64,000 nucleotides of DNA from Escherichia coli (GTDB lineage: Bacteria > Pseudomonadota > Gammaproteobacteria > Enterobacterales > Enterobacteriaceae). The stretch lies in the NCBI RefSeq assembly GCF_017348835.2, contig NZ_CP071375.1; one strand, given 5' to 3'. The translations under genes were made by a program, and so were the position numbers. Each line of letters opens with the position of its first letter. Positions within the stretch are counted from its first letter, which is position 1. Under the pieces are notes generated by a model. The model searched no databases. It saw nothing but the letters and a program-made list of their open reading frames with translations, and was not told the origin of the DNA. This document shows positions 1-64,000 of the stretch, one piece after another.

Positions 1-474
1 TCTCTCACCAGGCTCAACTTTACCGCGCCGGTGCGAGGCATTGTTCAGGATATTGATGTCACCACGGTTGGCGGCGTCATCGCCCCCGGTGGTAAACTGA
101 TGACCATCGTGCCGCTGGATGAGCAACTGCTGATTGAGGCAAAAATCTCCCCGCGCGATGTGGCGTTTATCCATCCGGGGCAAAAATCGCTGGTAAAAAT
201 AACTGCCTACGATTACTCCATCTACGGCGGCCTGCCGGGAGAAGTAGCGGTGATATCACCAGACACCGTGCAGGATGAAGTGCGGCGCGATGTTTATTAC
301 TATCGGGTGTACATTCGCACTTTCAGCAACCATCTGGAAAACAAAAGCAAACAGCAGTTTCCGATATTTCCCGGTATGGTGGCGACGGTCGATATCCGCA
401 CCGGCAAAAAAAGCGTGCTGGATTATCTGTTGAAACCCTTTAATAAAGCACAGGAGGCGTTGCGCGAACGATGA
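1..474 (+). CDS. HlyD-family type I secretion membrane-fusion protein, C-terminal fragment (5' end outside window)
   Basis: The frame of ORF 31..474 stays open back to base 1. The C-terminal sequence ([39 protein letters not shown]) is typical of HlyD/CvaA adaptors. The stop TGA overlaps the cueR ATG (ATGA at 471-474). K-12 does not have this gene here (memory). Confidence 0.8.
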
Positions 475-878
475 ACATTAGCGATGTAGCAAAAATTACC
501 GGCCTGACCAGCAAAGCCATTCGCTTCTATGAAGAGAAGGGGCTGGTGACGCCGCCGATGCGCAGCGAAAATGGTTATCGAACCTACACGCAGCAGCATC
601 TCAACGAATTGACCTTACTGCGCCAGGCGCGCCAGGTGGGCTTTAACCTGGAAGAGAGCGGCGAGCTGGTGAATCTGTTTAACGACCCGCAGCGTCACAG
701 TGCCGACGTCAAACGTCGCACGCTGGAGAAGGTGGCGGAGATTGAACGGCATATCGAAGAACTGCAATCTATGCGCAACCAGCTACTGGCGCTGGCGAAT
801 GCCTGCCCCGGTGATGACAGCGCCGACTGCCCGATTATCGAAAATCTCTCCGGCTGCTGTCATCATCGGGCGGGGTGA
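471..878 (+). CDS. cueR: Cu(I)-responsive MerR-family regulator CueR
   Basis: 135 aa. N-terminal MerR HTH ([25 protein letters not shown]) and C-terminal [10 protein letters not shown] metal loop. Matches remembered K-12 CueR. Confidence 0.95.
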
Positions 879-881
879 AAA

Positions 882-1085
882 TCAGTTAATCCCCGTTTGC
901 ACCGAAAGAATATGCTGCAAACTTTCTACCATAATGCGCCCCGACTGAAATAAGCCTTCCTGGATTTCGTTGTTAACATTCACAGCGTGAACCAGGGAGG
1001 CTAATAATACTACTTGCAAGAAGGCAAAAATAAACGCACCGATAATCATAATATGCGTCAGGGGTATTTTCCTTTGCTCCTTCAT
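882..1085 (-). CDS. hypothetical small single-pass membrane protein (67 aa)
   Basis: ORF with one hydrophobic helix (IMIIGAFIFAFLQVVLLASLV). It overlaps the upstream lipoprotein gene by 4 nt, suggesting an operon. No recognised family. Confidence 0.5.
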   Translation of the reverse strand: MKEQRKIPLTHIMIIGAFIFAFLQVVLLASLVHAVNVNNEIQEGLFQSGRIMVESLQHILSVQTGIN

Positions 1086-1504
1086 TTTAAATAACCCACA
1101 AACTGGCCTTCTTTCATTAAGGCGACTTTTCCTGTGTGATGATAAACAATGACGTTATACAGACCTGACTGATAAACAGTGGCATCTTTATTGTCTTCAT
1201 CAATTGCACATAATGAATCATTGAGATAAGCGAAGTTTTTACTGCTCATTCTAAAGGTCATGCCAAATCCTTTATAAATGGCTTTCTTTGCCGCCTGGGC
1301 ATGTTGTGCGGCTTCTGCATTTTTAAATGCCTGCGCTTCGGAAACACTTAAAATAGCCGTCTGGCGCTGCTGTTCTGCGAGATAACAGGTGTCATGGCTG
1401 ACGCCCTGCGCCTGGCAATCTGCGATGCGGGAAGCGGGTGAGCTACAGCCAGCCAGTAATATAACCGCCAGCAGGGAAAACGATTTAATGGAGCTATTCA
1501 TCAT
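1082..1504 (-). CDS. hypothetical lipoprotein (140 aa)
   Basis: Signal peptide plus lipobox LLAGC|SS at the N-terminus. Lies immediately downstream of the adhesin-like gene on the same strand. Confidence 0.65.
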   Translation of the reverse strand: MMNSSIKSFSLLAVILLAGCSSPASRIADCQAQGVSHDTCYLAEQQRQTAILSVSEAQAFKNAEAAQHAQAAKKAIYKGFGMTFRMSSKNFAYLNDSLCAIDEDNKDATVYQSGLYNVIVYHHTGKVALMKEGQFVGYLK

Positions 1505-1589
1505 TGTTAACCTTAAATAATGTACAAATTAATGAAGAGGTGAAAACCGGCAAGCTTCCTTGCTCTTATTTATATTGAGGATTGAAATA

Positions 1590-2606
1590 TTAGAACGAAT
1601 ATCCCACGCCGACACCCGCGCCGAAATCAGATTGTGTATCCGCAGAGACACCGGCTTTAATCACGGTATGCGTTCCGGCATTAAAAGATGTTCCGACAGA
1701 CACCGCAGATTCACCGTTGAAGGTTCCCGCTCCCGCTGACACCATCATTAAGTCACCGGTTTTCACCTGTGGTTGTGAGGCGATAGCGATGGCAGATGCA
1801 GTTCCCGCATTGGCTTCTTTACGATTGTCATCAACTTCGTTTTTCAGCGAATCGAAATGGTTATTGAGCGTGTTAATTTGCTGGCTGTTATCAGCGACCC
1901 GGTTTTGGGTGTTGGTTAACTGTTGCTGCGTTTGGGTTACGTCTTGTGACAGGCTGTCAATTTGTTCATGTGCCTGGGCAGACTCCTGCGCCAGACTTTG
2001 CATTTGTTTATCGTATTGAGTCCTTTCATTTTGCTGTTGTACTGCCACATCGGTTGTCAGCGCATTCATTTTCTGCCCTTGTTCAGTGGCGGTGCGCTGA
2101 TTAGCCTCATTTTGAGCCGCCAGTCTGGCATTAATCATTTCCTGATAATGCGCGGTATTTTGCGTATCTCCAGTCGCGGCGAGCGTTTTTTGTGTGGCTA
2201 CGATCTGCGCCTGTTGCTCTGTAATTTGCGTTTGCTGGGCGTCAGTTACCGCAGACTGTCGGGCGTTGATCATGCTCTGATAACGGGCAGTTGTCTGTAC
2301 ATCACCTGTAGCGGCAACGGTTTTTTGTCCTGCGTCAGGATCTGTCTGGACAGTGGGAGTCTGAGTGGTATCAGGTGTTTCAGAAGGGATGTAGTGATGT
2401 TCAGTCAAATAGGTATACGCAGCGGGGCTGTTGTCTGTGCGTTCTAAAAAGCGGGTAATCTTCTGCTCAATCTCCGATTGCGACATGCCAGAGTTAATGG
2501 CTGAAAGCTCTGTTGCCGCCGCTTCAATGGTATCACCAGCTAAAACAACAGGGCTGGATGTTGCTGAAATTATGAGTGCCAGTAAAGCTACGTTTACAGT
2601 TTTCAT
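1590..2606 (-). CDS. short trimeric-autotransporter-like adhesin (YadA-type C-terminal membrane anchor, coiled-coil stalk)
   Basis: 338 aa. Signal peptide, then a Q/T/A-rich heptad-like stalk with an internal 45-aa repeat. C-terminus (LMMVSAGAGTFNGESAVSVGTSFN...GAGVGVGYSF) resembles the four-strand YadA anchor and ends in an aromatic residue. Confidence 0.7.
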   Translation of the reverse strand: MKTVNVALLALIISATSSPVVLAGDTIEAAATELSAINSGMSQSEIEQKITRFLERTDNSPAAYTYLTEHHYIPSETPDTTQTPTVQTDPDAGQKTVAATGDVQTTARYQSMINARQSAVTDAQQTQITEQQAQIVATQKTLAATGDTQNTAHYQEMINARLAAQNEANQRTATEQGQKMNALTTDVAVQQQNERTQYDKQMQSLAQESAQAHEQIDSLSQDVTQTQQQLTNTQNRVADNSQQINTLNNHFDSLKNEVDDNRKEANAGTASAIAIASQPQVKTGDLMMVSAGAGTFNGESAVSVGTSFNAGTHTVIKAGVSADTQSDFGAGVGVGYSF

Positions 2607-2972
2607 TCATTTTCTCTTGTTCAAAATAAGTTGTATTAATGTTTCTATAAGAAACAAATAATATTGTTTTAAGAAATAAACTGCGTTGCAATTTGATCGA
2701 AATCTACGCCGCCATTTGTGTGATGTAAAGCGCATTTTTGTCTGGTGTAAGCGTAAACACCACCAATAAGAAACCAAAATGGTTTCTTATATAAATAAAA
2801 AAGGAAATTATTTCGTGCTCTTTCAATGTAAAAAAGAGTAAGGACTTGTTTTGATAAGCGAAATAAATTCTGTTTCTGGACTAAACGTGAAGCGGTTCCT
2901 GATGTGTGCTAAAATGCGTTTCTTTGATAAATCTCAATTTTTAAGAGGTTTACGCCAGGCAGGAAAATTTAA

Positions 2973-3335
2973 ATGAATGAATTTGAGAAGATTTTTAATG
3001 AAATGAATCTGGACCGGGCATTGCTACCGATCCTTTTTCGTTCGAACCGGTCGACAGTGTGGAAGTATTTAAGCGGTGATAGTACGGCTCCTGCCTCTGC
3101 CATGTCGCTGATTATGCTGTTGCAGTTGATACAGAAACGAAACCCCGATCTGTTAGCCGAATGGTTAACGCTTTCTGATTTCACCATTCCGCCAGAAGTT
3201 TACCTGGACCAGCCTGATTACTGGAAAGGGTGGGTGTATACCCAACACAAGGTCAATAAAAACGTCCTGGAATATCTAAAAAAACACTATCCGGATGAAG
3301 ACCAAAAAAGTATGAGTAAAGGCCGGGAAGAGTAA
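2973..3335 (+). CDS. hypothetical small HTH-like protein (120 aa)
   Basis: ORF preceded by an AT-rich 360-bp spacer. The segment RSTVWKYLSGDSTAPASAMSLI looks like a Cro/C1-type helix-turn-helix. Family not recognised. Confidence 0.5.
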   Translation: MNEFEKIFNEMNLDRALLPILFRSNRSTVWKYLSGDSTAPASAMSLIMLLQLIQKRNPDLLAEWLTLSDFTIPPEVYLDQPDYWKGWVYTQHKVNKNVLEYLKKHYPDEDQKSMSKGREE

Positions 3336-3370
3336 ATTGCCAATGCCAGTTAACATTTAACATGGCGGAG

Positions 3371-3512
<142 letters not shown>

Positions 3513-3518
<6 letters not shown>

Positions 3519-3971
3519 GATGACCGCACGGATGATCAGCGTTATCCCTTCTATCGCAATGACTTCAACATGCGTACCTGCACCGAGATCCTCGCTGGCG
3601 CTGACAGGCCATGAACTGTCACCGACGCGCATATGACCGCGCCCGTTGACCAGCGGAGATTCCAGCACAAAACGTCGGCCAATAAGCTGCTGCCCGCGCT
3701 GGTTTAAATGACTGTCGCTGTGCTTTTGTTCGCGCACCCGCCGCGACAACCATTTCCACCACAGCCAGGCGGCGAGCAGCGTCAGGACGGCAAACATCAC
3801 CCCTTGCCACTCCCAACCCAGCGGCACCAGCCAGACCACCAGGCCGGTAATCACCGCTGCCACGCCGCTCCACAACAAATAACCATTTCCGCCCAGCATC
3901 TCGGCTGCCAGCAGCAAACCGCCGAGACTGAGCCAGAAAATATGTGGATGAACGACCATTAACTCCATCAT
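3513..3971 (-). CDS. ybbJ: NfeD-family inner-membrane protein YbbJ
   Basis: 152 aa. N-terminal TM helices plus C-terminal OB-like NfeD domain. 4-nt overlap with qmcA. K-12 synteny. Confidence 0.9.
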
Positions 3972-4885
3972 GGCTGAGTCCGCTTGTTGGCGCTGTCTTT
4001 CACCAGCTCGGCAATCCCGGCAATCGACCCCATCAGGCTGCTGGCCTCTAATGGCATCATCACTACTTTGCTGTTACTGGACGAACCGATCTGCTGTAAC
4101 GCTTCGGTGTATTTCTGCGCTACGAAGTAGTTCACCGCCTGAATATCACCTGAGGCGATGGCTTCAGACACCATTTTGGTGGCGCGGGCTTCTGCTTCAG
4201 CGGAACGTTCACGCGCTTCAGCCTGTAAAAACGCCGACTGACGTTCGCCTTCCGCTTTCAGGATTTGCGACTGTTTTTCACCTTCGGCTTTGAGGATTTC
4301 TGCCTGACGGATCCCTTCCGCTTCAAGAATGTAAGCGCGTTTGGTACGTTCCGCTTTCATCTGCGCGTTCATTGAAGAGATAAGCTCTGCCGGTGGGCGC
4401 ACGTCGCGAATTTCAATACGGGTGACTTTAATCCCCCACGGGTTAGTGGCTTCATCGACAATACGCAGCAGGCGTGAGTTGATGCTGTCGCGCTGAGAGA
4501 GCATTTCGTCAAGTTCCATTGAACCCAGCACGGTACGGATGTTAGTCATGGTCAGGTTGATGATCGCCAGCTCCAGATTGCTGACTTCATAAGCCGCGCG
4601 CGGCGCATCAATCACCTGAATAAAACAGACTGCGTCGATGGTAACGTTGGCGTTATCTTTCGAGATAACTTCCTGGGAAGGGATATCGAGCACTTGCTCC
4701 ATCATATTGATCTTGCGACCAATGCGATCCATAAACGGCACCACCAGACTGAGCCCCGGCTGTAACGTTTTGGTATAGCGACCAAAACGTTCTACCGTCC
4801 ATTGATAGCCCTGCGGCACGATTTTGACGCCCGCGCCGACAATGACCAGCGCGACAAAAATGAGAATCGGGATAAAGATAAGCAT
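3968..4885 (-). CDS. qmcA: SPFH/stomatin-family protein QmcA
   Basis: 305 aa. N-terminal TM, SPFH domain and a coiled-coil repeat ([29 protein letters not shown]). K-12 synteny. Confidence 0.93.
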
Positions 4886-5030
4886 CGGAAAAACCTCCTG
4901 TTGTACCGTCCATAATCAGCAAAATTGCTGCTTGATTAAACAAATTATACCTGATTACTGAAAGAGAGTTCCCCCTTATTCCTGCGAAGGATAAACTGTT
5001 TTTAGTAAAAATCAGAAAAAGGGAACAGCG

Positions 5031-5708
5031 ATGCAGGAAAATAGTCCTTTGCTTCAGCTACAAAACGTAGGATATCTGGCGGGTGATGCGAAGATTCTTA
5101 ATAACATCAATTTTTCGCTGCGTGCTGGCGAATTTAAGTTAATTACCGGTCCTTCTGGTTGTGGCAAAAGTACGCTGCTAAAAATAGTTGCTTCATTGAT
5201 CAGCCCAACCAGCGGAACGTTACTGTTTGAAGGTGAGGATGTCAGCACACTAAAGCCAGAAATCTACCGCCAACAAGTCTCTTACTGCGCCCAGACACCG
5301 ACGCTGTTTGGCGATACGGTATACGATAATCTGATCTTTCCCTGGCAGATCCGTAACCGGCAGCCTGACCCAGCCATTTTTCTCGATTTTCTCGAACGCT
5401 TCGCTTTGCCGGACAGCATTTTGACGAAGAATATCGCCGAGCTATCTGGTGGTGAAAAACAACGCATCTCATTGATTCGTAACCTGCAATTTATGCCGAA
5501 GGTTTTATTGCTGGATGAAATAACCAGTGCGCTGGATGAAAGTAATAAACATAACGTCAATGAGATGATCCATCGTTATGTGCGCGAGCAAAATATTGCC
5601 GTGCTGTGGGTGACACACGATAAAGACGAAATTAATCATGCGGATAAAGTGATTACACTGCAACCGCATGCCGGAGAAATGCAGGAAGCACGCTATGAAC
5701 TCGCATAA
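5031..5708 (+). CDS. fetA: iron-export ABC transporter ATPase FetA (YbbL)
   Basis: 225 aa. Walker A GPSGCGKST, signature LSGGEKQR, Walker B LLLDE. Confidence 0.93.
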   Translation: MQENSPLLQLQNVGYLAGDAKILNNINFSLRAGEFKLITGPSGCGKSTLLKIVASLISPTSGTLLFEGEDVSTLKPEIYRQQVSYCAQTPTLFGDTVYDNLIFPWQIRNRQPDPAIFLDFLERFALPDSILTKNIAELSGGEKQRISLIRNLQFMPKVLLLDEITSALDESNKHNVNEMIHRYVREQNIAVLWVTHDKDEINHADKVITLQPHAGEMQEARYELA

Positions 5709-6474
5709 TATTACTAACGAATCATTAGCACTGGCATTAATGCTGGTGGTGGTGGCAATCTTAATTAGCCATAAAGAAAAACTGGCGCTGGAGAAAGATA
5801 TTCTCTGGAGCGTCGGGCGCGCGATAATTCAGCTGATTATTGTTGGCTATGTGCTGAAGTATATTTTCAGCGTGGATGATGCCAGCCTGACATTATTGAT
5901 GGTGTTATTTATCTGCTTTAATGCGGCGTGGAACGCGCAAAAACGCAGTAAATATATTGCTAAAGCTTTTATCTCATCGTTTATTGCCATTACGGTCGGG
6001 GCGGGAATTACCCTGGCGGTGCTGATTCTCTCAGGGTCGATTGAATTTATCCCGATGCAGGTGATCCCTATCGCCGGGATGATTGCCGGTAACGCCATGG
6101 TAGCGGTGGGGTTGTGTTACAACAATTTAGGGCAACGGGTCATTAGCGAACAGCAACAGATTCAGGAGAAACTGAGTCTTGGCGCGACGCCGAAGCAGGC
6201 TTCAGCGATATTGATTCGCGACAGTATTCGCGCGGCTTTAATTCCGACGGTCGATTCAGCAAAAACGGTTGGCTTAGTGAGTTTACCAGGAATGATGTCC
6301 GGGCTGATATTTGCCGGGATTGATCCGGTGAAGGCGATTAAATATCAGATTATGGTGACCTTTATGCTGCTCTCAACCGCCAGCTTGTCGACCATTATTG
6401 CCTGCTATTTAACCTATCGTAAGTTTTATAATTCGCGCCACCAGTTGGTGGTGACGCAATTGAAGAAGAAATGA
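5695..6474 (+). CDS. fetB: iron-export ABC transporter permease FetB (YbbM)
   Basis: Polytopic membrane protein. Start placed at internal ATG 5695 (MNSHNITNESL) to give the 259-aa K-12 length. Overlaps the fetA end. Confidence 0.9.
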   Translation: MNSHNITNESLALALMLVVVAILISHKEKLALEKDILWSVGRAIIQLIIVGYVLKYIFSVDDASLTLLMVLFICFNAAWNAQKRSKYIAKAFISSFIAITVGAGITLAVLILSGSIEFIPMQVIPIAGMIAGNAMVAVGLCYNNLGQRVISEQQQIQEKLSLGATPKQASAILIRDSIRAALIPTVDSAKTVGLVSLPGMMSGLIFAGIDPVKAIKYQIMVTFMLLSTASLSTIIACYLTYRKFYNSRHQLVVTQLKKK

Positions 6475-6480
6475 TGCGAT

Positions 6481-6506
6481 GCCGGATGCGCAGCATCGCA
6501 TCCGGC
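6481..6506. terminator. REP-like GC hairpin between convergent fetB and cnoX
   Basis: gccggatgcg / cgcatccggc form a 10-bp stem with a 6-nt loop. Confidence 0.6.
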
Positions 6507-6536
6507 GTTGTGGTTCATGTGCCGATCAACGGAATA

Positions 6537-7433
<897 letters not shown>

Positions 7434-7451
7434 TTAAGCGCGCGCTTCAAC

Positions 7452-8261
7452 TCACCCCTGCAATATTTTGTCCATCACGCGCCCCGGCAGCAGGCGCTTA
7501 AGCACCATTACTGCCCAGGTCACCAGCGTTACCGGATAGCGCATCTTCGGCTTCTCGCTAATAAAAGCATGGCGTACTTTGTCCACCACCGCTTCCGGTC
7601 CCAACGTAAAGCGGGCGGCGATGCCGGGATTTTCGACTGGTTTATCACTTTGCGTCTGGTTGACGTTGTCGGTGAAGCGAGTACGAATGGGACCGGGTTC
7701 GATCAGGCTGACTTTAATTCCGCTGTGGCGTAGCTCCATGCGCAACGCGTCTGACCACGCCTCCAGCGCATATTTACTGGCCGCGTAAGCGCCACGACCC
7801 GGCGTGGAGATTAATCCCATCACCGATGATGTCATCACAATACGCCCTTCACCGTGCGGTAACATCGCAGGTAACAGGCGCATGGTGAGCTGGTGTGCGC
7901 CGAAAAAGTTGGCGGAAAACTGCTGTTCCATCTGCGCACGGCTGATGGTGGAAAGGGGGCCATACATGCCGAATCCGGCATTGTTAAAGATCCCATACAG
8001 ACAATTATCGGTCAGGGCGATCACCTCGTCGGCTGCGCGATCAACACTTTCTGGTGAATCCAGATCGATCAACACGCCGGTAAATCCCATGCTGTTCATG
8101 CGCTCAACATCATCCGGTTTCCGGCAACCTGCCAGCACATGAAAACCCTGGCGTTTTAATTCGAGCGCGCTTTCCAGGCCAATTCCACTGGAACATCCGG
8201 TAATTAAGACCGATTTTTGCATAACTTTACCTGTCAGGATCTCCGTTGCTTTATGAGTCAT
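7452..8261 (-). CDS. ybbO: short-chain dehydrogenase/reductase YbbO
   Basis: 269 aa. TGCSSGIG Rossmann motif and YAASK catalytic motif. Confidence 0.93.
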   Translation of the reverse strand: MTHKATEILTGKVMQKSVLITGCSSGIGLESALELKRQGFHVLAGCRKPDDVERMNSMGFTGVLIDLDSPESVDRAADEVIALTDNCLYGIFNNAGFGMYGPLSTISRAQMEQQFSANFFGAHQLTMRLLPAMLPHGEGRIVMTSSVMGLISTPGRGAYAASKYALEAWSDALRMELRHSGIKVSLIEPGPIRTRFTDNVNQTQSDKPVENPGIAARFTLGPEAVVDKVRHAFISEKPKMRYPVTLVTWAVMVLKRLLPGRVMDKILQG

Positions 8262-8877
8262 GATTTACTAAAGGCTGCAACTGCTTCGCCATCCAGTCGG
8301 CAATAAACGGCTGGGCGTCGCGGTTGGGATGAATACCGTCATCCTGCATCCATTGTGGCTTGAGGTAGACCTCTTCCATAAAAAAGGGCAGCAGCGGAAC
8401 ATCAAACTCTTTGGCGAGTTTGGGGTAAATGGCGCTAAAGGCTTCATTATAACGGCGACCATAGTTTGCAGGCAGACGTATTTGCATTAACAATGGTTCA
8501 GCGTTGGCGGCTTTGACATCCTGCAAAATCTGGCGCAGCGTTTGCTCGGTTTGCTGTGGCTGAAAACCACGCAAACCGTCATTGCCGCCCAGTTCAACCA
8601 GCACCCAGCGCGGCTGATGCTGTTTCAGCAGAGCCGGAAGGCGCGCCAGCCCTTGTTGCGAGGTGTCGCCGCTGATGCTGGCATTAACTACCGACGTTTT
8701 ACTCTGCCACTTATCATTCAACAAGGCAGGCCAGGCCGCGCTGGCAGACATTCGATACCCGGCGCTCAGGCTATCACCCAGAATCAATAACGTGTCCGCT
8801 GCGGCGGCACGGAAGGTTAACAGGACCAGGAACAGGAAGGGCAAATGCCAGCGGAAAACATTGTTGAAGTTCATCAT
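8251..8877 (-). CDS. tesA: periplasmic acyl-CoA thioesterase I / lysophospholipase L1 TesA
   Basis: Start at MMNFNNVFRW gives 208 aa. SGNH hydrolase block GDSLSAGY. The 5' end overlaps the divergent ybbA by 33 bp, as remembered for K-12. Confidence 0.93.
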   Translation of the reverse strand: MMNFNNVFRWHLPFLFLVLLTFRAAAADTLLILGDSLSAGYRMSASAAWPALLNDKWQSKTSVVNASISGDTSQQGLARLPALLKQHQPRWVLVELGGNDGLRGFQPQQTEQTLRQILQDVKAANAEPLLMQIRLPANYGRRYNEAFSAIYPKLAKEFDVPLLPFFMEEVYLKPQWMQDDGIHPNRDAQPFIADWMAKQLQPLVNHDS

Positions 8878-9531
8878 CTTAAGAAGTCCGTCGGTCAGGG
8901 GGAGCATGAACTCTCCATCCTCACCGGAGTTGAGCTGGTTGTCAAACGTGGCGAGATCATCGCACTGGTGGGCGAGTCGGGATCGGGTAAGTCAACCTTG
9001 CTGGCGATCCTCGCCGGGCTGGATGACGGCAGCAGTGGCGAAGTGAGTCTGGTGGGACAACCGCTACATAATATGGACGAAGAAGCGCGGGCAAAGTTGC
9101 GCGCGAAGCACGTCGGCTTTGTTTTTCAGTCATTTATGTTAATTCCTACCCTTAACGCGCTGGAAAACGTCGAGCTTCCGGCGCTGCTTCGCGGTGAGAG
9201 TAGCGCGGAAAGTCGTAACGGAGCGAAAGCGTTGCTCGAACAGTTAGGGCTGGGTAAACGTCTTGATCATCTTCCGGCACAGCTTTCCGGCGGTGAACAG
9301 CAACGAGTGGCGCTGGCCCGAGCCTTTAACGGTAGACCTGATGTGCTGTTTGCCGACGAACCCACCGGCAACCTTGACCGCCAGACCGGCGATAAAATTG
9401 CCGACCTGCTGTTTTCCCTCAACCGTGAGCATGGCACCACGTTGATAATGGTGACCCACGACCTGCAACTGGCGGCACGCTGCGACCGCTGCTTACGGCT
9501 GGTGAACGGGCAGTTGCAGGAGGAAGCATGA
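8845..9531 (+). CDS. ybbA: ABC transporter ATPase YbbA
   Basis: 228 aa. GESGSGKST Walker A, LSGGEQQR signature. LolD/MacB-type ATPase. Confidence 0.93.
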   Translation: MPAENIVEVHHLKKSVGQGEHELSILTGVELVVKRGEIIALVGESGSGKSTLLAILAGLDDGSSGEVSLVGQPLHNMDEEARAKLRAKHVGFVFQSFMLIPTLNALENVELPALLRGESSAESRNGAKALLEQLGLGKRLDHLPAQLSGGEQQRVALARAFNGRPDVLFADEPTGNLDRQTGDKIADLLFSLNREHGTTLIMVTHDLQLAARCDRCLRLVNGQLQEEA

Positions 9532-21483: not shown

Positions 21484-22845
21484 ATGTCTTTTGATTTAAT
21501 CATTAAAAACGGCACCGTTATTTTAGAAAACGAAGCTCGCGTTGTAGATATCGCCGTTAAAGGCGGCAAAATTGCTGCTATCGGTCAGGATCTGGGCGAT
21601 GCAAAAGAAGTTATGGATGCGTCTGGTCTGGTGGTTTCGCCGGGCATGGTTGATGCGCACACCCATATTTCTGAACCGGGTCGTAGCCACTGGGAAGGTT
21701 ATGAAACCGGTACTCGCGCAGCGGCAAAAGGTGGTATCACCACCATGATCGAAATGCCGCTCAACCAGCTGCCTGCAACGGTTGACCGCGCTTCAATTGA
21801 ACTGAAGTTCGATGCCGCTAAAGGCAAGCTGACTATCGATGCGGCACAACTCGGTGGCCTGGTGTCTTACAACATCGACCGTCTGCATGAGCTGGATGAA
21901 GTGGGCGTTGTCGGCTTCAAATGCTTCGTTGCGACCTGTGGCGATCGCGGTATCGACAACGACTTCCGTGATGTAAACGACTGGCAGTTCTTCAAAGGCG
22001 CGCAGAAGCTGGGCGAACTGGGGCAGCCGGTGCTGGTGCACTGCGAAAACGCGCTGATCTGTGACGCACTGGGCGAAGAAGCGAAACGTGAAGGTCGCGT
22101 AACTGCCCATGACTATGTGGCTTCGCGTCCGGTATTTACCGAAGTGGAAGCGATTCGCCGCGTGCTGTACCTGGCGAAAGTTGCCGGTTGCCGTCTGCAC
22201 GTTTGCCATATCAGCAGCCCGGAAGGTGTTGAGGAAGTGACTCGTGCACGTCAGGAAGGTCAGGACGTTACTTGTGAATCCTGCCCGCATTACTTTGTGC
22301 TGGATACCGATCAGTTCGAAGAAATTGGCACCCTGGCGAAGTGTTCACCGCCGATCCGCGATCTGGAAAACCAGAAAGGCATGTGGGAAAAACTGTTTAA
22401 CGGTGAAATCGACTGCCTGGTTTCCGACCACTCACCATGCCCTCCGGAAATGAAAGCCGGCAACATCATGGAAGCATGGGGCGGTATTGCCGGTCTGCAA
22501 AACTGTATGGACGTGATGTTCGATGAAGCGGTACAGAAACGCGGAATGTCTCTGCCAATGTTCGGCAAATTAATGGCGACTAACGCAGCAGATATTTTCG
22601 GTCTGCAGCAAAAAGGCCGTATCGCCCCAGGAAAAGATGCCGACTTCGTCTTCATTCAGCCGAATAGCAGCTATGTTCTTACCAATGACGATCTGGAATA
22701 TCGCCACAAAGTCAGCCCGTATGTTGGCCGTACCATTGGCGCGCGTATCACGAAAACCATCTTACGTGGTGATGTGATTTACGACATTGAACAGGGCTTC
22801 CCTGTTGCGCCGAAAGGTCAATTTATCCTTAAACATCAGCAGTAA
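21484..22845 (+). CDS. allB: allantoinase
   Basis: 453 aa. Amidohydrolase HxH motif ([11 protein letters not shown]). Confidence 0.95.
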
Positions 22846-22901
22846 TCTGGCCCCTGCAATGCCCGTCCTTGCGGCGGGCATTCTCCGGTTAAGGTGTGTT
22901 T

Positions 22902-24203
22902 ATGTTCAATTTTGCAGTCAGCCGCGAAAGCCTGTTATCAGGATTTCAGTGGTTTTTCTTTATTTTTTGCAACACGGTTGTGGTTCCTCCTACGCTACTT
23001 TCTGCTTTTCAGTTGCCGCAAAGTAGCCTGCTTACACTCACACAATATGCTTTTCTTGCTACCGCACTGGCCTGCTTCGCTCAGGCGTTCTGTGGCCATC
23101 GTCGCGCTATTATGGAAGGGCCGGGGGGCCTGTGGTGGGGAACCATCCTAACTATCACCCTTGGCGAAGCATCGCGCGGGACACCGATCAACGATATCGC
23201 CACCAGCCTGGCAGTGGGGATTGCGCTCTCCGGCGTGCTGACGATGTTGATTGGTTTTAGCGGATTAGGCCATCGCCTGGCACGGTTATTTACGCCGTCG
23301 GTGATGGTCTTGTTTATGTTGATGCTGGGCGCGCAGCTGACCACTATCTTTTTCAAAGGTATGCTCGGGTTGCCGTTTGGCATAGCCGACCCAAATTTTA
23401 AAATTCAGTTACCACCGTTCGCGCTCTCGGTGGCGGTGATGTGCCTGGTACTGGCGATGATTATCTTTCTGCCGCAACGTTTTGCCCGTTATGGCCTGCT
23501 GGTCGGTACGATAACCGGCTGGTTGTTGTGGTACTTTTGCTTTCCTTCTTCGCATTCGCTCTCCGGTGAGTTGCACTGGCAGTGGTTCCCGCTCGGCAGT
23601 GGCGGTGCTTTGTCGCCGGGAATTATTCTGACGGCGGTGATTACAGGTCTGGTAAATATCAGCAATACCTACGGTGCGATTCGGGGCACGGATGTTTTTT
23701 ATCCGCAGCAGGGCGCGGGGAATACGCGTTATCGTCGTAGCTTTGTGGCGACCGGATTTATGACACTGATAACCGTACCGCTGGCGGTAATTCCATTTTC
23801 ACCGTTTGTTTCATCCATTGGTTTATTAACCCAGACTGGCGATTACACGCGGCGTTCGTTTATTTATGGCAGCGTTATTTGCCTGCTGGTGGCGCTGGTT
23901 CCGGCACTCACGCGACTGTTTTGCAGTATCCCTTTACCCGTGAGTAGCGCGGTCATGCTGGTTTCTTATCTGCCTTTACTCTTTTCGGCGCTGGTGTTTA
24001 GCCAGCAAATAACGTTTACCGCTCGCAATATTTATCGACTCGCATTGCCGTTATTTGTCGGCATATTTTTAATGGCATTACCGCCTGTGTATCTGCAAGA
24101 CCTTCCATTAACGCTGCGTCCTCTGCTCAGTAACGGCTTATTGGTCGGGATCTTACTGGCTGTTCTTATGGATAACCTTATTCCGTGGGAACGCATCGAA
24201 TAA
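22902..24203 (+). CDS. ybbY: NCS2-family putative purine permease YbbY
   Basis: Polytopic membrane protein. Start moved to ATG 22902 (MFNFAVSRESL) as in K-12. Confidence 0.88.
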   Translation: MFNFAVSRESLLSGFQWFFFIFCNTVVVPPTLLSAFQLPQSSLLTLTQYAFLATALACFAQAFCGHRRAIMEGPGGLWWGTILTITLGEASRGTPINDIATSLAVGIALSGVLTMLIGFSGLGHRLARLFTPSVMVLFMLMLGAQLTTIFFKGMLGLPFGIADPNFKIQLPPFALSVAVMCLVLAMIIFLPQRFARYGLLVGTITGWLLWYFCFPSSHSLSGELHWQWFPLGSGGALSPGIILTAVITGLVNISNTYGAIRGTDVFYPQQGAGNTRYRRSFVATGFMTLITVPLAVIPFSPFVSSIGLLTQTGDYTRRSFIYGSVICLLVALVPALTRLFCSIPLPVSSAVMLVSYLPLLFSALVFSQQITFTARNIYRLALPLFVGIFLMALPPVYLQDLPLTLRPLLSNGLLVGILLAVLMDNLIPWERIE

Positions 24204-24224
24204 TTTGTTGAAAAAGGATTGATA

Positions 24225-25370
24225 ATGAAGATTGTCATTGCGCCAGACTCTTTTAAAGAGAGCTTAAGTGCAGAAAAATGTTGTCAGGCAATTAAAGCCG
24301 GGTTTTCGACCCTCTTTCCCGATGCGAACTATATCTGTTTGCCGATAGCGGATGGCGGCGAAGGGACGGTGGATGCGATGGTCGCCGCGACGGGTGGTAA
24401 CATCGTGACGCTTGAAGTCTGCGGGCCGATGGGCGAAAAAGTGGATGCTTTTTATGGCCTTACCGGCGACGGGAAAACAGCGGTGATTGAGATGGCGGCA
24501 GCAAGTGGCCTGATGCTGGTCGCGCCTGAAAAGCGTAATCCGTTGCTGGCCTCCAGTTTTGGTACGGGGGAGTTAATTCGTCATGCGCTGGATAACGGCA
24601 TTCGCCATATTATTCTCGGCATTGGCGGCAGTGCGACGGTCGACGGCGGTATGGGCATGGCGCAGGCGCTTGGCGTGCGTTTCCTTGATGCCGACGGTCA
24701 GGTGCTGGCAGCTAACGGCGGCAATTTAGCGCGCGTGGCAAGCATTGAGATGGAGGAATGCGATCCGCGTCTGGCGAACTGCCATATTGAAGTAGCATGT
24801 GACGTTGATAACCCGCTGGTAGGGGCACGCGGCGCGGCGGCGGTGTTTGGCCCGCAAAAAGGGGCAACGCCGGAGATGGTCGAAGAGCTGGAACAGGGGC
24901 TGCAAAATTACGCCCGTGTTTTACAACAGCAAACTGAAATTAATGTCTGTCAGATGGCGGGCGGCGGCGCTGCGGGCGGTATGGGGATTGCGGCGGCGGT
25001 ATTTCTCAATGCGGATATTAAACCGGGTATTGAGATTGTGTTGAATGCGGTCAATCTTGCGCAGGCGGTGCAGGGCGCAGCACTGGTGATCACCGGGGAA
25101 GGGCGCATCGACTCGCAAACGGCAGGCGGTAAAGCGCCGCTGGGCGTTGCGTCGGTGGCGAAGCAGTTTAATGTACCTGTGATTGGGATTGCTGGCGTAT
25201 TGGGTGATGGCGTGGAAGTGGTGCACCAGTACGGCATTGATGCGGTATTCAGCATTTTGCCACGTCTGGCACCTTTAGCCGAAGTGCTCGCCAGCGGTGA
25301 AACCAATCTCTTCAACAGCGCGCGAAATATTGCCTGCGCCATTAAAATAGGTCAGGGAATTAAAAACTGA
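24225..25370 (+). CDS. glxK: glycerate 3-kinase (glycerate kinase II)
   Basis: Start at [16 protein letters not shown] gives 381 aa. Glycerate kinase family. Confidence 0.93.
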
Positions 25371-25415
25371 CCCTTACCTTTAAAGCGGATGCGATTTATA
25401 TCGCATAAGAGTGCA

Positions 25416-25521
25416 GTACTCATGCCGGATGCGGCATGAGTACCATATCCTTCCTGAAAATCGCGCAAATTCTATATATTGCAGAGATCATGTAGGCCTG
25501 ATAAGCGAAGCGCATCAGGCA
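25416..25521. repeat. REP elements
   Basis: gtactcatgccggatgcggcatgagtac hairpin and tgtaggcctgataagcgaagcgcatcaggca. Confidence 0.8.
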
Positions 25522-25528
25522 ATGTTAC

Positions 25529-25555
25529 AAAAAAAGCCACGGTATAAACCGTGGC
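25529..25555 (-). terminator. rho-independent terminator of allE
   Basis: gccacggtataaaccgtggc hairpin, followed in the minus sense by a T7 run. Confidence 0.75.
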
Positions 25556-25597
25556 AAAATCCAACATAGCTAAAAATAATCAGGCGAGTGGTATGAC

Positions 25598-26383
25598 TTA
25601 AATCTCTACGTCGCGGTTGCAATCTTTCGAGTAAATATAGCTGAACGCTTCACCACGCCCTACGCCATAACCAGCCTGTAAAGAATAAGCGCCCATAAAG
25701 ATGTAATCGCCTTTTTTCACCGGGATCCAGTTATTGTCGAGGTTATAAACCCCCTGACCGGAAAGAATATAGGCACCGTGTTCCTGAACATGTGTTTCGA
25801 TATAACCGTGGCTGGCACCTGGTGCAAAAGAGAGGATATGCATGTTCATATCAAAACCTAACTCTTTGGGCAGGAAATCCAGCAGGATCACATCATCCAT
25901 ACCTTCATAGTGAATGCGTTCCAGTTCGCTGGCATTGCCAGAAACCAGCCACGGTGCATGGCCTTCTACCGGAACATAGCGGCGCTTATATAAAAAGATT
26001 TGGCTGTCTTCGGCCTGGGCGTTAACAAACGTCATTAAGGAGCCTGGCGGGCAATAAAGATAGCCACCTTCGCTTAAGGAAAATGTTTTGCCTTCGGCTT
26101 TGGCAGTGATATTTCCAGAGATCACATACAGGAACGTTTCAATGCCTTCGCCACCGAAGCCCTGTTGGTTGCCACCGTTTTGATGCAGTGTGACCAGATA
26201 ATCAACAAAAGAGGCACCCAGCTTTGGCGTGGAGAGGATTGTCGCGTCACAATTTTCAAAGCCCGGAATAATATTTTTTACCAGACCGTCTGGTGTTAAC
26301 AGTGCGAAATTACCGTGTTTCACAATCGCACGGTTAGCCAGTAAATCATCGCGGTAACCGGTGACGTTATTTAAATATCCCAT
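25598..26383 (-). CDS. allE: (S)-ureidoglycine aminohydrolase AllE (YlbA), bicupin
   Basis: 261 aa with two cupin domains. Synteny with allC/allD. Confidence 0.92.
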   Translation of the reverse strand: MGYLNNVTGYRDDLLANRAIVKHGNFALLTPDGLVKNIIPGFENCDATILSTPKLGASFVDYLVTLHQNGGNQQGFGGEGIETFLYVISGNITAKAEGKTFSLSEGGYLYCPPGSLMTFVNAQAEDSQIFLYKRRYVPVEGHAPWLVSGNASELERIHYEGMDDVILLDFLPKELGFDMNMHILSFAPGASHGYIETHVQEHGAYILSGQGVYNLDNNWIPVKKGDYIFMGAYSLQAGYGVGRGEAFSYIYSKDCNRDVEI

Positions 26384-26393
26384 TTATGACTCC

Positions 26394-27629
26394 TTATTTC
26401 TGCCAGGCAAGTTGATAAAGCATGAGTGCCAACGTTTTGACCCCTTCGGCAAGGTCGGTAATATTGGTGCGTTCCGCCGGGTTATGGCTGATCCCGTTGA
26501 TGCTGGGAATGAAAATCATGCAGGTCGGCACGCGAGGCGCGAAAAATTGCGCGTCGTGCCCGGCACCACTGTGCATCACCCGGTAATTCAGTTTTTCACT
26601 TTCACACAATTCTGTCAGGGTGGCGACCAGGTCCTTATTCATCGGCACGGGTTCTTCGTCCATCCATAAATCGATATCAATACCAATGTCCATTTCATCG
26701 CAAATCGCCCGCATGTCGTTTTCTAACTGTTGGGTGAAATCACGCAGCACGGCGGCGTCGGTATGACGACAATCAATGGTGAACGTGGTTTTACCCGGCA
26801 CCACATTCACCGTATTCGGGCGCGGCTCTACTTTGCCAAAGGTCAGAACCAGCGGATCGTCCATCTTTTTCGCTTTTTCGATCGACTGATGGCAAATGCG
26901 ACTGAAAGCGTAAACCGTATCACGACGATAACCCATCGGCGTGGTGCCTGCATGGTTTGATTCGCCGTTCAGCGTCACCGTATAGCGACGCTGCCCGACA
27001 ATTGCATTCACCACGCCAATTGATTGCCCATTACTTTCCAGCACACAGCCCTGTTCGATATGCAGTTCGACAAAGGCTTTAATATCCTGACGCGGAGTTA
27101 GTGGGGCGTTCGGCAGAGTAAATCCGCAAGCCTTCATCGCATCGACAAAACTATTTCCTTTGGCATCACAGATATTCCGCACGTCGTCAGGATTCGCCAG
27201 CCCAAAGATATTTTTACTGCCCCAGAAAACATACGGGAAGCGGCTGCCTTCTTCTTCCGCCATCGCCACCACTTCAACCGTACGCAGCGGTGCGCCGTAT
27301 TGCGTTTTCAGCCAGTCAATTGCCAGCCACGCCGCCAGCGCGCCGAATTGCCCGTCGAGGTTACCGCCGTTAACCACGGTATCGATATGCGAACCGCTCA
27401 GAACTACTTCCTGTGGATATTCGGTGCCACTCAGGCGACCGTATAAATTCCCCACTTCATCGAAACGTGTTTCCAGCCCACTTGCGGCCATTCTTTTTTT
27501 AAATTGCTGCTGGGTTTCCAACCATTCCGGCGAATAAAGTAAACGGGTCATCCCACCCGTTGGGTCAGCGCCAAATGAGGAAAGCCAGGGCAGCGCTTCT
27601 TCTATGGCTTGACGAAAATGTGTAATCAT
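26394..27629 (-). CDS. allC: allantoate amidohydrolase
   Basis: Start at MITHFRQAIEE gives 411 aa. M20 peptidase family. Confidence 0.93.
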   Translation of the reverse strand: MITHFRQAIEEALPWLSSFGADPTGGMTRLLYSPEWLETQQQFKKRMAASGLETRFDEVGNLYGRLSGTEYPQEVVLSGSHIDTVVNGGNLDGQFGALAAWLAIDWLKTQYGAPLRTVEVVAMAEEEGSRFPYVFWGSKNIFGLANPDDVRNICDAKGNSFVDAMKACGFTLPNAPLTPRQDIKAFVELHIEQGCVLESNGQSIGVVNAIVGQRRYTVTLNGESNHAGTTPMGYRRDTVYAFSRICHQSIEKAKKMDDPLVLTFGKVEPRPNTVNVVPGKTTFTIDCRHTDAAVLRDFTQQLENDMRAICDEMDIGIDIDLWMDEEPVPMNKDLVATLTELCESEKLNYRVMHSGAGHDAQFFAPRVPTCMIFIPSINGISHNPAERTNITDLAEGVKTLALMLYQLAWQK

Positions 27630-27650
27630 AAGAAAGTCCTGTCTCAATAA

Positions 27651-28700
27651 TTATTGCGCAAAGGGATTTTTCGTTTCGTATGACGTGTTATAAAGCGCGT
27701 CGGAAATTAAATACTGGTAAATATCATCAACAATTTCGATGCCTTCGACGGCGGCTTTGCGTTGTTTAATATCCTGATCCTGTCCGGGATAATAAACCTG
27801 ATTAAAACCGGGCGCGGGGGTAATGGCATTTAATTCGCGCATGGTCTGGCTAAGATGTTGACGGAATAATTCGCTGGAGGAGAAAAAGTTCGGGTTAATA
27901 ACTACATGTAATTGCCCCAAATTACGCCCGGCGTGTAAATCGTCATACATCGAACTAACCTGTCGCCCGAACGGTAAGCCGAGTAAGACGCCTGAGAGGA
28001 CGTCAATCATCATCATCAGGCCATACCCTTTCGGCCCGGCTGCGGGGAGCAGAGCATGTACCGCGAACGGATCGGTTGTTGGTGCACCGTTTTTATCGAC
28101 CGCCCAGGTATCCGGGATAGACATATTACGCGAGCGGGCGTCGAGCACTTTTCCCCATGCCTGTACGGTAGTCGCCATATCAAAGGTAAGGATCTCGTCG
28201 CCTTCTCCCGGCGCGGCAAAGGCCAGTGGGTTAGTACCGTAGTAAATTTCCGCGCCGCCAAACGGCACCACCATTGGATCGGACTGGCACATCGAAATGC
28301 CAATTAATCCGGCGCAGGCTGCCTGCTGCACAAAATAAGAGATTGCGCCGCTGTGACCCATCCGGCTGATACCGACCACCGCAACGCCATTTTGCTGGGC
28401 GGTTTTGATGGCATGTTCCATACCCATTTTCGCCGCGACCTGTCCGGCGGCATTGTCGGCATGTAAAATTGCCGAGCACGGCCCGGTTTCTTCAAGACGA
28501 AATTCCGGTTCACGGTTGGTGCCGCCTTTTGAAATGCGTTCTGCGTAGTATTCAACGCGCACCGCGCCATGAGAGTGGATCCCTCTGGCATCGGCGTAAA
28601 CCAATACTTCAGCCACGGTTGCAGCGTGCTCACGTTTTAACCCAGCCTGGCAGAGTTTATTCTCGATTAGCTGGTGGAGTGTTTCCCGACTGATTTTCAT
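27651..28700 (-). CDS. allD: ureidoglycolate dehydrogenase
   Basis: 349 aa, Ldh_2 (malate/L-lactate dehydrogenase type 2) family. Confidence 0.93.
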   Translation of the reverse strand: MKISRETLHQLIENKLCQAGLKREHAATVAEVLVYADARGIHSHGAVRVEYYAERISKGGTNREPEFRLEETGPCSAILHADNAAGQVAAKMGMEHAIKTAQQNGVAVVGISRMGHSGAISYFVQQAACAGLIGISMCQSDPMVVPFGGAEIYYGTNPLAFAAPGEGDEILTFDMATTVQAWGKVLDARSRNMSIPDTWAVDKNGAPTTDPFAVHALLPAAGPKGYGLMMMIDVLSGVLLGLPFGRQVSSMYDDLHAGRNLGQLHVVINPNFFSSSELFRQHLSQTMRELNAITPAPGFNQVYYPGQDQDIKQRKAAVEGIEIVDDIYQYLISDALYNTSYETKNPFAQ

Positions 28701-29016
28701 CTGTCTTCCTTTTTAACGACGGTGTGAAGCATGACTGCAATTAACATACAGGGAAAATATTTGGATTATGTGATCCAGACAGGCAAAAAAATATAGTTAG
28801 AATTTATTTGATAATCTTCGTGCTTTTAACCTGGTTTTTAAAATAACGATGCTTATTAAAAAATAACGCGTAATAGTCTGGCGGTTATTTGAATTCTTTT
28901 GTTAATAATCCCTGTGTGATATTCATCACCTTATTTACTCGTTGTCATCGATACCGTAATCGCCACATTAACACTGCTCGTGCAATTGCCATGGGTGCAA
29001 TTTTTAAGGAGTTGTT

Positions 29017-30684
29017 ATGATCCACGCCTTTATTAAAAAAGGGTGTTTTCAGGATTCGGTCAGTTTAATGATTATTTCACGAAAACTCAGCGAATCAGAA
29101 AATGTTGATGATGTTTCCGTAATGATGGGTACGCCCGCCAATAAAGCGTTATTAGATACCACAGGTTTCTGGCATGACGATTTTAATAACGCCACGCCGA
29201 ACGATATTTGCGTGGCAATTCGTAGCGAAGCGGCGGATGCGGGGATCGCGCAGGCGATTATGCAGCAGCTTGAAGAGGCGCTAAAACAACTGGCGCAGGG
29301 GTCAGGCAGCAGCCAGTCCTTGACGCAGGTGCGTCGCTGGGACAGTGCCTGTCAGAAATTACCCGATGCCAATCTGGCGCTGATTTCAGTGGCTGGCGAG
29401 TATGCGGCGGAGCTGGCGAATCAGGCGCTGGATCGCAACCTCAACGTGATGATGTTCTCCGATAACGTCACGCTGGAAGATGAAATCCAACTTAAAACCC
29501 GCGCGCGGGAAAAAGGCTTGCTGGTGATGGGGCCGGACTGCGGTACGTCGATGATTGCCGGCACGCCGCTGGCTTTTGCTAACGTGATGCCGGAAGGCAA
29601 CATTGGCGTCATTGGCGCTTCCGGTACCGGGATTCAGGAGCTGTGCTCGCAGATTGCGCTGGCAGGGGAGGGAATTACTCACGCGATTGGCCTTGGCGGC
29701 CGCGACCTCAGCCGTGAAGTGGGCGGCATCAGTGCGCTAACAGCGCTGGAAATGCTCAGTGCAGACGAGAAAAGCGAAGTGCTGGCATTTGTTTCAAAAC
29801 CACCTGCCGAAGCTGTGCGTCTGAAAATTGTTAATGCCATGAAAGCAACCGGCAAACCGACGGTGGCGCTGTTTTTAGGTTATACCCCGGCGGTGGCCCG
29901 CGACGAGAATGTCTGGTTTGCCTCCTCGCTGGATGAGGCCGCACGCCTGGCTTGCCTGCTTTCACGCGTTACGGCGCGACGTAACGCGATAACGCCTGCC
30001 AGCAGCGGATTTATTTGCGGTTTGTATACCGGCGGTACGCTGGCTGCCGAAGCGGCGGGATTACTTGCCGGACACCTTGGCGTGGAAGCCGATGATGCCC
30101 ATCATCACGGCATGATGCTGGACGCCGATGGCCACCAGATTATTGACCTTGGCGATGATTTCTACACCGTCGGGCGTCCCCATCCGATGATCGACCCAAC
30201 CTTACGCAACCAGTTAATTGCCGATCTCGGCGCTAAACCGCAAGTGCGCGTATTGCTGCTTGATGTCGTGATTGGCTTCGGTGCGACCGCCGATCCTGCC
30301 GCCTCGCTGGTAAGCGCCTGGCAAAAAGCATGTGCCGCGCGTTCAGACAATCAACCACTGTATGCCATTGCCACGGTGACAGGCACTGAACGTGACCCGC
30401 AATGCCGCTCGCAGCAAATCGCCACGCTGGAAGATGCGGGGATCGCGGTAGTGAGTTCGCTGCCGGAAGCCACCTTGCTGGCGGCGGCACTGATTCGTCC
30501 GCTTTCGCCTGCCACTCAGCAACACACACCGTCATTACTGGAAAACGTCGCCGTGATTAACATCGGATTACGCAGCTTTGCGCTGGAGCTACAAAGCGCC
30601 AGCAAACCGGTTGTGCATTACCAATGGTCGCCAGTCGCCGGCGGCAATAAAAAACTGGCTCGTTTATTAGAACGTTTGCAATAA
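29017..30684 (+). CDS. fdrA: FdrA, succinyl-CoA-synthetase-alpha-like protein (oxamate/oxalurate branch of allantoin pathway)
   Basis: 555 aa. CoA-ligase-like fold (GIGASGTGIQE). K-12 synteny. Confidence 0.9.
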   Translation: MIHAFIKKGCFQDSVSLMIISRKLSESENVDDVSVMMGTPANKALLDTTGFWHDDFNNATPNDICVAIRSEAADAGIAQAIMQQLEEALKQLAQGSGSSQSLTQVRRWDSACQKLPDANLALISVAGEYAAELANQALDRNLNVMMFSDNVTLEDEIQLKTRAREKGLLVMGPDCGTSMIAGTPLAFANVMPEGNIGVIGASGTGIQELCSQIALAGEGITHAIGLGGRDLSREVGGISALTALEMLSADEKSEVLAFVSKPPAEAVRLKIVNAMKATGKPTVALFLGYTPAVARDENVWFASSLDEAARLACLLSRVTARRNAITPASSGFICGLYTGGTLAAEAAGLLAGHLGVEADDAHHHGMMLDADGHQIIDLGDDFYTVGRPHPMIDPTLRNQLIADLGAKPQVRVLLLDVVIGFGATADPAASLVSAWQKACAARSDNQPLYAIATVTGTERDPQCRSQQIATLEDAGIAVVSSLPEATLLAAALIRPLSPATQQHTPSLLENVAVINIGLRSFALELQSASKPVVHYQWSPVAGGNKKLARLLERLQ

Positions 30685-30693
30685 GGGGTTCCC

Positions 30694-31953
30694 ATGTTTA
30701 CATCAGTGGCGCAAGCCAATGCTGCGGTTATCGAACAAATTCGTCGCGCTCGTCCACACTGGCTGGATGTGCAACCGGCTTCTTCACTTATCAGCGAACT
30801 AAACGAGGGCAAAACACTGCTTCACGCCGGGCCGCCAATGCGCTGGCAGGAGATGACCGGACCCATGAAAGGGGCGTGCGTGGGCGCATGTCTGTTCGAA
30901 GGCTGGGCGAAAGATGAAGCGCAGGCGCTGGCAATACTGGAGCAGGGGGAAGTGAACTTCATTCCTTGTCACCATGTGAATGCCGTCGGTCCAATGGGCG
31001 GTATTACTTCTGCCAGTATGCCGATGCTGGTGGTCGAGAACGTGACCGACGGCAACCGGGCGTACTGCAACCTCAACGAAGGTATCGGCAAAGTGATGCG
31101 TTTTGGCGCTTACGGCGAAGATGTCCTGACTCGCCATCGCTGGATGCGCGATGTGTTAATGCCAGTATTAAGCGCGGCGCTGGGGCGCATGGAGCGCGGT
31201 ATCGATCTCACGGCGATGATGGCGCAGGGCATTACCATGGGTGATGAGTTCCATCAACGCAATATTGCTTCCTCAGCACTGTTAATGCGTGCGCTGGCCC
31301 CACAAATTGCTCGCCTCGATCATGATAAACAGCACATCGCGGAAGTGATGGATTTCCTCAGCGTGACCGATCAGTTCTTCCTCAACCTCGCGATGGCTTA
31401 CTGCAAGGCGGCGATGGATGCTGGCGCGATGATCCGCGCAGGCAGCATCGTCACGGCAATGACCCGCAACGGCAATATGTTCGGGATTCGGGTAAGCGGG
31501 CTGGGCGAACGCTGGTTTACTGCGCCTGTAAACACTCCGCAAGGTCTGTTTTTCACCGGCTTCTCGCAGGAGCAGGCGAACCCGGGTATGGGCGATAGCG
31601 CGATTACCGAAACCTTTGGTATCGGAGGTGCGGCAATGATCGCAGCGCCTGGCGTAACGCGCTTTGTCGGTGCGGGTGGCATGGAAGCGGCCAGGGCGGT
31701 ATCTGAAGAGATGGCGGAAATTTACCTTGAACGCAATATGCAGTTGCAGATCCCAAGCTGGGATTTTCAGGGCGCGTGCCTGGGACTGGACATTCGTCGC
31801 GTGGTAGAAACCGGCATTACGCCACTCATCAATACCGGTATCGCCCATAAAGAGGCGGGGATCGGGCAGATTGGCGCAGGCACCGTGCGGGCACCGCTGG
31901 CGTGTTTTGAACAGGCGCTGGAAGCACTGGCTGAAAGCATGGGGATTGGTTGA
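30694..31953 (+). CDS. ylbE: YlbE (DUF1116), intact 419-aa form
   Basis: Single uninterrupted ORF. From memory the K-12 MG1655 copy is split by a frameshift. Confidence 0.88.
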
Positions 31954-31963
31954 GGAACGCGCA

Positions 31964-32779
31964 ATGACGATCATCCATCCTCTGCTTGCCAGCCGTAGTG
32001 CACCGAATTATCGCCAGTCTTGGCGGTTAGCGGGAGTGTGGCGACGGGCGATTAACCTGATGACGGAAAGCTGCGAACTGTTAACGCTGCATCGTCAGGG
32101 TAGTGGTTTCGGCCCCGGAGGATGGGTGCTTCGCCGCGCGCAATTCGATGCGTTATGCGGTGGATTATGCGGCAATGAACGACCACAGGTTGTGGCTCAA
32201 GGGATTCGCCTCGGGCGTTTCACGGTTAAACAGCCACAGCGTTATTGTTTGCTGCGTATTACGCCGCCTGCACATCCTCAACCGCTTGCCGCTGCATGGA
32301 TGCAACGCGCGGAGGAAACCGGGCTTTTCGGGCCACTGGCGTTGGCGGCAAGCGATCCGCTGCCTGCTGAATTACGCCAGTTTCGTCACTGTTTTCAGGC
32401 CGCGCTCAATGGCGTTAAGACCGACTGGCGGCACTGGCTGGGTAAAGGCCCCGGATTAACGCCAAGTCATGATGACACTCTGAGCGGAATGCTGCTGGCG
32501 GCCTGGTATTATGGCGCTTTAGATGCGCGCTCTGGTCGCCCGTTTTTTGCCTGTTCCGACAATCTTCAACTCGTTACCACAGCGGTGAGCGTCAGTTATT
32601 TACGTTATGCCGCGCAAGGATATTTCGCCTCGCCACTCCTGCACTTTGTTCATGCTCTGAGTTGCCCGAAACGTACCGCTGTTGCGATTGATTCGCTGCT
32701 GGCGCTGGGGCATACGTCAGGGGCAGATACGCTGCTGGGGTTCTGGCTTGGCCAACAATTATTACAAGGAAAACCATGA
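31964..32779 (+). CDS. ylbF: YlbF (DUF2877)
   Basis: Start at [16 protein letters not shown] gives 271 aa, as in K-12. Confidence 0.88.
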
Positions 32780-33669
32780 AAACACTGGTTGTGGCTCTTG
32801 GGGGCAACGCCTTACTCCAGCGCGGTGAGGCGCTGACGGCAGAAAATCAATATCGCAATATCGCCAGTGCTGTACCCGCGCTGGCACGCCTGGCCCGTTC
32901 TTATCGGTTGGCGATTGTTCACGGCAACGGGCCGCAGGTGGGGCTGCTGGCATTGCAGAATCTGGCGTGGAAAGAGGTAGAACCGTATCCGCTGGATGTG
33001 CTGGTGGCAGAAAGTCAGGGGATGATTGGCTATATGCTGGCGCAGAGTTTGAGCGCACAGCCGCAGATGCCGCCCGTGACGACGGTGCTGACGCGCATTG
33101 AGGTTTCGCCTGATGATCCGGCGTTTTTGCAGCCAGAGAAATTTATTGGTCCGGTTTATCAGCCAGAAGAACACGAGGCACTGGAAGCGGCTTACGGCTG
33201 GCAGATGAAACGTGATGGTAAATATTTACGCCGGGTGGTGGCGTCTCCGCAACCGCGTAAAATTCTCGACAGCGAAGCCATCGAGTTGTTGCTCAAAGAG
33301 GGGCATGTGGTGATTTGCAGTGGCGGCGGCGGTGTGCCTGTGACGGATGACGGAGCAGGGAGTGAAGCAGTGATTGATAAAGATCTCGCCGCTGCGTTGC
33401 TCGCCGAGCAGATTAATGCAGATGGACTGGTGATCATCACCGATGCTGATGCGGTATATGAAAACTGGGGAACGCCGCAGCAACGTGCCATTCGCCATGC
33501 CACACCGGATGAGTTAGCGCCATTTGCCAAAGCCGATGGTTCGATGGGGCCGAAGGTAACGGCGGTGAGTGGTTATGTCAGAAGCCGTGGTAAACCCGCG
33601 TGGATTGGGGCGTTATCGCGAATTGAAGAGACGCTGGCGGGCGAAGCGGGGACCTGTATTTCGCTGTAG
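32776..33669 (+). CDS. ybcF: carbamate kinase-like protein YbcF (AllK)
   Basis: 297 aa, amino-acid kinase family ([14 protein letters not shown]). 4-nt overlap with ylbF. Confidence 0.92.
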
Positions 33670-33700
33670 TGATGAGAGCATCCGGCAATCGGTGCACCAT

Positions 33701-33790
33701 GCCTGATGCGACGCTTGACGCGTCTTATCAGGCCTACAATGGGTACCGGAGCGGTGTAGGCCGGATAAGGCGTTCACGCCGCATCCGGCA
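33701..33790. repeat. REP/BIME pair
   Basis: gcctgatgcgacgcttgacgcgtcttatcaggcctac and tgtaggccggataaggcgttcacgccgcatccggca. Confidence 0.85.
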
Positions 33791-33807
33791 ATCAAATGAG
33801 CACCAGG

Positions 33808-34875
33808 TTAACTGAACTTACTCTGCGCCCACATCACGCCGCTGGCATATTCTGGCGGCAGCAGCGGGATTAAGGCTTCCAGCGTCGCGGTCAGACGCGA
33901 TGTGTCGCTGTCGGTTAAATTCAGATGCCCCACTTTACGCCCCGGACGGACTTCTTTGTCGTACCAGTGCAGATGCACCAGCGGCAATTTCAGCCAGTCA
34001 TAATTCACATCGCTACCAATCAGGTTGATCATCACCGACGGACTATTCACTATCGGTTGCGGTAACGGCAGATCGGTAATCGCCCGCAGATGCAGCTCAA
34101 ACTGGCTGATGCTGGCACCGTTTTGTGTCCAGTGACCGCTGTTATGCACACGCGGTGCCAGTTCGTTGATCAACAGACCTTGCGGGGTGACAAAACACTC
34201 CATTGCCATCACGCCTACATAGCCCAGCTCCTGCATAATCGCCGAAAGCATCTCTTCGGCTTGCGCTTGCTGCTGCGCATTGGCCTGCGGGAAAGCGACG
34301 CTGGTGCGCAAAATACCGTCCTGATGCAGGTTATGCGTCAGCGGATAAAACACGGTGCTGCCATCAAAGCCGCGCGCGCCAACCAGCGACACTTCACCAG
34401 AGAAGTTTATGCCCTGCTCGACAATACATTCGCCGTAGCATTCAGCCGGTAACTGCTCGGTTTCATCGGCGCGTAAACGCCATTGACCGCGTCCGTCATA
34501 GCCACCAGTGCGACGCTTAACAATCGCCAGCTCACCTAAACGATCAAACACCGCAGGCCACTCGTTGCGTCCGGCAAGTAACTGCCACGGTGCAGTCGGC
34601 AGGTGGAGCTTATCGAAAAGCTGCTTCTGAGTCAGACGGTCAGCAATAATCGGGAACACATCGCGGTTCACAAAGGCCGGATGGCGCGCCAGCTCGCGGG
34701 TTAATGCGGTTTCCGGCCAGCGTTCTATCTCAGCGGTAATCACGCTTTGTTGAAAAGGCACCGCCGCCGGTTCAGCGTCCAGCCCGACTGGCCAGACAGC
34801 AATGCCTAACGGTTCGCCTGCCTGACGCAGCATACGGCCTAACTGCCCGTTACCGAGGACGCAAACCTGTTTCAT
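33808..34875 (-). CDS. purK: N5-carboxyaminoimidazole ribonucleotide synthase
   Basis: 355 aa, ATP-grasp fold. 4-nt overlap with purE. Confidence 0.95.
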
Positions 34876-35381
34876 GCCGCACCTCGCGGGTCCGGGTTTT
34901 CCAGCACTTCGTCGGTCTGGGCTTTGCGCCAGTCATTCAGACGCTGGTGCAGCTCTTTATCATGAGTCGCAAGAATTTGTGCTGCCAGTAACGCCGCGTT
35001 TGCCGCGCCAGCTTTACCAATCGCCAGCGTACCCACCGGAATGCCGCGCGGCATTTGTACGATGGAGTAGAGGCTATCGATACCGCTCAGTGCGGCGCTC
35101 TGTACTGGCACGCCCAGCACTGGCACCAGCGTTTTGGCGGCAATCATACCCGGCAGGTGCGCTGCGCCGCCTGCGCCCGCAATAATCACCTGATAACCGT
35201 TCTCTTCGGCGCTTTCGGCGAAGCTGAACAGTTTATCGGGGGTGCGGTGAGCAGAAACCACTTCAACGTGGTGCGGGACATTCAGGATTTCGAAGATTTC
35301 GGCGGCGAACTGCATGGTAGCCCAGTCGCTTTTGGACCCCATCACGATGGCGACACGCGCCGGATTATTGCGGGAAGACAT
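34872..35381 (-). CDS. purE: N5-CAIR mutase
   Basis: Start at [20 protein letters not shown] gives 169 aa. Confidence 0.95.
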
Positions 35382-35452
35382 GCGTCTTAAAACTCCTGTG
35401 GTGCACAACTCTCGGCTTTAGAGGGCACAGAGAATAGCACGGAAAGAGAGCA

Positions 35453-35468
35453 AGGAAAACGGTTGCGT
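35453..35468 (-). promoter_or_regulatory. PurR operator (PUR box) of purEK
   Basis: Minus-sense ACGCAACCGTTTTCCT versus the remembered consensus ACGCAAACGTTTTCNT. About 70 nt upstream of the purE start. Confidence 0.7.
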
Positions 35469-35498
35469 GGCTGTGAAATCAGCAAAGTTGTGGGTTTT

Positions 35499-36221
35499 TT
35501 AAAACGGAAAATGAATCAGCTCAACGTCATCCGCCGTGACTTTCACCATCGAACCTTCCGTATGCCAGGCACCCAGTACCACGCGTAAAGCAGGTTGCTG
35601 GTTGGCGATAAGTTCATGTACCGCCGGGCGATGGGTATGCCCGTGAATCAGCCATTGCACCTGATGTTTTTCCATCGCACTGACCACCGCGTTTTGGTTA
35701 ACGTCCATGATCGCCAGCGATTTACTGCTGTTGGCTTCTTTACTGTTCGCGCGCATTCGCGCGGCAATGCGTTTGCGCACAAACAACGGCAGAGCGAGGA
35801 ATAGCGTTTGCAGCCAGGGTTTGTGGACTTTGGCGCGAAAAGCCTGATAACCCGCGTCATCGGTGCACAGCGTGTCGCCATGCATAATCAACACCCGACG
35901 ACCATAAAGTTCGAGCACCTTTTCTTCCGGCAATAACGTCATGCCGCTTTCACGGGCAAAGCGTTTGCCGAGCAGAAAATCACGGTTGCCATGAATGAAA
36001 TAACAGGGAACGCCGGAATCGGACACCGCTTTGATCGCTGCCGCCATCTGGCGATGGAGTGGGTTGGGATCGTCGTCGCCAATCCACGCTTCAAACAGAT
36101 CGCCAAGAATATACAGCGCGTCGGCATTGCGGGCTTCCCCCGCTAAAAAACGCAGAAAACCGGCGGTGATCGCCGGTTCTTCCACGCAGAGATGAAGATC
36201 TGCAATAAAGAGTGTCGCCAC
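35499..36221 (-). CDS. lpxH: UDP-2,3-diacylglucosamine diphosphatase
   Basis: 240 aa. Calcineurin-like metallophosphoesterase motifs (DLHL, GDLFE, GNRD, HGH). Confidence 0.95.
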
Positions 36222-36223
36222 GA

Positions 36224-36718
36224 TTACTCGCTAACGGTCACGCTTTCAATGATAACGTCTTCTTTTGGCACGTCCTGGTGCATACCGCTACGACCGGTTG
36301 CAACACCTTTGATTTTGTCTACCACGTCCATGCCTTCAACCACTTCAGCAAACACGCAGTAGCCCCAACCTTGCAGGCTTTCGCCAGAGAAGTTCAGGAA
36401 GTCGTTATCAACCACGTTGATGAAGAACTGTGCAGTTGCAGAGTGCGGAGCCTGAGTACGGGCCATTGCCAGCGTACCACGGGTATTTTTCAGGCCGTTG
36501 TTGGCTTCGTTTTTGATCGGTTCTTTGGTGGCTTTTTGTTTCATGCCCGGTTCAAAACCGCCGCCCTGAATCATAAAGCCGTTGATAACACGGTGGAAAA
36601 TGGTGTTGTTGTAAAAACCTTCGCGGCAGTAGTCCAGGAAGTTTTTAACTGTTTCAGGTGCTTTATCGTCAAAAGTTTTGATGACAATATCGCCGTGATT
36701 GGTGTGGAAAGTAACCAT
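36224..36718 (-). CDS. ppiB: peptidyl-prolyl cis-trans isomerase B (cyclophilin)
   Basis: 164 aa, cyclophilin fold ([15 protein letters not shown]). Confidence 0.96.
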
Positions 36719-36891
36719 TTTTGCATCCTGTTCCGTTTGATTGGTGCTTCAACCCGGTTCGGGTCATATATAGGGTGGTGTTATAGCATAACCGCACGAT
36801 CGGATCATCACGCAATGTATGCTGATTCGCGCGGGAAATATGGGTATTATACGCAACTCAATTACCCACACATGTCTAAACGGAATCTTCG

Positions 36892-38277
36892 ATGCTAAAA
36901 ATCTTCAATACTCTGACACGCCAAAAAGAGGAATTTAAGCCTATTCACGCCGGGGAAGTCGGCATGTACGTGTGTGGAATCACCGTTTACGATCTCTGTC
37001 ATATCGGTCACGGGCGTACCTTTGTTGCTTTTGACGTGGTTGCGCGCTATCTGCGTTTCCTCGGCTATAAACTGAAGTATGTGCGCAACATTACCGATAT
37101 CGACGACAAAATCATCAAACGCGCCAATGAAAATGGCGAAAGCTTTGTGGCGCTGGTGGATCGCATGATCGCCGAAATGCACAAAGATTTTGATGCTTTG
37201 AACATTTTGCGCCCGGATATGGAGCCGCGCGCGACGCACCATATCGCAGAAATTATTGAACTCACTGAACAACTGATCGCCAAAGGTCACGCTTATGTGG
37301 CGGACAACGGCGACGTGATGTTCGACGTCCCGACCGATCCGACTTATGGCGTGCTGTCGCGCCAGGATCTCGACCAGCTGCAGGCAGGCGCGCGCGTTGA
37401 CGTGGTCGATGACAAACGCAACCCGATGGACTTCGTTCTGTGGAAGATGTCGAAAGAGGGCGAACCGAGCTGGCCGTCTCCGTGGGGCGCGGGCCGTCCT
37501 GGCTGGCACATTGAATGTTCGGCAATGAACTGCAAGCAGCTGGGTAACCACTTTGATATCCACGGCGGCGGTTCTGACCTGATGTTCCCACACCACGAAA
37601 ACGAAATCGCTCAGTCCACCTGTGCCCATGATGGTCAGTATGTGAACTACTGGATGCACTCCGGGATGGTGATGGTTGATCGCGAGAAGATGTCCAAATC
37701 GCTGGGTAACTTCTTCACCGTGCGTGATGTGCTGAAATACTACGACGCGGAAACCGTGCGTTACTTCCTGATGTCGGGACACTATCGCAGCCAGCTGAAC
37801 TACAGCGAAGAGAACCTGAAGCAGGCGCGTGCGGCGCTGGAGCGTCTCTACACTGCCCTGCGCGGCACAGACAAAACCGTTGCGCCTGCCGGTGGCGAAG
37901 CGTTTGAAGCGCGCTTTATTGAAGCGATGGACGACGATTTCAACACCCCGGAAGCCTATTCCGTACTGTTTGATATGGCGCGTGAAGTAAACCGTCTGAA
38001 AGCAGAAGATATGGCAGCGGCGAATGCAATGGCATCTCACCTGCGTAAACTTTCCGCTGTACTGGGCCTGCTGGAGCAAGAGCCGGAAGCGTTCCTGCAA
38101 AGCGGTGCGCAGGCAGACGACAGCGAAGTGGCTGAGATTGAAGCGTTAATTCAACAGCGTCTGGATGCCCGTAAAGCGAAAGACTGGGCGGCGGCAGATG
38201 CGGCGCGTGACCGTCTTAACGAGATGGGGATCGTGCTGGAAGATGGCCCGCAAGGGACCACCTGGCGTCGTAAGTAA
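36892..38277 (+). CDS. cysS: cysteine--tRNA ligase
   Basis: 461 aa. HIGH (CHIGHGR) and KMSKS motifs present. Confidence 0.97.
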
Positions 38278-38287
38278 TTGCGCTGTT

Positions 38288-38311
38288 GCCGGATGCGAGT
38301 TTTCGCATCCG
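38288..38311. terminator. REP-like hairpin between convergent cysS and ybcI
   Basis: gccggatgcga-gttt-tcgcatccgg hairpin. Confidence 0.6.
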
Positions 38312-38312
38312 G

Positions 38313-38834
38313 TTATCGCCTGCGCCACCACAATATTCCCATCAGCACCATCCCCGGCAACCACACCCACATCAATTCAGAAATAATCACCTGATGCCCG
38401 TACGGCGTGCTGTAACGAGACAATGCAAACGGCGCGACTTTGATCACCTGCCAGGGAGCGAAAAAGCGTTCATCTGACCACGGCCACAGCCAGCCAACGC
38501 CTTTACCGCCAGTGGTTACCGAATCCAGCAAGCTGTGCGATAGCAACGAGACGGTTAAAAACAGCCAGCAGCGAATCAGCCCAGCCCTGAACCATCGACG
38601 TCCAATCAGCACACATAACAGCGGGACAACAAACGCAAACACCAGCGAATGGGTAAACCCGCGATGACCAAAAACATTGCCGTAAGCAACGCCAAATTTA
38701 AACGACAATACGTCGGCATCGGGCAGCATCGCCAGGACGATTCCGGCAAATAACAGACGCGGCGGGATGATTATCGAACCCAACCCTAAACCAATGCATA
38801 GGGGAACGGCGGCGTGCGTAATAACGGTTGGCAT
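38313..38834 (-). CDS. ybcI: inner-membrane metal-dependent hydrolase-like protein YbcI (DUF457)
   Basis: 173 aa, polytopic. K-12 synteny. Confidence 0.9.
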   Translation of the reverse strand: MPTVITHAAVPLCIGLGLGSIIIPPRLLFAGIVLAMLPDADVLSFKFGVAYGNVFGHRGFTHSLVFAFVVPLLCVLIGRRWFRAGLIRCWLFLTVSLLSHSLLDSVTTGGKGVGWLWPWSDERFFAPWQVIKVAPFALSRYSTPYGHQVIISELMWVWLPGMVLMGILWWRRR

Positions 38835-38941
38835 GATGGTCGCTTCGGCAAAATGTCGATGCTATCAGCATGGCTGAATGGGGCGTAGAGGGCAAAAGTC
38901 TGAAAAGAGAACCGGCCTGTTGATACAGGCCGGGAAAGGGA

Positions 38942-39154
38942 TCAGGCAACAACCTGTACGCTGTGACCTGCAAAACTCACTGTCTGCCCGGCGACGATTT
39001 TGCAGCGTTTGCGCGTTTCAACCGCACCGTCGACTTTCACCTGGCCTTCGGCAATCGCGATTTTCGCCTGCGCGCCGCTTTCGCTCCAGCCTTCCAGTTT
39101 CAGCAAGTCGCACAGCTCAACGTGCGGATGTTTACCTAAAGAAAATGTCGCCAT
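38942..39154 (-). CDS. ybcJ: S4-like RNA-binding protein YbcJ
   Basis: Start at MATFSLGKHPHVELCDLLK gives 70 aa. Confidence 0.88.
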   Translation of the reverse strand: MATFSLGKHPHVELCDLLKLEGWSESGAQAKIAIAEGQVKVDGAVETRKRCKIVAGQTVSFAGHSVQVVA

Positions 39155-39155
39155 G

Positions 39156-40022
39156 TTACTCACCCTGTGGATCATGATATTCAACGCACGCCTGAAGCGT
39201 GTTTTCAATCAGCGTGGCAACCGTCATCGGGCCAACGCCGCCCGGAACAGGCGTAATGTATGAGGCGCGTTTAGCCGCGTCTTCAAACACGACGTCGCCC
39301 ACAACTTTGCCATTTTCCAGACGGTTGATGCCGACATCAATCACAATTGCGCCTTCTTTGATCCAGTCACCAGGAATAAAGCCCGGCTTGCCGACGGCAA
39401 CGATCAGTAGATCGGCATTTTCTACGTGGTGACGCAGATTTTTAGTGAAGCGGTGAGTCACGGTAGTGGTGCAACCTGCGAGCAACAGTTCCATGCTCAT
39501 TGGACGACCGACGATATTCGATGCGCCAATCACCACGGCGTTGAGGCCGAAGGTATCAATGTTGTAACGCTCAAGCAGCGTGACGATACCGCGAGGGGTG
39601 CAGGGGCGCAGACGCGGCGCGCGCTGGCACAGGCGACCGACGTTATAAGGATGGAAACCGTCCACGTCTTTGTCCGGGTGAATACGTTCCAGCACTTTGA
39701 CGTTATCAATACCCGCCGGTAACGGCAGTTGAACCAGAATGCCATCGATGGTGTTGTCGGCATTCAGCGCATCGATAAGCTCCAGCAGCTCCGCTTCGCT
39801 GGTGGTTTCCGGGAGGTCATAAGAGCGGGAGACGAACCCGACTTCTTCACAAGCCTTACGTTTGCTTGCGACATAAATTTGCGATGCAGGGTTACTACCC
39901 ACCAGCACAACGGCCAGTCCTGGTGCCCGCAGTCCGGCTGCAATACGCGCCTGAACTTTTTGAGCAACTTCAGAGCGCACCTGCTGCGCAATCGTTTTAC
40001 CGTCAATAATCTTTGCTGCCAT
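39156..40022 (-). CDS. folD: bifunctional methylenetetrahydrofolate dehydrogenase/cyclohydrolase
   Basis: 288 aa, [19 protein letters not shown]. Confidence 0.96.
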
Positions 40023-40492
40023 CAGAGAGAGGATTCCATCTGTTACGTAGGTCGAAGGGGATGCGCCTATTTTGTCAGAAGCGGGGCGCGCTGTCAGGTT
40101 TCGTTTCAGATTTATCGCGTGAAGCGACCTCTTGCGAAGGTGAGGCGCACTGTCGCTGAGATTGAAAGCTTCATTTTTCGTCCATGATGGCGTTGTAAAT
40201 CTGGAACTGATTTATTTCCTTGTCTAAGGATTAAGATAATTTAAGAAATACCTGACAATATAAAAAGAATTTTCAGCCTGGTAATTTACCGCTTCAGGTC
40301 TATATTTGTGTTGAATATATTTTGCGCGGAAGTATTCATCTAACGGGGCTCTCTATTTTTTAGAATAGAGTGCATATTTTCAATTAAGACATTCTTAGAG
40401 GATAAAAAGGAATTTACTACTATCAGTGTCTTAAATAAAGTAATCGGTTATATACGGATGTGGAGTCGATAAATGAGATTGAAGGAATATAT

Positions 40493-41035
40493 ATGAAATT
40501 AAGATTTATTTCGTCTGCGCTGGCTGCCGCACTATTCGCCGCTACGGGTAGTTATGCTGCCGTTGTAGATGGCGGTACAATTCACTTTGAAGGCGAACTG
40601 GTGAATGCTGCCTGTTCAGTGAATACTGACTCGGCAGACCAGGTTGTCACACTCGGTCAATATCGTACCGATATTTTCAATGCTGTTGGTAATACCTCTG
40701 CATTAATTCCATTCACTATACAGTTGAACGACTGCGATCCTGTTGTTGCCGCTAATGCTGCCGTTGCATTTTCTGGTCAGGCTGATGCAATCAATGATAA
40801 TTTATTGGCCATTGCATCCAGTACCAATACAACAACAGCAACGGGTGTCGGTATTGAAATACTTGATAATACATCCGCAATTCTCAAACCTGATGGGAAT
40901 AGCTTCTCAACCAACCAGAACTTGATCCCCGGGACCAACGTTCTTCATTTTTCTGCACGTTATAAAGGCACCGGTACAAGTGCATCAGCAGGGCAAGCAA
41001 ATGCTGACGCGACTTTTATTATTAGATATGAATAA
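40493..41035 (+). CDS. sfmA: type 1-like fimbrial major subunit SfmA
   Basis: Start at [22 protein letters not shown] gives 180 aa. Fimbrillin with a Cys pair. Confidence 0.9.
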
Positions 41036-41254
41036 TCAAAACCACGTTGTTTTGAATTATATATCACGTCTTATAACAAAGTAATGTACCGGTTGTCTGA
41101 AGCGGTATGGTGGCAATGTAAATCGAAATCATGTTCACTTTGTATCATGCCGCTTTATTAAATGAAAAGGGAATGATGTGTTGTAAGAAACCAAAGCAAT
41201 CATTTCTTTATATTCCTTATTTTTGCCGTCAGGAATACACAAGGCGTATTAACT

Positions 41255-41947
41255 ATGATGACTAAAATAAAGTTATTGATGCTCATTATATTTTATTTAA
41301 TTATTTCGGCCAGCGCCCATGCTGCCGGAGGGATCGCATTAGGTGCCACGCGTATTATTTATCCCGCTGATGCTAAACAGACTGCGGTATGGATTAGAAA
41401 TAGCCATACCAATGAGCGCTTTCTGGTCAATTCGTGGATTGAAAACAGCAGCGGTGTAAAAGAAAAGTCATTCATCATTACACCGCCACTGTTTGTCAGT
41501 GAACCCAAAAGCGAAAATACTTTGCGTATTATTTACACCGGTCCACCGCTGGCAGCAGATCGTGAGTCTCTGTTCTGGATGAATGTTAAGACGATCCCTT
41601 CGGTAGATAAAAATGCATTGAACGGCAGGAATGTTTTGCAACTGGCGATTTTATCGCGCATGAAGTTATTTCTCCGTCCAATTCAATTACAAGAATTACC
41701 CGCAGAAGCACCGGACACACTCAAGTTTTCGCGATCCGGTAACTATATCAATGTTCATAATCCATCACCTTTTTATGTCACCCTGGTTAACTTACAAGTG
41801 GGCAGCCAAAAGTTGGGGAATGCTATGGCTGCACCCAGAGTTAATTCACAAATTCCCTTACCCTCAGGAGTGCAGGGAAAACTGAAATTTCAGACCGTTA
41901 ATGATTATGGTTCAGTAACCCCGGTCAGAGAAGTGAACTTAAACTAA
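41255..41947 (+). CDS. sfmC: fimbrial periplasmic chaperone SfmC
   Basis: 230 aa, PapD-like (ATRIIYPA motif). Confidence 0.92.
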
Positions 41948-41977
41948 CCGAATCATCTGACAATATCAGAGCTAATT

Positions 41978-44587
41978 ATGAAAATACCCACTACTACGGA
42001 TATTCCGCAGAGGTATACCTGGTGTCTGGCCGGAATTTGTTATTCATCTCTTGCCATTTTACCCTCCTTTTTAAGCTATGCGGAAAGTTATTTCAACCCG
42101 GCATTTTTATTAGAGAATGGCACATCCGTTGCTGATTTATCGCGCTTTGAGAGAGGTAATCATCAACCTGCGGGCGTGTATCGGGTGGATCTCTGGCGTA
42201 ATGATGAGTTCATTGGTTCGCAGGATATCGTATTTGAATCGACAACAGAAAATACTGGTGATAAATCAGGTGGGTTAATGCCCTGTTTTAACCAGGTACT
42301 TCTTGAACGAATTGGCCTTAATAGCAGTGCATTTCCCGAGTTAGCCCAGCAGCAAAACAATAAATGCATCAATTTACTGAAAGCTGTACCTGATGCCACA
42401 ATTAACTTTGATTTTGCAGCGATGCGCCTGAACATCACTATTCCTCAGATAGCGTTGTTGAGTAGCGCTCACGGTTACATTCCGCCTGAAGAGTGGGATG
42501 AAGGTATTCCTGCTTTACTCCTGAATTATAATTTCACCGGTAACAGAGGTAATGGTAACGATAGCTATTTTTTTAGTGAGCTCAGCGGGATTAATATTGG
42601 CCCGTGGCGTTTACGCAACAATGGTTCCTGGAACTATTTTCGCGGAAATGGATATCATTCAGAACAGTGGAATAATATTGGCACCTGGGTACAGCGCGCC
42701 ATTATTCCGCTGAAAAGTGAACTGGTAATGGGAGACGGCAATACAGGAAGTGATATTTTCGATGGTGTTGGATTTCGTGGTGTACGGCTTTATTCTTCCG
42801 ATAATATGTATCCTGATAGCCAGCAAGGGTTTGCCCCAACGGTACGTGGGATTGCCCGTACGGCGGCCCAGCTAACGATTCGGCAAAATGGTTTTATTAT
42901 CTATCAAAGCTATGTTTCCCCCGGCGCTTTTGAAATTACAGATTTGCACCCGACATCTTCAAATGGCGATCTGGATGTCACCATCGACGAGCGCGATGGC
43001 AATCAGCAGAATTACACAATTCCGTATTCAACAGTGCCAATTTTACAACGCGAAGGGCGTTTCAAATTTGACCTGACGGCGGGCGATTTTCGTAGCGGTA
43101 ATAGTCAGCAATCATCGCCTTTCTTTTTTCAGGGCACGGCACTCGGCGGTTTACCACAGGAATTTACTGCCTACGGCGGGACGCAATTATCTGCCAATTA
43201 CACCGCCTTTTTATTAGGGCTGGGGCGCAATCTCGGAAACTGGGGGGCAGTATCTCTGGATGTGACCCATGCGCGCAGTCAGTTAGCCGACGACAGTCGT
43301 CATGAGGGGGATTCTATTCGCTTCCTCTATGCGAAATCGATGAACACCTTCGGCACCAATTTTCAGTTAATGGGTTACCGCTATTCGACACAAGGTTTTT
43401 ATACCCTTGATGATGTTGCGTATCGTCGAATGGAGGGGTACGAATATGATTACGATTACGACGGTGAGCATCGCGATGAACCGATAATCGTGAATTACCA
43501 CAATTTACGCTTTAGCCGTAAAGACCGTTTGCAGTTAAATATTTCACAATCACTTAATGACTTTGGCTCGCTTTATATTTCTGGTACCCATCAAAAATAC
43601 TGGAATACTTCGGATTCAGATACGTGGTATCAGGTGGGGTATACCAGCAGCTGGGTTGGCATCAGTTATTCGCTCTCATTTTCGTGGAATGAATCTGTAG
43701 GGATCCCCGATAACGAACGTATTGTCGGACTTAATGTTTCAGTGCCTTTCAATGTTCTGACCAAACGTCGCTACACCCGGGAAAATGCGCTCGACCGCGC
43801 TTATGCCTCCTTGAACGCCAACCGTAACAGCAACGGGCAAAATAGCTGGCTGGCAGGTGTAGGTGGGACCTTACTGGAAGGCCACAACCTGAGTTATCAC
43901 GTAAGCCAGGGCGATACTTCGAATAATGGGTACACGGGCAGCGCCACGGCAAACTGGCAGGCCGCTTACGGTACGCTGGGGGTCGGGTATAACTACGACC
44001 GCGAGCAACATGACGTTAACTGGCAGCTGTCTGGCGGTGTGGTCGGACATGAAAATGGCATAACGCTGAGCCAGCCTTTAGGGGATACCAATGTTTTGAT
44101 TAAAGCGCCTGGCGCAGGCGGTGTACGCATTGAAAATCAAACTGGCATTTTAACCGACTGGCGCGGCTATGCGGTGATGCCGTATGCCACGGTTTATCGG
44201 TATAACCGTATCGCGCTTGATACCAATACGATGGGGAATTCCATCGATGTTGAAAAAAATATTAGCAGCGTTGTGCCGACGCAAGGCGCGTTGGTTCGTG
44301 CCAATTTTGATACCCGCATAGGCGTGCGGGCGCTCATTACCGTTACCCAGGGCGGAAAACCGGTGCCGTTTGGATCACTGGTACGGGAAAACAGTACCGG
44401 AATAACCAGTATGGTGGGTGATGACGGGCAAGTTTATTTAAGTGGTGCGCCATTGTCTGGTGAATTACTGGTTCAGTGGGGAGACGGCGCGAACTCACGC
44501 TGCATTGCGCACTATGTATTGCCGAAGCAAAGCTTACAGCAAGCCGTCACAGTTATTTCGGCAGTTTGCACACATCCTGGCTCATAA
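41978..44587 (+). CDS. sfmD: fimbrial outer-membrane usher SfmD
   Basis: 869 aa, usher family. Confidence 0.92.
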
Positions 44588-44599
44588 AGGAAATTATCA

Positions 44600-45607
44600 A
44601 TGAAGATAATCTGCAGATTATTATTGGCGATGGCATGTTTGTGTCTGGCAAACATATCCTGGGCTACTGTTTGTGCAAATAGTACTGGCGTAGCAGAAGA
44701 TGAACACTATGATCTCTCAAATGTCTTTAATAGCACCAATAACCAGCCAGGGCAGATTGTTGTTTTACCTGAAAAATCCGGCTGGGTAGGTGTATCAGCA
44801 ATTTGTCCACCCGGCACGCTGGTGAATTATACATACCGTAGTTATGTCACCAACTTTATTGTTCAGGAAACTATCGATAATTATAAATATATGCAATTAA
44901 ATGATTATCTATTAGGTGCGATGAGTCTGGTTGATAGCGTGATGGATATTCAATTCCCCCCGCAAAATTATATTCGTATGGGAACAGATCCTAACGTTTC
45001 GCAAAACCTTCCGTTCGGGGTGATGGATTCTCGTTTGATATTTCGTTTAAAGGTTATTCGGCCCTTTATTAACATGGTGGAGATCCCCAGACAGGTGATG
45101 TTTACCGTGTATGTGACATCAACGCCTTACGATCCGTTGGTTACACCTGTTTATACCATTAGTTTTGGTGGCCGGGTTGAAGTACCGCAAAACTGCGAAT
45201 TAAATGCCGGGCAGATTGTTGAATTTGATTTTGGTGATATCGGCGCATCGTTATTTAGTGCGGCAGGGCCGGGTAATCGGCCTGCTGGTGTCATGCCGCA
45301 AACCAAGAGCATTGCGGTCAAATGTACGAATGTTGCTGCGCAGGCTTATTTAACAATGCGTCTGGAAGCCAGTGCCGTTTCTGGTCAGGCGATGGTGTCG
45401 GACAATCAGGATTTAGGTTTTATTGTCGCCGATCAGAACGATACGCCGATCACGCCTAACGATCTCAATAGCGTTATTCCTTTCCGTCTGGATGCAGCTG
45501 CGGCAGCCAATGTCACACTTCGCGCCTGGACTATCAGTATTACCGGTCAAAAACCGACCGAAGGGCCGTTTAGCGCGCTGGGGTATTTACGCGTCGATTA
45601 TCAATGA
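44600..45607 (+). CDS. sfmH: fimbrial adhesin-like subunit SfmH
   Basis: 335 aa. Two-domain FimH-like subunit with signal peptide. Confidence 0.88.
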   Translation: MKIICRLLLAMACLCLANISWATVCANSTGVAEDEHYDLSNVFNSTNNQPGQIVVLPEKSGWVGVSAICPPGTLVNYTYRSYVTNFIVQETIDNYKYMQLNDYLLGAMSLVDSVMDIQFPPQNYIRMGTDPNVSQNLPFGVMDSRLIFRLKVIRPFINMVEIPRQVMFTVYVTSTPYDPLVTPVYTISFGGRVEVPQNCELNAGQIVEFDFGDIGASLFSAAGPGNRPAGVMPQTKSIAVKCTNVAAQAYLTMRLEASAVSGQAMVSDNQDLGFIVADQNDTPITPNDLNSVIPFRLDAAAAANVTLRAWTISITGQKPTEGPFSALGYLRVDYQ

Positions 45608-45617
45608 GGTACGGAGA

Positions 45618-46133
45618 ATGAGAAGAGTATTCTTTAGCTGTTTCTGCGGGTTACTGTGGAGTTCCAGTGGATGGGCAGTTGACCCTTTAGGAACGATTAA
45701 TATCAATTTGCACGGTAACGTTGTTGATTTCTCCTGTACCGTAAACACAGCGGATATTGATAAGACGGTAGATTTAGGCAGATGGCCTACGACACAACTA
45801 CTGACCGCTGGTGATACCACGGCACTCGTCCCTTTTAGCCTGCGGCTGGAGGGATGTCCTCCGGGTTCAGTTGCGATTTTATTTACGGGAACGCCGGCAT
45901 CTGATGCCAACCTGCTGGCTCTGGATGATCCCGCAATGGCACAAACCGTCGCCATCGAATTACGTAATAGCGATCGCTCCCGGCTCGCACTGGGGGAGGC
46001 GAGCCCGACTGAGGAAGTAGATGCAAATGGCAATGTCACACTAAACTTTTTTGCCAATTATCGAGCGTTAGCCAGCGGTGTTCGGCCAGGTGTGGCGAAA
46101 GCGGATGCGATATTTATGATCAATTATAATTAA
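45618..46133 (+). CDS. sfmF: fimbrial minor subunit SfmF
   Basis: Start at ATG 45618 (MRRVFFSCFCGLLWSSSGWA) gives 171 aa. Confidence 0.88.
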   Translation: MRRVFFSCFCGLLWSSSGWAVDPLGTININLHGNVVDFSCTVNTADIDKTVDLGRWPTTQLLTAGDTTALVPFSLRLEGCPPGSVAILFTGTPASDANLLALDDPAMAQTVAIELRNSDRSRLALGEASPTEEVDANGNVTLNFFANYRALASGVRPGVAKADAIFMINYN

Positions 46134-46135
46134 TA

Positions 46136-46768
46136 TTATATTAATTCGTATAATTTGGCGTAGTCGATAAGCTCTACAATTGAATGCAAACCTAGCTTGC
46201 CATAAATATTAGATTTATGCGCACTAACTGTTTTATTGCTAAGTAATAACTTATCGGCAATTTCTTTATTAGATAATCCGCTGACCAGATAACGTAATAT
46301 CGTCACTTCACGATTAGATAGCACAGTGATCGTTGAACTATTCGTACTACATTTATTGCTTTTTATATAGTTGAGCGTTTCGCTGGGAAAAAAAGTGTAT
46401 CCGGAGAGGATCATCTGAACGGCATGAAAAATATCATTCTGATCATTGCATTTACTGACAAAACCGTTAGCACCAGCTTGTATTGCTCTGCCAGCATAAA
46501 AGCATTCTGATTTCGATGATAAAAATAACACTTTCACTGTGCTCTGGATTTGTTTGATCCTTTTCAGGAAGGTAAAACCGTCTGTTCCGGGCAAGTCTAT
46601 ATCCATAATGATTAAATCAACAGGACGGGTTCGGAGATAATCGATGGTTATGCGGTAATCATCCGTTTTCAGGACAATCTGCAATTCACTGTTTTTTTGC
46701 AACAGAACTTCAATAGACATTCTGATGATAGGATGAGTGTCCATAATGATCACCGACGTTGGTTTCAT
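46136..46768 (-). CDS. fimZ: LuxR/NarL-family response regulator FimZ
   Basis: Start at MKPTSVIIMDTHPIIR gives 210 aa. Receiver domain plus LuxR HTH. Confidence 0.93.
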   Translation of the reverse strand: MKPTSVIIMDTHPIIRMSIEVLLQKNSELQIVLKTDDYRITIDYLRTRPVDLIIMDIDLPGTDGFTFLKRIKQIQSTVKVLFLSSKSECFYAGRAIQAGANGFVSKCNDQNDIFHAVQMILSGYTFFPSETLNYIKSNKCSTNSSTITVLSNREVTILRYLVSGLSNKEIADKLLLSNKTVSAHKSNIYGKLGLHSIVELIDYAKLYELI

Positions 46769-47010
46769 AGTTACCAGTCTCATAGGAGCGGACAATTTTC
46801 CGTTAGGGCGGTAAATTGTACTTTGATACATGAAAATACGGGTTTTCTTGATTCAGACGCGCAGCGGTGTGCATTTGTTTGCCGCTTTAGCGAAATAAAT
46901 CAGAAAATCAGACGCGGTCGTTCACTTGTTCAGCAACCAGATCAAAAGCCATTGACTCAGCAAGGGTTGACCGTATAATTCACGCGATTACACCGCATTG
47001 CGGTATCAAC

Positions 47011-47087
47011 GCGCCCTTAGCTCAGTTGGATAGAGCAACGACCTTCTAAGTCGTGGGCCGCAGGTTCGAATCCTGCAGGGCGCGCCA
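47011..47087 (+). tRNA. argU: tRNA-Arg (anticodon UCU), argU
   Basis: 77 nt: gcgcccttagctcagttggatagagcaacgaccttctaagtcgtgggccgcaggttcgaatcctgcagggcgcgcca. Cloverleaf with a 7-bp acceptor stem, TCT anticodon in the CTTCTAA loop, GGTTCGAATCC T-arm and encoded CCA. Confidence 0.97.
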
Positions 47088-47102
47088 TTACAATTCAATC
47101 AG

Positions 47103-48265
47103 TTACGCCTTCTTTATATCCTCCATAATTCCACAGTGGGACATATTTGGGACATGATCACCAAAAATGTCGTCTATTTTCCTTGCATGCTCTGTCAAAT
47201 GATTAGGCGCAAGGTGAGCATACCTACGAACCATTTCTATGGACTCCCATCCGCCCATTTCCTGAAGCACAGATAATGGGACGCCTGACTGGATCAGCCA
47301 GCTTGCCCAGGTGTGTCTGAGGTCATGGAAACGGAAATCTTCAATTCCTGCACGACGACAAGCTGATAGCCATGATGTCTTGCTGTCGATGCGCATCTTC
47401 CTGACCGCAGGCGTTGATGTTCCATCTGCTCGCTTAGCCGCCTTGGTATGTACAAACACCCATTTGTGATGCTTGCCTATTTGATCACGCAACACTTTAC
47501 AGGCGGTATCGTTCAGCGCCACACCAATGGCGCGGTTTGATTTGCTCTCTTCTGGATTCACCCAGGCAACTCGTCGCTGCATGTCGATTTGTTGCCATTC
47601 CAGATTTATGATGTTCGACTTTCTCAGACCAGTTGCCAGCGCAAACTTGACGACAGATTTCAGTGGTTCGGGGCACTCATCAATAAGGCGTTTTGCTTCC
47701 TCCTTTTCCAGCCATCTGACTCGCTTGTTTCTGACCGCTGGTATCTTGATGACAGGCGCTTTTTCCAGCCACTTCCAGTCGCGTTCTGCAGCACGGAGAA
47801 TGGCCTTTATCATGGCAAGATGCTTTGCCTTTGTCTGAGTTGATACTGGCTTTGGTTCATAAACAGGCGGTTCTTTACCTTTCCTGATGGCGGCCTGAAC
47901 TTTCTGTTTCCATATTTCTTTCGTCTTTCTGTTATGCATTCTGCTTACAGCAGAGTAAATCTTTGCCTCCGAGATATCTTTAAGCCTTATACCCTCAAAA
48001 TGTTCAAGCCAGAACTCAATCCGGCTTTTATCTGAATCGAGAGATTTTTATCAGCTTTTTCCTCAAGCCATCTTAGGCAGGCCTCTTCAAAAGTGACATC
48101 AGGTAAATCCCCTAGCTTTTCTACTCGCCAGAGTTCTGCTTTTCGCTTGTCGTGCAACTCCTGAGCTTGCCGCTTGTCCTTTGTGCCAAGAGATTCCTTA
48201 ATTCGTTTCCCGCCCGGGAGCGAATACGAGGCATACCATATTTCATTTCTGCGGAAGAGTGACAT
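47103..48265 (-). pseudogene. intD: tyrosine integrase IntD-like, split by a -1 frameshift in an A/T run
   Basis: Two adjacent ORFs (92 aa at 47987-48265 and 278 aa at 47103-47939) together reproduce remembered IntD. The frames diverge at the run ttttt (48045-48049): the sequence reads [10 protein letters not shown] here versus the remembered [11 protein letters not shown]. The catalytic R..HxxR..Y region ([14 protein letters not shown]) is intact in the distal part. Confidence 0.8.
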
Positions 48266-48492
48266 TTTCTTTCCTCTGTTATGCCATCACCCGCGCTCAC
48301 CTGGACAGTATGCAGCGGAGACTGAAGCGCCGCAATGCAAGCTTGCCGTGTTGTGAGGTAAGGAGATTTTGGCTTGGTTGGATCTTTACGTGTTGCCTGT
48401 AGGCGGCCTGTTCGTATCCAGTTGGTGGCGGTTGGTCTGGATATCTTAAGAAACTGACAGGCCTCATCGAGTGTGAGGCTGTATGGCTCCAT
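48121..48492 (-). CDS. excisionase-like DNA-binding protein (Xis)
   Basis: Start at [31 protein letters not shown] (MerR/Xis-type HTH) with a GGTGA SD. The ORF runs into the int 5' region, so the true C-terminus is uncertain. Confidence 0.6.
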
Positions 48493-48797
48493 TATTTCAC
48501 CTCTTGCTGTGTCATTGTTGAAAAATGGATACCAGCTCGTTGCTGCCAGACGATCCAACCGAGAGTCATATCCCATGCCATGTATTCGTTATCGCCGTTT
48601 TTTGCTCTCCGACGATCTACTAAGTCACCGAAACGCTTTTCCATGAATAATTCATAGGCTTCGCGTTCATCTGGCTCTACTTCCAGAGATACGAGTGCGA
48701 TTTCATAAGCACGGCGCTCAATATCGTCTCGAACCTCTAGGCTGCTGATTCGTTCTTTGATTTCTTTAATCAGTTCTTTATTGGTAAATGTGGTCAT
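48492..48797 (-). CDS. YfdT-like prophage protein (101 aa)
   Basis: Same length and order as the remembered CPS-53 yfdP-Q-R-S-T cluster. Start and stop are coupled to the neighbouring genes. Confidence 0.6.
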   Translation of the reverse strand: MTTFTNKELIKEIKERISSLEVRDDIERRAYEIALVSLEVEPDEREAYELFMEKRFGDLVDRRRAKNGDNEYMAWDMTLGWIVWQQRAGIHFSTMTQQEVK

Positions 48798-49159
48798 TAT
48801 GCTCCAGCCTCCGGTGCTTTTGGCATTACTGCCCAGTGAGTGATATTGACGTTTTCAAGGTCCCCGACCTGAAATGTCCACTGCCATTCTCCGGTTTCTT
48901 TTTGTCCCCAGTTGTACCAGAGAGAACGCCAGCCAATCAGCCAGCCTTCTCCATTAGCATCAAATAACAGAACACTTTCATTTGCTGGTGGCAGTTCAGC
49001 TGACACTGGTATTATTTTGTTTTCCAGTGCCGCACATTTAGCTTCAAGCGCGTCGAATTTACGTAACAGGTACTCAGCATTTGTTTCGTTCACTTTCAGA
49101 TCTCGCGGTACACATTTCCCGCGAAGAAACCCTTCCATTTCGAAAACATTCATGCGCAT
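48797..49159 (-). CDS. DUF551 (YfdS-like) prophage protein (120 aa)
   Basis: C-terminal W-rich DUF551-like segment (GWLIGWRSLWYNWGQKETGEWQW...THWAVMPKAP). Confidence 0.65.
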   Translation of the reverse strand: MRMNVFEMEGFLRGKCVPRDLKVNETNAEYLLRKFDALEAKCAALENKIIPVSAELPPANESVLLFDANGEGWLIGWRSLWYNWGQKETGEWQWTFQVGDLENVNITHWAVMPKAPEAGA

Positions 49160-49686
49160 TTGCGTAACTCCGATAAATCGTTAAAACGTTCCATAAACAT
49201 CCCGTAGGCATGACCCGGTGCCAGTGGAATCACGTTGAACATCTCTGTTGCCGGGATGCCTTCCAGTACAGGCCAGAAAGAGCCATCATCAAGCCCGAGA
49301 TCGCGGCGTTCGGTTGCCAGCATGATGAGATCGGCATATTTCACGGGTGTACTCATAACTAGGGGTAACCCGTATTTCTCACGGATTACGGCGTCTATTT
49401 TTTCTTCCATTTGTTTATAGTCAGGAAGAAGGCGTTTCAGTGGTGCGGGAATGTCCTGGCAATACGCTTCTGTTGCATCATGCATTAACGCTTCAAAAGC
49501 AAATTCCTGCGGCACCAGCTGGCTGCAAAGAACCGCATGTTGGGCGACGCTGTAGAAGTGCGAAAGATGACCGGCAAAGCGACAGATATTTGAAAGGGAA
49601 ACCGCGATATCGTTAATATCGATGTCGTCTTTATTTATCTTGTCATAATAAAAATGCTTCCCGGAAAAAGTTTTAATAAATGACAT
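49150..49686 (-). CDS. HD-domain 5'-deoxynucleotidase-like protein (YfdR-like)
   Basis: Start at MSFIKTFSGKHFYY. H...HD motif (SVAQHAV...ALMHDATEAY) is typical of the YfbR/YfdR HD phosphohydrolases. Confidence 0.7.
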   Translation of the reverse strand: MSFIKTFSGKHFYYDKINKDDIDINDIAVSLSNICRFAGHLSHFYSVAQHAVLCSQLVPQEFAFEALMHDATEAYCQDIPAPLKRLLPDYKQMEEKIDAVIREKYGLPLVMSTPVKYADLIMLATERRDLGLDDGSFWPVLEGIPATEMFNVIPLAPGHAYGMFMERFNDLSELRKCA

Positions 49687-49813
49687 TTTGTTCTCCACGT
49701 ATATGCACTGCACCGCGCTGAATTCTGGTAAAAGGAAGCCCTCACCATCCGGTGATTATTGAGTTAATTACGTTTCCATAAATGCCCCCGCAGGGGCATT
49801 TGCAGTAATGAAA

Positions 49814-50638
49814 TCAGGCGGTGAAAGTACCAATAAAGGTTTCTACTTTGCTGTCTTTGAATTTCTCAACAAGCAGATCACGAAATTCGTTAGCCATTTC
49901 TTCCTGCACCGCTTCCAGCTGAATAATGCGCAGAACCAGTACAGGACGATCGCCAGTGATAATGCTGAGGCGTAATTTAAACGGACGTTCTTTCAGGCCT
50001 TCAAACGGAACGCATTTAAATTCAAATGCCACTGGCATAATGTCTTTGGTCTTCGCTTCGACAGACTCCATCAGGGAGCGTTTGCCGCTGAAGTCATTAT
50101 CTTCAAAATCAGCGGTCTGGTTTGCTTCAATCGTGATTTTACGGACTGCCGCAGCCGCTTTTGTTGCCTGAATGGCGTCACCATTAGCATCAAAGCCCAC
50201 AAGGTAGTCGGCCCAGTCTTCGATCCATTCTGCCAGTGACTTCTGGGAGTTACGCTCGCCGTTAACAGACAACAGAGCAGAGAACGGTGCTGTCTTTTTC
50301 AGTTTGAGAGTGGCAGTGTTATCTGCGTGACCTGGCTCATCAATAGTACCCAGGTTAAGCACACTGACGGCACGCATATTATCGGCATCGATAAAGCAGC
50401 GGGTGCCTTCATCTGCAAGATCTTTAGAATAACGGGTAAAATCATCGATGCAGGCAGTGGAAAGTGCACCACGGAAACGGAAGCGATTTAAATTAAATTT
50501 TTCCAGATCATGAATGCGGAAATTCTCAGGCAATGCCACAGCATCGGCACCAATCTTACTGATAATTTCATTAACACCCTGAGCAGAAATAAGGGCATGG
50601 ATTTGATTAATTGCAGTTGCGTCTAAGTTCTGAGACAT
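49814..50638 (-). CDS. DUF2303 (YfdQ-like) prophage protein (274 aa)
   Basis: Length and sequence character match remembered YfdQ. Synteny with the HD protein. Confidence 0.65.
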
Positions 50639-50703
50639 AATAAGTCCTCACTATATAAAGATATTCAGTGATGAGATAAATAATCAGTTTATTACGAACG
50701 ATA

Positions 50704-51066
50704 TTAACGACCTGCTGCGCGGAGTTTTCCGTCAGGTTCACCGGCAAGAGTCAGTAATTGTCCCTGGTCTTCCTGCAGAATAGTCAGGCGACCACCGCGA
50801 TTGACATACATCGGCGTTTCGGTGGTGTCTTCTTCGGAAATTTTCCCGCGGTTAGTCGGGCGAATATATGAGAGTTTGTGTTTGATTTTCACACGGTTCT
50901 CATCAAATGGTTCGATTTCCAGGTTGAGTGAGACCTTACCTTTGGTTTTCGTGTTCATCACACCGGAAGCGACTTCACTGAGAACTGCGCCGATTTTGGT
51001 TTCAAATACGCCGCCGTCCAGCTCCCCGATAAATGCCTGCACATCAGTACTGCGTTCGCTAGCCAT
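50704..51066 (-). CDS. YfdP-like prophage protein (120 aa)
   Basis: Start placed at ATG 51066 (MASERSTDVQAFIGELDGG) behind a GAGGAG SD. The upstream extension in the ORF track lies in the GC-rich noncoding block. Confidence 0.6.
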   Translation of the reverse strand: MASERSTDVQAFIGELDGGVFETKIGAVLSEVASGVMNTKTKGKVSLNLEIEPFDENRVKIKHKLSYIRPTNRGKISEEDTTETPMYVNRGGRLTILQEDQGQLLTLAGEPDGKLRAAGR

Positions 51067-51099
51067 TTTGCTGCTCCTCATCATATCGACCCTGCAAGG

Positions 51100-51500
51100 C
51101 CGATTAGTTTCTCCACAAAACAGAGAAGAACACCTGTGGTGGCCGCCGCCCGGATGGATTGGGTTATGAGCCCGTCGTCCGGTGATGCTCTTCTCTGTTT
51201 TGTAAAAAGGACGGTACCAGCCGGAAGCAAGGGTACAAGCTGGTACCGCCAGGACTACACACAGCATAAAGTTGTGGTGCCGGGTGCCCTCCCGGTGCCT
51301 GGCGAAGGTTGCACACCAGGCGGGTGGGTATCCACAGAAGGTCGACTGTCAGCCTCAACCTTAACCCGCGTGCGCTGAGCCGCATTCACCACAACGCTAA
51401 GGATTCTCTCTGGTTGAAAATACTTAGCTGTTATGTGCCTGCTTTTAGCCACATCAGGCGAGGTGGACCTGGTTATTCCCCAACAACAAGGATTCGGTTA
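51100..51500 (+). ncRNA. candidate large structured RNA / structured leader (unclassified)
   Basis: About 60% GC in sampled 60-nt blocks and no credible ORF. Perfect helices: 51115-51129/51189-51203 (15 bp), 51212-51221/51239-51248 (10 bp), 51271-51279/51387-51395 (9 bp), 51305-51311/51356-51362 (7 bp), 51396-51401/51423-51428 (6 bp). Helix 51276-51284/51291-51299 has two G-U pairs valid only in the + sense. Strand and boundaries are tentative. Confidence 0.3.
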
Positions 51501-51536
51501 ATCTGGATATCCCCAACAACAATAAGAGTATTCAAT

Positions 51537-52052
51537 GTGATCGCTGAATTAACGGCAGCAATGACGGCTATTCGTGAAACAGCCCAGATTGCAAAACTAA
51601 TGAACGAGGCAAAAACTCAAGCTGAAGTAAATGCGGCTATTGGTGAGCTGAACTCAAAGCTTGCGTCTATTCAGCGCGAATGCGTGTCTCTCGTTGAACT
51701 GGTGGGCTCTTATCAAGAAATAAATGCTTCTCTCAAAGCTAAAATTGCAGAATTCGAAAACTTTGAGGCTCAGACGGAAGGCTATATCCTTAACCAACTT
51801 GAGTCGGGTACTTTTGTATACTCGAAGGAGGTAATCGTGAACGGTGGCAGCATAACCATGCATCTTTGCCCAAAATGTTTTGGACAAAAGATAGTATCGA
51901 TACTTCAACCATTCCCGGTTAGCGAAGATGAGCTTTTTCATAAAAGCAGGTGCCTCCACTGTGAAAATAAGTTTCTGATGAATAAAAATCCGGATTACGT
52001 ATCGCCTCCATCCATTGAGGAGTTGTCCAGAAAACTTAACGGCAATCTGTAG
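51537..52052 (+). CDS. hypothetical coiled-coil + zinc-ribbon protein (171 aa), convergent moron between early-left operon and cI
   Basis: GTG 51537 lies 8 nt after an AAGAG SD. The N-terminal ~75 aa are heptad-like (AQIAKLMNEAKTQAEVNAAIGELNSKLASIQRE...LKAKIAEFENFE). The C-terminus carries CPKC-x24-CLHC. It has its own terminator at 52092-52115. The opposite-strand ORF has antisense-like composition. Confidence 0.6.
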   Translation: MIAELTAAMTAIRETAQIAKLMNEAKTQAEVNAAIGELNSKLASIQRECVSLVELVGSYQEINASLKAKIAEFENFEAQTEGYILNQLESGTFVYSKEVIVNGGSITMHLCPKCFGQKIVSILQPFPVSEDELFHKSRCLHCENKFLMNKNPDYVSPPSIEELSRKLNGNL

Positions 52053-52077
52053 ATTACTACTGTTGTGGATATCCAGA

Positions 52078-52089
52078 TTGTTAAAGAGC
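52078..52089 (-). promoter_or_regulatory. rrn-type boxA (putative nutL) on the leftward early transcript
   Basis: Minus-sense aGCTCTTTAACAA matches the remembered rrn boxA consensus TGCTCTTTAACAA at 12/13. It lies about 200 nt downstream of OL and just after a hairpin. Confidence 0.5.
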
Positions 52090-52091
52090 TA

Positions 52092-52115
52092 AGCGTCCTG
52101 TAGGGCGCTTTTTTG
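52092..52115 (+). terminator. rho-independent terminator of the 171-aa gene
   Basis: agcgtcc-tgta-gggcgct hairpin (one U-G pair in the + sense) followed by T6. Confidence 0.7.
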
Positions 52116-52280
52116 TTGCTAACGAATCATCCTGGACTTCATATGCCCCAGGCGGCTACTTCGTGGGCGTCCTGCCTGTTCGTTTTTGACATTTACTGAC
52201 TGCTTACGACACATGCACCGTGTTGCAACCAGATTTTGTTGTAATCCTGTAGTTGGTCTGGAACAAAAGATAAAATTAAA

Positions 52281-52317
52281 TTGCGAGATATGCAAGCGAT
52301 ATTTGCGAGGTATGCAA
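52281..52317. promoter_or_regulatory. OL: two 15-bp repressor operators (pL region)
   Basis: TTGCGAGATATGCAA (52281-52295) and TTGCGAGGTATGCAA (52303-52317), with starts 22 bp apart. The same word family occurs in the cI-cro intergenic region. Confidence 0.6.
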
Positions 52318-52330
52318 ATTTATAGGTAGT

Positions 52331-52351
52331 AAAAAGCCACCTTTCGGTGGC
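52331..52351 (-). terminator. rho-independent terminator downstream of cI
   Basis: gccacc-tttc-ggtggc hairpin followed in the minus sense by T5, 20 nt after the cI stop. Confidence 0.7.
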
Positions 52352-52371
52352 CGATGGATGGGATATTGAGG

Positions 52372-53064
52372 TTAATTATGTCTCTTAAGGGTTTGCGACT
52401 GACTGATTAAGACCTTTCCAAAGACCATGAATCGGTGTTCGTTTTCGCTAGTAATTCCCCATTCACGGTAAATCTGGTTATCAGAAATCACCAGCAGTTT
52501 GTCAGGAATCATTTGAAGTCTTTTAACGTATATTTTGTCATCAAAACCAAAGACATATATACCATCACCATCAAACTGATTGATGCTGACATCAACGAAG
52601 ATGAGATCTCCTGGCTCAATGGTTGGACACATACTGTCCCCACGAACGTTGATAACTTTGATGTGATTGGCTGGTCGTCCGCCGAACATTGATACAGCAT
52701 TATCAGTTCTGTATTCGATGGCATGAATCACATCAATGACATCACCGCCCTGGATAAGGCCATTTCCCGCACTGGCACTGATATCCAGCATTTCAATACG
52801 GAACACATCCTTCACCTGCGCAACATCCTCATTATTACTGTTTTTATATACAGTATTACTTTTGTGGGCAGAGGTAAAGAGATCAGCAATATCAACACCT
52901 AAGCTCTTGGCAATATTACTCAGTGTTTGTTCGGTAAATTGTTTTTGCTTACCCGTTTCTAAGCGCGAGATGTTCGCCGCATCTACTCCTATTGCTTCAG
53001 CGAGATCGGCGATTTTCATGTTCTTCGCTTGGCGAAGTTGTCTGACTCGGTTTCCTATGTTCAT
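52372..53064 (-). CDS. CI-like prophage repressor (HTH_XRE + S24 LexA-like peptidase)
   Basis: 230 aa. N-terminal XRE HTH (IGNRVRQLRQAKNMKIADLAEAIGVDAANISRLETGK). C-terminal S24 motifs GDSM (nucleophile Ser) and YVKRL (Lys). Confidence 0.88.
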   Translation of the reverse strand: MNIGNRVRQLRQAKNMKIADLAEAIGVDAANISRLETGKQKQFTEQTLSNIAKSLGVDIADLFTSAHKSNTVYKNSNNEDVAQVKDVFRIEMLDISASAGNGLIQGGDVIDVIHAIEYRTDNAVSMFGGRPANHIKVINVRGDSMCPTIEPGDLIFVDVSINQFDGDGIYVFGFDDKIYVKRLQMIPDKLLVISDNQIYREWGITSENEHRFMVFGKVLISQSQTLKRHN

Positions 53065-53084
53065 GCGTTTATTACATTTCTTTA

Positions 53085-53147
53085 TTGCGTGATAAGCAAA
53101 TCAACTTGCGCAAAATAATTGCGTGAAATAACATGCATAACGCGCAA
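53085..53147. promoter_or_regulatory. OR: operator cluster between cI and cro (pRM/pR region)
   Basis: TTGCGTGATAAGCAA (53085-53099, +) and TTGCGCGTTATGCAT (53133-53147, -), plus TTGCG half-sites at 53106 and 53119. Same family as OL. Confidence 0.6.
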
Positions 53148-53161
53148 TATTTGGAGGGCAT

Positions 53162-53422
53162 ATGCAATCACCATTACGAAATGTGCGTAAGGCGCATGGT
53201 TTCACTTTGCAGCATGTTGCTGCGGGTGTTCAAGTCAATCCAGCGACGTTGAGTCGTATTGAGAGGCTGGAGCAGATTCCATCTATCGAGCTTGCAGAAC
53301 GTTTAGCCAATTTTTTTAAGGGTGAAGTCAGCGAAATGCAGATTCTTTATCCGGCACGTTTTCAATCTAGCCAAAACCAGAATGGGTTTAAACCACAGGA
53401 ACAGGAGGTGAACCGTGGGTAA
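53162..53422 (+). CDS. Cro/YdaS-like HTH antirepressor-type regulator (86 aa)
   Basis: Divergent from cI with a GGAGGG SD. XRE-type HTH (HGFTLQHVAAGVQVNPATLSRIERLEQIPS). Confidence 0.8.
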   Translation: MQSPLRNVRKAHGFTLQHVAAGVQVNPATLSRIERLEQIPSIELAERLANFFKGEVSEMQILYPARFQSSQNQNGFKPQEQEVNRG

Positions 53423-53966
53423 GCATCACTGGAAAGTAGAAAAACAGCCTGAGTGTTACGTGAAAGCTGTCAGAAAAACTATCGCAGCGTTGCCGGGGGG
53501 GTACGCTGAAGCTGCTGACTGGCTGGATGTAACAGAGAACGCATTATTTAACCGCCTTCGTGCCGATGGCGATCAGATTTTCCCGCTGGGATGGGCAATG
53601 ATTTTGCAACGTGCTGGTGGAACTCACTTCATTGCTGACGCTGTGGCGCAGTCTGCAAATGGCGTCTTTGTGTCTCTTCCTGATGTCGAGGATGTGGACA
53701 ACGCCGATATCAACCAACGCCTGCTGGAAGTCATTGAACAGATCGGCAGTTATTCAAAACAGATTCGTTCAGCAATTGAAGACGGTGTAGTGGAACCGCA
53801 TGAGAAGACAGCAATTAACGATGAGCTGTACCTCTCAATTTCGAAGCTGCAGGAGCATGCAGCACTGGTCTACAAAATCTTTTGCGTTTCAGAAAGTAGT
53901 GACGCCCGCGAGTGTGCAGCTCCGGGCGCCGTGGCGTGTCGTGACTGTGGAGAAACTAACGCATGA
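53415..53966 (+). CDS. YdaT/CII-like regulatory protein (183 aa)
   Basis: Overlaps the cro stop. Its position and sequence style recall Rac YdaT-type CII analogues. Family call is from memory. Confidence 0.6.
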
Positions 53967-54301
53967 ACAGTTTAACAACACACTACCGTCGCTCGCAACT
54001 GATTGCGCTTCCTGTACCGGGTGGAAAAGCGAAGGTGGAGTATTGCTATGCAGTAAATGTACCAGGTGACAGGGAAATTGTAACCCACAGCTTTGCAGAG
54101 TGGGCTGTGGGTGATTTCAACCGGCAGAAGGAGACAGTCCTTTGCGACAAGTTAACCGCTGGTTCAAAGATCACTACGGAGTGCCCGTCAGAGTCATTCG
54201 TTGGGAGCCGGAAACACAACGGGTTATCTACCTCCGTGAAGGCTATGAGCATGAGTGCTTCAGCCCGCTCGAACAGTTTCGTCGTAAATTCAGGGAAATA
54301 G
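53963..54301 (+). CDS. hypothetical ORF (112 aa), doubtful over its 3' half
   Basis: ORF-track entry. The distal half is Ser-rich and low-complexity and is overlapped by a better-looking ORF in another frame (54142-54321). Confidence 0.3.
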
Positions 54302-54321
54302 AGGTCGGTCATGAGCACTAA
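54142..54321 (+). CDS. DUF4222-like small protein (59 aa, TTG start), missed by ORF track
   Basis: AAGGAG (54128-54133) lies 8 nt before TTG 54142. Translation: (M)[58 protein letters not shown], which resembles remembered DUF4222 phage proteins. The stop overlaps the next gene's start. Confidence 0.5.
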
Positions 54322-55252
54322 ATTAACCGGCTATGTATGGGATGGTTGCGCTGCGTCAGGCATGAAATTATCCAGCGTGGCAATTATGGCCCGCCTGGCT
54401 GATTTCAGTAATGACGAAGGTGTGTGCTGGCCATCAATTGAAACCATTGCCCGTCAGATTGGCGCGGGGATGAGTACCGTCAGAACGGCTATCGCACGGC
54501 TGGAAGCAGAAGGCTGGTTAACGCGTAAGGCGCGTCGCCAGGGTAACCGCAATGCGTCGAATGTTTATCAGCTTAACGTTGCGAAGCTTCAGGCAGCGGC
54601 ATTTTCTCAACTGTCAGATTCTGACCCGTCAAAATCTGACGCATCAAAATCTGACCCGTCAAAATTTGATGCGTCGAAATCTGGCAAAAAAGCGGGTTTT
54701 CACCCGTCAGAATCTGGCGGGGATCCGTCAGTAAAATCAAAACATGATCCGTCAGATAAAAAAACTTCTCGTCCGGACGCTTCGCAACCGGACACGCAGA
54801 AGGCTGAACAGGAGTTTTTAACTCGCCATCCTGATGCGGTTGTATTCAGCCCTAAAAAGCGCCAGTGGGGAACGCAGGATGATTTGACCTGCGCACAGTG
54901 GCTCTGGAAAAAAATCATCGCCCTGTACGAGCAGGCCGCCGAATGTGACGGCGAGGTGGTTCGTCCCAAAGAACCGAACTGGACAGCCTGGGCAAACGAA
55001 ATTCGCCTGATGTGTGTGCAGGATGGTCGTACTCACAAACAAATCTGCGAGATGTACAGCCGCGTCAGCCGCGATCCGTTCTGGTGCCGTAACGTGCTCA
55101 GCCCGTCGAAGCTGCGGGAAAAATGGGATGAGCTTTCCCTGCGCTTATCGCCGTCCGTCAGCACGTACACCGAAAAACGCGAAGACCCGTACTTCAAAGC
55201 CAGTTACGACAACGTGGACTACAGCCAGATCCCGGCAGGATTCAGGGGGTGA
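54311..55252 (+). CDS. replication initiator (lambda O-analogue; N-terminal wHTH, internal iteron-encoded repeat, conserved phage C-terminus)
   Basis: 313 aa. Sits in the O gene position. The coding sequence contains the ori iterons (peptide repeat SDSDPSKSDASKSDPSKFDASKS). Confidence 0.75.
   Translation: MSTKLTGYVWDGCAASGMKLSSVAIMARLADFSNDEGVCWPSIETIARQIGAGMSTVRTAIARLEAEGWLTRKARRQGNRNASNVYQLNVAKLQAAAFSQLSDSDPSKSDASKSDPSKFDASKSGKKAGFHPSESGGDPSVKSKHDPSDKKTSRPDASQPDTQKAEQEFLTRHPDAVVFSPKKRQWGTQDDLTCAQWLWKKIIALYEQAAECDGEVVRPKEPNWTAWANEIRLMCVQDGRTHKQICEMYSRVSRDPFWCRNVLSPSKLREKWDELSLRLSPSVSTYTEKREDPYFKASYDNVDYSQIPAGFRG
54612..54765. repeat. putative phage origin: at least 6 iterons CCGTCA(A/G)AATCTG(A/G) followed by an A-rich tract
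   Basis: gtcagattctgac ccgtcaaaatctgac gcatcaaaatctgac ccgtcaaaatttgat gcgtcgaaatctggc ... ccgtcagaatctggc ... ccgtcagtaaaatc ... ccgtcagataaaaaaac. Confidence 0.65.
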
Positions 55253-55254
55253 TC

Positions 55255-55743
55255 ATGAGTCTTTTGAATGACGTTCAGAAATTCATTGAAGCCCATCCGG
55301 GCTGTACTTCCGGAGACATTGCGGATGCTTTTGCAGGTTACTCACGGCAGCGCGTTCTGCAGTCAGCAAGCAAGTTACGTCAGAGTGGGCGTGTGGCTCA
55401 CCGTTGTGAAGGAGATACACACAGACATTTCCCGCGCCTGACTGAGAGAGCGCAGGATCCGGAACCACAACCAGTTCGTGAAACCAGACCTGTGCGCAAT
55501 TTCTATGTCGGCACTAACGACCCGCGGGTGATTTTGTGCCTGACCCGCCAGGCGGAAGAACTGGAGTCCAGGGGCTTATACCGTCGTGCTGCAACGGTGT
55601 GGATGGCGGCATTCCGTGAAAGCCACTCCCAGCAAGAGCGAAACAATTTTCTTGCGCGTCGTGAGCGGTGTTTACGGAAAAGCAGCAAGCGCGCTGTATC
55701 GGGTGAAGAGTGGTATCTGTCAGGGAATTACGTGGGGGCTTAA
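55255..55743 (+). CDS. hypothetical wHTH + PerC/ANR-like protein (162 aa)
   Basis: ATG 55255 follows GGGGGTGA. The C-terminal segment QAEELESRGLYRRAATVWMAAF resembles the PerC/ANR signature as I remember it. Confidence 0.55.
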   Translation: MSLLNDVQKFIEAHPGCTSGDIADAFAGYSRQRVLQSASKLRQSGRVAHRCEGDTHRHFPRLTERAQDPEPQPVRETRPVRNFYVGTNDPRVILCLTRQAEELESRGLYRRAATVWMAAFRESHSQQERNNFLARRERCLRKSSKRAVSGEEWYLSGNYVGA

Positions 55744-56069
55744 TGACGACGTTAACTCAATGCCAGCAGCAGGTGCTGGATATGCTGATTTCTTACCAGA
55801 AAGAACGTGGCTTCCCGCCAACCAATCAGGAGGTGGCTACCATGCTGGGATACCGTTCAGTGAATGCAGCGGTGGAGCATCTTCGCGCACTGGAGAAAAA
55901 AGGCGTCATCACGATAAAGCGTGGCGTGGCCCGGGGCATCACGCTTCATACCGCGGTGAAGGACGACGACAGCGAGGTGGCCGGGATTATCCGCGCACTG
56001 CTTGCTGGTGAGGAAAACGCCAGGCTGCGTGCAACCCACTGGTTACATGAGAGGGGCCTGAAAGTATGA
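55743..56069 (+). CDS. LexA N-terminal DNA-binding-domain-only protein (108 aa)
   Basis: MTTLTQCQQQVLDMLISYQKERGFPPTNQEVATMLGYRSVNAAVEHLRALEKKGVITIKRGVARGITL aligns residue for residue with the remembered LexA 1-70 ([68 protein letters not shown]). No Ala-Gly cleavage site or S24 domain follows. The start overlaps the previous stop (TAATG). Confidence 0.75.
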   Translation: MTTLTQCQQQVLDMLISYQKERGFPPTNQEVATMLGYRSVNAAVEHLRALEKKGVITIKRGVARGITLHTAVKDDDSEVAGIIRALLAGEENARLRATHWLHERGLKV

Positions 56070-56455
56070 AGCTGATCCTGCCTTTTCCGCCCAGCGTGAA
56101 CACGTACTGGCGACACCCCAACAAAGGGGCGTTTGCTGGTAAGAGCCTGATAAGCGCGGCGGGGCGAAAATTCCAGAGCGCGGCGTGCGCAGCAATAGTT
56201 GAGCAGTTACGTCGTCTGCCGAAACCAACGTCGGCACCTGCTTCAGTGGAGATCGTGTTGTTTCCTCCGGATAACAGGATCCGCGATCTGGACAACTATA
56301 ACAAGGCGCTGTTTGACGCCCTGACCCACGCGGGGGTGTGGGAAGACGACAGTCAGGTGAAAAGAATGCTGGTGGAGTGGGGACCGGTTATCCCGGAAGG
56401 GAAGGTCGAGATCACTATCAGTAAGTACGAGAAAACGGCGGGTGCAGCTGCCTGA
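56066..56455 (+). CDS. rusA: Holliday-junction resolvase RusA
   Basis: 129 aa. MKLILPFPPSVNTYWRH and DLDNYNKALFDALTHAGVWEDDSQV are RusA hallmarks. Confidence 0.88.
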   Translation: MKLILPFPPSVNTYWRHPNKGAFAGKSLISAAGRKFQSAACAAIVEQLRRLPKPTSAPASVEIVLFPPDNRIRDLDNYNKALFDALTHAGVWEDDSQVKRMLVEWGPVIPEGKVEITISKYEKTAGAAA

Positions 56456-56474
56456 TCAAGAGGAGAAACGAAGT

Positions 56475-57284
56475 ATGAATAATCTGATGGTCATTGATGG
56501 TATTGAAGTTCGTCGTGATGCTTATGGGCGTTACAGCCTGAACGATCTGCATCGCGCAGCAGTAGCATCTGGTGCAAATGCCAGAACCAAGGAGCCAGGA
56601 AAGTTTCTTTCCAGCCAACAAACTGTTGAGCTTGTTCATGAATTAACCAACACCCAGAATTTGGGTGTTGACCCGGTGAGTGTGATTCATGGGGGAAATG
56701 AACGGGGAACGTATGTCTGTAAGGAACTGGTGTATGCCTATGCAATGTGGATCAGCCCGTCATTCCATCTGAAGGTGATCCGTACTTTCGATATGGTAAC
56801 CAGCGCGCCGGAAAAGTTATCCGGACAGGTTGCTGACAAGATGCAGGCTGGCGTGATTCTGCTGGACTTTATGCGCCGGGAGTTAAATCTGTCTAACTCA
56901 TCTGTGCTTGGGGCCTGTCAGAAACTCCAGGAGGCTGTTGGCTTACCGAATCTGGCACCGCGCTATGCCATTGATGCACCTGCTGACGCGCCTGATGGCT
57001 CAAGCCGCCCGACGCTGTCGCTGAGTGCACTGCTGAAGCAGTATGGTATCCGCCTGACGGCTAATCAGGCATATCACCAGATGGCGAAGCTGGGGATCGT
57101 TGAACAACGCGAACGATACAGCCGTACCGCGATTAACAACATCAAAAAATTCTGGTCGCTGACAGCGAAAGGTTGCATGTTCGGCAAGAACATCACCAGT
57201 CCCGCAAATCCGCGCGAGACGCAGCCGCATTTCTTCGAATCCCGATTCCCTGAGCTGTTAAAGCTGCTCGATACCGTTCATTGA
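56475..57284 (+). CDS. KilA-N domain protein (269 aa)
   Basis: Start at MNNLMVIDGIEVRRDAYGRYSLNDLHRA. The KilA-N signature continues through WISPSFHLKVIRTFD. Confidence 0.75.
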   Translation: MNNLMVIDGIEVRRDAYGRYSLNDLHRAAVASGANARTKEPGKFLSSQQTVELVHELTNTQNLGVDPVSVIHGGNERGTYVCKELVYAYAMWISPSFHLKVIRTFDMVTSAPEKLSGQVADKMQAGVILLDFMRRELNLSNSSVLGACQKLQEAVGLPNLAPRYAIDAPADAPDGSSRPTLSLSALLKQYGIRLTANQAYHQMAKLGIVEQRERYSRTAINNIKKFWSLTAKGCMFGKNITSPANPRETQPHFFESRFPELLKLLDTVH

Positions 57285-57285
57285 G

Positions 57286-58281
57286 GTGAACGTGAGAGCG
57301 CTACTGACCCCCGAGATTGCCCCGCGTATGGGGATCGTATTGTTCAGACCCGGTTCAGAGCTGATGCCCCTGTTTATGCAGGGGCGTGTCCTGCTGGAGC
57401 CTGAGCCGGAACGTTATTCATCTTTTGCCAGTGGTGCCGTTCCGGCTGCATCACAACCGCTGGCGGATGATCCTGCCGTTCGGGCCGTGTTCCGCAATGA
57501 GGCAGTGATCCGTCGTGCTGGTGGCGTGGAATGTCTTGAAAGCTGGTTACTTCGTGAAAAAGGCTGCCAGTGGCCTCATTCCGACTGGCACAGCGAGAAC
57601 ATGACCACAATGCGACACGCGCCGGGCGCAATCCGTCTGTGCTGGCACTGCGATAACCAACTGCGCGATCAGTTCACGGAACGGCTGGAATCAATGGCAA
57701 CGGATAACTGTGCCCGCTGGGTGTTGTCTGTTGTGCGTCGGGATCTCGGTTTTGATGACAGTCACGTTGTGACAATGCCGGAACTGTGCTGGTGGCTGAT
57801 TCGTAATGATCTGGCGGATACCTTACCGGAAAGTGCAGCCCGTAAGGCACTGAGATTACCGAAGCCTTTTGTGCCGTCTGTCACCCGGGAAAGTGACCTG
57901 GTGCCTTCGGTTCCTGCCACCAGCATCATCCAGAATAAAGCGAAAAAGGTGCTGGCGCTGAAAGTGGATCCGGAGTCGCCGGACTCTTTTATGTTACGCC
58001 CAAAACGTCGCCGCTGGGTTAATGAAAAGTACACGCGATGGGTTAAGACGCAGCCGTGCGCATGTTGTGGAAAACCTGCTGATGATCCCCACCACCTGAT
58101 AGGCCACGGTCAGGGTGGAATGGGGACAAAAGCGCATGACCTCTTTGTGTTGCCTTTGTGCAGAAAGCATCACGACGAGCTGCATGCGGATACTGTGGCA
58201 TTCGAAGAGAAGTATGGCTCCCAGCTGGAGCTGATATTTCGTTTTATCGATCGTGCGCTGGCGATTGGTGTGCTGGCCTGA
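57286..58281 (+). CDS. DUF968 (YdfU-like) protein with HNH-like C-terminal zinc motif
   Basis: C-terminus [46 protein letters not shown] start; GTG 57292 is an alternative, 5 nt after GAGG. Confidence 0.7.
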
Positions 58282-58298
58282 TTTTGTGGAGAAAGTTG

Positions 58299-58682
58299 AT
58301 GCGTGATATTCAGATGGTTCTTGAGCGTTGGGGAGCGTGGGCGGCTAATAATCATGAAGATGTGACTTGGTCGTCCATTGCCGCCGGTTTTAAGGGATTA
58401 ATTCCTTCAAAAGTAAAATCTCGCCCACAATGTTGTGACGATGACGCGATGATCATTTGCGGGTGCATGGCCCGTCTGAAAAAGAACAACAGCGACTTGC
58501 ACGATTTATTAGTAGATTATTATGTAGTCGGTATGACATTCATGTCACTGGCAGGTAAGCATTGCTGCTCTGATGGTTATATCGGGAAAAGGTTACAGAA
58601 GGCTGAGGGCATAATTGAAGGGATGTTAATGGCATTAGATATCCGGTTAGAGATGGATATCGTTGTTAATAACTCTAATTAA
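58299..58682 (+). CDS. quuD: late-gene antiterminator Q (QuuD type)
   Basis: Start at [22 protein letters not shown] gives 127 aa. Matches remembered DLP12 QuuD. Confidence 0.88.
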
Positions 58683-58699
58683 TATGCCAATTGTTTACT

Positions 58700-58870
58700 A
58701 AAAATTATTAAAAATGGGGCGTTGCAACGCCCCCAAAAATAAAGGGTAATATATAACAGAAGGTTTATATAGTTAGAAGCAAGGTTGTGCTCCTAAAGGA
58801 AGTGGCTTGAGGGAGCCACTTATATGTTGGGGAGGCAAAGCCTCCCGCAACATATCTTTTAGTAATCAAA
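58700..58870 (-). ncRNA. ipeX: IpeX-like sRNA region (nmpC 3' UTR up to its terminator)
   Basis: About 170 nt between the nmpC stop and the ggggcgt-tgca-acgcccc hairpin (58716-58733), which is followed by a T-rich tract in the minus sense. It contains a long hairpin at 58822-58855. The location matches the published description of ipeX as I remember it. Confidence 0.5.
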
Positions 58871-59953
58871 TTAGAACTGGTAAACCATACCTACAGCAAC
58901 GATATCATCGGTAGCAACGCCAGATGCTTTCGTGAAATCGCTCTTATCAATCAGGTTGATTTTGTAATCAACAAAAGTGGACATATTTTTGTTGAAGTAA
59001 TAGGTTGCACCTACATCAATATATTCAACCAGGTCCTGATCACCCCACGCACCCAAGTCTTTTCCTTTAGATTGCAGGTAAGCAACGGACGGACGCAGAC
59101 CGAAGTCGAACTGATATTGTGCAACTACTTCGAAGTTTTGTGCTTTGTTGGCAATATGGTTATTACCAAAAACAGTCATGTTCTGGGTTTCAGAATAGGT
59201 GGTAGCCAGATAGATGTTGTTCGCATCATATTTCAGACCAGCTGCCCATACTTCAGCATTTTGACCAGATGCATTCAGGCTGTTGTTACCGTAGATAACC
59301 TGATTATTAGTGCGGTCAGATTTAGCATAGGTTGCACCTACACCGAATCCTTCATACTCATACGTAGTGGAGAAACCGAAACCATCACCATTAGCTTCAG
59401 TTACGTCAGTGCGGTCATTTTTACCCTGATACTGAGCAGCAAAGTTCAGACCATCAACCAGACCAAAGAAGTCGTTGTTACGATAAGTTGCAACACCAGT
59501 GGTGCGACCAGTCATGAACACATCTGTTTGGGTCCAGGTATCGCCACCGAATTCTGGCAGAACGTCAGTCCACGCACCGATGTCATATGCTACACCGTAG
59601 TTACGGCCGTAATCGATTGAGCCGTAGTCCCCGAATTTCAGGCCTGCAAATGCAAGACGGGTTTTGTCTTTGGAGGAGCCTTGAGATTCAGCGCGGTTGC
59701 CTTTGAATTCATATTCCCACTGACCGAAACCAGTCAGTTGATCGTTGATTTGGGTTTCACCTTTGAAGCCAAGACGGGCATAAGTAGTATCACCATCATC
59801 TGCATCATTAGAGGAGAAGTAGTGCTTGGCATTAACTTTCCCATATAGATCCAGCTTGTTACTGTCTTTATTATAAATTTCAGCTGCCTGAGCAGACATC
59901 GCCATCAGTACTGATGCGGCTACAGCAGAAATTGCCACTGTTAATTTTTTCAT
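58871..59953 (-). CDS. nmpC: phage-borne general porin NmpC/Lc type, intact (360 aa)
   Basis: Signal peptide [23 protein letters not shown], OmpC/OmpF-family beta-barrel ending in YQF. No IS interruption (K-12 nmpC is IS5-disrupted, from memory). Confidence 0.9.
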
Positions 59954-60541
59954 CGTGAGCCCTTTTTTTTGAACTATTATTAAAAAATGATGTCACTGCG
60001 CGATAAATATTCATCTAATCAATGTGATTATTTCAAGATGTAAGTTTTAGTTTCTCATTTAATTTGTGAGGTAGATCTCTATTTTTATCTGAACTTTTTC
60101 TATCGAAACCTATTTATGGCTCTTATTTGAACAAAAATAAACCTATTAGCTAATTTATATTAATGGCTGTTATTTATGGAGGTTCTATAATTCGGCGGTT
60201 TAATTTAAATCAACTAAAAATAACGGCGGAAATTATTTGTAGGATATTTGTTGAGGTTTTCTTATGTATTTGTGGTGGTGTTTTGAACACTCGGTAGCAT
60301 TCTCATAAATATCATTCAGTGGTTTACGTACGTAAAAAATTGGTTATGCTGTTAAGAGTGGTTACTTCGTCACACAGCTTAAACCCGCCGTCGAGCTGGT
60401 TTTTCCATTTTTTGAGTCTCGATATTAGCTGATAACTCAATACCTGAGTTATTCACTGACTCCGAGTCTGTTACGTTTCTGCTTTTTTGCGATACGTTGT
60501 ATTCCCTCAATTTACACCCGCTTTGTCTGCGAGGTGGGGTT

Positions 60542-60757
60542 ATGAAATCCATGGATAAGTTAACAACGGGTGTCGCCTATGGCACCTCAGCAGGTAGTGC
60601 CGGTTACTGGTTTTTACAGCTGCTCGATAAAGTTACGCCCTCACAGTGGGCAGCAATAGGTGTGCTGGGTAGCCTGGTATTTGGCCTGCTGACGTACCTG
60701 ACAAACCTTTATTTCAAGATTAAAGAAGATAAGCGCAAGGCTGCGAGAGGTGAATAA
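60542..60757 (+). CDS. essD: phage 21-type pinholin (EssD)
   Basis: Start at [24 protein letters not shown] gives 71 aa. Two TM segments and a charged C-terminus. Confidence 0.88.
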
Positions 60758-61254
60758 TGCCTCCATCATTACGAAAAGCCGTTGCTGCTGCTATTGGTGG
60801 CGGAGCAATTGCTATAGCATCAGTGTTAATCACTGGCCCAAGTGGTAACGATGGTCTGGAAGGTGTCAGCTACATACCATACAAAGATATTGTTGGTGTA
60901 TGGACTGTATGTCACGGGCATACAGGAAAAGACATCATGCTCGGTAAAACGTATACCAAAGCAGAATGCAAAGCACTCTTGAATAAAGACCTTGCCACTG
61001 TCGCCAGACAAATTAACCCGTACATCGAAGTCGATATACCGGAAACAACGCGCGGCGCTCTTTACTCATTCGTTTACAACGTGGGTGCTGGCAATTTCAG
61101 AACATCGACGCTTCTTCGCAAAATAAACCAGGGCGATATCAAAGGCGCATGTGATCAGCTACGTCGCTGGACATACGCTGGCGGTAAGCAATGGAAAGGC
61201 CTGATGACTCGCCGTGAGATTGAGCGTGAAATCTGTTTGTGGGGTCAGCAATGA
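60757..61254 (+). CDS. rrrD: SAR endolysin (lysozyme RrrD)
   Basis: 165 aa. N-terminal signal-anchor-release helix [20 protein letters not shown], then a T4-lysozyme-like catalytic region ([23 protein letters not shown]). Confidence 0.9.
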
Positions 61255-61712
61255 ACAGAGTAACCGCGATTATCTCCGCTCTGGTTATCTGCATCATCGT
61301 CTGCCTGTCATGGGCTGTTAATCATTACCGTGATAACGCCATTACCTACAAAGCCCAGCGCGACAAAAATGCCAGAGAACTGAAGCTGGCGAACGCCACC
61401 ATTACTGACATGCAGCAGCGCCAGCGTGATGTTGCTGCACTGGATGAAAAATACACGAAGGAGTTAGCTAATGCGAAAGCTGAAAATGATGCTCTGCGTG
61501 ATGATGTTGCCGCTGGTCGTCGTCGGTTGCACATCAAAGCAGTCTGTCAGTCAGTGCGTGAAGCCACCACCGCCTCCGGCGTGGATAATGCAGCCTCCCC
61601 CCGACTGGCAGACACCGCTGAACGGGATTATTTCACCCTCAGAGAGAGGCTGATCACTATGCAAAAACAACTGGAAGGAACCCAGAAGTATATTAATGAG
61701 CAGTGCAGATAG
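61251..61712 (+). CDS. rzpD: i-spanin Rz (RzpD)
   Basis: Start at [21 protein letters not shown] gives 153 aa. N-terminal TM plus coiled coil. Confidence 0.88.
61471..61653 (+). CDS. rzoD: o-spanin lipoprotein Rz1 (RzoD), embedded in the +1 frame of Rz
   Basis: 60 aa. Lipobox VVGC and a Pro-rich mature part ([15 protein letters not shown]). Confidence 0.88.
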
Positions 61713-61743
61713 AGCTGCCCATATCGATGGGCAACTCATGCAA

Positions 61744-62037
61744 TTATTGTGAGCAATACACACGCGCTTCCAGCGGAGTATAAATGCCTAAAGTAATAAA
61801 ACCGAGCAATCCATTTACGAATGTTTGCTGGGTTTCTGTTTTAACAACATTTTCTGCGCCGCCACAAATTTTGGCTGCATCAACAGTTTTCTCCTGTCCA
61901 ATTCCCGAAACGAAGAAGTGATGGGTGATGGTTTCCTTTGGTGTTACTGCTGTCGGTTTGTTTCCAACAGTAAACGTCTGTTGAGCACATCCTGTAATAA
62001 GCATTGCCAGAGCGGCAGAAAACAACATTTTTTTCAT
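61744..62037 (-). CDS. borD: Bor lipoprotein (serum-resistance type)
   Basis: Start at MKKMLFSAALAMLITGC gives 97 aa. Lipobox ITGC. Confidence 0.88.
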   Translation of the reverse strand: MKKMLFSAALAMLITGCAQQTFTVGNKPTAVTPKETITHHFFVSGIGQEKTVDAAKICGGAENVVKTETQQTFVNGLLGFITLGIYTPLEARVYCSQ

Positions 62038-62399
62038 CTTATTATCCTGCATTGTTAAAAACGGCAGAATCCTATGTGACAACAATTAAACGATAATTAA
62101 ATGGATTGATGAAAATTAAAACTATATAGGTGTACGCTCAGACTATTGGAGGAAGTTGGGGACACTCAGAATCCTGTGGAATGAAATAAACCGGTCTATC
62201 CGTCTATTACCCTTTTAGCTGCGCTGTATCGTCGCCGTATTCCCGCATTAACCATGACCGTAGCCCGACGGGGAATTCCTTCTGCGTGAGTGTGCGGGAA
62301 TAATCAAAAACGATGCACACCGGGTTTTACTGTGCTGACAGACGCAGGGTTACCCTCATAGTCGCTTTTCCGGTGCGATGGTGGAAGAAACCGGGATGT

Positions 62400-62594
62400 T
62401 TATTCATCATCACTTTGGATTGATGTATATGCTCTCTTTTCTGACGTTAGTCTCCGACGGCAGGCTTCAATGACCCAGGCTGAGAAATTCCCGGACCCTT
62501 TTTGCTCAAGAGCGATGTTAATTTGTTCAATCATTTGGTTAGGAAAGCGGATGTTGCGGGTTGTTGTTCTGCGGGTTCTGTTCTTAGTTGACAT
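62400..62594 (-). CDS. ylcI: DUF3950 small protein (YlcI / lambda orf-64 type)
   Basis: 64 aa, MSTKNRTRRTTTRNIRFPNQMIEQINIALEQKGSGNFSAWVIEACRRRL. Arg-rich N-terminus plus an RHH-like segment. Confidence 0.75.
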   Translation of the reverse strand: MSTKNRTRRTTTRNIRFPNQMIEQINIALEQKGSGNFSAWVIEACRRRLTSEKRAYTSIQSDDE

Positions 62595-62793
62595 GAGGTT
62601 GCCCCGTATTCAGTGTCGCTGATTTGTATTGTCTGAAGTTGTTTTTACGTTAAGTTGATGCAGATCAATTAATACGATACCTGCGTCATAATTGATTATT
62701 TGACGTGGTTTGATGGCGTAGATGCACGTTGTGACATGTAGATGATAATTATTATCATTTTGCGGGTCCTTTCCGGCGATCCGACAGGTTACG

Positions 62794-62805
62794 GGGCGGC
62801 GACCT
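62794..62805. other. cosN 12-nt cohesive-end sequence (lambda type), within the cosQ-cosN-cosB region ~62700-62980
   Basis: ...ccgacaggttacg|GGGCGGCGACCT|cgcgggttttcgctatttatgaaaattttccgg... matches remembered lambda right and left termini. Confidence 0.85.
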
Positions 62806-62982
62806 CGCGGGTTTTCGCTATTTATGAAAATTTTCCGGTTTAAGGCGTTTCCGTTCTTCTTCGTCGTAACTTAATGTTTTTATTTAAAACACCCTCTGAA
62901 AAGAAAGGAAACGACAGGTGCTGAAAACGAGCTTTTTGGCCTCTGTCGTTTCCTTTCTCTGTTTTTGTCCGTGGAATGAACA

Positions 62983-63528
62983 ATGGAAGTCAACAAAAAG
63001 CAGCTGGCTGACATTTTCGGCGCGAGTATCCGTACCATTCAGAACTGGCAGGAGCAGGGAATGCCCGTTCTGCGGGGTGGTGGCAAGGGTAATGAAGTGC
63101 TTTATGACTCTGCCGCCGCCATAAAATGGTATGCCGAAAGGGATGCTGAAATTGAGAACGAAAAGCTGCGCCGGGAAGTTGAAGAACTGCGGCAGGCCAG
63201 CGAGACAGATCTCCAGCCAGGGACTATTGAGTACGAACGCCATCGACTTACGCGTGCGCAGGCCGACGCACAGGAGCTGAAAAATGCCAGAGACTCCGCT
63301 GAAGTGGTGGAAACCGCATTCTGTACTTTCGTGCTGTCGCGGATCGCAGGTGAAATTGCCAGTATTCTCGACGGGATCCCCCTGTCGGTGCAGCGGCGTT
63401 TTCCGGAACTGGAAAACCGACATGTTGATTTCCTGAAACGGGATATCATCAAAGCCATGAACAAAGCAGCCGCGCTGGATGAACTGATACCGGGGTTGCT
63501 GAGTGAATATATCGAACAGTCAGGTTAA
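62983..63528 (+). CDS. nohD: terminase small subunit Nu1 (NohD type)
   Basis: 181 aa, MEVNKKQLADIFGASIRTIQNWQEQGMPV. Near-identical to remembered lambda Nu1. Confidence 0.93.
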   Translation: MEVNKKQLADIFGASIRTIQNWQEQGMPVLRGGGKGNEVLYDSAAAIKWYAERDAEIENEKLRREVEELRQASETDLQPGTIEYERHRLTRAQADAQELKNARDSAEVVETAFCTFVLSRIAGEIASILDGIPLSVQRRFPELENRHVDFLKRDIIKAMNKAAALDELIPGLLSEYIEQSG

Positions 63529-64000
63529 CAGGCTGCGGCATTTTGTCCGCGCCGGGCTTCGCTCACTGTTCAGGCCGGAGACACAGACCGCCGTTGAATG
63601 GGCGGATGCCAATTACTATCTCCCGAAAGAATCCGCATACCAGGAAGGGCGCTGGGAAACACTGCCCTTTCAGCGGGCCATCATGAATGCGATGGGCAGC
63701 GACTACATCCGCGAGGTGAATGTGGTGAAGTCTGCCCGTGTTGGTTATTCCAAAATGCTGTTGGGTGTTTATGCCTACTTCATAGAGCATAAGCAGCGCA
63801 ACACCCTTATCTGGTTGCCGACGGATGGCGATGCCGAGAACTTTATGAAAACCCACGTCGAGCCGACCATCCGTGATATTCCATCGCTGCTGGCGCTGGC
63901 CCCGTGGTATGGCAAAAAGCACCGGGATAACACGCTCACCATGAAGCGTTTCACCAATGGGCGTGGTTTCTGGTGCCTGGGCGGTAAAGCGGCAAAAAAC
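63503..64000 (+). CDS. terminase large subunit A, N-terminal part (runs off window end)
   Basis: Absent from the ORF track because no stop is reached. Hand translation from GTG 63503 gives (M)NISNSQVNRLRHFVRAGLRSLFRPETQTAVEWADANYYLPKESAYQEGRWETLPFQRAIMNAMG, which matches remembered lambda gpA. It overlaps the nu1 end by 26 nt, as in lambda. Confidence 0.88.
   Translation, partial: MNISNSQVNRLRHFVRAGLRSLFRPETQTAVEWADANYYLPKESAYQEGRWETLPFQRAIMNAMGSDYIREVNVVKSARVGYSKMLLGVYAYFIEHKQRNTLIWLPTDGDAENFMKTHVEPTIRDIPSLLALAPWYGKKHRDNTLTMKRFTNGRGFWCLGGKAAKN

Follow-up and report, generated by a model that had tools for sequence, protein, structure and literature searches.

A mosaic chain of conserved RNA modules on the minus strand, heading the leftward early operon in a lambdoid prophage of Escherichia coli

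The DNA considered here, referred to below as the window, is a stretch of 64,000 nucleotides from the Escherichia coli contig NZ_CP071375.1 (assembly GCF_017348835.2). It contains a lambdoid prophage, embedded in E. coli DNA and inserted beside a tRNA-Arg(UCU) gene (47011-47084). The leftward early operon of this prophage has the gene order yfdP-yfdQ-yfdR-...-yfdT. Our subject is a 470-bp interval in the early-left operon, between the cI-like repressor gene and yfdP, both of which lie on the minus strand. The genes and one further element around the interval are as follows.

50704-51066, minus strand: yfdP-like gene (yfdP in RefSeq; PHROG family phrog_204), the first gene of the leftward early operon
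51537-52052, plus strand: gene for a 171-aa protein (PHROG 1244), with no assigned function
52122-52183, minus strand: two-hairpin element with a closing stem, outside the interval but placed in the same transcript as the leader
52372-53064, minus strand: cI-like repressor gene
53162, plus strand: cro-like gene

A preliminary description of this DNA had singled out the interval as a GC-rich block, and the GC fraction is indeed 0.54-0.59 over 51000-51400, against 0.41-0.46 in the flanks. It had also called for a comparison of folding energy with dinucleotide shuffles. In that comparison the minus strand folds at z = -4.47, with none of 100 shuffles as good, and the plus strand at z = -2.2, with 2 of 100 shuffles folding as well. 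The earlier proposal of a novel structured RNA holds in part: the region is structured, non-coding and contains a pseudoknot, but the strand was wrong, the region is not one RNA and it is related to known families. The plus strand had been favoured on the basis of G-U pairs, and the RNA was assigned the sense of the 171-aa gene. In the helices of the RNA family described below, however, alignment cells that can pair only on the minus strand (G.U) outnumber those that can pair only on the plus strand (A.C) by 111 to 29. The strand is thus the minus one, on which yfdP and the rest of the leftward early operon are also read, the 171-aa gene being on the other strand. A novel RNA on the plus strand has become very improbable: that strand does fold better than its shuffles, and one of the modules (module A, below) taken alone even has a slightly lower minimum free energy in the plus orientation (-43.7 versus -40.8 kcal/mol), but the whole interval has the lower z-score on the minus strand, module A includes an invariant U.G pair, and the terminator U-run and all homologies (to STnc100, KilS and DicF) are on the minus strand. 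In addition, the orientation of the element relative to the early-left genes is constant in all phages, whatever lies upstream.

The judgement that the interval holds no gene was also correct. Pfam detects nothing in the four ORFs that overlap it, the reading frames are not conserved, and the region is non-coding. RefSeq (PGAP) does carry a frameshifted 'hypothetical protein' pseudogene at 51081-51392 on the minus strand, and PHROG families are matched on the minus (phrog_33599) and plus (phrog_3651) strands. Both observations speak for a decayed protein-coding gene over the interval, a reading to which we nevertheless give hardly any weight. The two PHROG 'families' are drawn from opposite strands of the same DNA, and no Pfam domain accompanies them. 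The lengths of the conserved core vary out of frame (35, 33 and 26 in the three classes of length modulo 3), as do those of module A (89-116 nt), and the window itself carries a 1-nt insertion in the P6 loop relative to most, and to the closest, of its relatives. Stop codons occur in all six frames in 30 of 94 core representatives, and the substitutions are compensatory within helices. The 'hypothetical protein' calls over this DNA in RefSeq and in phage genomes are probably spurious.

Among 5426 complete E. coli genomes, 3007 carry this exact leader of 470 bp, and in 1625 the match covers at least 80% of the query. The interval also occurs in phages SfV, SfIV, SfII and PhiR29_1, and more distant relatives are present in ST64B, 118970_sal3, phiES15 and Klebsiella phages. 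In SfV, ST64B, 118970_sal3, phiES15 (where kil is downstream), Qin and Rac, the element always has the repressor gene on one side and the first early-left gene on the other. Similarity to the 470-bp query is mosaic: positions 1-185 are shared with phages mEp460, cdtI and Stx2c, positions 187-400 with phiES15, and positions 362-464 with Klebsiella phages. The GC-rich block is a non-coding RNA region, read on the minus strand and strongly conserved, which heads the leftward early operon; it consists not of one RNA but of a series of mosaic RNA modules, each conserved on its own. Four modules lie within 51466-51085 on the minus strand: a 5' motif resembling an H-type pseudoknot, the core, a single-stranded stretch with a terminator, and module A. 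In the order of transcription the elements are:

51428-51466, minus strand: 5' motif, CCAC-CUC-GCCUG-AU-GUGG-CUAAAAG-CAGGC-ACAUAACAG, with 31 sequence variants found upstream of the core in many phages
51396-51428, minus strand: hairpin P0, GCUAAG...CUUAGC, seen in the sequence, linking the 5' motif to the core
51269-51396, minus strand: core of the STnc100/PasD type, 128 nt, five helices and a pseudoknot (from Rfam, covariance model R1 and covariation)
51395-87/51279-71, minus strand: core helix P1, 9 bp
51386-84, minus strand: core joining segment J1/2, AAU
51383-80/51372-68, minus strand: core helix P2, with loop CUCAGCG and a bulged A
51367-64/51325-22, minus strand: core helix P3
51362-56/51311-05, minus strand: core pseudoknot, AAGGUUG/CAACCUU
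51354-26, minus strand: core P4, variable
51321-14/51304-297, minus strand: core helix P5
51295-80, minus strand: core helix P6, CCGGG-AGGGCA-CCCGG
51252-51270, minus strand: single-stranded, seed-like stretch of 19 nt, UUUAUGCUGUGUGUAGUCC, recognised by its identity to KilS
51204-51250, minus strand: intrinsic terminator, with a 12-bp stem GGCGGUACCAGC/GCUGGUACCGUC, a 16-nt loop and U5
51115-51203, minus strand: module A, a three-way junction with a 20-bp closing stem (RNAalifold)
51064-51104, minus strand: small hairpin (51104-51085), then the GAGGAG Shine-Dalgarno sequence and AUG of the yfdP-like gene, read from the sequence

All of the helices listed in the preliminary description are present, and each maps onto an element that is conserved and covaries in relatives. 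In module A, the pairing 51115-29/51189-203 forms part of the 20-bp stem; the stem of the terminator corresponds to 51212-21/51239-48, P1 to 51271-79/51387-95, the core pseudoknot to 51305-11/51356-62 and P0 to 51396-401/51423-28. The hairpin 51276-84/51291-99 corresponds to the P6 region, and the hairpin 51453-58/51468-73 falls at the 5' motif with its probable pseudoknot (51466-51428). Where competing pairings had been pointed out, the alternatives are the pseudoknot on the one hand and a local hairpin on the other.

The 5' motif is probably an H-type pseudoknot, with stem S1 CCAC/GUGG, stem S2 GCCUG/CAGGC and an A-rich loop 3. S2 takes the form GCCUG/CAGGC at 40 loci, whereas 14 others, Rac of K-12 among them, have CCCGG/CCGGG, and a G.U variant (GCUUG/CAGGC) was seen once; because there are only two classes, covariation support for this stem is limited. 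We also considered the motif as a sigma70 or sigma54 promoter and rejected the idea on inspection, the -10-like hexamer being poor and not conserved. At the position of P0, other subtypes have a different hairpin (GAAAGCGCAC.../...GUGCGCUUC).

Relatives of the core were collected with short patterns. Among viral contigs, one such pattern of 16 nt, taken from the conserved part, led to about 100 true relatives, and a 20-nt P6 pattern found copies from more than 100 species of Enterobacterales, together with about a dozen chance matches in other phyla. The collection contains 204 copies, of which 155 are unique, forming 94 clusters at 90% identity. The consensus reads, from 5' to 3', P1a, AAU, P2, P3a, PKa, a variable P4, P3b, G-R, P5a, a P5 loop containing PKb, P5b, (C)A, CCGGG-AGGCA-CCCGG (P6) and P1b. 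P2 has 4-5 bp, the loop C-U-N-W-G-C-G and one bulged nucleotide. The covariation proposed as a check was assessed on a 61-sequence alignment (A1) of both subtypes, from which the variable middle was excised. In this alignment 83.2% of the cells of the core structure are paired, versus 66.5% in shuffles (none of 500 as high) and 36-45% when the partners are slid, and the covariation score is 0.467 versus 0.167 in the control. By helix, paired cells amount to 90.7% for P1, 100% for P2 (with double changes in four of five pairs), 87% for P3, 91% for P5 and 99% for the nearly invariant P6. The changes in P2 follow type: GCGG/C(A)CGC in the window, CCCC/G(A)GGG in the Rfam STnc100 type, and CCAG/C(A)UGG, UCUC/G(C)AGA or CCCU/A(C)GGG in other copies.

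The pseudoknot pairs the 7 nt that follow P3a with the loop of P5. Its sequence changes on both sides, as AAGGCUG/CAGCCUU in phiES15, CAGUUAA/UUAACUG in the Qin type and UGGUUAU/AUAACCA in a fourth type. A count by columns of a MAFFT alignment, in which the loops are misaligned, gives 42% paired cells, and an alignment-free test was used instead. In this test, in which loops were permuted among 85 sequences (71 distinct sequence pairs), the mean longest complementary run was 6.18 versus 4.57 +/- 0.12, and none of 1000 permutations was as high. The comparison of cognate with non-cognate pairs is blurred by a CAG/CUG core that the pseudoknots have in common. The covariance model R1, built from the core alignment, scores the window copy at 74.8 bits (E 2e-17, 51396-51269, minus strand), a value that is not independent, since this copy is in the seed. 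A second R1 match in the window (26936-27018, minus strand, 17.5 bits, E 0.015) has no P6 and was taken as chance. A tRNA-like reading was likewise set aside: ARAGORN reports nothing at the core, nor at the T-loop-like hairpins of Kp4866-6 and phiNP. An analogy of P1/P2/P3/P5/P6 with a cloverleaf is speculation.

That the interval belongs to no known Rfam family is true at gathering thresholds, where nothing is found, but fails under a relaxed cmscan, which reports STnc100 (RF02076) on the minus strand at 51425-51201, with 36.5 bits and E = 3e-6 over the full model (1-206), below the gathering score of 47. Matches at the equivalent place, also below threshold (33-41 bits), occur in SfV, ST64B, sal3, phiES15, a Klebsiella phage and Qin-like prophages. 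Judged by sequence comparison, the core is homologous to the 5' domain of STnc100/PasD, because P2 covaries between the types with 100% of its cells paired. Together with STnc100, EcOnc27 and PasD, it has the closing helix P1, the J1/2 sequence GUGAAU, the P2 hairpin with its CUNWGCG loop and bulge, the P5 and P6 hairpins (CACCGGGAGGCACCCGGCAC), a terminal intrinsic terminator and an occurrence in prophages of Enterobacterales. The window copy differs from STnc100 in the sequence of P2 (GCGG versus CCCC), in a larger P3/P4 and in its 3' tail, which is of the KilS type, and the pseudoknot is absent from the Rfam consensus structure. It is also embedded in an early-left operon, whereas STnc100 lies in the late region downstream of Q or stx. 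An independent gene of the STnc100 kind would have its own promoter at P1 and a terminator; in the window copy the terminator is present and a promoter of its own absent. Hfq-bound expression has been reported for relatives (PMC8550237, PMC5331693, PMC12711010).

The part of the leader that follows the core has a different affinity. A run of 21 nt that extends into the terminator stem, UGCUGUGUGUAGUCCUGGCGG, is identical at 21 of 21 positions to KilS of E. coli K-12. Between the terminator stem and that of KilS the differences are compensatory, and the relaxed cmscan aligned this terminator as the terminal hairpin of STnc100. On these grounds the stretch and terminator (51270-51204) are homologous, at the level of sequence, to KilS, an annotated sRNA of the K-12 Rac prophage (b4833) just upstream of kilR. 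KilS came to light as a prediction from Hfq RIL-seq data, which a Northern blot then confirmed (PMC8175672). In Qin the corresponding position is occupied by DicF, and the DicF model (RF00039, gathering score 48) gives 39.1 bits on a KilS-like relative but only 15.9 bits (E 1.3) on the window. The window element has in common with KilS and DicF a GGCGG...CCGCC-type terminator and a site within a lambdoid prophage's early-left operon, flanked on one side by the repressor and on the other by a kil-type or early gene. It differs from DicF in the seed, and from both in the order of the modules, which is sRNA, terminator, core and kilR or dicB in Rac and Qin but core, sRNA-like stretch, terminator, module A and yfdP in the window.

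There is also a partial likeness to RprA. Single-stranded words before the terminator (UGCUGUGUGUAGUC) are common to the leader and the 3' part of the Rfam RprA consensus, the terminator is also alike in some relatives (L042 and phiES15), and the phiES15 homologue scores 41 bits on RF00034. The window itself has no RprA match at E <= 10 in the relaxed Rfam scan, and the 5' part of RprA, which contains its characterised seed in a stem-loop near nt 31 (PMC5861431), shows no similarity to the leader.

Module A begins directly after the terminator U-run with its closing stem (51203-51184/51134-51115), which includes two G.U pairs. Its conserved interior is CACCGGRCGACGGGCUCAUWACCCAAUCCAYCCGG, and its length is 89, 90, 93, 112, 113 or 116 nt, the third arm being variable. 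RNAalifold predicts 33 pairs from 11 variants, of which 7 show compensatory changes, in addition to the invariant U.G pair. The relaxed Rfam scan finds no match to module A. It is 94-95% identical in the mEp460, cdtI and Stx2c phages, which are without the core, and it also precedes genes other than yfdP.

Two copies of the core are present, without annotation, in E. coli K-12. One lies in Qin between dicF and dicB (NC_000913.3, 1649453-1649583; R1 score 71.7 bits) and the other in Rac between kilS and kilR (68.6 bits). The products of dicB and kilR are inhibitors of FtsZ and cell division, so both copies sit directly upstream of genes for FtsZ inhibitors. The P1 of this Qin/Rac type extends to about 20 bp. 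In Rac a unit upstream of KilS keeps both strands of P1, with the core between them lost, and in Qin a different insert lies between P1-like strands. Since order and content differ among the window, Rac and Qin, the modules behave as cassettes. The core is moreover not an obligatory part of the sRNA, because in Qin and Rac it follows the sRNA terminator and directly precedes dicB or kilR. As far as we found, the pseudoknotted five-helix architecture, the occurrence of the core within early-left operons (for K-12, in the dicF-dicB and kilS-kilR spacers) and module A have not been described. With these assignments STnc100 and PasD, pathogen sRNAs of the late region, become linked with KilS and DicF of the early-left operon and appear as rearranged combinations of the same RNA cassettes, and the core now has a testable secondary structure that includes a pseudoknot.

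The copies fall into groups with respect to promoters. Among 28 copies of the early-operon type, none has a sigma70-like promoter (at least 9 of 12 matches) just upstream, and a promoter scan of the minus strand from 51400 to 51540 in the window found none. Among 65 STnc100-type copies there are 11 with such a promoter, from which transcription would start at P1; the corresponding frequency in shuffles is 6.8%.

We propose, with a probability of about 0.6, that the interval is a structured leader of the leftward early operon which yields an Hfq-type sRNA by termination and processing. Once the repressor is lifted, a transcript from pL would run into the leader, and part of the transcripts would end at the terminator (51204-51208), giving the 3' end of the sRNA. 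Processing at the 5' side could then leave a composite sRNA of about 190-225 nt that includes the core, or a shorter 3' fragment similar to KilS or DicF. This sRNA may act on host mRNAs through Hfq by means of the KilS-type single-stranded stretch. Polymerases that read through would provide for the expression of yfdP-yfdT, and RNase III would probably cut in the 20-bp stem of module A, parting the sRNA from the yfdP mRNA. By analogy with the relatives PasD, EcOnc27/STnc100, KilS and DicF, which depend on Hfq (PMC8550237, PMC12711010, PMC5331693, PMC8175672), the best-supported activity is base-pairing by the KilS-type stretch with the help of Hfq. Against the sRNA reading we count the STnc100 score below the gathering threshold and the low DicF score. 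An opposite-strand gene lies between the putative pL and the leader, so that a leftward transcript would cross it antisense, and this counts against transcription from pL.

A conserved core with invariant unpaired nucleotides (AAU, CUNWGCG and AGGCA) points to some function beyond that of a plain base-pairing sRNA, since such an sRNA needs no five-helix pseudoknotted domain with invariant loops. It is possible, though on balance unlikely, that the core is a cis-acting sensor, either an aptamer or a site for a protein or RNA polymerase, which controls termination at 51204-51250 and thereby access to yfdP-yfdT; the genes under its control in Qin and Rac would be dicB and kilR, and the 'sRNA' would be the terminated leader. 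The layout is that of a riboswitch, with a closing P1, a multi-helix junction, a pseudoknot and the invariant loops, and the aptamer-like fold of five helices and pseudoknot is followed by a terminator or a ribosome-binding site in the place of an expression platform. Thus in STnc100-type copies a terminator comes 5-45 nt after P1 and is followed by an ORF, some of these copies having the promoter start at P1 noted above, and in Qin-type copies a start codon comes 17-33 nt after P1. The downstream position is often taken by a gene with a toxic or lytic effect (dicB, kilR, kil, holin). Yet no conserved antiterminator or anti-Shine-Dalgarno pairing was seen by eye in several subtypes, and P1 does not occlude the Shine-Dalgarno sequence. 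There are copies that immediately precede tRNA genes, or that form tandem arrays, which fits a released stable RNA better. The neighbouring ORFs are diverse, with no dominant family that could be called a conserved partner or that suggests an effector, and this diversity suggests no ligand or partner protein. A broader form of the idea, that the core is a new RNA domain binding a ligand, a protein or the polymerase and gating prophage genes that are toxic or early (in K-12 kilR and dicB, elsewhere kil and holins, and in the window the yfdP operon), with STnc100 and PasD as its terminated leaders, we advance only tentatively and also think unlikely. If the core does bind a ligand or protein, the best-studied bacterium would have yielded a new class of regulatory RNA.

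The modules might instead serve mainly in the processing and stability of a polycistronic phage transcript and have no role in trans, the long stems being RNase III sites and the structured 5' and 3' ends stabilisers. Analogues exist in the RNase III sites of the T7 early region and of the lambda N leader. The position of the 20-bp module A stem immediately after the terminator agrees with such a role, as do the P1 of about 20 bp in the Qin/Rac type and the exchange of the modules as cassettes among phages, and RNase III cuts the DicF precursor (bioRxiv 10.1101/2023.04.14.536235). We consider it improbable all the same that this is their main role: P1 of the window copy has only 9 bp, invariant loops and a pseudoknot conserved in more than 100 species would be left unexplained, and for relatives both Hfq binding and RIL-seq partners are on record (PMC8550237, PMC8175672). 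A structured leader that gives rise to an Hfq-type sRNA thus remains the reading that we prefer.

If the leader is transcribed from pL, the same transcript would include the conserved two-hairpin element at 52183-52122. In most relatives some 15-20 nt separate the pL promoter from the start of this element, and it is found downstream of sigma70-type promoters of different immunity types. RNAalifold predicts 16 pairs in it, 8 with compensatory changes, and both the closing stem and a hairpin covary. The put RNAs of phage HK022 are processive antiterminator RNAs, and the arrangement here is comparable in that an RNA lies in the early-operon leader of a lambdoid phage without a recognisable N gene; the absence of a recognisable N gene has likewise been noted for phage LLS (PMC12315714). 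As a candidate put RNA the core was rejected, because it has no sequence or structural similarity to putL and R1 finds nothing in the HK022 immunity region. By position the element at 52183-52122 is the better analogue of putL, with no sequence similarity seen between the two. If it is an antiterminator RNA, the passage of polymerase through the leader terminator would be explained.

Downstream of the putative leftward promoter of the prophage lies a conserved element, some 60 nt long, which recurs in nine of the collected loci of relatives:

52183-52122 (-), conserved element in the window; also in L002, L003, L006, L007, L008, L119, L191, L216 and L232

The element consists of a closing stem (GCGAAC/GAUUCGC), a small hairpin (GGC-AGGAC-GCC) and a further hairpin (CCUGG...CCAGG), and covariation was found in 8 of the 16 predicted pairs. 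In most relatives, sigma70-type pL promoters of differing immunity types are located ~15-20 nt upstream of its start. Its position in phages that have no N gene is analogous to that of HK022 putL. It shares no sequence similarity with putL and has no match in Rfam. The cI terminator (52352-52331) of the window is followed downstream by:

52281-52318 (-), two operator-like inverted-repeat sites (TTGCATATCTCGCAA, TTTGCATACCTCGCAAA) overlapping a promoter-like TTGCAT-17-TATCTT

Together these form a putative oL/pL. The distance from there to the put-like element is ~85 nt, a longer gap than is seen in other phages.

Two direct repeats immediately precede the GTG start codon of the 171-aa gene on the + strand and are given here in (-) coordinates:

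51522-51503, TCCCCAACAACAA, read on the + strand
51489-51469, TCCCCAACAACAA, read on the + strand

Klebsiella phage Kp4884-1 retains both repeats alongside a homologue of the 171-aa gene; they may serve the 171-aa gene as its promoter or as a regulatory region.

The core, the pseudoknotted domain of the leader RNA ahead of yfdP, has two copies in E. coli K-12, both unannotated:

NC_000913.3 1649453-1649583 (+), Qin, between dicF and dicB (L252 1654-1784)
NC_000913.3 ~1418260-1418391 (-), Rac, between kilS and kilR (L253 2392-2261)

Public annotation places 'hypothetical protein' genes or pseudogenes over the leader RNA on both strands (RefSeq records at window 51081-51392 (-)), and PHROG families phrog_33599 and phrog_3651 are likewise placed there, with both strands represented; all are probably spurious ORF calls. 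At window 26936-27018 (-) the core model gives a weak match of 17.5 bits (E 0.015). This match has GGUGAAUGC and a P1-like helix, lacks P6 and is probably due to chance. Elsewhere in the window, four Rfam matches at gathering score are unrelated to the leader RNA finding:

25525-25591, STnc480
25457-25499, ES036
12319-12407, AgrB
3386-3463, naRNA4

In L006 (Klebsiella phage Kp4866-6), L008 (phiNP) and L007 (118970_sal3), a boxA-like UGCUCUCUUCG and hairpins whose sequences perfectly resemble a tRNA T-arm (GGUUCGAUUCC, GUCCGUUCGAUUCGGAC) stand directly 5' of P1 of the core; ARAGORN called no tRNA at this place. Some Pantoea, Erwinia and other genomes carry tandem arrays of 2-4 cores spaced 130-570 nt apart. 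Loci with core arrays or tRNA-adjacent cores are:

L227, 3749-4735
L241, ~4800-4900
L205, L199, L181, L171 and L209

In L227 and L241, tRNA-Met/Thr genes begin 10-14 nt downstream of the core.

Follow-up and report, generated by a model that had tools for sequence, protein, structure and literature searches.

An inverted repeat bounds an exchangeable accessory-gene slot in the leftward early operon of SfV-like prophages and may form a boxA-linked RNA helix resembling that of rRNA operons

The closest described counterpart of the locus reported here is found in the ribosomal RNA (rrn) operons. There, boxA is necessary and sufficient to recruit the Nus complex, sets of boxB, boxA and boxC precede both 16S and 23S rRNA, and in a tethering model the 5' strand anchored by boxA awaits the trailer (PMC10250234); for rRNA, this model of a boxA-tethered helix is still debated. 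Outside the ribosomal operons, boxA elements precede CRISPR arrays and further RNAs that are long and untranslated; in the CRISPR case they protect the transcript against Rho (Stringer et al. 2020, PMC7665894). Lambdoid morons are described, in the summary given by a later paper, as units with their own promoter, gene and terminator placed between phage genes (Juhala et al. 2000, cited in PMC4104026). No prior description of the present arrangement was found in the literature on boxA in morons or prophages or on antitermination in SfV and e14; nut sites of the mEp021 type (PMC11893012) and sRNAs of PR' morons (PMC4104026) belong to different loci.

The window, i.e., the whole 64-kb stretch of Escherichia coli DNA that was analysed, carries a prophage of the SfV/e14/CPS-53-like type, and the inverted repeat lies in its immunity region together with a plus-strand open reading frame of 171 aa (51537..52052), the cargo or moron. 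This frame starts at GTG 51537 (an ATG at 51535 runs into a TGA), its stop codon ends at 52052, and the homologue WP_000559928.1 is annotated in RefSeq. The product has a coiled coil and a C-terminal CxxC...CxxC, with no Pfam or PADLOC family above cut-off, and neither a consensus scan nor inspection by eye found a plus-strand promoter for the gene. To the right follow a cI-like gene (52372-53064, minus strand) and cro (53162-53422, plus strand). Two copies of an OL operator, TTGCGAGATATGCAA and TTGCGAGGTATGCAA, form a direct repeat at 52281..52317 on the minus strand, and the operator word recurs with 2-3 mismatches at 53085 and 53133 in the cI-cro intergenic region. From these operators and the gene order we infer a CI-controlled leftward early promoter (pL) at 52281..52317, convergent with the cargo; a consensus promoter scan gave no good match to its hexamers. 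The pL-leader segment (52121..52187, minus strand) is conserved in all classes of the locus, about 60 nt of it being kept in phages of at least eight genera, and it forms the right anchor of the variable slot. On the leftward side the frames yfdP, yfdQ and yfdR follow, and two hairpins resembling intrinsic terminators on the pL strand are found downstream of the slot, at 51212-51248 and 51115-51203.

The original prediction, made from the sequence of this stretch, was that inverted copies of a 19-nt motif bracket the 171-aa gene, and this is borne out in sequence, position and match. The left copy (51500-51518, AATCTGGATATCCCCAACA) and the right copy (52061-52079, TGTTGTGGATATCCAGATT) agree at 18 of 19 positions. 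The left one ends just upstream of the moron Shine-Dalgarno sequence AAGAG (51524-51528), with a gap of 5 nt, and the right one begins at the ninth nucleotide past the cargo stop codon, both as had been described. A repeat search widens the pair to 26 nt with 85% complementarity (51500-51525 and 52054-52079), the top-ranking inverted repeat of the region; we refer to these as the left and right arms, the core common to all cargo types being 52067-52079 within the right arm. With up to 4 mismatches allowed, the 19-mer occurs at the two arm sites and nowhere else in the 64 kb, and the 13-mer core gives 5 matches at up to 2 mismatches, against 0.99 expected and with none of 100 shuffles reaching 5. 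By a simple arithmetic estimate, the chance of an 18/19 inverted pair inside 1.2 kb is about 1.5e-4. The palindromic centre that had been noted is likewise real, as the middle of each copy, here and in most cargo types, is a perfect palindrome of 8-10 bp. Among the related words listed at the outset, (T)CCCCAACAACAA is indeed present twice (51477-51489 and 51510-51522), and AAGGATTC is found at 51399, its second copy lying at 51488, one base from the 51489 originally given. The minus-sense word ACAACAAAATCTGG exists at about 52228-52241 but is unremarkable, because the window contains 21 copies of the bare 7-mer AATCTGG/CCAGATT.

To the left of the left arm, positions 51467..51499 contain a decayed tandem copy of the left arm and leader (ACCTGGTTATTCCCCAACAACAAGGA...). 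This is based on a direct repeat of TCCCCAACAACAA at a spacing of 33 nt. The tandem copy resembles the left arm of the commonest cargo type, AATCTGGTTATCCCCAACAAC, and in one metagenomic locus (L375) the right arm is its reverse complement.

Comparisons between prophages reveal that the inverted repeat marks both ends of a swappable gene slot. Against relatives that lack the insert, homology breaks at 51466 and 52121, enclosing an exchangeable frame (51467..52120) that consists of the tandem arm relic, the left arm, the cargo, the right arm, a boxA and a hairpin; in the frame-less loci of SfV, SfII, mEp460_4F5 and ST64B, homology picks up at 52121. Against loci with a different cargo, it instead reaches ...AATCTGG and restarts at CCAGATT.... 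In 116 IMG/VR loci there are 13 unrelated cargo clusters of 443-910 nt (at least 13 cargo sequences overall), and all 13 are in plus orientation, begin with AATCTGG... and finish with ...CCAGATT. The same cargo boundaries are seen in SfIV, in Kati and in E. coli chromosomes, and the right 53 nt of the frame are present in 755 of 5,426 complete E. coli genomes (~14%, about 1 in 7). All compared frames are closely related, with flanks at least 94% identical, and plain conservation is thus weak evidence. The unit also occurs in a second prophage context, which is Rac-like (L003); there it spans the equivalent of 51429-52089, reaching past the repeats, and retains the boxA and both arms.

The repeats had also been suggested to be the terminal repeats of an inserted cassette. 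In so far as they sit exactly at the limits of cargo exchange this holds, but a transposon-like nature is not supported. As in insertion sequences and MITEs, inverted repeats of 12-26 bp end a variable segment; unlike in these elements, orientation and position are fixed, neither a transposase nor a target duplication is found, and the outer bases of the repeats (7 bp) belong to the constant frame. A transposable element was rejected: the flanks GGTT|...|GTTA are not duplicated, the cargo products are small and of no transposase family, the orientation is always plus and the location always a leftward early operon, and no empty site was found. A single-copy empty site, proposed earlier as the mark of insertion, was found in neither collection, as IMG/VR gave no site with 0-30 nt between the arms and a query for the perfect-palindrome junction has no match in the 5,426 complete E. 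coli genomes. The nearest to an empty site is a locus with an 11-nt insert (L279), where the whole frame is missing. With the lambdoid morons the slot shares an accessory gene within a phage operon that is autonomous, convergent and ended by a terminator, and highly variable cargo at a fixed site; in the summary cited above, morons are described with neither a conserved inverted-repeat frame nor an antitermination signal on the opposite strand.

Directly beside the right arm lies a boxA of the rrn type, GCUCUUUAACAA (52078..52089, minus strand, i.e., on the pL transcript), which matches the consensus at 12 of 12 positions. Its DNA form GCTCTTTAACAA is the sole exact copy in the 64-kb window, and near pR and the rightward operon no other boxA was found within 2 mismatches. 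The right copy had been placed immediately after this boxA on the pL transcript, which is so: arm and boxA overlap by two bases, the last two of boxA being the first two of the word. Counted from the two operator copies, the boxA is about 190 nt downstream, and it reads in the same sense as the early-left genes. Every frame-bearing locus has it and the frame-less relatives lack it at the same site, and its variants among the frames, AACAA and AAAAA, are both natural rrn forms. 

One nucleotide upstream of the boxA on the minus RNA, a terminator scan detects a G+C-rich hairpin (52091..52110). Read on the plus strand, where TTTTTTGTT comes next, it forms an intrinsic terminator of the cargo mRNA, and on the minus RNA it takes the position that boxB has in rrn operons. 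The hairpin is kept across the frames, with loop and stem variants, and in the Rac-like context an unrelated hairpin, lacking a T-run, again stands directly before boxA on the leftward strand.

In many Proteobacteria the boxA of the 16S-23S spacer is GCUCUUUAACAAUCUGG, the 17-mer GCTCTTTAACAATCTGG matches 16S-23S spacers of Enterobacterales, Aeromonas, Vibrionaceae and Betaproteobacteria, and the boxA region of E. coli rrnH, GCTCTTTAAAAATCTGGAT, is a single nucleotide away from the prophage boxA. The 23S trailer pairs, in 26 of 27 rrn operons, with the nucleotides directly behind the spacer boxA; the partners co-vary, and the duplex with the trailer begins within 6 nt of the same AAUCUGG; E. 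coli rrnH pairs likewise. The prophage locus and the rrn spacer set with its 23S leader-trailer helix thus share the order hairpin, boxA, 5' strand of a long-range helix; an identical boxA (GCUCUUUAACAA) and the bases that follow it (UCUGG, UCUGGAU in E. coli); a helix that begins at the last boxA bases and has its partner strand beyond a long untranslated insert; and maintenance of that helix by compensatory change. There are also differences. The insert of the prophage is 0.44-0.9 kb and antisense to a protein gene, compared with 2.9 kb of rRNA, and its helix is 12-26 bp, compared with a composite stalk of ~27 bp or more. The prophage hairpin shows no sequence relationship and is at the same time the terminator of the gene on the other strand, and the module sits in a prophage early operon. 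With the boxA of CRISPR arrays (PMC7665894) the locus shares the position ahead of a long untranslated stretch, on which Rho would otherwise terminate, and, if Nus factors bind as proposed below, their non-ribosomal use; it differs in that the boxA is coupled to a flanking long-range helix and in that the RNA left untranslated is antisense to a gene that can be exchanged.

The arms differ between cargo types, yet stay complementary to each other. At least eight compensated variants were found, with both arms changed together, among them AATCTGGATGACT, AATCTGTAACCC, AATCTTG and ATATACC, as well as a T at position 8 together with a bulge (3-nt), ATAC, CCT and CCA. Cargo clusters 0 and 2 and two further loci (L446 and L359) have lost the self-palindrome GGATATCC, while their arms are still complementary. 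This loss of the palindrome and of the word, with arm-arm complementarity kept, points to selection on base pairing and not on a shared recognition word. It therefore speaks against the idea, put forward originally, of the same RNA word being recognised on both transcripts. In 46 distinct frames, 79.9% of the cells are paired, compared with 74.3 +/- 0.6 after shuffling (none of 500 shuffles reached the observed value), and the covariation score is 0.195 compared with 0.119 (again none of 500 as high); these figures come from related sequences, from which the tested structure was itself derived. When the 3' partner is slid by 1-3 columns in the same 46 frames, pairing falls to 31-48%.

The long-range stem, 18/19 to 25/26 bp, appears in both the minimum free energy (MFE) and the centroid folds of both strands. 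For 11 of the 13 cargo types the helix has a mean pair probability of 0.96 or more on the minus strand, and the plus-strand values are 0.74-0.99 across cargo types. Paired cells amount to 79.9% on minus and 74.9% on plus, and the raw counts of wobble-only cells are 96 and 41. A strand assignment from G.U against A.C mismatches was considered and rejected, as the distinct mismatch events (G.U-compatible 8 on minus and 3 on plus; 13 transversions) fit the neutral expectation for an A/C-rich arm. The covariation is equally compatible with a helix on either strand. With a core of only 12-14 bp in many cargo types, the helix falls short of a classical RNase III site, which argues against such a site in those types.

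We suggest that the two copies pair with each other as a long-range helix in RNA, and that the functional strand is most likely the pL transcript. The order on this transcript is the hairpin, boxA GCUCUUUAACAA, the 5' arm AAUCUGGAUAUCC... (right arm, 52054..52079, minus strand), about 530 nt of untranslated antisense RNA and the 3' arm ...GGAUAUCCAGAUU (left arm, 51500..51525, minus strand). The whole would be a miniature rrn-like module, with Nus factors recruited through boxA and the antisense cargo, which is not translated, looped out by the helix, so that leftward early transcription would tolerate whichever convergent moron is present, a reading to which we assign a probability of about 0.45, i.e., slightly below even odds. 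After induction, RNA polymerase would leave pL and transcribe the boxA, on which NusB/NusE and other Nus factors would assemble and confer Rho resistance across the long untranslatable stretch. The boxA would stay tethered to the polymerase, keeping the adjacent 5' arm near the RNA exit until the 3' arm emerges, when the helix would close and the antisense cargo RNA be looped out. The downstream leader and early-left genes (an STnc100/PasD-like RNA and yfdP-yfdR) would then meet the same RNA context whatever the cargo, and the frame would serve as an adaptor through which one convergent moron could replace another without polarity for the phage. In this scheme Nus binding, Rho resistance, looping-out and any RNase III processing are inferred steps. 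Two further points delimit this reading. Antitermination of the rrn type is mainly directed against Rho and two terminator-like hairpins lie downstream, so boxA alone cannot explain early-left expression. Also, frame-less relatives of the SfV and SfII types carry short plus-strand ORFs at the site without a boxA, so that a boxA is not obligatory for tolerating 200-250 nt of antisense. The antisense cargo RNA lacks the C>G skew typical of strong rut sites.

Two other readings of the paired arms deserve consideration, and we regard either as unlikely. The helix could act on the plus strand, where the left arm would be part of the cargo 5' leader and pair with the segment between stop codon and terminator, closing the mRNA into a loop that protects its 5' end and 3' region from RNases or tunes translation, with the boxA of the opposite strand incidental or a separate feature. 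The closeness of the left arm to the Shine-Dalgarno sequence (5 nt), the position of the right arm between stop codon and intrinsic terminator, the stem in the plus-strand MFE and centroid folds with its pair probabilities of 0.74-0.99, and a covariation that fits either strand equally are all in line with this. So is the commonest cargo type, in which a minus-strand ORF of 68-73 aa with a strong Shine-Dalgarno sequence lies 3' of the right arm, making the word a leader on both strands. However, the consensus scan found no plus-strand promoter that would place the left arm within the 5' end of the mRNA, and the pair probability of the plus strand is lower in several cargo types. Pairing on the plus strand also leaves unexplained both the two-base overlap of the arm with an exact rrn boxA on the other strand and the Rac-like unit, which retains boxA and hairpin but not the plus-strand terminator. 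Alternatively, the arms could be a relic or handle of cargo insertion or exchange at the DNA level (a former palindromic hairpin, or recombination between short ends), with no RNA function at present. The coincidence of cargo boundaries with the arms would then be expected, as would the decayed tandem copy beside the left arm, which looks like the result of serial cassette addition, and two rearranged prophages (L028 and L107) break inside an arm. Yet no empty palindromic site turned up in IMG/VR or the E. coli genomes, no transposase, integrase or target duplication accompanies the cargo, which is never inverted, and the unit moved to the other prophage exceeds the segment bounded by the repeats. 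Homologous exchange requires direct and not inverted flanks, the compensated variants of the arms, at least eight in number, suggest that pairing is still under selection, and L028 broke through an ordinary deletion of 6.1 kb with a GGATA microhomology. A hot spot of recombination at the centre of the palindrome was also rejected, L028 being a plain deletion and L107 joining a tail-fibre gene with no recognisable invertase site.

Far less probable still is that the copies act independently, each as a palindromic site (TGGATATCCA) bound by a dimeric DNA- or RNA-binding protein, such as CI, the cargo protein or a host factor, serving DNA looping or regulation of both convergent transcripts. The perfect palindrome centres of 8-10 bp invite this reading; however, in several types the palindrome is destroyed on both arms (GGTTATCC/GGGGACC, GGATGACT and GTAACCC) with the arms still complementary, the cargo proteins differ and hence none can be the common ligand, and the word is unrelated to the CI operators. 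We give equally little credence to a nutL of the lambda type, whose boxB stem after boxA would have been split by cargo insertion in its loop and which would be served by an N-like antiterminator. A boxA followed by a stem is indeed the nut layout, and as in the lambdoid nutL and nutR the boxA lies shortly downstream of a predicted repressor-controlled leftward early promoter, in the right place relative to the OL operators and with processive read-through as the expected purpose. Nevertheless, there is neither a local boxB hairpin nor a short loop for an arginine-rich peptide to recognise, the stem halves are 443-910 nt apart with unrelated intervening sequence between loci, no second boxA matches in the rightward operon and no N-like ORF lies between pL and yfdP. 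The hairpin precedes boxA as in rrn and not as in nut. The lambda form of boxA is CGCUCUUA, and the prophage boxA is of the full rrn consensus type instead. For the surrounding leader, a put antiterminator like that of HK022 was considered and rejected at the level of sequence, as blastn at word size 7 against the HK022 immunity region matches the cI gene only.

Returning to the rrn-like module on the pL transcript, it can be speculated, more tentatively than for the module itself, that phages have copied the solution used for 23S rRNA and employ a boxA-anchored leader-trailer helix as a universal adaptor for any convergent accessory gene. If so, the Nus/rrn antitermination and chaperone machinery would gain a second natural class of clients, the co-transcriptional looping-out of foreign antisense RNA, and the repeat-bounded slot would be a dedicated and widely used exchange site for prophage accessory genes. 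If the module works as suggested, it would explain how convergent accessory genes are carried in an essential early operon without polarity, and would offer a natural, non-ribosomal example of a boxA-tethered long-range helix in a small, dispensable and easily mutated system. The frame could double as a compact transcriptional insulator in synthetic constructs. The slot is precise and sequence-addressable in the ~14% of complete E. coli genomes that carry it, and its contents, at least 13 cargo types that all code for small proteins as yet uncharacterised, are candidates for a role in superinfection exclusion or defence. Sub-threshold Pfam and PADLOC matches of the cargo proteins are LprI-like, a 2TM effector and coiled coil.

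An SfV/e14/CPS-53-like temperate phage is integrated here in E. coli, and the locus analysed is its immunity region. It contains a LexA-like cI gene (52372-53064, minus strand) and cro (53162-53422, plus strand), followed by cII-like and replication genes. Left of cI are two copies of an operator word, TTGCGAGrTATGCAA, at 52281 and 52303, from which a repressor-controlled leftward promoter, pL, is predicted at ~52260-52320; weaker copies are found between cI and cro (53085 and 53133), and a consensus promoter scan found no pL hexamers. Leftward of pL follow the frame that holds the inverted repeat (51467-52120), an STnc100/PasD-like RNA, yfdP, yfdQ and yfdR. The cargo of the frame, a 171-aa gene on the plus strand (GTG 51537 to stop 52052), is convergent with pL and ends at an intrinsic terminator (52091-52110).

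The inverted 19-mers around this gene (51500-51518 and 52061-52079) were correctly described in the original prediction and match at 18/19 positions. Extended to 26 nt, the pair is 85% complementary, and no stronger inverted repeat occurs in the region. A third copy is absent from the 64 kb at up to 4 mismatches, and the 13-nt core is commoner than in shuffled sequence. The related words reported nearby are real, except that the lone AATCTGG near pL is not significant, as this 7-mer occurs 21 times in the window. The boxA next to the right arm is exact and unique in the window (GCTCTTTAACAA, 52078-52089, minus strand).

Parts of 51050-52400 were matched by megablast in 3,125 of 5,426 complete E. 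coli genomes and in 68 phage records, and pairwise comparison of these relatives reveals two nested kinds of breakpoint. In SfV, SfII, mEp460_4F5 and ST64B, which have neither motif nor boxA, homology ends at 51466 and restarts at 52121. In SfIV, Kati and several E. coli chromosomes, it reaches ...GGTTAATCTGG and restarts at CCAGATTGTTAAAGAGC..., with a different plus-strand gene between. Three collections were sampled: IMG/VR with a left-frame pattern, loci sharing the right flank, and the complete E. coli genomes. The IMG/VR scan gave 120 loci. Together with previously retrieved loci, 116 of 126 matched sites have the boxA-bearing right end no more than 3 kb away; the other ten are eight truncated contigs and two rearranged prophages. 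The 74 distinct cassettes in the IMG/VR sample form 13 clusters of 443-910 nt without mutual nucleotide similarity, all coding on the plus strand and all with the repeat at both bounds. Among 130 loci chosen by the right flank alone, 7 of 20 insert kinds (74 loci) have the frame with boxA and an eighth has a degenerate boxA; the others have different contents without boxA, and in one locus the insert is just 11 nt. A 53-nt stretch made up of arm edge, boxA and hairpin is present, unannotated, in 755 of the 5,426 genomes. Thus, the proposal that the repeats mark insertion boundaries stands in so far as the limits of cargo exchange coincide with them; the single-copy empty sites were found neither in IMG/VR nor in the 5,426 genomes. 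A Rac-like prophage of O157:H7 carries the cargo of the window together with its two arms and boxA (51429-52089), again in the leftward early operon, with an unrelated hairpin lacking a T-run directly before boxA. This second context supports the frame as a unit.

The original prediction also proposed a shared protein- or RNA-recognition word. In the relatives, the outer AATCTGG/CCAGATT is nearly constant, and the inner arms differ by cargo and change together. Compensated variants on both arms include AATCTGGATGACT, AATCTGGT...CCCCAnCAAC (with a 3-nt bulge), ATAC, CCT, CCA, AATCTGTAACCC, ATATACC and, in metagenomes, AATCTTG. The self-palindrome GGATATCC is lost in several of them while the arms co-vary, which speaks against a common word as well as against each copy being a palindromic protein site of its own. 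Such protein sites are disfavoured by the features examined, as is a split lambda-type boxB. In 46 distinct frames, 79.9% of the cells are paired versus 74.3 +/- 0.6 in shuffles (0/500 reach the observed value), dropping to 31-48% when the register is slid, and the covariation score is 0.195 versus 0.119 (0/500), where the sequences are related and the structure is read from these same sequences. In thermodynamic folding, the long-range stem is part of the MFE and centroid structures for either strand of the window, and it is predicted with high probability in all 13 cargo types. Wobble-only cells number 96 on the minus versus 41 on the plus strand, with 79.9% versus 74.9% paired. The distinct mismatch events (8 minus-compatible, 3 plus-compatible, 13 transversions) are those of an A/C-rich arm without selection, and pairs alone do not decide the strand.

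The minus-strand reading is preferred because of the elements adjoining the right arm. In the leftward direction the frame reads AAAAAAGCGCCCUACAGGACGCUU-A-GCUCUUUAACAAUCUGGAUAUCC..., i.e., hairpin, exact rrn-type boxA and arm, and the AA that ends boxA also begins the arm. A scan for GCTCTTTAACAATCTGG in one genome per species matched mostly 16S-23S spacers, reading ...GCTCTTTAACAATCTGGAACAAGCTGAAAATTGAAAC..., in Enterobacterales, Aeromonas, Vibrionaceae and Betaproteobacteria. E. coli rrnH carries GCTCTTTAAAAATCTGGATCAAGC, and the AAAAA form is also found in some phage frames. The rrnH sequence immediately following the spacer boxA (AAUCUGGAUCAAGCUGAAAAU) has a predicted pairing partner, AUUUUCAGCCUGAUACAGAUU, in the 23S-5S spacer. 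In 26 of 27 rrn operons taken from diverse species, this post-boxA region forms a duplex with the 23S trailer, with clear covariation between the partners, e.g., AUCUGGAUAGGUAGAAG/CUUCUACCUAAUCCAGA and AUCUGGAACAGAUCUC/GAGAUCUGUUCCAGA. In layout, the frame thus corresponds to the flanks of 23S rRNA (hairpin, boxA and 5' strand, then a long untranslated insert, then the 3' strand), and the agreement extends to the junction bases. In rrn operons, boxB-boxA-boxC sets precede both 16S and 23S, boxA is necessary and sufficient for Nus-complex assembly, leader-trailer helices are essential, and the 5' strand is modelled as tethered to the polymerase via boxA until the trailer emerges (PMC10250234). 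Long untranslated CRISPR transcripts are shielded from Rho by boxA (PMC7665894).

From the rrn-like layout, the literature on boxA and the Rac-like context, our best reading is that the repeat forms a helix of the leader-trailer type in the pL transcript and that this helix acts together with a Nus/boxA module. The RNA on the pL strand would not be translatable because it is antisense to the cargo; boxA would make the polymerase Rho-resistant across it, the helix would close off the antisense RNA, and the frame would make the slot cargo-neutral. Nus binding, Rho resistance and looping are putative steps, and an RNase III cut is only a candidate. This explanation is limited by the core helix, which is only 12-14 bp in many cargo types, and by short plus-strand ORFs that are tolerated without boxA in frame-less relatives. 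The composition of the antisense cargo RNA is not obviously rut-like. Further along the pL strand are two terminator-like hairpins, which antitermination of the rrn type should not be able to pass.

The same helix could also form on the plus-strand mRNA as a 5'-3' closure beside the terminator, which is compatible with a role on the pL strand. A purely DNA-level origin, by insertion into a former palindrome or through recombination handles, would explain the cargo boundaries as well as the decayed tandem left arm (51467-51499). However, it leaves unexplained the repeated compensation, the fixed cargo orientation and a transferred unit that reaches beyond the repeats, and neither IMG/VR nor the complete genomes contained an empty site. 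Papers found on boxA, prophages, morons, SfV/e14 and antitermination deal with other loci only, and none of them describes the frame. While boxA, leader-trailer helices and morons are each known, their combination around an exchangeable prophage cargo appears to be new.

The cargo proteins, grouped by eye, form about four groups: a coiled coil with a zinc-ribbon-like C-terminus (166-178 aa), ECs1072-like proteins (98-148 aa), a signal-peptide protein with a weak LprI-like match (170 aa) and 2-TM membrane proteins with small proline-rich ORFs alongside (150-172 aa). None matches a Pfam or PADLOC family above cut-off. The commonest cargo, cluster 0 (SfIV and Kati), is a 144-aa plus-strand gene of the ECs1072 family. 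On the minus strand of this cargo, ~30 nt past the right arm, there is also an ORF of 68-73 aa (2392-2640 in the SfIV and Kati loci) preceded by a strong Shine-Dalgarno, GAGGAGGUG. Part of the looped-out pL RNA of this cargo type is predicted to be translated.

Other contents occupy the same slot. ST64B-like loci (L007 1775-1935; L288, L256, L317) contain an ORF-less insert of 154-168 nt flanked by a different long-range inverted repeat, GGTATCTTCGGGCGGGG ... CCCCTCCCGAAGACACC (14/16), and therefore the theme of a variable insert closed by a stem recurs without boxA. The frame-less SfV/SfII-type loci (L001, L002, L010; inserts I1, I3, I6, I14, I18) open with a local hairpin and Shine-Dalgarno, e.g., TATCTTGGTG...CCAAGAAGGAAAT-ATG, driving a short plus-strand ORF that converges on a minus-strand ORF; they are a different, boxA-less solution. 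The two rearranged IMG/VR prophages have breakpoints within an arm at GGATA. In L028, a 6.1-kb deletion joins 52071 to 58193 at GGATA(C) microhomology, with loss of cI through the replication genes, and in L107 the left arm is joined to a tail-fibre gene.

Between pL and the frame, a ~60-nt leader element (52123-52182, minus strand) is 80-100% conserved in phages of Escherichia, Shigella, Salmonella, Citrobacter, Klebsiella, Yersinia, Pantoea, Pectobacterium and Providencia; Rfam gives no match to it, and its predicted fold is weak (z = -0.9). The STnc100-like RNA (51201-51425, minus strand), which comes next after the frame on the pL strand, is a full-length Rfam match (36.5 bits versus a gathering score of 47, E = 2.7e-5) ending in a hairpin (51212-51248) and then UCCUUUUU. 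Every E. coli and Shigella locus class keeps it at 94-98% identity, and Salmonella phage ST64B at 77%; STnc100 has been linked with the prophage sRNA PasD (2026 preprint). Just upstream of yfdP, a long hairpin (51115-51203, minus strand; 18-nt arms, 94% complementary, 53-nt loop), followed by UUUUGUGG, appears to form a second terminator-like barrier along the leftward operon. An Rfam match to mir-5880 at 54620-54683 is spurious; four tandem 15-nt repeats, TCTGACCCGTCAAAA, lie there on the plus strand inside a 313-aa replication-initiator-like ORF (54311-55252) and are probably origin iterons, as in lambda O.

Follow-up and report, generated by a model that had tools for sequence, protein, structure and literature searches.

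Why does a single gene run against the leftward early operon of a lambdoid prophage, and what does it encode? The question arises in the window, the 64,000-nt stretch of Escherichia coli DNA analysed here, where a lambdoid prophage at the DLP12 site carries a 171-aa gene between OL/pL and the early-left genes. The minus strand carries both the S24-type repressor gene that adjoins OL (52372-53064) and the early-left genes yfdP/Q/R/T, and hence this plus-strand gene is antisense to all of its neighbours. Coordinates and strands agree with the original prediction, which had placed the gene in this position, opposite to both cI and the pL operon. At OL, two 15-bp operator palindromes occupy 52281-52295 and 52303-52317; OR adds another pair, and the pattern search thus returned four sites versus 0.78 expected by chance. 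The hexamers of the putative pL promoter were read by eye, and the sigma-70 scan did not pick them up.

The same antisense slot of the pL operon is used by HK446 rip1, by hkaP of HK620 and HK630 and by sieB of lambda and P22, which is in line with the earlier view that exclusion genes reside near pL. It is also occupied in prophage copies from O157, Citrobacter, Edwardsiella and Klebsiella. [quoted passage not shown] A second antisense insertion of this prophage, previously described as nmpC between Q and the lysis genes, was recovered as a porin gene antisense between quuD and essD.

The gene has its own Shine-Dalgarno sequence, GTG start and intrinsic terminator, as had been proposed (Table 1). 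PGAP annotates a 'hypothetical protein' at identical coordinates. A mechanical list of open reading frames places the start farther out, at a TTG at 51309. We assign it to the GTG at 51537, because homologues from six genera, some of them with ATG, all begin at the MIAEL position. On the plus strand, the terminator scan found a hairpin at 52091-52110 followed by TTTTTTGTTG, and this terminator is also kept in the Citrobacter and Klebsiella loci. A 26-nt inverted repeat that brackets the open reading frame is kept in the E. coli/Citrobacter/Klebsiella subfamily; in the locus comparison it was absent from the HK620, HK446 and Edwardsiella loci.

Table 1. Features of the rip1-like locus and its surroundings (positions in the window).
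Feature	Position	Strand	Description and basis
sas-like antisense RNA locus	51420..51541	-	complementary to 5' UTR, ribosome-binding site and start codon; ends inferred from P22 sas
Nearly invariant ~31-nt core GCCTG(T)CTTTTnnCCACnTCAGGCnnGGTGG	51437..51467		forms the sas-like RNA's 3' hairpin and bounds the swappable slot on the left
PsieB-type promoter, putative	51473..51511	+	-10 TAATCT at 51499-51504, start near 51511; by alignment only
Inverted repeat, left arm	51500..51525		26 nt, 85% complementary; repeat search
Shine-Dalgarno-like AAGAG	51523..51527	+	9-14 nt upstream of the GTG, read from sequence; position conserved in homologous loci
rip1-like CDS	51537..52052	+	171 aa, GTG start, TAG stop; ORF and translation, PGAP CDS WP_000559922.1
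Inverted repeat, right arm	52054..52079		begins 2 nt past the stop codon; repeat search
Intrinsic terminator of the rip1-like gene	52091..52118	+	8-bp stem AAGCGTCC/GGGCGCTT, then T-run; terminator scan
OL operators	52281..52317	-	two TTGCGAGrTATGCAA palindromes, overlapping the putative pL promoter (source of leftward antisense transcription)

The protein could previously not be assigned to a known family, a statement that is now out of date, since it matches Rip1. A profile built from 19 homologues and searched against the PDB matched 9oox_L, 'ring interacting pore 1 (Rip1)', over residues 4-151 (E=6.7e-28), while the second-best match reached only E=0.017. PDB entry 9OOX is the Rip1 protein of phage HK446 bound to the T6 small terminase. 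The single 171-aa sequence also found the 9OOX Rip1 (phmmer, E=2.7e-7), and it shares 27% identity with HK446 gp37 (BLASTP, E=4e-11); hhalign aligned it with HK446 Rip1 over 146 columns at 98.8% probability (E=6.9e-17). A Foldseek search of an AlphaFold model, one of the checks proposed with the original prediction, gave Rip1 as the sole match in the PDB: 9oox_L/M were hit with a probability of 1.00 and target-normalised TM-scores of 0.53 and 0.71, and nothing else fell below E=0.2. The protein further matches PHROG 1244 (E=9e-60). Scans against Pfam, NCBIfam 20.0 and PADLOC-DB 2.0, the last of which had also been suggested, returned no family, only sub-threshold coiled-coil or zinc-ribbon noise with no match at a curated cut-off.

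By sequence and predicted fold, the 171-aa gene is a real, formerly unassigned and divergent member of the Rip1 family. Homology over the full length and the matching fold therefore support its reading as a defence gene and, together with the slot, favour the earlier description of a moron with a candidate defence or exclusion function near pL. The Rip1 family has reportedly been published already, by Patel et al. (Nature 651:1060, 2026).

Our AF2 model (pLDDT 90.7) predicts helices at residues 2-24 and 28-79 and, after them, a Cys4 domain rich in beta structure. The motif C111-x2-C114-x24-C139-x2-C142 is invariant among the 19 homologues, and also in an alignment of 45; its four cysteines align with those of the HK446, HK620 and DMS3 proteins. 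G91 and Y95 are likewise invariant among the aligned homologues. This matches the long helical N-terminus and the CPKC-x24-CLHC zinc ribbon recognised before. Subfamilies differ in the last 20 residues and in the stretch that separates the two Cys pairs. No transmembrane segment was found in the protein. Its N-terminus is Ala-rich and amphipathic, with a hydrophobic moment of 0.35-0.41, like that of HK446 Rip1.

According to secondary literature, Rip1 is a prophage-encoded anti-phage protein that forms pores when it meets the rings of an invading phage (PMC13434031, PMC12908700, PMC13601566). For the Rip1 proteins of HK446 and Pseudomonas, these secondary sources name the small terminase or the portal as trigger ring, and describe a ~12-mer, a membrane pore and an abortive-infection defence (PMC13434031, PMC12908700). 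Contact with the ring is attributed to the C-terminal domain in a review (PMC13434031).

The window gene resembles HK446 gp37 in several respects. The two proteins (171 versus 164 aa) are homologous over their full length and combine N-terminal helices with a C-terminal Cys4 beta domain, and each is encoded by a single prophage gene with its own transcription signals, in the antisense pL-operon slot and with a sas-type element upstream. However, the window protein is only 27% identical, and its gene does not abut an N gene and has its own terminator and flanking inverted repeat. HkaP of HK620 and HK630, annotated as a 'putative superinfection exclusion protein', belongs to the same family (~28% identity, tblastn E=3e-13) and shares slot, orientation and upstream element. 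It differs in its place, with N/hkaQ on one side and cIII on the other, in phages that depend on N. The annotation of HkaP rests on position alone and the protein was never characterised; a literature search on the name hkaP returned keratin/KAP papers only.

SieB/Esc of P22 and lambda shares with our locus the slot, the orientation, a homologous promoter and 5' region, a homologous antisense-RNA locus and, as we would predict by analogy, a lysogen-expressed function in abortive infection or exclusion. Yet SieB is an unrelated membrane protein (PF14163), and the 171-aa protein had no match to PF14163 in the Pfam scan. The tail assembly blocker Tab (JBD26 gp31) is likewise an antisense, self-promoted moron that provides a late-acting prophage defence, located in the slot of the Pseudomonas homologues. 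In contrast to the window protein, Tab is an unrelated protein of 83 aa that acts through the tape-measure protein to block tail assembly and is partnered by an anti-defence protein. As a relative of the 171-aa protein it was rejected, since only the slot in Pseudomonas phages is common to both; the Gifsy gene GiPD474, which encodes an unrelated ATPase, and the unrelated olg genes of phage Fc02 were dropped as leads.

Upstream of the gene lies a ~400-nt block, which was originally suggested to form one module with the protein. On the minus strand, 51201-51425 matched the full model of STnc100 (Rfam RF02076) with 36.5 bits (E=1.4e-5), short of the 47-bit gathering score in Rfam. Judged by this match, the block is an STnc100/PasD-like element that runs opposite to the gene, a relative rather than a scored member of these sRNAs. 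STnc100 was matched likewise in PhiR49_1 and in e14 ymfH. In contrast to the STnc100/PasD sRNAs that it resembles over the full model, the block scores below threshold, is antisense to the gene and is inherited independently of it. It is roughly threefold commoner than the gene (1,814 versus 645 genomes), occurs in e14 without a rip1-like gene, and is missing where the gene occurs in HK446, HK620 and O157. Strand, genome counts and loci with one partner alone rule out a single module. Of the expectation that homologues occupy the same pL slot and always follow the GC-rich block, the shared slot held in HK446, HK620, Citrobacter, Klebsiella and Edwardsiella, and the link to the block did not hold. 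Homology between the window and e14 stops at 51466 and restarts at 52118, and it is the proximal ~110 nt alone that travels with the slot.

This ~110-nt stretch directly upstream of the rip1-like gene is homologous to P22 sas, an antisense RNA published as a 127-nt sequence that switches off translation of SieB (PMC13397905). Minus-strand positions 51541-51415 aligned with P22 sas over 117 nt at 61.5% identity, with 34 of 49 positions identical in the 3' core. A sas-type element is also present upstream of sieB in lambda and P22, HK620 hkaP, HK446 rip1 and e14 ymfI. The idea that leftward read-through from pL would silence the gene has a direct precedent, because the upstream sequence is homologous to the very RNA that shuts off SieB in P22. 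Possibly, the P22 'translational switch' is not transferable as such, since the rip1-like gene has no evident Esc-like conserved internal start in the sequence or the homologue alignment.

A putative promoter of the gene aligns with the annotated sieB promoter of P22 (29690-29720) and with its RNA start (29727). The -10 hexamer of relatives reads TAAACT, TAAAAT or TATAAT, and the TAATCT of the window is weaker; a scan for sigma-70 consensus promoters gave none for either the rip1-like gene or the sas-like RNA.

The structure of the sas-like RNA varies among copies. P22 and HK446 have sas-type RNAs with three hairpins, while the window copy clearly keeps only the core hairpin, and no unusual stability is predicted for it (z=+1.4, versus z=-1.8 in P22 and z=-1.5 in HK446). 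A variable hairpin beside the core was seen by covariance-model alignment and missed by RNAalifold on a plain MAFFT alignment. In the model-fitted alignment of 63 distinct sequences, none of them that of the window, six of its six pairs covary, with 92% pairing. The window copy did not reach E<=0.01 against this covariance model, whose input sequences were of the short-leader class. Within the core, the first helix was fixed by the search pattern and the second shows a single compensatory change (Edwardsiella, CCGC/GCGG), and therefore a pseudoknot in the core is unproven. We also considered the conserved upstream element as a plus-strand mRNA leader, with a 5' pseudoknot or riboswitch-like core and a hairpin sequestering the ribosome-binding site. 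This reading was rejected: the P22 sieB RNA start maps downstream of the core, 63 of 79 leaders gave a better fold on the minus strand, and the published sas is the exact reverse complement.

The ~31-nt core occurs in at least 120 IMG/VR contigs. In a viral sample of 120 contigs, the sas-type element is followed by at least 34 unrelated first genes, which include Rip1-like genes, SieB and YmfI and for the most part have no known function; another cargo gene of the slot matched PF14163 (E=1.5e-25). It is possible, and we suggest it tentatively, that the sas-type locus and its core are not specific to sieB but serve lambdoid prophages as a general, conserved platform for control and recombination at a hypervariable cargo slot.

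Taken together with what is known of its relatives, the gene probably encodes a divergent pore-forming anti-phage protein of the Rip1 type, placed in the lambdoid sieB slot, triggered by phage rings and subject to sas-type antisense control. In the lysogen, rightward transcription would start from the weak PsieB-type promoter near 51473-51504 and end at 52091-52118. The protein would be harmless until a superinfecting phage builds its late rings, of small terminase or portal. The C-terminal Cys4/beta domain would then dock round the ring and the N-terminal amphipathic helices would form a membrane pore, permeabilising the infected cell ahead of progeny maturation, as in abortive infection. When pL becomes active, upon induction or with an incoming related phage, antisense transcription is expected to run through the gene, and the sas-like RNA from the pL transcript could pair with the 5' UTR and start codon. 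By analogy with P22 sieB, this would stop new protein synthesis and spare the phage its own defence. At 27% identity to the characterised Rip1, trigger specificity, and even activity, may differ.

An alternative explanation might be that this Rip1 homologue has diverged in function, towards another oligomeric target in phage or host, or towards serving the prophage in lysis timing, another exclusion step or regulation. The low identity to HK446 Rip1, a family of 2,746 diverse representatives and the variability of the C-terminal 20 residues and the inter-Cys-pair segment are compatible with such a change, and with at least 34 unrelated cargo proteins in the slot, position alone leaves the mechanism unfixed. 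Nevertheless, we consider it unlikely: the alignment spans the whole length, the fold matches Rip1, and architecture and slot are maintained from Pseudomonas to E. coli phages. Moreover, the invariant residues fall in the C-terminal domain, the part of Rip1 that the review describes as touching the ring (PMC13434031).

The gene might also be a silent or decaying passenger of a defective prophage, unexpressed and non-functional. In the identical PE164 locus the prophage integrase carries a frameshift, an adjacent minus-strand ORF is a frameshifted pseudogene by annotation, and the sigma-70 scan found no consensus promoter. Such decay is very improbable, however, for an ORF that is intact and 99% identical in the sequenced phages PhiR49_1 and PhiR29_1, whose protein is conserved across genera with an invariant Cys4 motif, and which retains a ribosome-binding site, a terminator and the PsieB/sas-type upstream element. 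Coiled-coil and Cys4 zinc-ribbon architectures are common among regulators, and the weak Pfam and NCBIfam matches are of this kind, which could point to a DNA- or RNA-binding antirepressor or transcription factor without membrane-active defence. Yet those matches all fall below the curated cut-offs and Rip1 is the sole significant match in both sequence and structure, so that a regulator is scarcely credible. A Rip1-type defence protein is the reading that we prefer.

The family is very large and diverse, with 2,746 representatives of clusters matched at E<=1e-3. Of 5,426 complete E. coli genomes, 645 (~12%) carry the gene at >=80% coverage, O157:H7 among them; a protein-pattern scan of viral contigs recovered mostly near-identical loci and added little. 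A Rip1 relative likely adds an abortive-infection defence to the strains that carry it, which bears on the prediction of host range in phage therapy and biocontrol. The window gene widens the sequence space of the family, and its link with a sas-type RNA suggests a way for a prophage to escape a defence of its own that acts late. Many exclusion genes that are still unexplored may lie in the cargo slot marked by the conserved core. If the slot is indeed such a platform, the rip1-like gene would be one cargo under sas-type control, the core motif would offer a handle for mining prophage defence genes, and transcription in the pL direction would act as one self-immunity switch for many abortive-infection genes.

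The window gene, a rip1-like ORF of 171 aa, is a divergent, so far unannotated member of the Rip1 (ring interacting pore 1) family and not a new system. The original prediction could assign its product to no known family, and the window protein indeed found no match in Pfam above the cut-offs, in NCBIfam 20.0 or, in the PADLOC check, in PADLOC-DB 2.0; PHROG 1244, of unknown function, matched at E=9e-60. That earlier view no longer stands. A profile of 19 family members matched 9oox_L, 'ring interacting pore 1 (Rip1)', over residues 4-151 (E=6.7e-28), where the runner-up in the same solved-structure profile search reached only E=0.017, and the window protein as a single sequence matched 9oox_L at E=2.7e-7. 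The match was also obtained by BLASTP with HK446 gp37 (27% identity, E=4e-11), by hhalign of the window family with Rip1 (probability 98.8%) and by Foldseek, in which 9oox_L and 9oox_M were the sole PDB matches to the AlphaFold model below E=0.2 (probability 1.00; TM-scores normalised to the target 0.53 and 0.71, respectively). The entry 9OOX is titled 'Cryo-EM structure of the Escherichia phage HK446 Rip1 in complex with the Enterobacteria phage T6 small terminase'. Both sequence and fold thus establish the homology, and the solved-structure search was decisive for the predicted identity of the protein as a Rip1 relative. The family comprises 2,746 representatives of 50%-identity clusters (E<=1e-3), and close DNA copies of the window gene occur in 645 of 5,426 complete E. 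coli genomes.

The primary paper on Rip1 (Patel, McCarthy, Taylor et al., Nature 651:1060, 2026) is summarised in PMC13434031. According to that summary, Rip1 is a single prophage-encoded protein that is not toxic alone, and escape mutants affect the portal in Pseudomonas phages and the small terminase in E. coli phages. Twelve subunits encircle the small-terminase 11-mer, with the N-terminal amphipathic helices forming the pore and the C-terminal half touching the ring, and membrane integrity is lost prematurely. Relatives are described there as widespread in Proteobacteria, chiefly in prophages (PMC13434031).

The anatomy of the gene is likewise established and confirms the original observation. 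The ORF is real; PGAP gives identical coordinates (WP_000559922.1, 'hypothetical protein'). Its GTG start is correct, because the N-terminus MIAEL is common to homologues from Salmonella, Citrobacter, Klebsiella, Edwardsiella, Arsenophonus and others, some of them with ATG. The gene has its own ribosome-binding signal, AAGAG ahead of the start codon, and the terminator scan recovered the proposed intrinsic terminator, a hairpin with a T-run downstream of the stop codon; the sole element missing is a consensus sigma-70 promoter, which a scan did not find. The four cysteines of the motif CPKC-x24-CLHC are invariant in 45 aligned homologues, as are G91 and Y95. In the AlphaFold model (mean pLDDT 90.7), helices at 2-24 and 28-79 are followed by a beta-rich domain bearing the cysteines. 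A transmembrane segment is absent, and the N-terminus is Ala-rich and moderately amphipathic, as in HK446 Rip1. The ORF is bracketed by a 26-nt inverted repeat (85% complementary, centre GGATATCC) that reaches from the -10/5' UTR to 2 nt past the stop codon. The subfamily of E. coli, Citrobacter and Klebsiella retains this repeat, which HK620, HK446 and Edwardsiella lack; it could let the 5' and 3' UTRs pair, or could be a protein-binding palindrome.

Slot and orientation are conserved. In all lambdoid contexts checked, the gene is antisense, with early-left genes on one side and the repressor or N on the other. In HK446, N and the ral/cIII genes flank rip1 (gp37), which is encoded opposite to the pL operon. 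An O157:H7 prophage copy (94% identical) and homologues in Citrobacter, Klebsiella and Edwardsiella prophages are antisense in the slot too, as is hkaP of HK620 and HK630, whose product shares ~28% identity with the window protein and owes its annotation, 'putative superinfection exclusion protein', to its position. The predicted analogy with sieB is literally right, as lambda sieB (34482-35036, plus strand) and P22 sieB occupy exactly this antisense slot. Pseudomonas phages carry homologues of the window protein where JBD26 has tab, an unrelated defence gene; the summary in PMC13434031 also places Pseudomonas Rip1 in the tab slot. At two Edwardsiella loci (L012/L013), two more plus-strand genes of unknown function lie between the rip1-like gene and the N-peptide gene (5962-7279), and one strain has a GmrSD-type gene nearby, which suggests a small defence island.

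The ~105 nt directly 5' of the start codon show DNA conservation even where the proteins of the loci compared share only ~28% identity, and also precede lambda sieB, P22 sieB and e14 ymfI. We rejected this element as a plus-strand mRNA leader, since three results favour an antisense, minus-strand reading. The mapped sieB promoter and RNA start of P22 are both downstream of the nearly invariant core; the element folds more stably on the minus strand in 63 of 79 cases; and the 127-nt P22 sas RNA, antisense to sieB (RNA-seq sequence, PMC13397905), is the exact reverse complement of the P22 element, with one end at the sieB start codon and the other 17 nt beyond the core. The homology to sas holds in the window, where the minus strand from 51541 to 51415 aligns over 117 nt with 61.5% identity (3' core 34/49); identity to P22 sas is 89.7% for lambda and 73.3% for HK446. 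The sas-like RNA of the window has no unusually high predicted stability (z=+1.4; P22 z=-1.8, HK446 z=-1.5), and an Esc-like internal start is not evident in the window gene. Relatives have TAAACT, TAAAAT or TATAAT at the position of the inferred -10. An exact direct repeat of 13 nt, TCCCCAACAACAA, whose copies are 33 nt apart, corresponds to the two CCCCWACA units; its second copy sits at the transcription start placed by P22 alignment.

A scan with the core pattern matched at least 120 viral contigs. Among the matches listed, the first ORFs past the core fall into at least 34 unrelated clusters (99 complete ORFs), most without a Pfam match: Rip1-like proteins (11-13 loci), SieB (PF14163, 10 loci), YmfI, 148-aa, 106-aa membrane-like and 81-aa zinc-ribbon proteins, many other small proteins of unknown function and many singletons. 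The element with this core marks a hypervariable cargo slot of lambdoid prophages. On one IMG/VR contig (L152), the first ORF encodes 136 aa, with a coiled coil in the N-terminal and CxxC...CxxC in the C-terminal part; its product does not match the Rip1 profile at E<=1e-3 and could be Rip1-like by very remote descent or by convergence. In a covariance-model alignment of 86 sas-type elements, from which the window copy is absent, E<=0.01 not being reached, the hairpin beside the core covaries: each of the 6 pairs shows changes on both sides, with 92% of cells paired (slid controls 18-52%) and 62 double-change cells versus 15.8 in shuffles, in an alignment that is model-fitted and thus biased towards this structure.

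The ~400-nt structured block 5' of the gene had been proposed to form one module with it. Genome counts, and loci carrying one without the other, rule out such a unit: the block occurs in 1,814 genomes, the gene in 645 and both in 372; e14 has the block as ymfH, then ymfI/ymfJ in place of the rip1-like gene; and the block is missing beside the gene in O157, HK446 and HK620. Within the block, the full Rfam model STnc100 scored 36.5 bits (E=1.4e-5), short of the gathering score (47); like PasD, STnc100 is a prophage sRNA (bioRxiv 10.64898/2026.05.13.724894). This STnc100/PasD-like element is leftward, directly 3' of the sas-like element, and its 3' hairpin resembles a terminator. PGAP annotates this stretch as a frameshifted pseudogene, and in e14 the equivalent is entered as protein YmfH, so whether ymfH codes for a protein seems doubtful. 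A long hairpin, partly kept in e14, lies between this element and the yfdP start.

E. coli chromosomes such as that of strain PE164 match the window at 100% identity, and the PE164 region is a lambdoid prophage integrated beside a tRNA-Arg gene downstream of fimZ. The repressor gene is flanked by four copies of the palindrome TTGCGNGNTANGCAA (0.78 expected by chance), placed as OL and OR would be. The porin gene antisense between quuD and essD is present as predicted. The late region carries antisense morons (L217, NZ_CP114128.1 3595492-3602500): this OmpC/NmpC-type porin gene, and iss (bor-like) and ylcI between the lysis and terminase genes. The integrase gene consists of two ORFs (278 and 92 aa), and intD of the identical PE164 locus is annotated as frameshifted with an internal stop; this prophage copy may be incapable of excision.

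Features of the prophage around the rip1-like gene (window coordinates)
Feature	Position	Strand	Remark
Frameshifted intD, then yfdT, yfdR, yfdQ, yfdP		minus	
Integrase gene	47103-48265	minus	two ORFs
Long hairpin	51115-51203		18-nt arms, 94% complementary, 53-nt loop
STnc100/PasD-like element	51201-51425	minus	
sas-like RNA locus	51420-51541	minus	homology to P22 sas
Core GCCTG(T)CTTTTnnCCACnTCAGGCnnGGTGG	51437-51467		nearly invariant, ~31 nt; part of sas-type element
CCCCWACA-motif units, one or two			part of sas-type element
Direct repeat	51477-51489, 51510-51522		
Inferred promoter, -10 TAATCT	51499-51504	plus	alignment with P22 only
Inverted repeat	51500-51525, 52054-52079		
Inferred transcription start of window gene	near 51511	plus	alignment with P22
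Window gene	51537-52052	plus	between yfdP and repressor gene
Intrinsic terminator	52091-52110		
Swappable segment	~51467-52117		pairwise BLAST; e14 homology ends 51466, restarts 52118
Stretch common with O157 locus	51429-52089		pairwise BLAST
S24/XRE repressor		minus	after window gene
Palindrome copies	52281, 52303, 53085, 53133		
cro-like gene, ymfL, replication genes, quuD		plus	after repressor
Late-region antisense morons	~57000-64000		porin gene in quuD/essD gap

The Rip1 homology in sequence and fold and the sieB-type antisense slot support the original reading as a defence gene; every functional step of the mechanism we infer from relatives. A weak PsieB-type promoter would drive synthesis of the Rip1-like protein in the lysogen. 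Ring-forming packaging proteins would, late in a superinfection, seed a ring of this protein, whose helices would then breach the inner membrane, resulting in abortive infection. When pL is active, leftward transcription would pass antisense through the window gene and yield a sas-like RNA; complementary to the 5' UTR and start codon, this RNA would halt new synthesis of the protein and spare the phage itself. An alternative explanation might be that the function has diverged within the Rip1 family, which we consider unlikely. That the gene is a silent passenger is very improbable, in view of an intact ORF that is 99% identical in the sequenced phages PhiR49_1 and PhiR29_1 and conserved across genera. 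The zinc ribbon might also signify a regulator, yet no significant match speaks in favour of this highly improbable role.

The rip1-like gene belongs to a known family, because Rip1 was published in 2026 and its solved member, from HK446, lies in the same slot. What may be newest here is the generality of the sas-type element across the cargo slot, beyond the rip1-like gene: with a likelihood that we place slightly short of even, it may be a general control and boundary element of this hypervariable slot.

Follow-up and report, generated by a model that had tools for sequence, protein, structure and literature searches.

The prophage and its early-left region

The stretch of DNA analysed here, 64,000 nt in length and referred to below as the window, contains a lambdoid prophage adjoining a tRNA-Arg(UCU) gene, the features of which are collected in Table 1. 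The immunity region carries a cI-type repressor, cro and a CII/YmfL-like gene, and to its right are located a Q-like antiterminator, lysis genes and the terminase. The early-left genes correspond to the CPS-53/SfV set, from yfdP to yfdT, and the closest sequenced phages were PhiR29_1, PhiR49_1, SfII, SfV, SfIV and mEp460. Two 15-bp operators, TTGCGAGATATGCAA and TTGCGAGGTATGCAA, make up OL, and a third exact copy of the motif is located at OR. The putative pL promoter, which is conserved in mEp460, was read from the sequence together with its start, expected near position 52260.

Table 1. Features of the early-left and immunity regions of the prophage, by position in the window.
Feature	Position	Strand	Remarks
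yfdP-like gene (phrog_204)	50704-51066	minus	First credible translated early-left gene; ~1.19 kb from pL start
Long hairpin	51115-51203	minus	Between sRNA terminator and yfdP-like start; 18-nt arms, fold of ~25 bp
GC-rich structured block	51201-51425	minus	Weak STnc100 (RF02076)/DicF-like sRNA homologue
Terminator of the block	about 51201-51250		Hairpin of -26 kcal/mol, then UUUUU
26-nt inverted repeat	51500-51525 (left arm), 52054-52079 (right arm)		Flanks convergent ORF; repeat search, 85% complementary
Convergent ORF	51537-52052	plus	171 aa; phrog_1244 (PHROGs: function unknown); antisense to pL transcript
boxA, GCTCTTTAACAA	52078-52089	minus	RNA GCUCUUUAACAA; ~+172 to +183 from inferred pL start
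Intrinsic terminator of convergent ORF	52091-52110	plus	Hairpin and T-run; terminator scan
Three-way-junction leader RNA	about 52121-52187	minus (pL sense)	67 nt; between pL and boxA; at about +73
pL (inferred)	52267-52295	minus	-35 TTGCAT (52295-52290), 17-nt spacer, -10 TATCTT (52272-52267)
OL (two operators)	52281-52295, 52303-52317		Exact TTGCG-N6-GCAA (TTGC-N7-GCAA)
Terminator of cI-type gene	52335-52352
cI-type repressor	52372-53064	minus	HTH and Peptidase_S24; Pfam/PHROGs scans
OR	53085-53099
cro	53162-53422		Immunity region
CII/YmfL-like gene	53415-53966		Immunity region
Q-like antiterminator	58158-58682		PHROGs/Pfam scans

No N-like protein (phrog_271-type) turned up when the ORFs of the pL and pR operons were compared with PHROGs and Pfam, in agreement with an earlier note on this DNA that had seen no N-like gene. 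Both N and Nun are detectable with the same library, which recognised them in the phage loci L066, L069 and L058. SfV orf33 was considered as a hidden N and rejected, being a member of phrog_3195 (unknown function in PHROGs) devoid of an arginine-rich motif. A 73-aa minus-strand ORF with an R-rich N-terminus (51164-51385) falls inside the STnc100-like RNA and was treated as spurious; in K-12, another frame of the homologous block is annotated as ymfH.

A consensus boxA in the pL leader

The presence of an rrn-like boxA about 200 nt after OL, as the earlier note had claimed, was borne out on the minus strand: together with the A that precedes it, the element matches the rrn boxA UGCUCUUUAACAA at 12 of 13 positions. 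Compared with GYTCTTTAANA, the gamma-proteobacterial boxA consensus of Baniulyte et al. 2017 (PMC5725501), the match is complete (11/11), and no other match to this consensus was detected in the 64 kb. When the window was shuffled, at least one consensus boxA appeared by chance in 24 of 100 shuffles, so the in-window match is not significant; what makes this boxA significant is its repeated occurrence at an equivalent position in other phages.

The boxA is located in the untranslated leader, in sense orientation relative to the inferred pL, and no credible minus-strand ORF covers it. Directly 3' of it lies the inverted-repeat arm AAUCUGGAUAUCCACAAC. A boxB-type conserved stem-loop was sought 3' of boxA in this leader and was not found, and no boxC was recognised there. 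The order of hairpin and then boxA described previously also holds, the hairpin at 52091-52110 preceding boxA in the pL transcript. The partial boxA reported on the rightward side (ACAGTTTAACAA, about 53968-53979) has three mismatches to the consensus and lies within overlapping coding sequence, and was attributed to chance.

Local BLAST comparisons with SfII, SfV, mEp460 and PhiR29_1 revealed sharp mosaic joints at 51466/51467, 52120/52121 and 52187/52188. The segment 51467-52120 is a single cassette, composed of the convergent ORF, boxA and the hairpin, that is present in PhiR29_1 and absent from SfII (same immunity region, 99.4% identity), SfV and mEp460; therefore, boxA is not essential for this type of phage. 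The viable phage mEp460 shares pL and the yfdP operon and has neither boxA nor the junction RNA. Homologues of the convergent ORF from other species (49-59% identity) occupy the same convergent position beside a hairpin and boxA. As for the hairpin itself, its predicted folding energy was -15.1 kcal/mol in the plus strand versus -8.0 kcal/mol in the pL sense, and a C.A mismatch of the pL sense, equivalent to a G.U pair in the other strand, is kept in most variants and relatives. Judging from these folds, the hairpin is better suited to the plus strand and is primarily the terminator of the convergent gene.

Obstacles along the pL transcript

The antisense terminator and the structured block that had been proposed as obstacles on the pL transcript were both confirmed, and the antisense ORF is a further one. 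This ORF contributes 611 nt of RNA with a C/G ratio of about 0.9-1.3, so that a strong rut-like region with C in excess over G is not evident. A promoter scan stringent enough to miss pL too detected no site on the minus strand from 51070 to 52260.

The GC-rich block, which folds with a z-score of -6.2 with respect to shuffles, is a weak homologue of STnc100 and DicF-like sRNAs and not a put-like element. It matched the STnc100 model over its full length, including the closing helix GUGGUG/CACCAC and the CACCGGGAGGCACCCGG hairpin, with 36.5 bits (E 1.4e-5), short of the Rfam gathering threshold (47). Weak STnc100 matches were also detected in the pL operons of SfV (39.5 bits), ST64B (35.1 bits) and e14 (29.2 bits). 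The terminator of the block gave in turn a weak DicF match (15.9 bits, E 5.8), as did e14 (28.5 bits). STnc100 and PasD are functionally uncharacterised sRNAs of prophages, the canonical copies of which differ from the block in being located in the late region, near Q, stx or lysis genes (bioRxiv 10.64898/2026.05.13.724894).

A conserved three-way-junction RNA between pL and boxA

The most conserved element of the leader, absent from the earlier note, is a 67-nt RNA whose ends, 52121 and 52187, are boundaries of a mosaic module. Its predicted fold consists of a closing helix P1 (ACGAA/UUCGU), a hairpin P2 (GGC-AGGAC-GCC), the joining strand J2/3 (CACGAAGUAGC) and a hairpin P3 (CGCCUGG/CCAGG(A)UG, loop GGCAUAUGAAGU). 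Pattern scans of IMG/VR and GTDB provided ~190 copies, and 79 distinct sequences were aligned. Three single-stranded segments were nearly invariant in them: the junction strand CACG(A/C/U)(A/G)GUAGCC, the P2 loop (A)GGA(C) and the P3 loop GGCRUAYGAA. The helices P1 and P3 covary, with 94% of the cells paired versus 21-43% when the partners were slid, and with changes on both sides in ten pairs. RNAalifold, unaided, produced the same three-way junction plus an extra G.U pair in 78 of the 79 sequences, and that pair establishes the pL sense as the functional strand.

A covariance model detected the copy in the window with 92.7 bits and as a single copy; the next-best score in the window was only 11.8 bits, and a second copy on the pR side was thus rejected. 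The model had no match in mEp460 nor in the pL region of HK022 (putL), so the RNA was not considered a homologue of put. When both strands of 52116-52186 were compared with Rfam 15 at E<=10, no family matched. Hammerhead and other known ribozymes, as well as riboswitches, were discarded by the same lack of Rfam matches, and on inspection the junction strands are unlike the hammerhead core. A literature search with the sequence returned unrelated primers only, and no description of the motif was found. The small basic ORF MCRKQSVNVKNEQAGRPRSSRLGHMKSRMIR (52119-52214, minus strand) that overlaps the conserved segment was also rejected: the SfV transcript starts inside it, leaving no start codon, and the conservation pattern is that of RNA helices and not of codons. 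The junction RNA is well supported as a widespread RNA family that appears not to have been described before, and within the leader it is a separate, older module. Its position, modularity and invariance suggest a host target, such as RNA polymerase (RNAP) or the Nus machinery.

Of 5426 complete E. coli genomes, 1844 carry the junction RNA; K-12 is one of them, with the RNA but no boxA in its e14 element. All the high-scoring GTDB matches belong to Enterobacterales; pattern matches elsewhere, in Pseudomonas, actinobacteria and others, scored at most 27 bits or not at all with the covariance model and were taken as chance. Copies with 80-100% identity to the 67 nt occurred in 54 records of phages of many genera, always in unannotated DNA, and the carriers include SfV, ST64B, ZF40, Yersinia YeP1-3, Pantoea AH07, Klebsiella phages and the T5-like Providencia phage PR1. 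In ST64B, ZF40 and e14 the element directly follows the repressor gene and heads the early-left operon, and in PR1 it heads the pre-early A1/A2 operon. A promoter-like site was detected upstream of P1 in 52 of 89 distinct upstream contexts, compared with 16 and 22 in the controls. As the -10 box of these sites ends at a median of 12 nt before P1, the RNA would usually begin ~5 nt into the transcript. Strong intrinsic terminators are located downstream of the junction RNA in the window, SfV, ST64B and e14. N-like or Nun-like genes accompany it in only nine of the 190 loci.

boxA recurs downstream of the junction RNA

The junction-RNA loci were clustered by their downstream 150 nt, resulting in 66 distinct contexts. 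GYTCTTTAANA was detected on the sense strand within 150 nt downstream in 12 of them and within 450 nt in two more, for ~0.02 expected by chance, and in none of the 66 was it detected in the 450 nt upstream or in either antisense stretch. This sense-only recurrence in diverged leaders indicates that boxA is a selected element of the pL-sense RNA.

The arrangement around boxA varied among lineages. In E. coli, Enterobacter, Atlantibacter and others, the junction RNA is followed by an A-rich spacer, a hairpin and boxA. The hairpin is missing from PR1, where boxA lies 10 nt past the junction RNA, and from the Xenorhabdus locus L175. It is also missing from the Photorhabdus loci L186 and L232, in which boxA (57 nt after the junction RNA in L186) is followed a few hundred nt downstream by an N/Nun-like gene. 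In L066 and L069, boxA is more distant (~350-370 nt downstream) and immediately precedes an N-like gene. By their layout, these arrangements with boxA before N (L186, L232, L066 and L069) resemble classical nutL sites. The module does not depend on the convergent gene, as boxA is followed by a forward ORF in L014 and L135.

The distance to the first sense ORF had a median of 969 nt in leaders with boxA versus 329 nt in those without it (one-sided Mann-Whitney p = 0.006, with a crude ORF caller). On these distances, boxA tends to accompany long untranslated leaders.

Discussion

To our knowledge, early antitermination in lambdoid phages is the textbook N/nut system, with HK022 put as the one RNA-only exception, and we know of no work that addresses how long N-less early-left operons loaded with morons and terminators are read. 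Our preferred reading of the locus is tentative, with a likelihood a little short of even: in this N-less, Q-containing prophage, an rrn-type boxA recognised by Nus factors may guard ~1.1 kb of untranslated pL RNA from Rho, as part of a modular cis-acting leader. As regards the interpretation put forward in the earlier note, its boxA, real and selected in related leaders, the lack of N and the obstacles stand, whereas the junction RNA had been missed and a put-like reading of the block and the rightward boxA do not survive.

The events on the early-left transcript would be as follows. Transcription would start near 52260, to judge from the promoter sequence, and the junction RNA (52187-52121) would be made first; the polymerase would then read the terminator hairpin of the convergent ORF backwards and transcribe boxA (52089-52078). 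NusB and NusE (S10) would presumably bind boxA as in rrn leaders, and NusA, NusG and SuhB could join them to form a Rho-resistant elongation complex without a phage N protein. RNAP in this state would cross the ~1.1 kb of untranslated RNA, consisting of 611 nt of antisense followed by the STnc100/DicF-like block. At ~51201-51250 the terminator would probably stop many of the transcripts, which would yield the sRNA, and those that read through would extend into the genes from yfdP to int.

A consensus boxA alone was reportedly enough for read-through of Rho-dependent terminators in the rrn test systems of Berg, Squires and Squires in 1989. Complexes of the rrn type are, however, poor at intrinsic terminators, and boxA alone should not carry the polymerase past the sRNA terminator. 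For this reason a two-step process is proposed, in which protection from Rho is followed by a partial stop at that terminator.

Several observations run against this proposal. Some concern the boxA itself, given the 24% chance of an in-window match, the absence of the cassette from SfII and SfV, and the existence of mEp460 without the device. Others concern its surroundings, in which a strong rut is not evident and the hairpin adjacent to boxA is optimised for the opposite strand.

Comparison with the rrn leaders, which have the order boxB-boxA-boxC and act through NusB, NusE, NusA, NusG, SuhB and S4, shows the same boxA core, GCUCUUUAACAA(U), a hairpin before boxA, independence of any phage protein and a long untranslated RNA downstream. 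The prophage leader differs in that, in place of an rrn boxB, it has a convergent gene's terminator read in antisense, in that no boxC is recognised, and in that it belongs to an early-left operon with an additional three-way-junction RNA upstream, all of it known here from the sequence. In comparison with lambda N/nut, where boxB follows boxA and the N protein carries an arginine-rich motif, boxA is present in both systems and the place is the same, just downstream of pL, but this prophage has neither an N-like gene nor a boxB-type hairpin after boxA, and its boxA is the full rrn consensus whereas that of lambda is CGCUCUUA. The more distant relatives that carry the junction RNA in L186, L232, L066 and L069 do have N-like genes, located a few hundred nt after boxA.

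A different and rather unlikely division of labour is that the junction RNA is the real antiterminator, a put-like and protein-independent element that binds the transcribing polymerase shortly after initiation and provides resistance to both intrinsic and Rho-dependent terminators, with boxA as an optional auxiliary. HK022 putL is located at the very start of the early transcript (PMC9378689), and the junction RNA likewise begins ~5 nt past the start of an early promoter in most lineages. Both RNAs are structured, ~70 nt long, indifferent to the downstream sequence and found mostly in carriers without an N antiterminator (N/Nun-like genes in only 9 of 190 junction-RNA loci). It behaves as an autonomous module placed ahead of arbitrary sequence, its single strands are nearly invariant across Enterobacterales, which argues for a conserved host target, and downstream of it in the window, SfV, ST64B and e14 there are strong intrinsic terminators. 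However, the covariance model had no match to HK022 putL, and the architectures differ, put consisting of two stems in a V, with U28, G35 and other conserved positions, in place of a three-way junction. Moreover, HK022 has the pair putL and putR whereas each phage has one junction RNA, on the pL side and never in the pR operon; N-like or Nun-like genes coexist with it in nine loci, mEp460 does without it, and in this prophage it lies at about +73 and not at the 5' end. HK022 put suppresses terminators in cis by binding the zinc-binding domain of the RNAP beta' subunit. In a broader and similarly unlikely form of this idea, the junction RNA could be a new class of cis-acting leader RNA, placed where early operons begin and reprogramming host transcription directly, a protein-independent functional analogue of put that is sometimes accompanied by boxA.

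As relatives with N show the order junction RNA, boxA and N, the boxA of an N-less leader could also be an inherited remnant. It would then be a relic of nutL, N having been replaced by accessory cassettes, or a hitch-hiker belonging to the 3' UTR, the inverted repeat or the terminator module of the convergent ORF, and would have no present role in pL transcription. The position of boxA within a mosaic cassette that accompanies the family of the convergent ORF, its contact with the inverted-repeat arm, the neighbouring hairpin optimised for the other strand and the in-window chance of 24% are all compatible with this. A decaying remnant would nevertheless drift from the consensus, and what is found is a perfect consensus in at least 12 diverged contexts, some of them without the convergent ORF (the forward-ORF loci L135 and L014) or, as in PR1, without the hairpin, and always in the sense orientation, never antisense or upstream. 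We consider a relic improbable.

It is likewise doubtful, to about the same degree, that boxA is functional in another capacity, as a Nus-dependent repressor of the suhB type or as a chaperone of RNA folding that ensures the leader and sRNA transcript is made, with yfdP to int served by a promoter of their own, left of the sRNA terminator. The suhB-type leaders also carry a boxA of the same consensus in a non-rrn mRNA leader, and in them boxA lies at most 50 nt from the start codon and represses translation, after which Rho terminates the transcript, a geometry tied to Nus-mediated repression (PMC5725501). In L135/L014 and in PR1, boxA does lie within ~50 nt of a sense start codon. Near the boxA of the window a sense ORF is absent (none for ~1 kb), and no promoter-like site that could serve the distal genes was found on the minus strand of 51070-52260, in a stringent scan that misses pL as well. 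The strong terminator at the end of the sRNA-like block fits an sRNA-producing role. A precedent is DicF of the Qin dicB operon, an sRNA released from an early-left operon by termination and processing; the block is likewise in an early-left operon, and DicF was matched weakly at its terminator and in e14.

Finally, it is quite unlikely that the junction RNA is a sensor or protein-binding leader (a riboswitch, a CsrA-type pair of GGA motifs, a 5' stabiliser against RNase E or an anti-defence RNA) with an indirect link to boxA: its aptamer-like layout of covarying helices around invariant junction and loop nucleotides, its two conserved GGA motifs in the P2 loop (AGGAC) and the P3/P1 junction (CAGGAUGA), the ~5 unpaired nt ahead of P1 in most leaders and its place as the first element of accessory or anti-host operons, the T5-like pre-early operon among them, agree with such a role, but there is no conserved expression platform, the downstream sequence being arbitrary, GGA is lost in the ZF40-type junction, and the enrichment of boxA would be left unexplained.

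Control by Nus factors and boxA of the early operon of an N-less phage is the best-supported reading of this boxA leader from the comparisons above. Many common prophages have Q and no N, among them those of the SfV, SfII, ST64B and e14/CPS-53 types and some Stx phages, and the recurrence of a consensus boxA in such leaders suggests direct use by phages of the Nus system that serves the ribosomal operons. With respect to the junction RNA, its role could be that of a helper directed to RNAP or Nus factors, a put-like modifier, a stabiliser or a sensor, and it is this element that makes the locus worth experimental follow-up. If it is indeed a put-like class of leader RNA, that class would be far commoner than put, as the RNA is found in about one-third of the complete E. 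coli genomes, in many genera of Enterobacterales and in T5-like virulent phages. Its presence in E. coli K-12 makes it directly testable by genetics, and its function bears on prophage induction and excision, on the expression of prophage sRNAs and on the silencing of foreign DNA by Rho.

Leader elements around the junction RNA

Close to the 67-nt three-way-junction leader RNA (junction RNA), a second conserved motif was found, consisting of CGCAKCAGGU, a few nt, ACGUUCYG, a short hairpin and GAUAAGG, in that order. This motif lies 15-60 nt 3' of the junction RNA in loci of the Gifsy/mEp237 type (L042, L012, L039, L133, L145 and others) and was also detected 5' of it (L020, L041, L112 and L122). 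Immediately 3' of it come two ORFs, one conserved, basic and 38 aa long (MIDFARKPGRQQAVKLNFFEVILRRL..., phrog_22279), the other a Zn-ribbon ORF (phrog_1520); the motif might be another regulatory RNA or a protein-binding site.

At the 3' end of the junction RNA itself, the AUGA of the junction, taken together with the 3' strand of the closing helix P1, often gives a readable mini-ORF, with the sequence AUG-AUU-CGN-stop or, in the mEp237-type version, AUG-AGG-UGG-stop. Its stop codon is kept in place even where the flanks have diverged; the mini-ORF is not universal and does not have proper Shine-Dalgarno spacing.

In one carrier of the junction RNA (L066, IMG/VR 2848546203_000002), a single early-left operon was found to contain an N-like gene (phrog_271) together with one for a Nun-like protein, about 450-1030 nt 3' of the junction RNA, with a consensus boxA ~350 nt 3' of it. 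The C-terminal end of the Nun-like protein (HKVVNHAHQRNPKKKW) closely resembles that of HK022 Nun.

The convergent-ORF cassette and the state of the prophage

The convergent ORF, which is antisense to the pL transcript, is flanked on both sides by the 26-nt arms of an inverted repeat. The left arm plus CCCCAACAACAA is similar to the sequence found 3' of boxA in L014 and L135, two relatives in which a forward ORF comes after boxA. This similarity suggests an inversion of the cassette, either as its origin or as an event that it could still undergo.

Between the xis-like gene and tRNA-Arg(UCU), the only integrase-like ORF listed corresponds to an N-terminal part. The integrase of this prophage may be frameshifted or truncated, in which case the prophage would be defective.

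Coordinates of the features described
Feature	Locus	Coordinates	Strand
Inverted repeat, left arm	window	51500-51525	
Inverted repeat, right arm	window	52054-52079	
Integrase-like ORF, N-terminal, 92 aa	window	47987-48265	minus
tRNA-Arg(UCU), near integrase-like ORF	window	47011-47087	
Junction-RNA mini-ORF (equivalent place in many loci)	window	52122-52133	minus
STnc100-like block	window	51201-51425	minus
STnc100-like block	K-12 e14 (L130)	4267-4488	
Leader with STnc100-like block	mEp460 (L001)	2100-2330	minus
IsrK/C4 (Rfam)	SfV (L003)	5954-6142	
IsrK/C4 (Rfam)	ST64B (L006)	242-430	
naRNA4 (Rfam)	window	3386-3463	
AgrB (Rfam)	window	12319-12407	
ES036 (Rfam)	window	25457-25499	
STnc480 (Rfam)	window	25525-25591	

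Structured RNAs and comparison loci

Four further Rfam matches above their gathering scores (naRNA4, AgrB, ES036 and STnc480) lie in the host chromosome and bear no relation to the pL leader. In SfV and ST64B, IsrK and C4 antisense RNA matches above the gathering scores were located in the right-hand 'immunity region' ORF; this is an antirepressor control module of the P1/Gifsy type, which is absent from the window.

The phage mEp460 shares its pL and yfdP operon with the window, without the junction RNA and without boxA; its leader continues into an STnc100-like block that is divergent and carries the same terminator. As the phages of the mEp collection were isolated as Nus-dependent (PMC11893012), mEp460 is a natural comparison strain.

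A structured RNA resembling STnc100 is found repeatedly in early-left operons, namely those of the window, SfV, ST64B and e14. In the K-12 prophage e14 it is overlapped by the annotated protein gene ymfH, which may be a mis-called ORF.

Follow-up and report, generated by a model that had tools for sequence, protein, structure and literature searches.

The sites that flank the repressor gene of an Escherichia coli prophage are very probably the operators of a lambdoid immunity switch, and they would be bound by the prophage's own CI protein. They lie in a window of 64,000 nt (E. coli contig NZ_CP071375.1, assembly GCF_017348835.2), the whole stretch of DNA that was analysed and to which all coordinates refer. 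An earlier note on this DNA had picked out four 15-mers, two downstream of cI and two between cI and cro. All four were confirmed in sequence and position, and their interpretation as repressor operators is supported by sequence comparison, with refinements. The predicted switch is otherwise an ordinary lambda-style one with previously unannotated operators; a hot spot of variation at OL and a structured RNA in the leftward leader were less expected.

The immunity module and its candidate operators

The genes of the module were identified directly by type and follow the lambda order cI, cro, CII-like, with cI divergent from cro. The genes and the terminator are as follows.

52372-53064, minus strand: cI repressor, 230 aa, N-terminal Cro/C1 HTH and C-terminal Peptidase_S24 (Pfam HTH_3/HTH_26 and Peptidase_S24; PHROG repressor)
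53162-53422, plus strand: cro, 86 aa (Pfam HTH_3; PHROG search; named Cro in the SfII record)
53415-53966, plus strand: CII-like ORF (Pfam Phage_CP76; PHROG CII-like family)
52335-52352, minus strand: cI intrinsic terminator (found by a scan; invariant in the 47 distinct rows of the CI-identical sample described below; the SfII record has a terminator at the same place)

Reading the CI translation by eye located Ala99-Gly100, Ser144 (in GDSM) and Lys181 (in VKRL), and the Peptidase_S24 match spans residues 104-218. Judged from the translation, these residues are a LexA/lambda-type cleavage site (Ala99-Gly100) and catalytic pair (Ser144/Lys181), and RecA-stimulated self-cleavage is predicted. 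A PDB search returned no close structure for CI or Cro, the matches to CI being remote only.

The module is widespread. It was found in 1039 of 5426 complete E. coli genomes (about one in five) and also occurs in Shigella serotype-converting phages and some Stx2 phages. The CI of the window is 100% identical to that of Shigella phage SfII (KC736978), in which the genes of the module are annotated cI, cro and cII and with which 52121-53450 shares 99.4% identity. The same region is ~90% identical to mEp460, two Stx2a phages (including Stx2a_1447), 1720a-02 and phiSTEC1575-Stx2k. SfII, mEp460, Stx2a_1447, 1720a-02 and phiSTEC1575-Stx2k each have the window's sites. The records of SfII and the ~90% relatives annotate cI, cro and the terminator, and operators are absent from their annotation. 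When compared with six complete E. coli genomes, the window showed a single difference over 971 nt, a C at 52297 in the OL1-OL2 spacer. A literature search using the exact sites, motif strings, SfII and mEp460 found no paper describing operators, footprints, transcription starts or immunity for this module. The paper on SfIV mentions operator and promoter only generally for lambdoid switches, and reports very limited identity of the SfII cI and Cro to their SfIV counterparts (PMC3851460).

The sites and associated elements, with dyads given without strand, are listed below; distances marked + are from the cI ATG.

52281-52295: OL1, TTGCGAGATATGCAA; 19.1 bits, the top matrix match in the window; at this position in 260/266 loci
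52296-52302: OL1-OL2 spacer, where the module varies most
52303-52317: OL2, TTGCGAGGTATGCAA; 14.0 bits; 22 bp start to start from OL1; centre 52308-52310 hypervariable, ends kept
53085-53099: OR site A (OR3-like), TTGCGTGATAAGCAA; 14.3 bits; at +20 in 264/266 loci
53106-53120: central site B (OR2-like), TTGCGCAAAATAATT; left half TTGCG only, the right half missing in the window
53106-53113: invariant octamer TTGCGCAA, which holds the left half of B; in 34/35 OR representatives
53119-53123, plus strand: extra TTGCG half-site, in the window and mEp460 clades only and not conserved in the Salmonella, Klebsiella and Eeyore clades
53133-53147: OR site D (OR1-like), ATGCATAACGCGCAA, the reverse complement of TTGCGCGTTATGCAT; 17.8 bits; at +68 in 263/266 loci
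53183-53197: site E, GTGCGTAAGGCGCAT, in cro codons 8-12; 11.6 bits, fifth-best in the window; at +118 in 233/266 loci

OL1 and OL2 are downstream of the cI stop (52372) and the terminator, A and D are in the interval that separates the starts of cI (53064) and cro (53162), and E is 50 bp to the right of D. The motif is not enriched over the whole window, with 6 matches to TTGC-N7-GCAA against 3.3 expected (12 of 100 shuffles contained as many) and 5 matches to the degenerate consensus against 2.7 expected. As this pattern count alone is not significant, and shuffled sequence yields single matrix matches of up to 17 bits, the argument is carried by the placement and conservation of the sites. 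A matrix trained on other clades only placed the four noted 15-mers at ranks 1-4 in the 64-kb window, and of the six window matches scoring 8 bits or more, five are confined to 917 nt around cI (binomial P = 3.6e-9 for a given span).

Conservation and layout across the family

We compared 304 related loci encoding 107 distinct CI proteins (67-100% identity) in prophages of E. coli, Shigella, Salmonella and Klebsiella, and counted architectures over 266 distinct loci; these sequences are related, and hence the conservation counts are not independent events. An unbiased search of all 4-mer/gap/reverse-complement dyads in the non-redundant intergenic sequences of the relatives returned the same leading dyad on both sides of cI, in agreement with the proposal of one motif at OL and OR: TTGC-N7-GCAA was the top dyad at OL (66/66 representatives) and joint top at OR (35/35). 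No other repeated dyad was common to OL and OR. The consensus put forward previously, TTGCG-N5-(A/T)(A/T)GCA(A/T), was correct in its TTGC/GCAA ends and needs revision as a family motif, since clades other than the window's give the perfect palindrome TTGCG-N5-CGCAA, from which each site of the window departs by one or two bases. The ~90% relatives differ at the centres of the sites and never at the TTGCG and GCAA ends, a pattern also present in relatives with CI at 67-83% identity.

Analysis of the OL region demonstrated exactly two sites in 260 of the 266 loci (98%), as had been suspected from the window. The 22-bp phasing of OL1 and OL2 holds for the window and is not a fixed rule, spacings of 21, 22, 23 and 24 bp being found in 1, 96, 113 and 19 distinct arrangements, respectively. 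At OR, the distance from A to D is always 48 bp. The description of the central OR site as degenerate was borne out: site B, at +41 from the cI ATG, reaches at least 10 bits in only 76/266 loci, the window not among them (median -7.5 bits). A second half-site, CGCCA or CGTAA, completes the dyad in some clades, and the window has TAATT at this place. One other candidate for OR2, the everted CGCAA-N5-TTGCG at 53109-53123, midway between A and D, was rejected because the Salmonella, Klebsiella and Eeyore clades do not have its TTGCG (53119) and the orientation of its half-sites is also wrong for the same dimer. An abutting sequence at 53099-53113, AATCAACTTGCGCAA, which is without the invariant T at position 2, is a disfavoured though possible alternative. 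The 3+3 layout of lambda was not found in this family, since there are two OL sites, B is weak and there is an extra site in cro. The earlier note was right to suspect a layout different from that of lambda and overlooked site E. As predicted from these sites, the layout is two operators at OL, two strong and one weak at OR, and one intragenic operator in cro.

Site E is a perfect TTGCG-N5-CGCAA at the same cro codon positions in several other clades. The codons beneath it are unusually uniform: Leu8 is TTG in 70/70 cases, where TTG makes up 29% of Leu codons elsewhere in cro and Leu5 uses five codons; Arg9 is CGN in 86/86, whereas Arg6 is AGR in 58/86; and Ser11 is TCG in 69/69, TCG being 10% of Ser codons elsewhere. 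Where the amino acid at one of these codons is replaced, xTG and xCG are retained. Codon usage thus makes a clear case that site E is constrained at the nucleotide level against synonymous alternatives. A role as an mRNA hairpin was considered and is disfavoured, because the arms are fixed to the operator half-site and do not covary freely.

The proposal that the sites define immunity specificity is supported by the comparison, with one refinement. Shigella phage SfV has homologous flanks, another cI/cro pair and none of the sites, and has in the equivalent regions repeats of its own that contain GGTAC; a matrix scan of a phage with a 43%-identical CI also found no such sites. Within the family, the recognition-helix region (A/G)AN(I/V)SR(L/V/M)ETGKQK is essentially constant over 42 variants of the N-terminal domain, and this constant recognition helix matches the constant half-site. 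Half-site and recognition helix are common to CI proteins down to 67% identity and so, on this comparison, the predicted specificity class is broader than the window's CI. Loss of the motif in phages with the same CI was the observation that the earlier note had named as counting against it; in CI-identical prophages the half-sites are constant, and the operator centres and spacer vary freely.

Promoters, proposed switch and rival readings

Three promoters are predicted around the sites.

Minus strand, PL: -35 TTGCAT, the right half of OL1 (52290-52295); N17; -10 TATCTT (52267-52272)
Plus strand, PR: -35 TTGCGC (53106-53111); N17; -10 TAACAT (53129-53134)
Minus strand, PRM: -35 TTGCTT, the right half of site A (53094-53099); N17; -10 TGTAAT (53071-53076)

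These putative hexamers are weak, with 7-8/12 consensus matches (PL 7/12) and a G at -11 of PRM, and a promoter scan of the window called none of the three. TTGCNN-N17-TATCTT recurs in the window, mEp460, phi7.2 and Eeyore clades, the PR -10 pattern TAA-N-AT is conserved across the family, and ATTACA (the PRM -10 on the other strand) is invariant in 35/35 OR representatives. In each of the predicted promoters an operator half-site doubles as the -35, and site D overlaps the end of the putative PR -10 together with the point where transcription should start. Under relaxed settings a scan returned a rightward pair, GTGAAA-17-AATATT, with a slightly better score; it was rejected because its start would be inside the cro ribosome-binding site and it is not conserved in the family. 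The cI ATG has no Shine-Dalgarno sequence and the predicted PRM -10 ends ~7 nt before it, so the cI mRNA is probably leaderless or nearly so. The Shine-Dalgarno of cro, GGAGG, is at 53153-53157. The first minus-strand gene after PL in the window is ~1.2 kb away, with a plus-strand ORF between.

In the switch that we propose, CI dimers, and presumably Cro dimers too, would recognize the 15-bp dyad TTGCG-N5-CGCAA. At the leftward early promoter PL, OL1 would cover the -35 and the spacer, with OL2 22 bp upstream, and two dimers on OL1 and OL2 would shut PL. At PR, the promoter of cro, site D would cover both the -10 and the start; half-site B in the centre coincides with the predicted PR -35, where a bound protein would act by occlusion, and probably needs cooperative help. 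Site A would cover the -35 of the weak cI promoter PRM and thereby limit CI synthesis at high CI. Site E, ~50 bp into the predicted PR transcript, most likely would add repression, either by looping with D or by forming a roadblock. We infer the binder, the order in which the sites would be filled, cooperativity, OL-OR looping and the promoter hexamers from this arrangement, the geometry of which is itself fixed.

It is improbable that CI recognizes something else and that the main protein on the dyads is Cro or a further regulator, whether of phage or of host. Cro is also an HTH_3 protein and its gene adjoins the sites, and the position of E within cro would suit autoregulation; on the other side, the unbiased search gave no second dyad that a separate CI might use at both OL and OR, and the sites move with cI and cro as a single block between heteroimmune phages. 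In characterized lambdoid switches CI and Cro share operators, so binding by Cro would be an addition to binding by CI and not an alternative. The BLAST comparison of Cro with the CI N-terminal domain, which found no similarity, is neutral in this respect. The host regulators PurR and CytR were rejected as binders because neither the spacing nor the centre of the dyads fits the words of these regulators (CGCAA/TTGCG everted with a central CG for PurR, and TTGCA for CytR).

Two further readings concern the nature of the sites themselves. We consider it very unlikely that the OL pair, instead of being a promoter operator, is a relic duplication or works solely as a distal anchor in looping to OR. 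The weak PL hexamers would suit such a role, as would the 1.2 kb, with an ORF on the opposite strand, that precede the first leftward gene in the window. On the other side, TTGCNN-N17-TATCTT is conserved across clades, both sites are retained in 98% of loci, and in relatives such as Eeyore and phi7.2 the leftward genes begin ~80-230 nt from the cI stop. A conserved structured RNA just downstream on the leftward strand also implies transcription. That the sites reflect chance likeness, or are promoter -35 elements (TTGCxx resembling TTGACA) and not protein-binding dyads, is scarcely credible. Clustering at P = 3.6e-9 outweighs whole-window counts no higher than in shuffles and random single matches of up to 17 bits; and while three half-sites do coincide with predicted -35 hexamers, this would not account for the GCAA right halves, the fixed N7, the conservation of site E where a promoter is not needed, or ends that stay constant within a hypervariable stretch. 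Operators bound by CI remain the reading that we prefer.

Variation at OL, a leader RNA and known switches

Variation within one immunity type was examined in 61 loci with CI identical to that of the window, which gave 47 distinct rows of 1.24 kb. The nucleotide diversity of cI, cro, OR and the left flank was 0.001-0.005, and that of the third codon positions of cI was 0.004. The OL1-OL2 spacer reached 0.18 and OL2 0.11, with most of the OL2 variation at the centre of the site. Segregating sites numbered 31/54 in the OL block against 27/1167 elsewhere, an excess with P = 2e-16 when only third positions and non-coding columns were counted as available. The changes fall in the uncontacted centre of OL2 and in the OL1-OL2 spacer, including its spacing, and 10 OL haplotypes were present on each of the two commonest identical 1,167-nt backbones. 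In one locus a 22-bp deletion had removed one of the two OL sites. A second variable position lies in the cro leader, where 53148-53161 has a mean diversity of 0.10 and contains the following feature.

53158-53160, plus strand: three hypervariable bases between the cro Shine-Dalgarno and ATG; diversity 0.26-0.50 per column, 2-3 alleles each, on otherwise identical backbones

Four other CI-identical groups showed the same tendency more weakly. DGR-like adenine-specific mutagenesis was rejected as a source of the OL hot spot because the variable bases include G, A and T. We regard it as possible, though somewhat doubtful, that OL and the cro leader are recurrent targets of mutation or selection within one immunity type; the cause of the OL hot spot could be recurrent selection or local hypermutation. 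If selection is responsible, the occupancy of PL by repressor and the translation of Cro would be under constant readjustment in natural prophages, with the contact bases held fixed. Such a pattern, if true, would mean that the tuning of the switch is evolvable, or that an arms race goes on at a finer level than immunity type.

The leader of the predicted PL also contains an RNA element of 69 nt (52118-52186, minus strand). A 24-nt core is invariant from E. coli to Aeromonas phages, and the element has two helices rich in compensatory changes: pairing holds in 97.9% of cells, and both partners vary in 10 of 16 pairs. No shuffle among 500 equalled this, and slid controls were 23-40% paired. The element occurs downstream of unrelated repressor genes in many temperate phages, where it is unannotated, and it matched no Rfam family. 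Homology to HK022 put was tried and rejected, neither blastn nor a covariance model giving a match.

The region resembles lambda in its divergent cI and cro, in a CI with an HTH and a LexA-like cleavage domain, and in dyad operators on both sides of cI that overlap early promoters (predicted ones in the window). In both systems one outer OR site lies over the PR start and the other over PRM, the cI mRNA is leaderless (probably so here) and a weak middle site probably depends on cooperativity. The two differ in operator length (17 bp in lambda and 15 bp, TTGCG-N5-CGCAA, in the window) and in the number of OL sites (three against two), and the window has a half-site at the OR centre and an extra site inside cro. 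It also has no rex genes, which brings OL and OR to ~850 bp compared with 2.3 kb in lambda, and, unlike lambda, no N gene was recognized in the window.

Phage 933W offers a partial parallel at the level of the sites. Its sites are rotationally symmetric, 15 bp long and poorly conserved in the central bases; the five natural operators (10 half-sites) are consistent with three at OR and two at OL; and its half-site consensus has G, A, A and C at positions 2-5 (PMC3317979). The 15-bp length and the two OL sites are common to 933W and the window, whereas the half-site sequence differs, no intragenic site is reported in PMC3317979, and the window adds site E and a degenerate centre.

For HK022, an extra CI operator ~300 bp downstream of OR that contributes to immunity is described in the account of Carlson & Little (1993) as cited in PMC8053113; OL and OR are ~700 bp apart and HK022 CI was shown to loop between them (PMC8053113). 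The window shares with HK022 a short OL-OR distance suited to looping and an additional, putative site downstream of PR. Its conserved operator-like dyad at +118 from the cI ATG occupies cro codons 8-12, at 50 bp from the operator nearest PR, compared with ~300 bp from OR in HK022. The HK022 region contains one chance-level match to the matrix of the window's family, and although HK022 uses put RNAs, the leader-RNA model of the window finds none there. A conserved operator in cro may act as an anti-virulence safeguard.

The operator sites give a direct handle on the induction of these prophages and would predict which prophages are homoimmune across E. coli, Shigella, Salmonella and Klebsiella. 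With two OL sites, a half-site OR2 and an intragenic site, the family also provides a natural variant series with which to test how much of lambda's design a stable switch requires.

Hypervariability at OL and before the cro start codon

Prophages that encode identical CI proteins differ from one another most densely in two short stretches of the immunity region, whose genes are cI (52372-53064, minus strand) and cro (53162-53422, plus strand). We found 31 segregating sites in the 54 bp at OL (52281-52334), compared with 27 in the remaining 1167 nt. The variable positions occupy the spacer between the two predicted 15-bp operators OL1 (52281-52295) and OL2 (52303-52317), the centre of OL2, and the flank as far as the cI terminator, while the predicted contact half-sites are unchanged amid this variation. 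The two most frequent identical backbones each have 10 different haplotypes at OL. The three bases that separate the cro Shine-Dalgarno sequence from the ATG (53158-53160) are also hypervariable in these prophages. The two stretches, 52281-52334 and 53158-53160, are a mutational hot spot among CI-identical prophages.

At OL, GATAT occurs three times at exact 11-bp intervals (52287-52313): once in the centre of each operator and once in the spacer between them. In the window the third copy, in OL2, reads GGTAT. The most variable bases lie immediately 5' of ATAT, and the three hypervariable bases preceding the cro start codon share with the OL2 trio the context NNN-TATGCAA. At the start of cro, Gln2 (53165-53167) is encoded by CAA in 85 of 86 distinct alleles and by CAG in none, so that ATGCAA resembles the right half of an operator. 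The matching left-half position, however, is occupied by the Shine-Dalgarno sequence GGAGG, and ATGCAA at this site probably reflects the context of the start codon and not an operator.

The spacer allele of the window, a C at 52297, is its sole difference from six complete E. coli genomes over 52230-53200, and is rare in the IMG/VR set (1/47 rows). Separately, one IMG/VR prophage with identical CI (L028) has a 22-bp deletion, equivalent to window positions 52294-52315, through which OL1 and OL2 have become one site, as expected for recombination between direct repeats.

An ORF, a structured RNA and a possible sRNA leftward of OL

Two features lie beyond the inferred leftward early promoter, PL:

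51537-52052, plus strand: 171-aa ORF, opposite in strand to the leftward genes and inserted between these and PL, with its own terminator (52091-52110)
52118-52186, minus strand: conserved structured RNA in the PL leader, with an invariant 24-nt core and two helices

The ORF belongs with PHROG 1244, a family of unknown function, gave no PADLOC match and carries a pair of CxxC motifs at its C-terminal end. It resembles an accessory ('moron') gene, and Shigella phage SfII has other DNA in its place. Between this ORF and the first leftward gene, 51201-51425 (minus strand) resembles the Rfam sRNA family STnc100, but at 36.5 bits (E = 1e-5) it stays below that family's gathering score of 47. An sRNA reported on mEp460-like prophages, sRNA-17 (PMC7719688), could correspond to this locus.

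The core of the leader RNA is AGGCAGGACGCCCACGAAGUAGCC, and both helices show strong covariation. The RNA corresponds to no Rfam family, and similarity to the put RNAs of phage HK022 was not detectable. It occurs 3' of unrelated repressor genes in phages of E. coli, Shigella, Salmonella, Yersinia, Pantoea, Pectobacterium and Aeromonas, and might act as a leader element or in antitermination.

Follow-up and report, generated by a model that had tools for sequence, protein, structure and literature searches.

A prophage-encoded LexA DNA-binding domain carrying a conserved two-helix tail instead of the protease domain, probably a DNA-damage-proof LexA-like regulator

In this study, we analysed a stretch of 64,000 nucleotides of Escherichia coli DNA (the window) and found that the nin region of the lambdoid prophage at tRNA-Arg/fimZ encodes a LexA-type DNA-binding domain (DBD) that has no protease domain and continues into a conserved two-helix tail. 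From its sequence, the protein, here called LexA', is probably a LexA-like regulator that would be proof against DNA damage. Its gene, taken from the ORF list and the sequence, occupies 55743..56069 (+ strand, stop codon included) and ends in TGA after 108 aa. It lies in a stretch flanked by an O-like replication gene and quuD, in a nin cassette that, judged by the ORFs of the window, is nearly all overlapping coding sequence. Both junctions follow this pattern in the sequence. A TAATG stop/start overlap (55741..55745, +) joins the PerC/YfdN-like ORF (55249-55743) to LexA', and an ATGA start/stop overlap (56066..56069, +) joins LexA' to rusA (56066-56455). Pfam matches PerC in the upstream gene (E=9e-10) and RusA in the downstream gene (E=6e-15). 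A first-pass annotation of the same DNA had described the TAATG coupling to a PerC-like gene, the overlap with rusA and the location in the nin region, and both the sequence and Pfam agree with it.

Residues 1-68 (55743..55946, +) form a LexA-type winged helix-turn-helix (wHTH), on which all profile and fold searches concur. The Pfam profile LexA_DNA_bind (PF01726) matches residues 1-65 over its entire length (profile positions 1-65/65) with E=2.9e-19 and 69 bits, the cut-off being 23.7 bits. E. coli LexA is the top phmmer match in the PDB (1LEA, E=8e-16; 3JSO, E=3.5e-15), residues 2-69 aligning to residues 2-69 without a gap, and in an ungapped alignment 35 of the first 70 residues (50%) are identical to E. 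coli LexA. The motif RSxNAAxEHLxALxxKGVI, on which the first annotation had drawn, is found in LexA' as RSVNAAVEHLRALEKKGVI. Also among the PDB matches is 8TRG, a structure of full-length LexA on a RecA filament. An AF2 model built from a 35-sequence alignment (mean pLDDT 82; a single-sequence AF2 run reached only pLDDT 48.7 and was discarded) contains the winged-helix elements as helices 6-22, 28-35 and 40-52 and strands 56-58 and 66-68, and its best Foldseek matches are chains of 3JSO, a LexA-DNA complex, at an rmsd of 1.0 A over 67-68 residues with 50-51% identity. The first-pass annotation had called a LexA N-terminal wHTH and had named the LexA_DNA_bind profile as the one that should recover it; the Pfam match, the sequence identity and the fit of the model to 3JSO bear this out, and every profile and fold search assigned the domain to LexA rather than to a different wHTH family. 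The variation among alleles also indicates that the DBD is under purifying selection, the variable codons of six close alleles being synonymous only in 10 cases and residue-changing in 2. Within the family, mean pairwise identity is 0.60 in the DBD, 0.45 in the tail and 0.28 over residues 69-76.

Ser39 and the recognition helix (residues 39-52, SVNAAVEHLRALEK; 55857..55898, +) were delimited by ungapped alignment to LexA. The helix-3 residues of LexA that PMC3091678 gives as DNA contacts are S39, N41, A42, E44 and E45, and four of these five (S39, N41, A42 and E45) are present in LexA', which has Val in place of Glu at position 44 and Val in place of Pro at position 40. S39 and N41 are invariant across the LexA' family, as is the wing R64-G65-I66, which LexA' retains. 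None of the 35 tail-bearing family members examined retains Glu44; in each, a hydrophobic or small residue (A, L, V, T or F) takes its place. The full-length LexA-like representatives mostly keep it (11 of 19). At position 45 the family has E or D, with L in the Klebsiella clade, and positions 40, 44 and 45 vary between LexA' clades, the Klebsiella clade reading SSSNAVLLHL. Because the host SOS box is, to our knowledge, the same throughout Enterobacterales, this variation between clades looks like diverging specificities.

The protease is absent. Pfam returned no match to Peptidase_S24 in LexA', which ends at residue 108 and is without the Ser119/Lys156 dyad, and the lexA equivalog profile TIGR00498 scores 67 bits against it, below the cut-off of 111, and aligns over profile positions 1-91/203 only. 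The earlier statement that there is no protease domain is thus upheld. With no S24 domain, LexA' should therefore be RecA-insensitive by construction. The accompanying statement that there is no Ala-Gly site needs amending in its wording, since Ala88-Gly89-Glu90 of LexA' is aligned by MAFFT to Ala84-Gly85-Glu86 of LexA, but it stands in its substance: the dipeptide varies within the family (AN, VG, ER, DD and others take its place), and because the S24 domain is missing A88-G89 cannot be a site of self-cleavage. The further suggestion that the protein might heterodimerise poorly becomes moot, as nothing in LexA' is homologous to the dimerisation domain of LexA.

What had been described as a short unrelated tail turned out to be a conserved two-helix module that defines a protein family. 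A variable linker of low confidence (residues 69-74; 55947..55964, +; AF2 pLDDT <50 at 71-74) leads into residues 75-103 (55965..56051, +), which are modelled as helices 75-87 and 93-103 with AF2 pLDDT of ~86-87. Hydrophobic residues are conserved at positions 79, 80, 82, 83, 86, 87, 93, 97, 100 and 101, with A97 invariant, and two arginines recur in the 35 family members (R94 in 31, R96 in 27). The motif A-R-x-R-A-x-x-[FYW]-L is kept in homologues from nine genera that are 37-65% identical to LexA', a pattern which indicates that the tail is under selection. A search for relatives of the tail, with the tail profile against the PDB and with three tail sequences against Pfam (E up to 10), returned only noise (ProX, NIL). 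On this sequence evidence the two helices are most likely the oligomerisation element that LexA' needs.

The LexA' family consists of prophage proteins of 105-135 aa across Enterobacterales and is defined by the tail. PHROG 362 matches LexA' from residue 1 to residue 108 over profile positions 1-106/106 (E=5.3e-58), and PHROG 362 and the NCBI 'LexA family transcriptional regulator' are the same family in the same nin slot, at 95-98% nucleotide identity and with no difference from LexA'. The protein is thus already annotated, with the label 'transcriptional repressor' assigned by homology only, and our literature searches found no experimental work on the family. At 95-100% nucleotide identity, LexA' is present in 2232 of 5426 complete E. 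coli genomes (41%) and in 50 phage records, including SfII, SfV, mEp460 and Stx2 phages; named members are SfV orf42, SfII gp44, mEp460 gp46 and cdtI orf48. PADLOC gave no meaningful defence-system match. The 'bully phage' effect of one carrier, 1720a-02, was considered as a possible LexA' phenotype and set aside; the paper attributes the effect to Cro, and LexA' was not part of its tests.

The position of the gene is conserved as well. The order in the nin slot is (PerC)-(DNA methyltransferase)-LexA'-RusA-(KilA-N/ANT)-DUF968-Q, and the location upstream of rusA, DUF968 and Q is shared by the window, SfV, SfIV, cdtI, SfII, mEp460, Cronobacter, Salmonella, Enterobacter, Atlantibacter and Klebsiella, the Klebsiella locus being without rusA but with DUF968. 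Among 70 nin regions, a DNA methyltransferase gene stands between the PerC-like gene and LexA' in 52, and the two genes are adjacent, as in the window, in 16. The methyltransferase belongs to PF05869 in E. coli and Cronobacter, to PF05869 and PF00145 in Salmonella and to PF02086 in Atlantibacter; in Klebsiella and Enterobacter, no methyltransferase gene adjoins the LexA' homologue. The LexA' cassette is shared by phages that differ in their immunity and late regions, and this mobility between phages favours a target in the host or inside the cassette.

A motif scan located one strong SOS box, TACTGTTTTTATATACAGTA, at 52836..52855 (no strand assigned), inside the cI-like repressor gene (52372-53064, - strand), where it is a candidate target. 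It is the sole exact CTGT-N8-ACAG in the window and scores 27.3 bits with the SOS-box matrix, the runner-up in the window reaching 15.3. The box is conserved in six cI alleles that share ~70-100% nucleotide identity, and two of its carriers, ST64B and L070, have no LexA' gene. LexA' accompanies this cI allele in 23 of 24 loci and is also present in 47 of the 56 others, and 25 of 70 carrier nin regions (flanks up to 10 kb on each side) have no SOS box of at least 18 bits. An exclusive link between LexA' and a phage SOS box was rejected on these three counts, namely the boxless carriers, the two phages with a box and no LexA', and the carriers with another cI. Elsewhere, 30 of 80 related loci have a strong SOS box a few kb beyond DUF968; in SfV, cdtI and mEp460 it overlaps, just 3' of Q, the beginning of a methyltransferase gene. 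SfIV and four IMG/VR loci have an SOS box between rusA and a KilA-N variant gene. SOS-box promoters precede LexA' homologues in two clades: in Klebsiella a canonical box of 27.4 bits stands just upstream of a dinI-orf-LexA' operon, and in Enterobacter a box of 20.8 bits stands upstream of orf-LexA'. A scan for sigma-70 promoters over 52300-56600 found no consensus near LexA' or the cI box (1 site versus 3.6 expected from shuffles), and among CTGT/ACAG pairs spaced by 0-20 within the prophage section of the window, only the canonical N8 box in cI was found.

The explanation that we prefer, to which we would give somewhat less than an even chance, is that LexA' is a RecA-insensitive repressor which dimerises through its tail and acts on CTGT-type (SOS-like) operators. 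Once a prophage is induced or a cell infected, LexA' would be transcribed from PR together with the delayed-early (nin) genes; in Klebsiella and Enterobacter, the homologue would instead have its own LexA-controlled promoter. The tail helices, a conserved amphipathic pair, would join two LexA' subunits into a dimer that binds inverted CTGT-type half-sites in SOS-box-like operators. Without the pair of cleavage site and protease and without the C-terminal domain that binds RecA*, this dimer would stay bound while host LexA is destroyed, and it could maintain or re-impose repression of host SOS genes, of SOS-controlled genes of co-resident elements and of phage SOS boxes such as that in cI (52836-52855). 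Occupancy of SOS boxes by LexA' that survives RecA activation, which had been proposed in the first-pass annotation, is plausible from the sequence. Binding to SOS boxes is favoured because S39, N41, A42 and E45 are kept together with the wing, and a connection with the SOS system is favoured because the Klebsiella and Enterobacter homologues stand behind SOS boxes, in Klebsiella together with dinI. The case for an SOS surrogate is weakened because Glu44 is lost, positions 44 and 45 differ from clade to clade and the phages have no SOS box common to all, and also because gp6 of the phage GIL01, a truncated LexA homologue, recognises a palindrome of its own and acts as an activator. A stable repressor at the box near Q in SfV, cdtI and mEp460 could moreover obstruct late transcription, which counts against the preferred explanation. 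Dimerisation, the identity of the operator and repression rather than activation are what we infer.

In its widest form, the proposal is that, after DNA damage has removed host LexA and induced a lambdoid prophage of Enterobacterales, a phage LexA' dimer re-occupies SOS boxes genome-wide, shuts down host SOS and silences SOS-controlled competitors as well as the boxes of the phage itself. We offer this tentatively and regard it as less likely than not. Competitors of this kind would include colicin or lysis genes and the antirepressors that other prophages encode, and in Klebsiella and Enterobacter a directly SOS-induced LexA' would serve as a built-in off-switch alongside DinI. If SOS boxes are indeed re-occupied, the means to rewire SOS would be present, as a phage gene, in about 4 in 10 complete E. 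coli genomes and also in many Shiga-toxin, cdt and serotype-converting phages. Because SOS governs mutagenesis, persistence, the induction of toxin phages and the cross-induction of co-resident prophages, this would bring an extra layer to prophage competition and Stx-phage biology.

Several other explanations have to be weighed against a repressor on SOS-like operators. LexA' could be a phage-specific factor that took over the LexA fold, drifted in specificity and has an operator of its own; it would activate or repress a promoter of the phage, or one particular promoter of the host, and leave the SOS regulon aside. Such a role has a precedent in gp6, an activator of promoter P3, which the LexA' family profile matches with 96% probability and E=2e-9, and it would fit the systematic loss of Glu44, the residues peculiar to each clade at 40, 44 and 45 and the lack of an SOS box common to all carriers. 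We nevertheless consider it somewhat less likely than the preferred explanation. No conserved non-SOS palindrome came to light, the CTGT/ACAG pairs at spacings of 0-20 in the prophage giving only the cI box, and an operator could hardly be accommodated in the overlapping coding sequence of nin. In the E. coli clade the recognition helix resembles that of LexA much more than the gp6 helix does, and BLASTP does not align gp6 with LexA'. A factor devoted to one phage promoter would also fit poorly in a cassette that is passed between phages whose immunity and late modules are unrelated. Were LexA' to have its own operator, it would join GIL01 gp6 as a second, independent instance of the LexA DBD being reused by a phage as a private regulator. 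A more local assignment, as controller of its nin neighbours, for example in the manner of a C protein for the methyltransferase or for the KilA-N/ANT gene past rusA, seems to us very improbable. The upstream methyltransferase, which is present in 52 of 70 loci and comes from three unrelated Pfam families according to clade, and the SOS box that SfIV and four IMG/VR loci have between rusA and a KilA-N variant speak for it, but LexA' is intact without the methyltransferase in the window and in 16 of 70 loci, the Klebsiella and Enterobacter homologues have no such neighbour, and the TAATG and ATGA overlaps leave no space for a promoter or operator.

The tail might instead be the active part, with LexA' working mainly by protein contacts: it would attach to a protein of the host or of the phage, and the wHTH would only localise LexA' on DNA. 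The conserved surface residues R94 and R96 and the hydrophobic core would suit a docking module, the tail has no recognisable homologue in the PDB or Pfam, and the Klebsiella homologue shares an operon with DinI, a RecA-filament binder. Against this, the DBD is the most conserved part of the protein, in mean identity (0.60) and in the excess of synonymous over residue-changing codons (10 versus 2), and synteny points to no partner. LexA contacts RecA* through its C-terminal domain, and that domain is absent from LexA'. We judge such a mode of action improbable. The Ala-Gly-Glu aligned to the LexA cleavage site does hint at a full-length ancestor, and one could suppose that LexA' has no function and is the decaying remnant of what was once a full-length LexA-like repressor of a phage. 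The conservation data already contradict this reading: the length is constant at 105-135 aa, tail and synteny are conserved over nine genera, the DBD appears to be under purifying selection, and 41% of complete E. coli genomes have the gene at >=95% identity. Its chance of being right is negligible.

Among known systems, LexA' shares with host LexA (1LEA, 1JHH, 3JSO) the winged helix and its secondary structure at an rmsd of 1.0 A, and it differs in having a two-helix tail in place of the C-terminal domain and in being phage-borne within a lytic operon. Prophage DinI, an SOS damper, is likewise a small, prophage-borne, SOS-related gene product, and in Klebsiella it shares one SOS-box operon with the LexA' homologue, but it is unrelated to LexA' in sequence and fold, and its target is the RecA filament, not DNA. 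GIL01 gp6 is the only characterised DBD-only LexA homologue. This protein of a Bacillus thuringiensis tectivirus activates the late promoter P3 and recognises its own palindrome, GaCACAn-nTGTGaC, with K38 being critical (PMC6182141). Like LexA', it is a phage-encoded LexA-type DBD without a protease and the product of an early gene, and hhalign aligns it to the LexA' family profile with 32% identity over 63 columns, although BLASTP of gp6 against LexA' gives no alignment. It differs in deriving from a Gram-positive LexA and in consisting, at 66 aa, of the wHTH only, without a C-terminal module; its helix reads VSHKTAHRYL against SVNAAVEHL in LexA', which has no gp6-like recognition helix with the critical Lys38. 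Neither the promoter scan of 52300-56600 nor the search for CTGT/ACAG pairs in the prophage part of the window gave a candidate for a late-promoter site of the gp6 type, which overlaps the -35. A parallel to a DBD followed by a self-associating module, which is putative in LexA', comes from the bacterial LexA two-hybrid system, reportedly introduced by Dmitrova in 1998. In such fusions, the LexA DBD alone did not repress sulA-lacZ, and repression was obtained when it was fused to homodimerising H-NS or SehB (PMC7160566). The fusions are artificial and carry the wild-type LexA DBD, to which the DBD of LexA' is only 50% identical; because they repress, a DBD with a natural dimerising tail in the corresponding place would be expected to repress likewise.

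LexA' is encoded by an intact ORF at 55743-56069 on the plus strand, and its 108-aa product is MTTLTQCQQQVLDMLISYQKERGFPPTNQEVATMLGYRSVNAAVEHLRALEKKGVITIKRGVARGITLHTAVKDDDSEVAGIIRALLAGEENARLRATHWLHERGLKV. The surrounding genes and the tRNA-Arg/fimZ site, the latter known from an E. coli chromosome with an identical LexA' copy and the same gene order, place it in the nin region of a lambdoid prophage. A cI-like XRE+S24 repressor gene (52372-53064, minus strand), cro, a CII/CP76-like gene and an O-like replication gene lie in its surroundings; PerC/YfdN, the LexA' gene and rusA form a contiguous trio, followed by KilA-N, DUF968/HNH and quuD. These neighbors bear out the location proposed in the first-pass annotation, and both overlaps described there are present in the sequence: the ATG of LexA' overlaps the TAA of the upstream PerC/YfdN-like ORF as TAATG (55741-55745), and the rusA ATG overlaps the TGA of LexA' as ATGA. 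After quuD (Q) come an OmpC/NmpC-like porin gene (58871-59953, minus strand), then the lysis genes and, beyond them, an iss/bor-like lipoprotein gene (~61744-62085, minus strand). These two genes, named from the annotation of the same E. coli chromosome, are lysogenic-conversion-type cargo of the prophage.

As a sequence feature LexA' is real but ordinary: the prophage family that it typifies is widespread and has already been annotated. The gene occurs in 2232 of 5426 complete E. coli genomes, in up to four copies per genome and with nearly all matching records at ≥95% nucleotide identity, and in 70 of the 80 IMG/VR nin regions having the window's DUF968 allele. Fifty phage records carry it, including SfII, SfV (orf42), SfIV, mEp460, cdtI, 1720a-02 and Stx2a/Stx2c/Stx2k converting phages. 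LexA' belongs to phage family PHROG 362 (E=5e-58), and existing annotations read "LexA DNA binding domain protein", "LexA family transcriptional regulator" or "transcriptional repressor". Full-text literature searches found no experimental study of the family; the published competition effect of the carrier phage 1720a-02 was ascribed to Cro.

The DNA-binding domain (DBD) is unambiguously LexA-type. Pfam LexA_DNA_bind covers residues 1-65 over the entire profile (E=2.9e-19), and the closest solved structures are those of E. coli LexA, aligned without gaps (2-69 vs 2-69) and identical at 35 of 70 positions. An AlphaFold2 model from 35 family members (mean pLDDT 82) has helices at 6-22, 28-35 and 40-52 and a beta-hairpin at 56-58/66-68, and its top Foldseek matches are 3JSO chains of the LexA-DNA complex (rmsd 1.0 Å, 50-51% identity). 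The winged-helix identity claimed by the first-pass annotation is thereby upheld, and reassignment to a different wHTH family, which it had named as a refuting outcome, does not occur. The protease domain is absent, as had been claimed: a profile search of LexA' for an S24 domain found none, and the lexA equivalog model gives 67 bits against 111 required, with the match ending at profile position 91. It is on the protease that membership in LexA itself fails despite the LexA-type domain. The further claim that there is no Ala-Gly cleavage site held only in function. Ala88-Gly89-Glu90 is present and was aligned by MAFFT to LexA Ala84-Gly85-Glu86, but the dipeptide is not kept among homologues and has no role in cleavage because LexA' lacks a protease. 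The tripeptide may be left over from a full-length ancestor.

The tail, described at first as short and unrelated, is instead a conserved module. Searches with HMMER over the full library and with a profile define a family of 105-135 aa proteins in Escherichia, Salmonella, Citrobacter, Cronobacter, Klebsiella, Enterobacter, Raoultella, Atlantibacter and Hafnia, and the tail is common to its members even at 37-50% identity to LexA'. Mean pairwise identity within the family is 0.60 for the DBD, 0.45 for the tail and 0.28 for the linker. Conserved hydrophobic residues occupy positions 79, 80, 82, 83, 86, 87, 93, 97, 100 and 101, A97 never varies, and the tail motif reads A-R-x-R-A-x-x-[FYW]-L. 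AlphaFold2 places tail helices at 75-87 and 93-103 (pLDDT about 86) after a disordered linker. Comparison of the module with Pfam and PDB found no relative, and we found no earlier description of it. Several proteins of 140-350 aa in the search match list (e.g., P0130, P0131, P0148, P0151-P0154) match the LexA' query in two separate stretches; these may carry two LexA-type DBDs per chain as a covalent pseudo-dimer.

The DNA-contacting residues of LexA helix 3 are S39, N41, A42, E44 and E45 (PMC3091678). LexA' retains S39, N41, A42 and E45, with P40 and E44 changed to Val. Across the family S39, N41 and the wing residues R64-G65-I66 are invariant, while none of the 35 members examined has Glu at position 44 (they have A, L, V, T or F; 11 of 19 full-length LexA-like representatives have Glu) and position 45 is mostly E or D, with Leu in the Klebsiella clade. 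Judged from these residues, the protein of the E. coli clade still seems suited to reading CTGT. For the family as a whole specificity appears to drift, which would be unexpected for a pure mimic at an invariant host operator. In LexA-based two-hybrid work the LexA DBD by itself gives no sulA repression, and fusion to a homodimerizing partner restores it (PMC7160566). Because such fusions regain repression, a natural DBD joined to a self-associating tail would be a workable repressor design, and we infer that the tail self-associates.

The gene occupies a conserved slot: (PerC)-(DNA methyltransferase)-LexA'-RusA-(KilA-N, Rha/ANT or ORF6N/ANT)-DUF968-Q. Different clades have methyltransferases from different Pfam families, three in all and unrelated to one another; 52 of 70 related loci carry the gene, and 16 lack it, as does the window. 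In most relatives a dam-type gene of about 650 bp separates yfdN from LexA'; it is missing at the window's 55741-55745 junction (compared with SfV, SfII and mEp460), hence the TAATG coupling. SOS boxes were scored with an approximate matrix based on literature E. coli operators. In Klebsiella prophages (L008/L009/L010) the homologue shares an operon headed by dinI, with a small ORF in between; a perfect box, TACTGTTTATTTATACAGTA (7385-7404, 27.4 bits), stands some 20 bp before the dinI start. In Enterobacter (L015/L016) a 20.8-bit box at 6560-6579 precedes an operon of a small ORF and the homologue. These homologues, of 130-135 aa with an N-terminal extension, are most likely themselves LexA-controlled, i.e., in the host LexA regulon, which would tie the family to the SOS circuit. 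The nin region of the same Klebsiella prophages also holds (1574-3542) an AAA_15/ABC-ATPase gene and a DUF4435 gene, a pair that presumably resembles the PARIS AriA/AriB defense pair. Atlantibacter locus L018 has LexA' and a prophage repressor without an S24 domain; a 22-bit box (2829-2848) lies upstream of an 85-aa minus-strand ORF adjoining the repressor gene, a layout typical of LexA-controlled antirepressors.

The sole outstanding matrix site in the 64-kb window is TACTGTTTTTATATACAGTA (52836-52855, 27.3 bits; next best 15.3), which is also its only exact CTGT-N8-ACAG and whose reverse complement we take to be the umuDC operator. It lies inside the cI-like gene, between the HTH and S24 segments. 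The box is kept in six cI alleles (about 70-100% nucleotide identity) from phages of Escherichia, Salmonella, Klebsiella and Citrobacter, CTGT...CAGT being invariant while flanking linker codons vary; read in the cI sense direction, TACTGT is preceded 17 bp upstream by an invariant TTTAC(C/A). The box recurs at L005 3168, L007 (mEp460) 9465, L006 9468, L014 470, L099 755, L100 746 and L101 762. The box could be a LexA-controlled internal promoter giving a repressor fragment of the C-terminal domain only, or a roadblock on cI transcription; we found no description of an SOS box inside cI. A tie to LexA' was rejected, since the LexA' gene is missing from ST64B and locus L070, which both have the box; LexA' is present in 23/24 loci with the window's cI allele vs 47/56 others.

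Another box, TACTGTAAAAATAAACAGTG, is identical in 30 of 80 IMG/VR loci (counted by the box), about +2.4 to +3.6 kb from the DUF968 start. In SfV (L002 34170), cdtI (L004 44083) and mEp460 (L007 18516), where the overlap was read, it overlaps the start of a DNA methyltransferase gene that lies immediately 3' of Q. That is where Stx phages carry stx. The methyltransferase gene, or else late read-through, may be gated by LexA. SfIV (L003 32639-32658) has a box between rusA and KilA-N, found also in L031, L062, L063 and L065 at -934 from the DUF968 start; the KilA-N variant behind it is ~69% identical to the window's, and the arrangement suggests a LexA-controlled antirepressor-like gene adjoining LexA'. 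No such box stands before the window's own KilA-N gene. A strong box also lies upstream of dinI in cdtI and mEp460. Because 25 of 70 carrier loci have no strong box within ≤10 kb on each side, there is no universal cis target, and the target of LexA' would be in the host or inside the cassette.

We tentatively propose, at somewhat less than an even chance, that LexA' is a RecA-insensitive, tail-dimerized LexA-like repressor of CTGT-type operators. Expression would come from the delayed-early operon, except in Klebsiella and Enterobacter, where an SOS promoter would drive it; the tail would pair subunits into a dimer acting at these operators, and the likely effect would be to re-impose repression at SOS-type sites once host LexA is cleaved. 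If true, this would genuinely interest those who work on SOS or on prophages. Local control of the adjacent methyltransferase or KilA-N genes is a minor alternative. A role of the conserved tail in protein interaction is likewise minor, and the idea of a dead remnant, also minor, is contradicted by the conservation of LexA'.

The main rival, which we hold to be somewhat less likely, is a private regulator with its own operator, resembling gp6 of GIL01. A phage-encoded truncated LexA has published precedent as a concept, and gp6, which activates a late promoter, is the sole characterized DBD-only LexA homologue. It has 66 aa, no tail and a divergent recognition helix, whereas LexA' has 108 aa and carries a tail.
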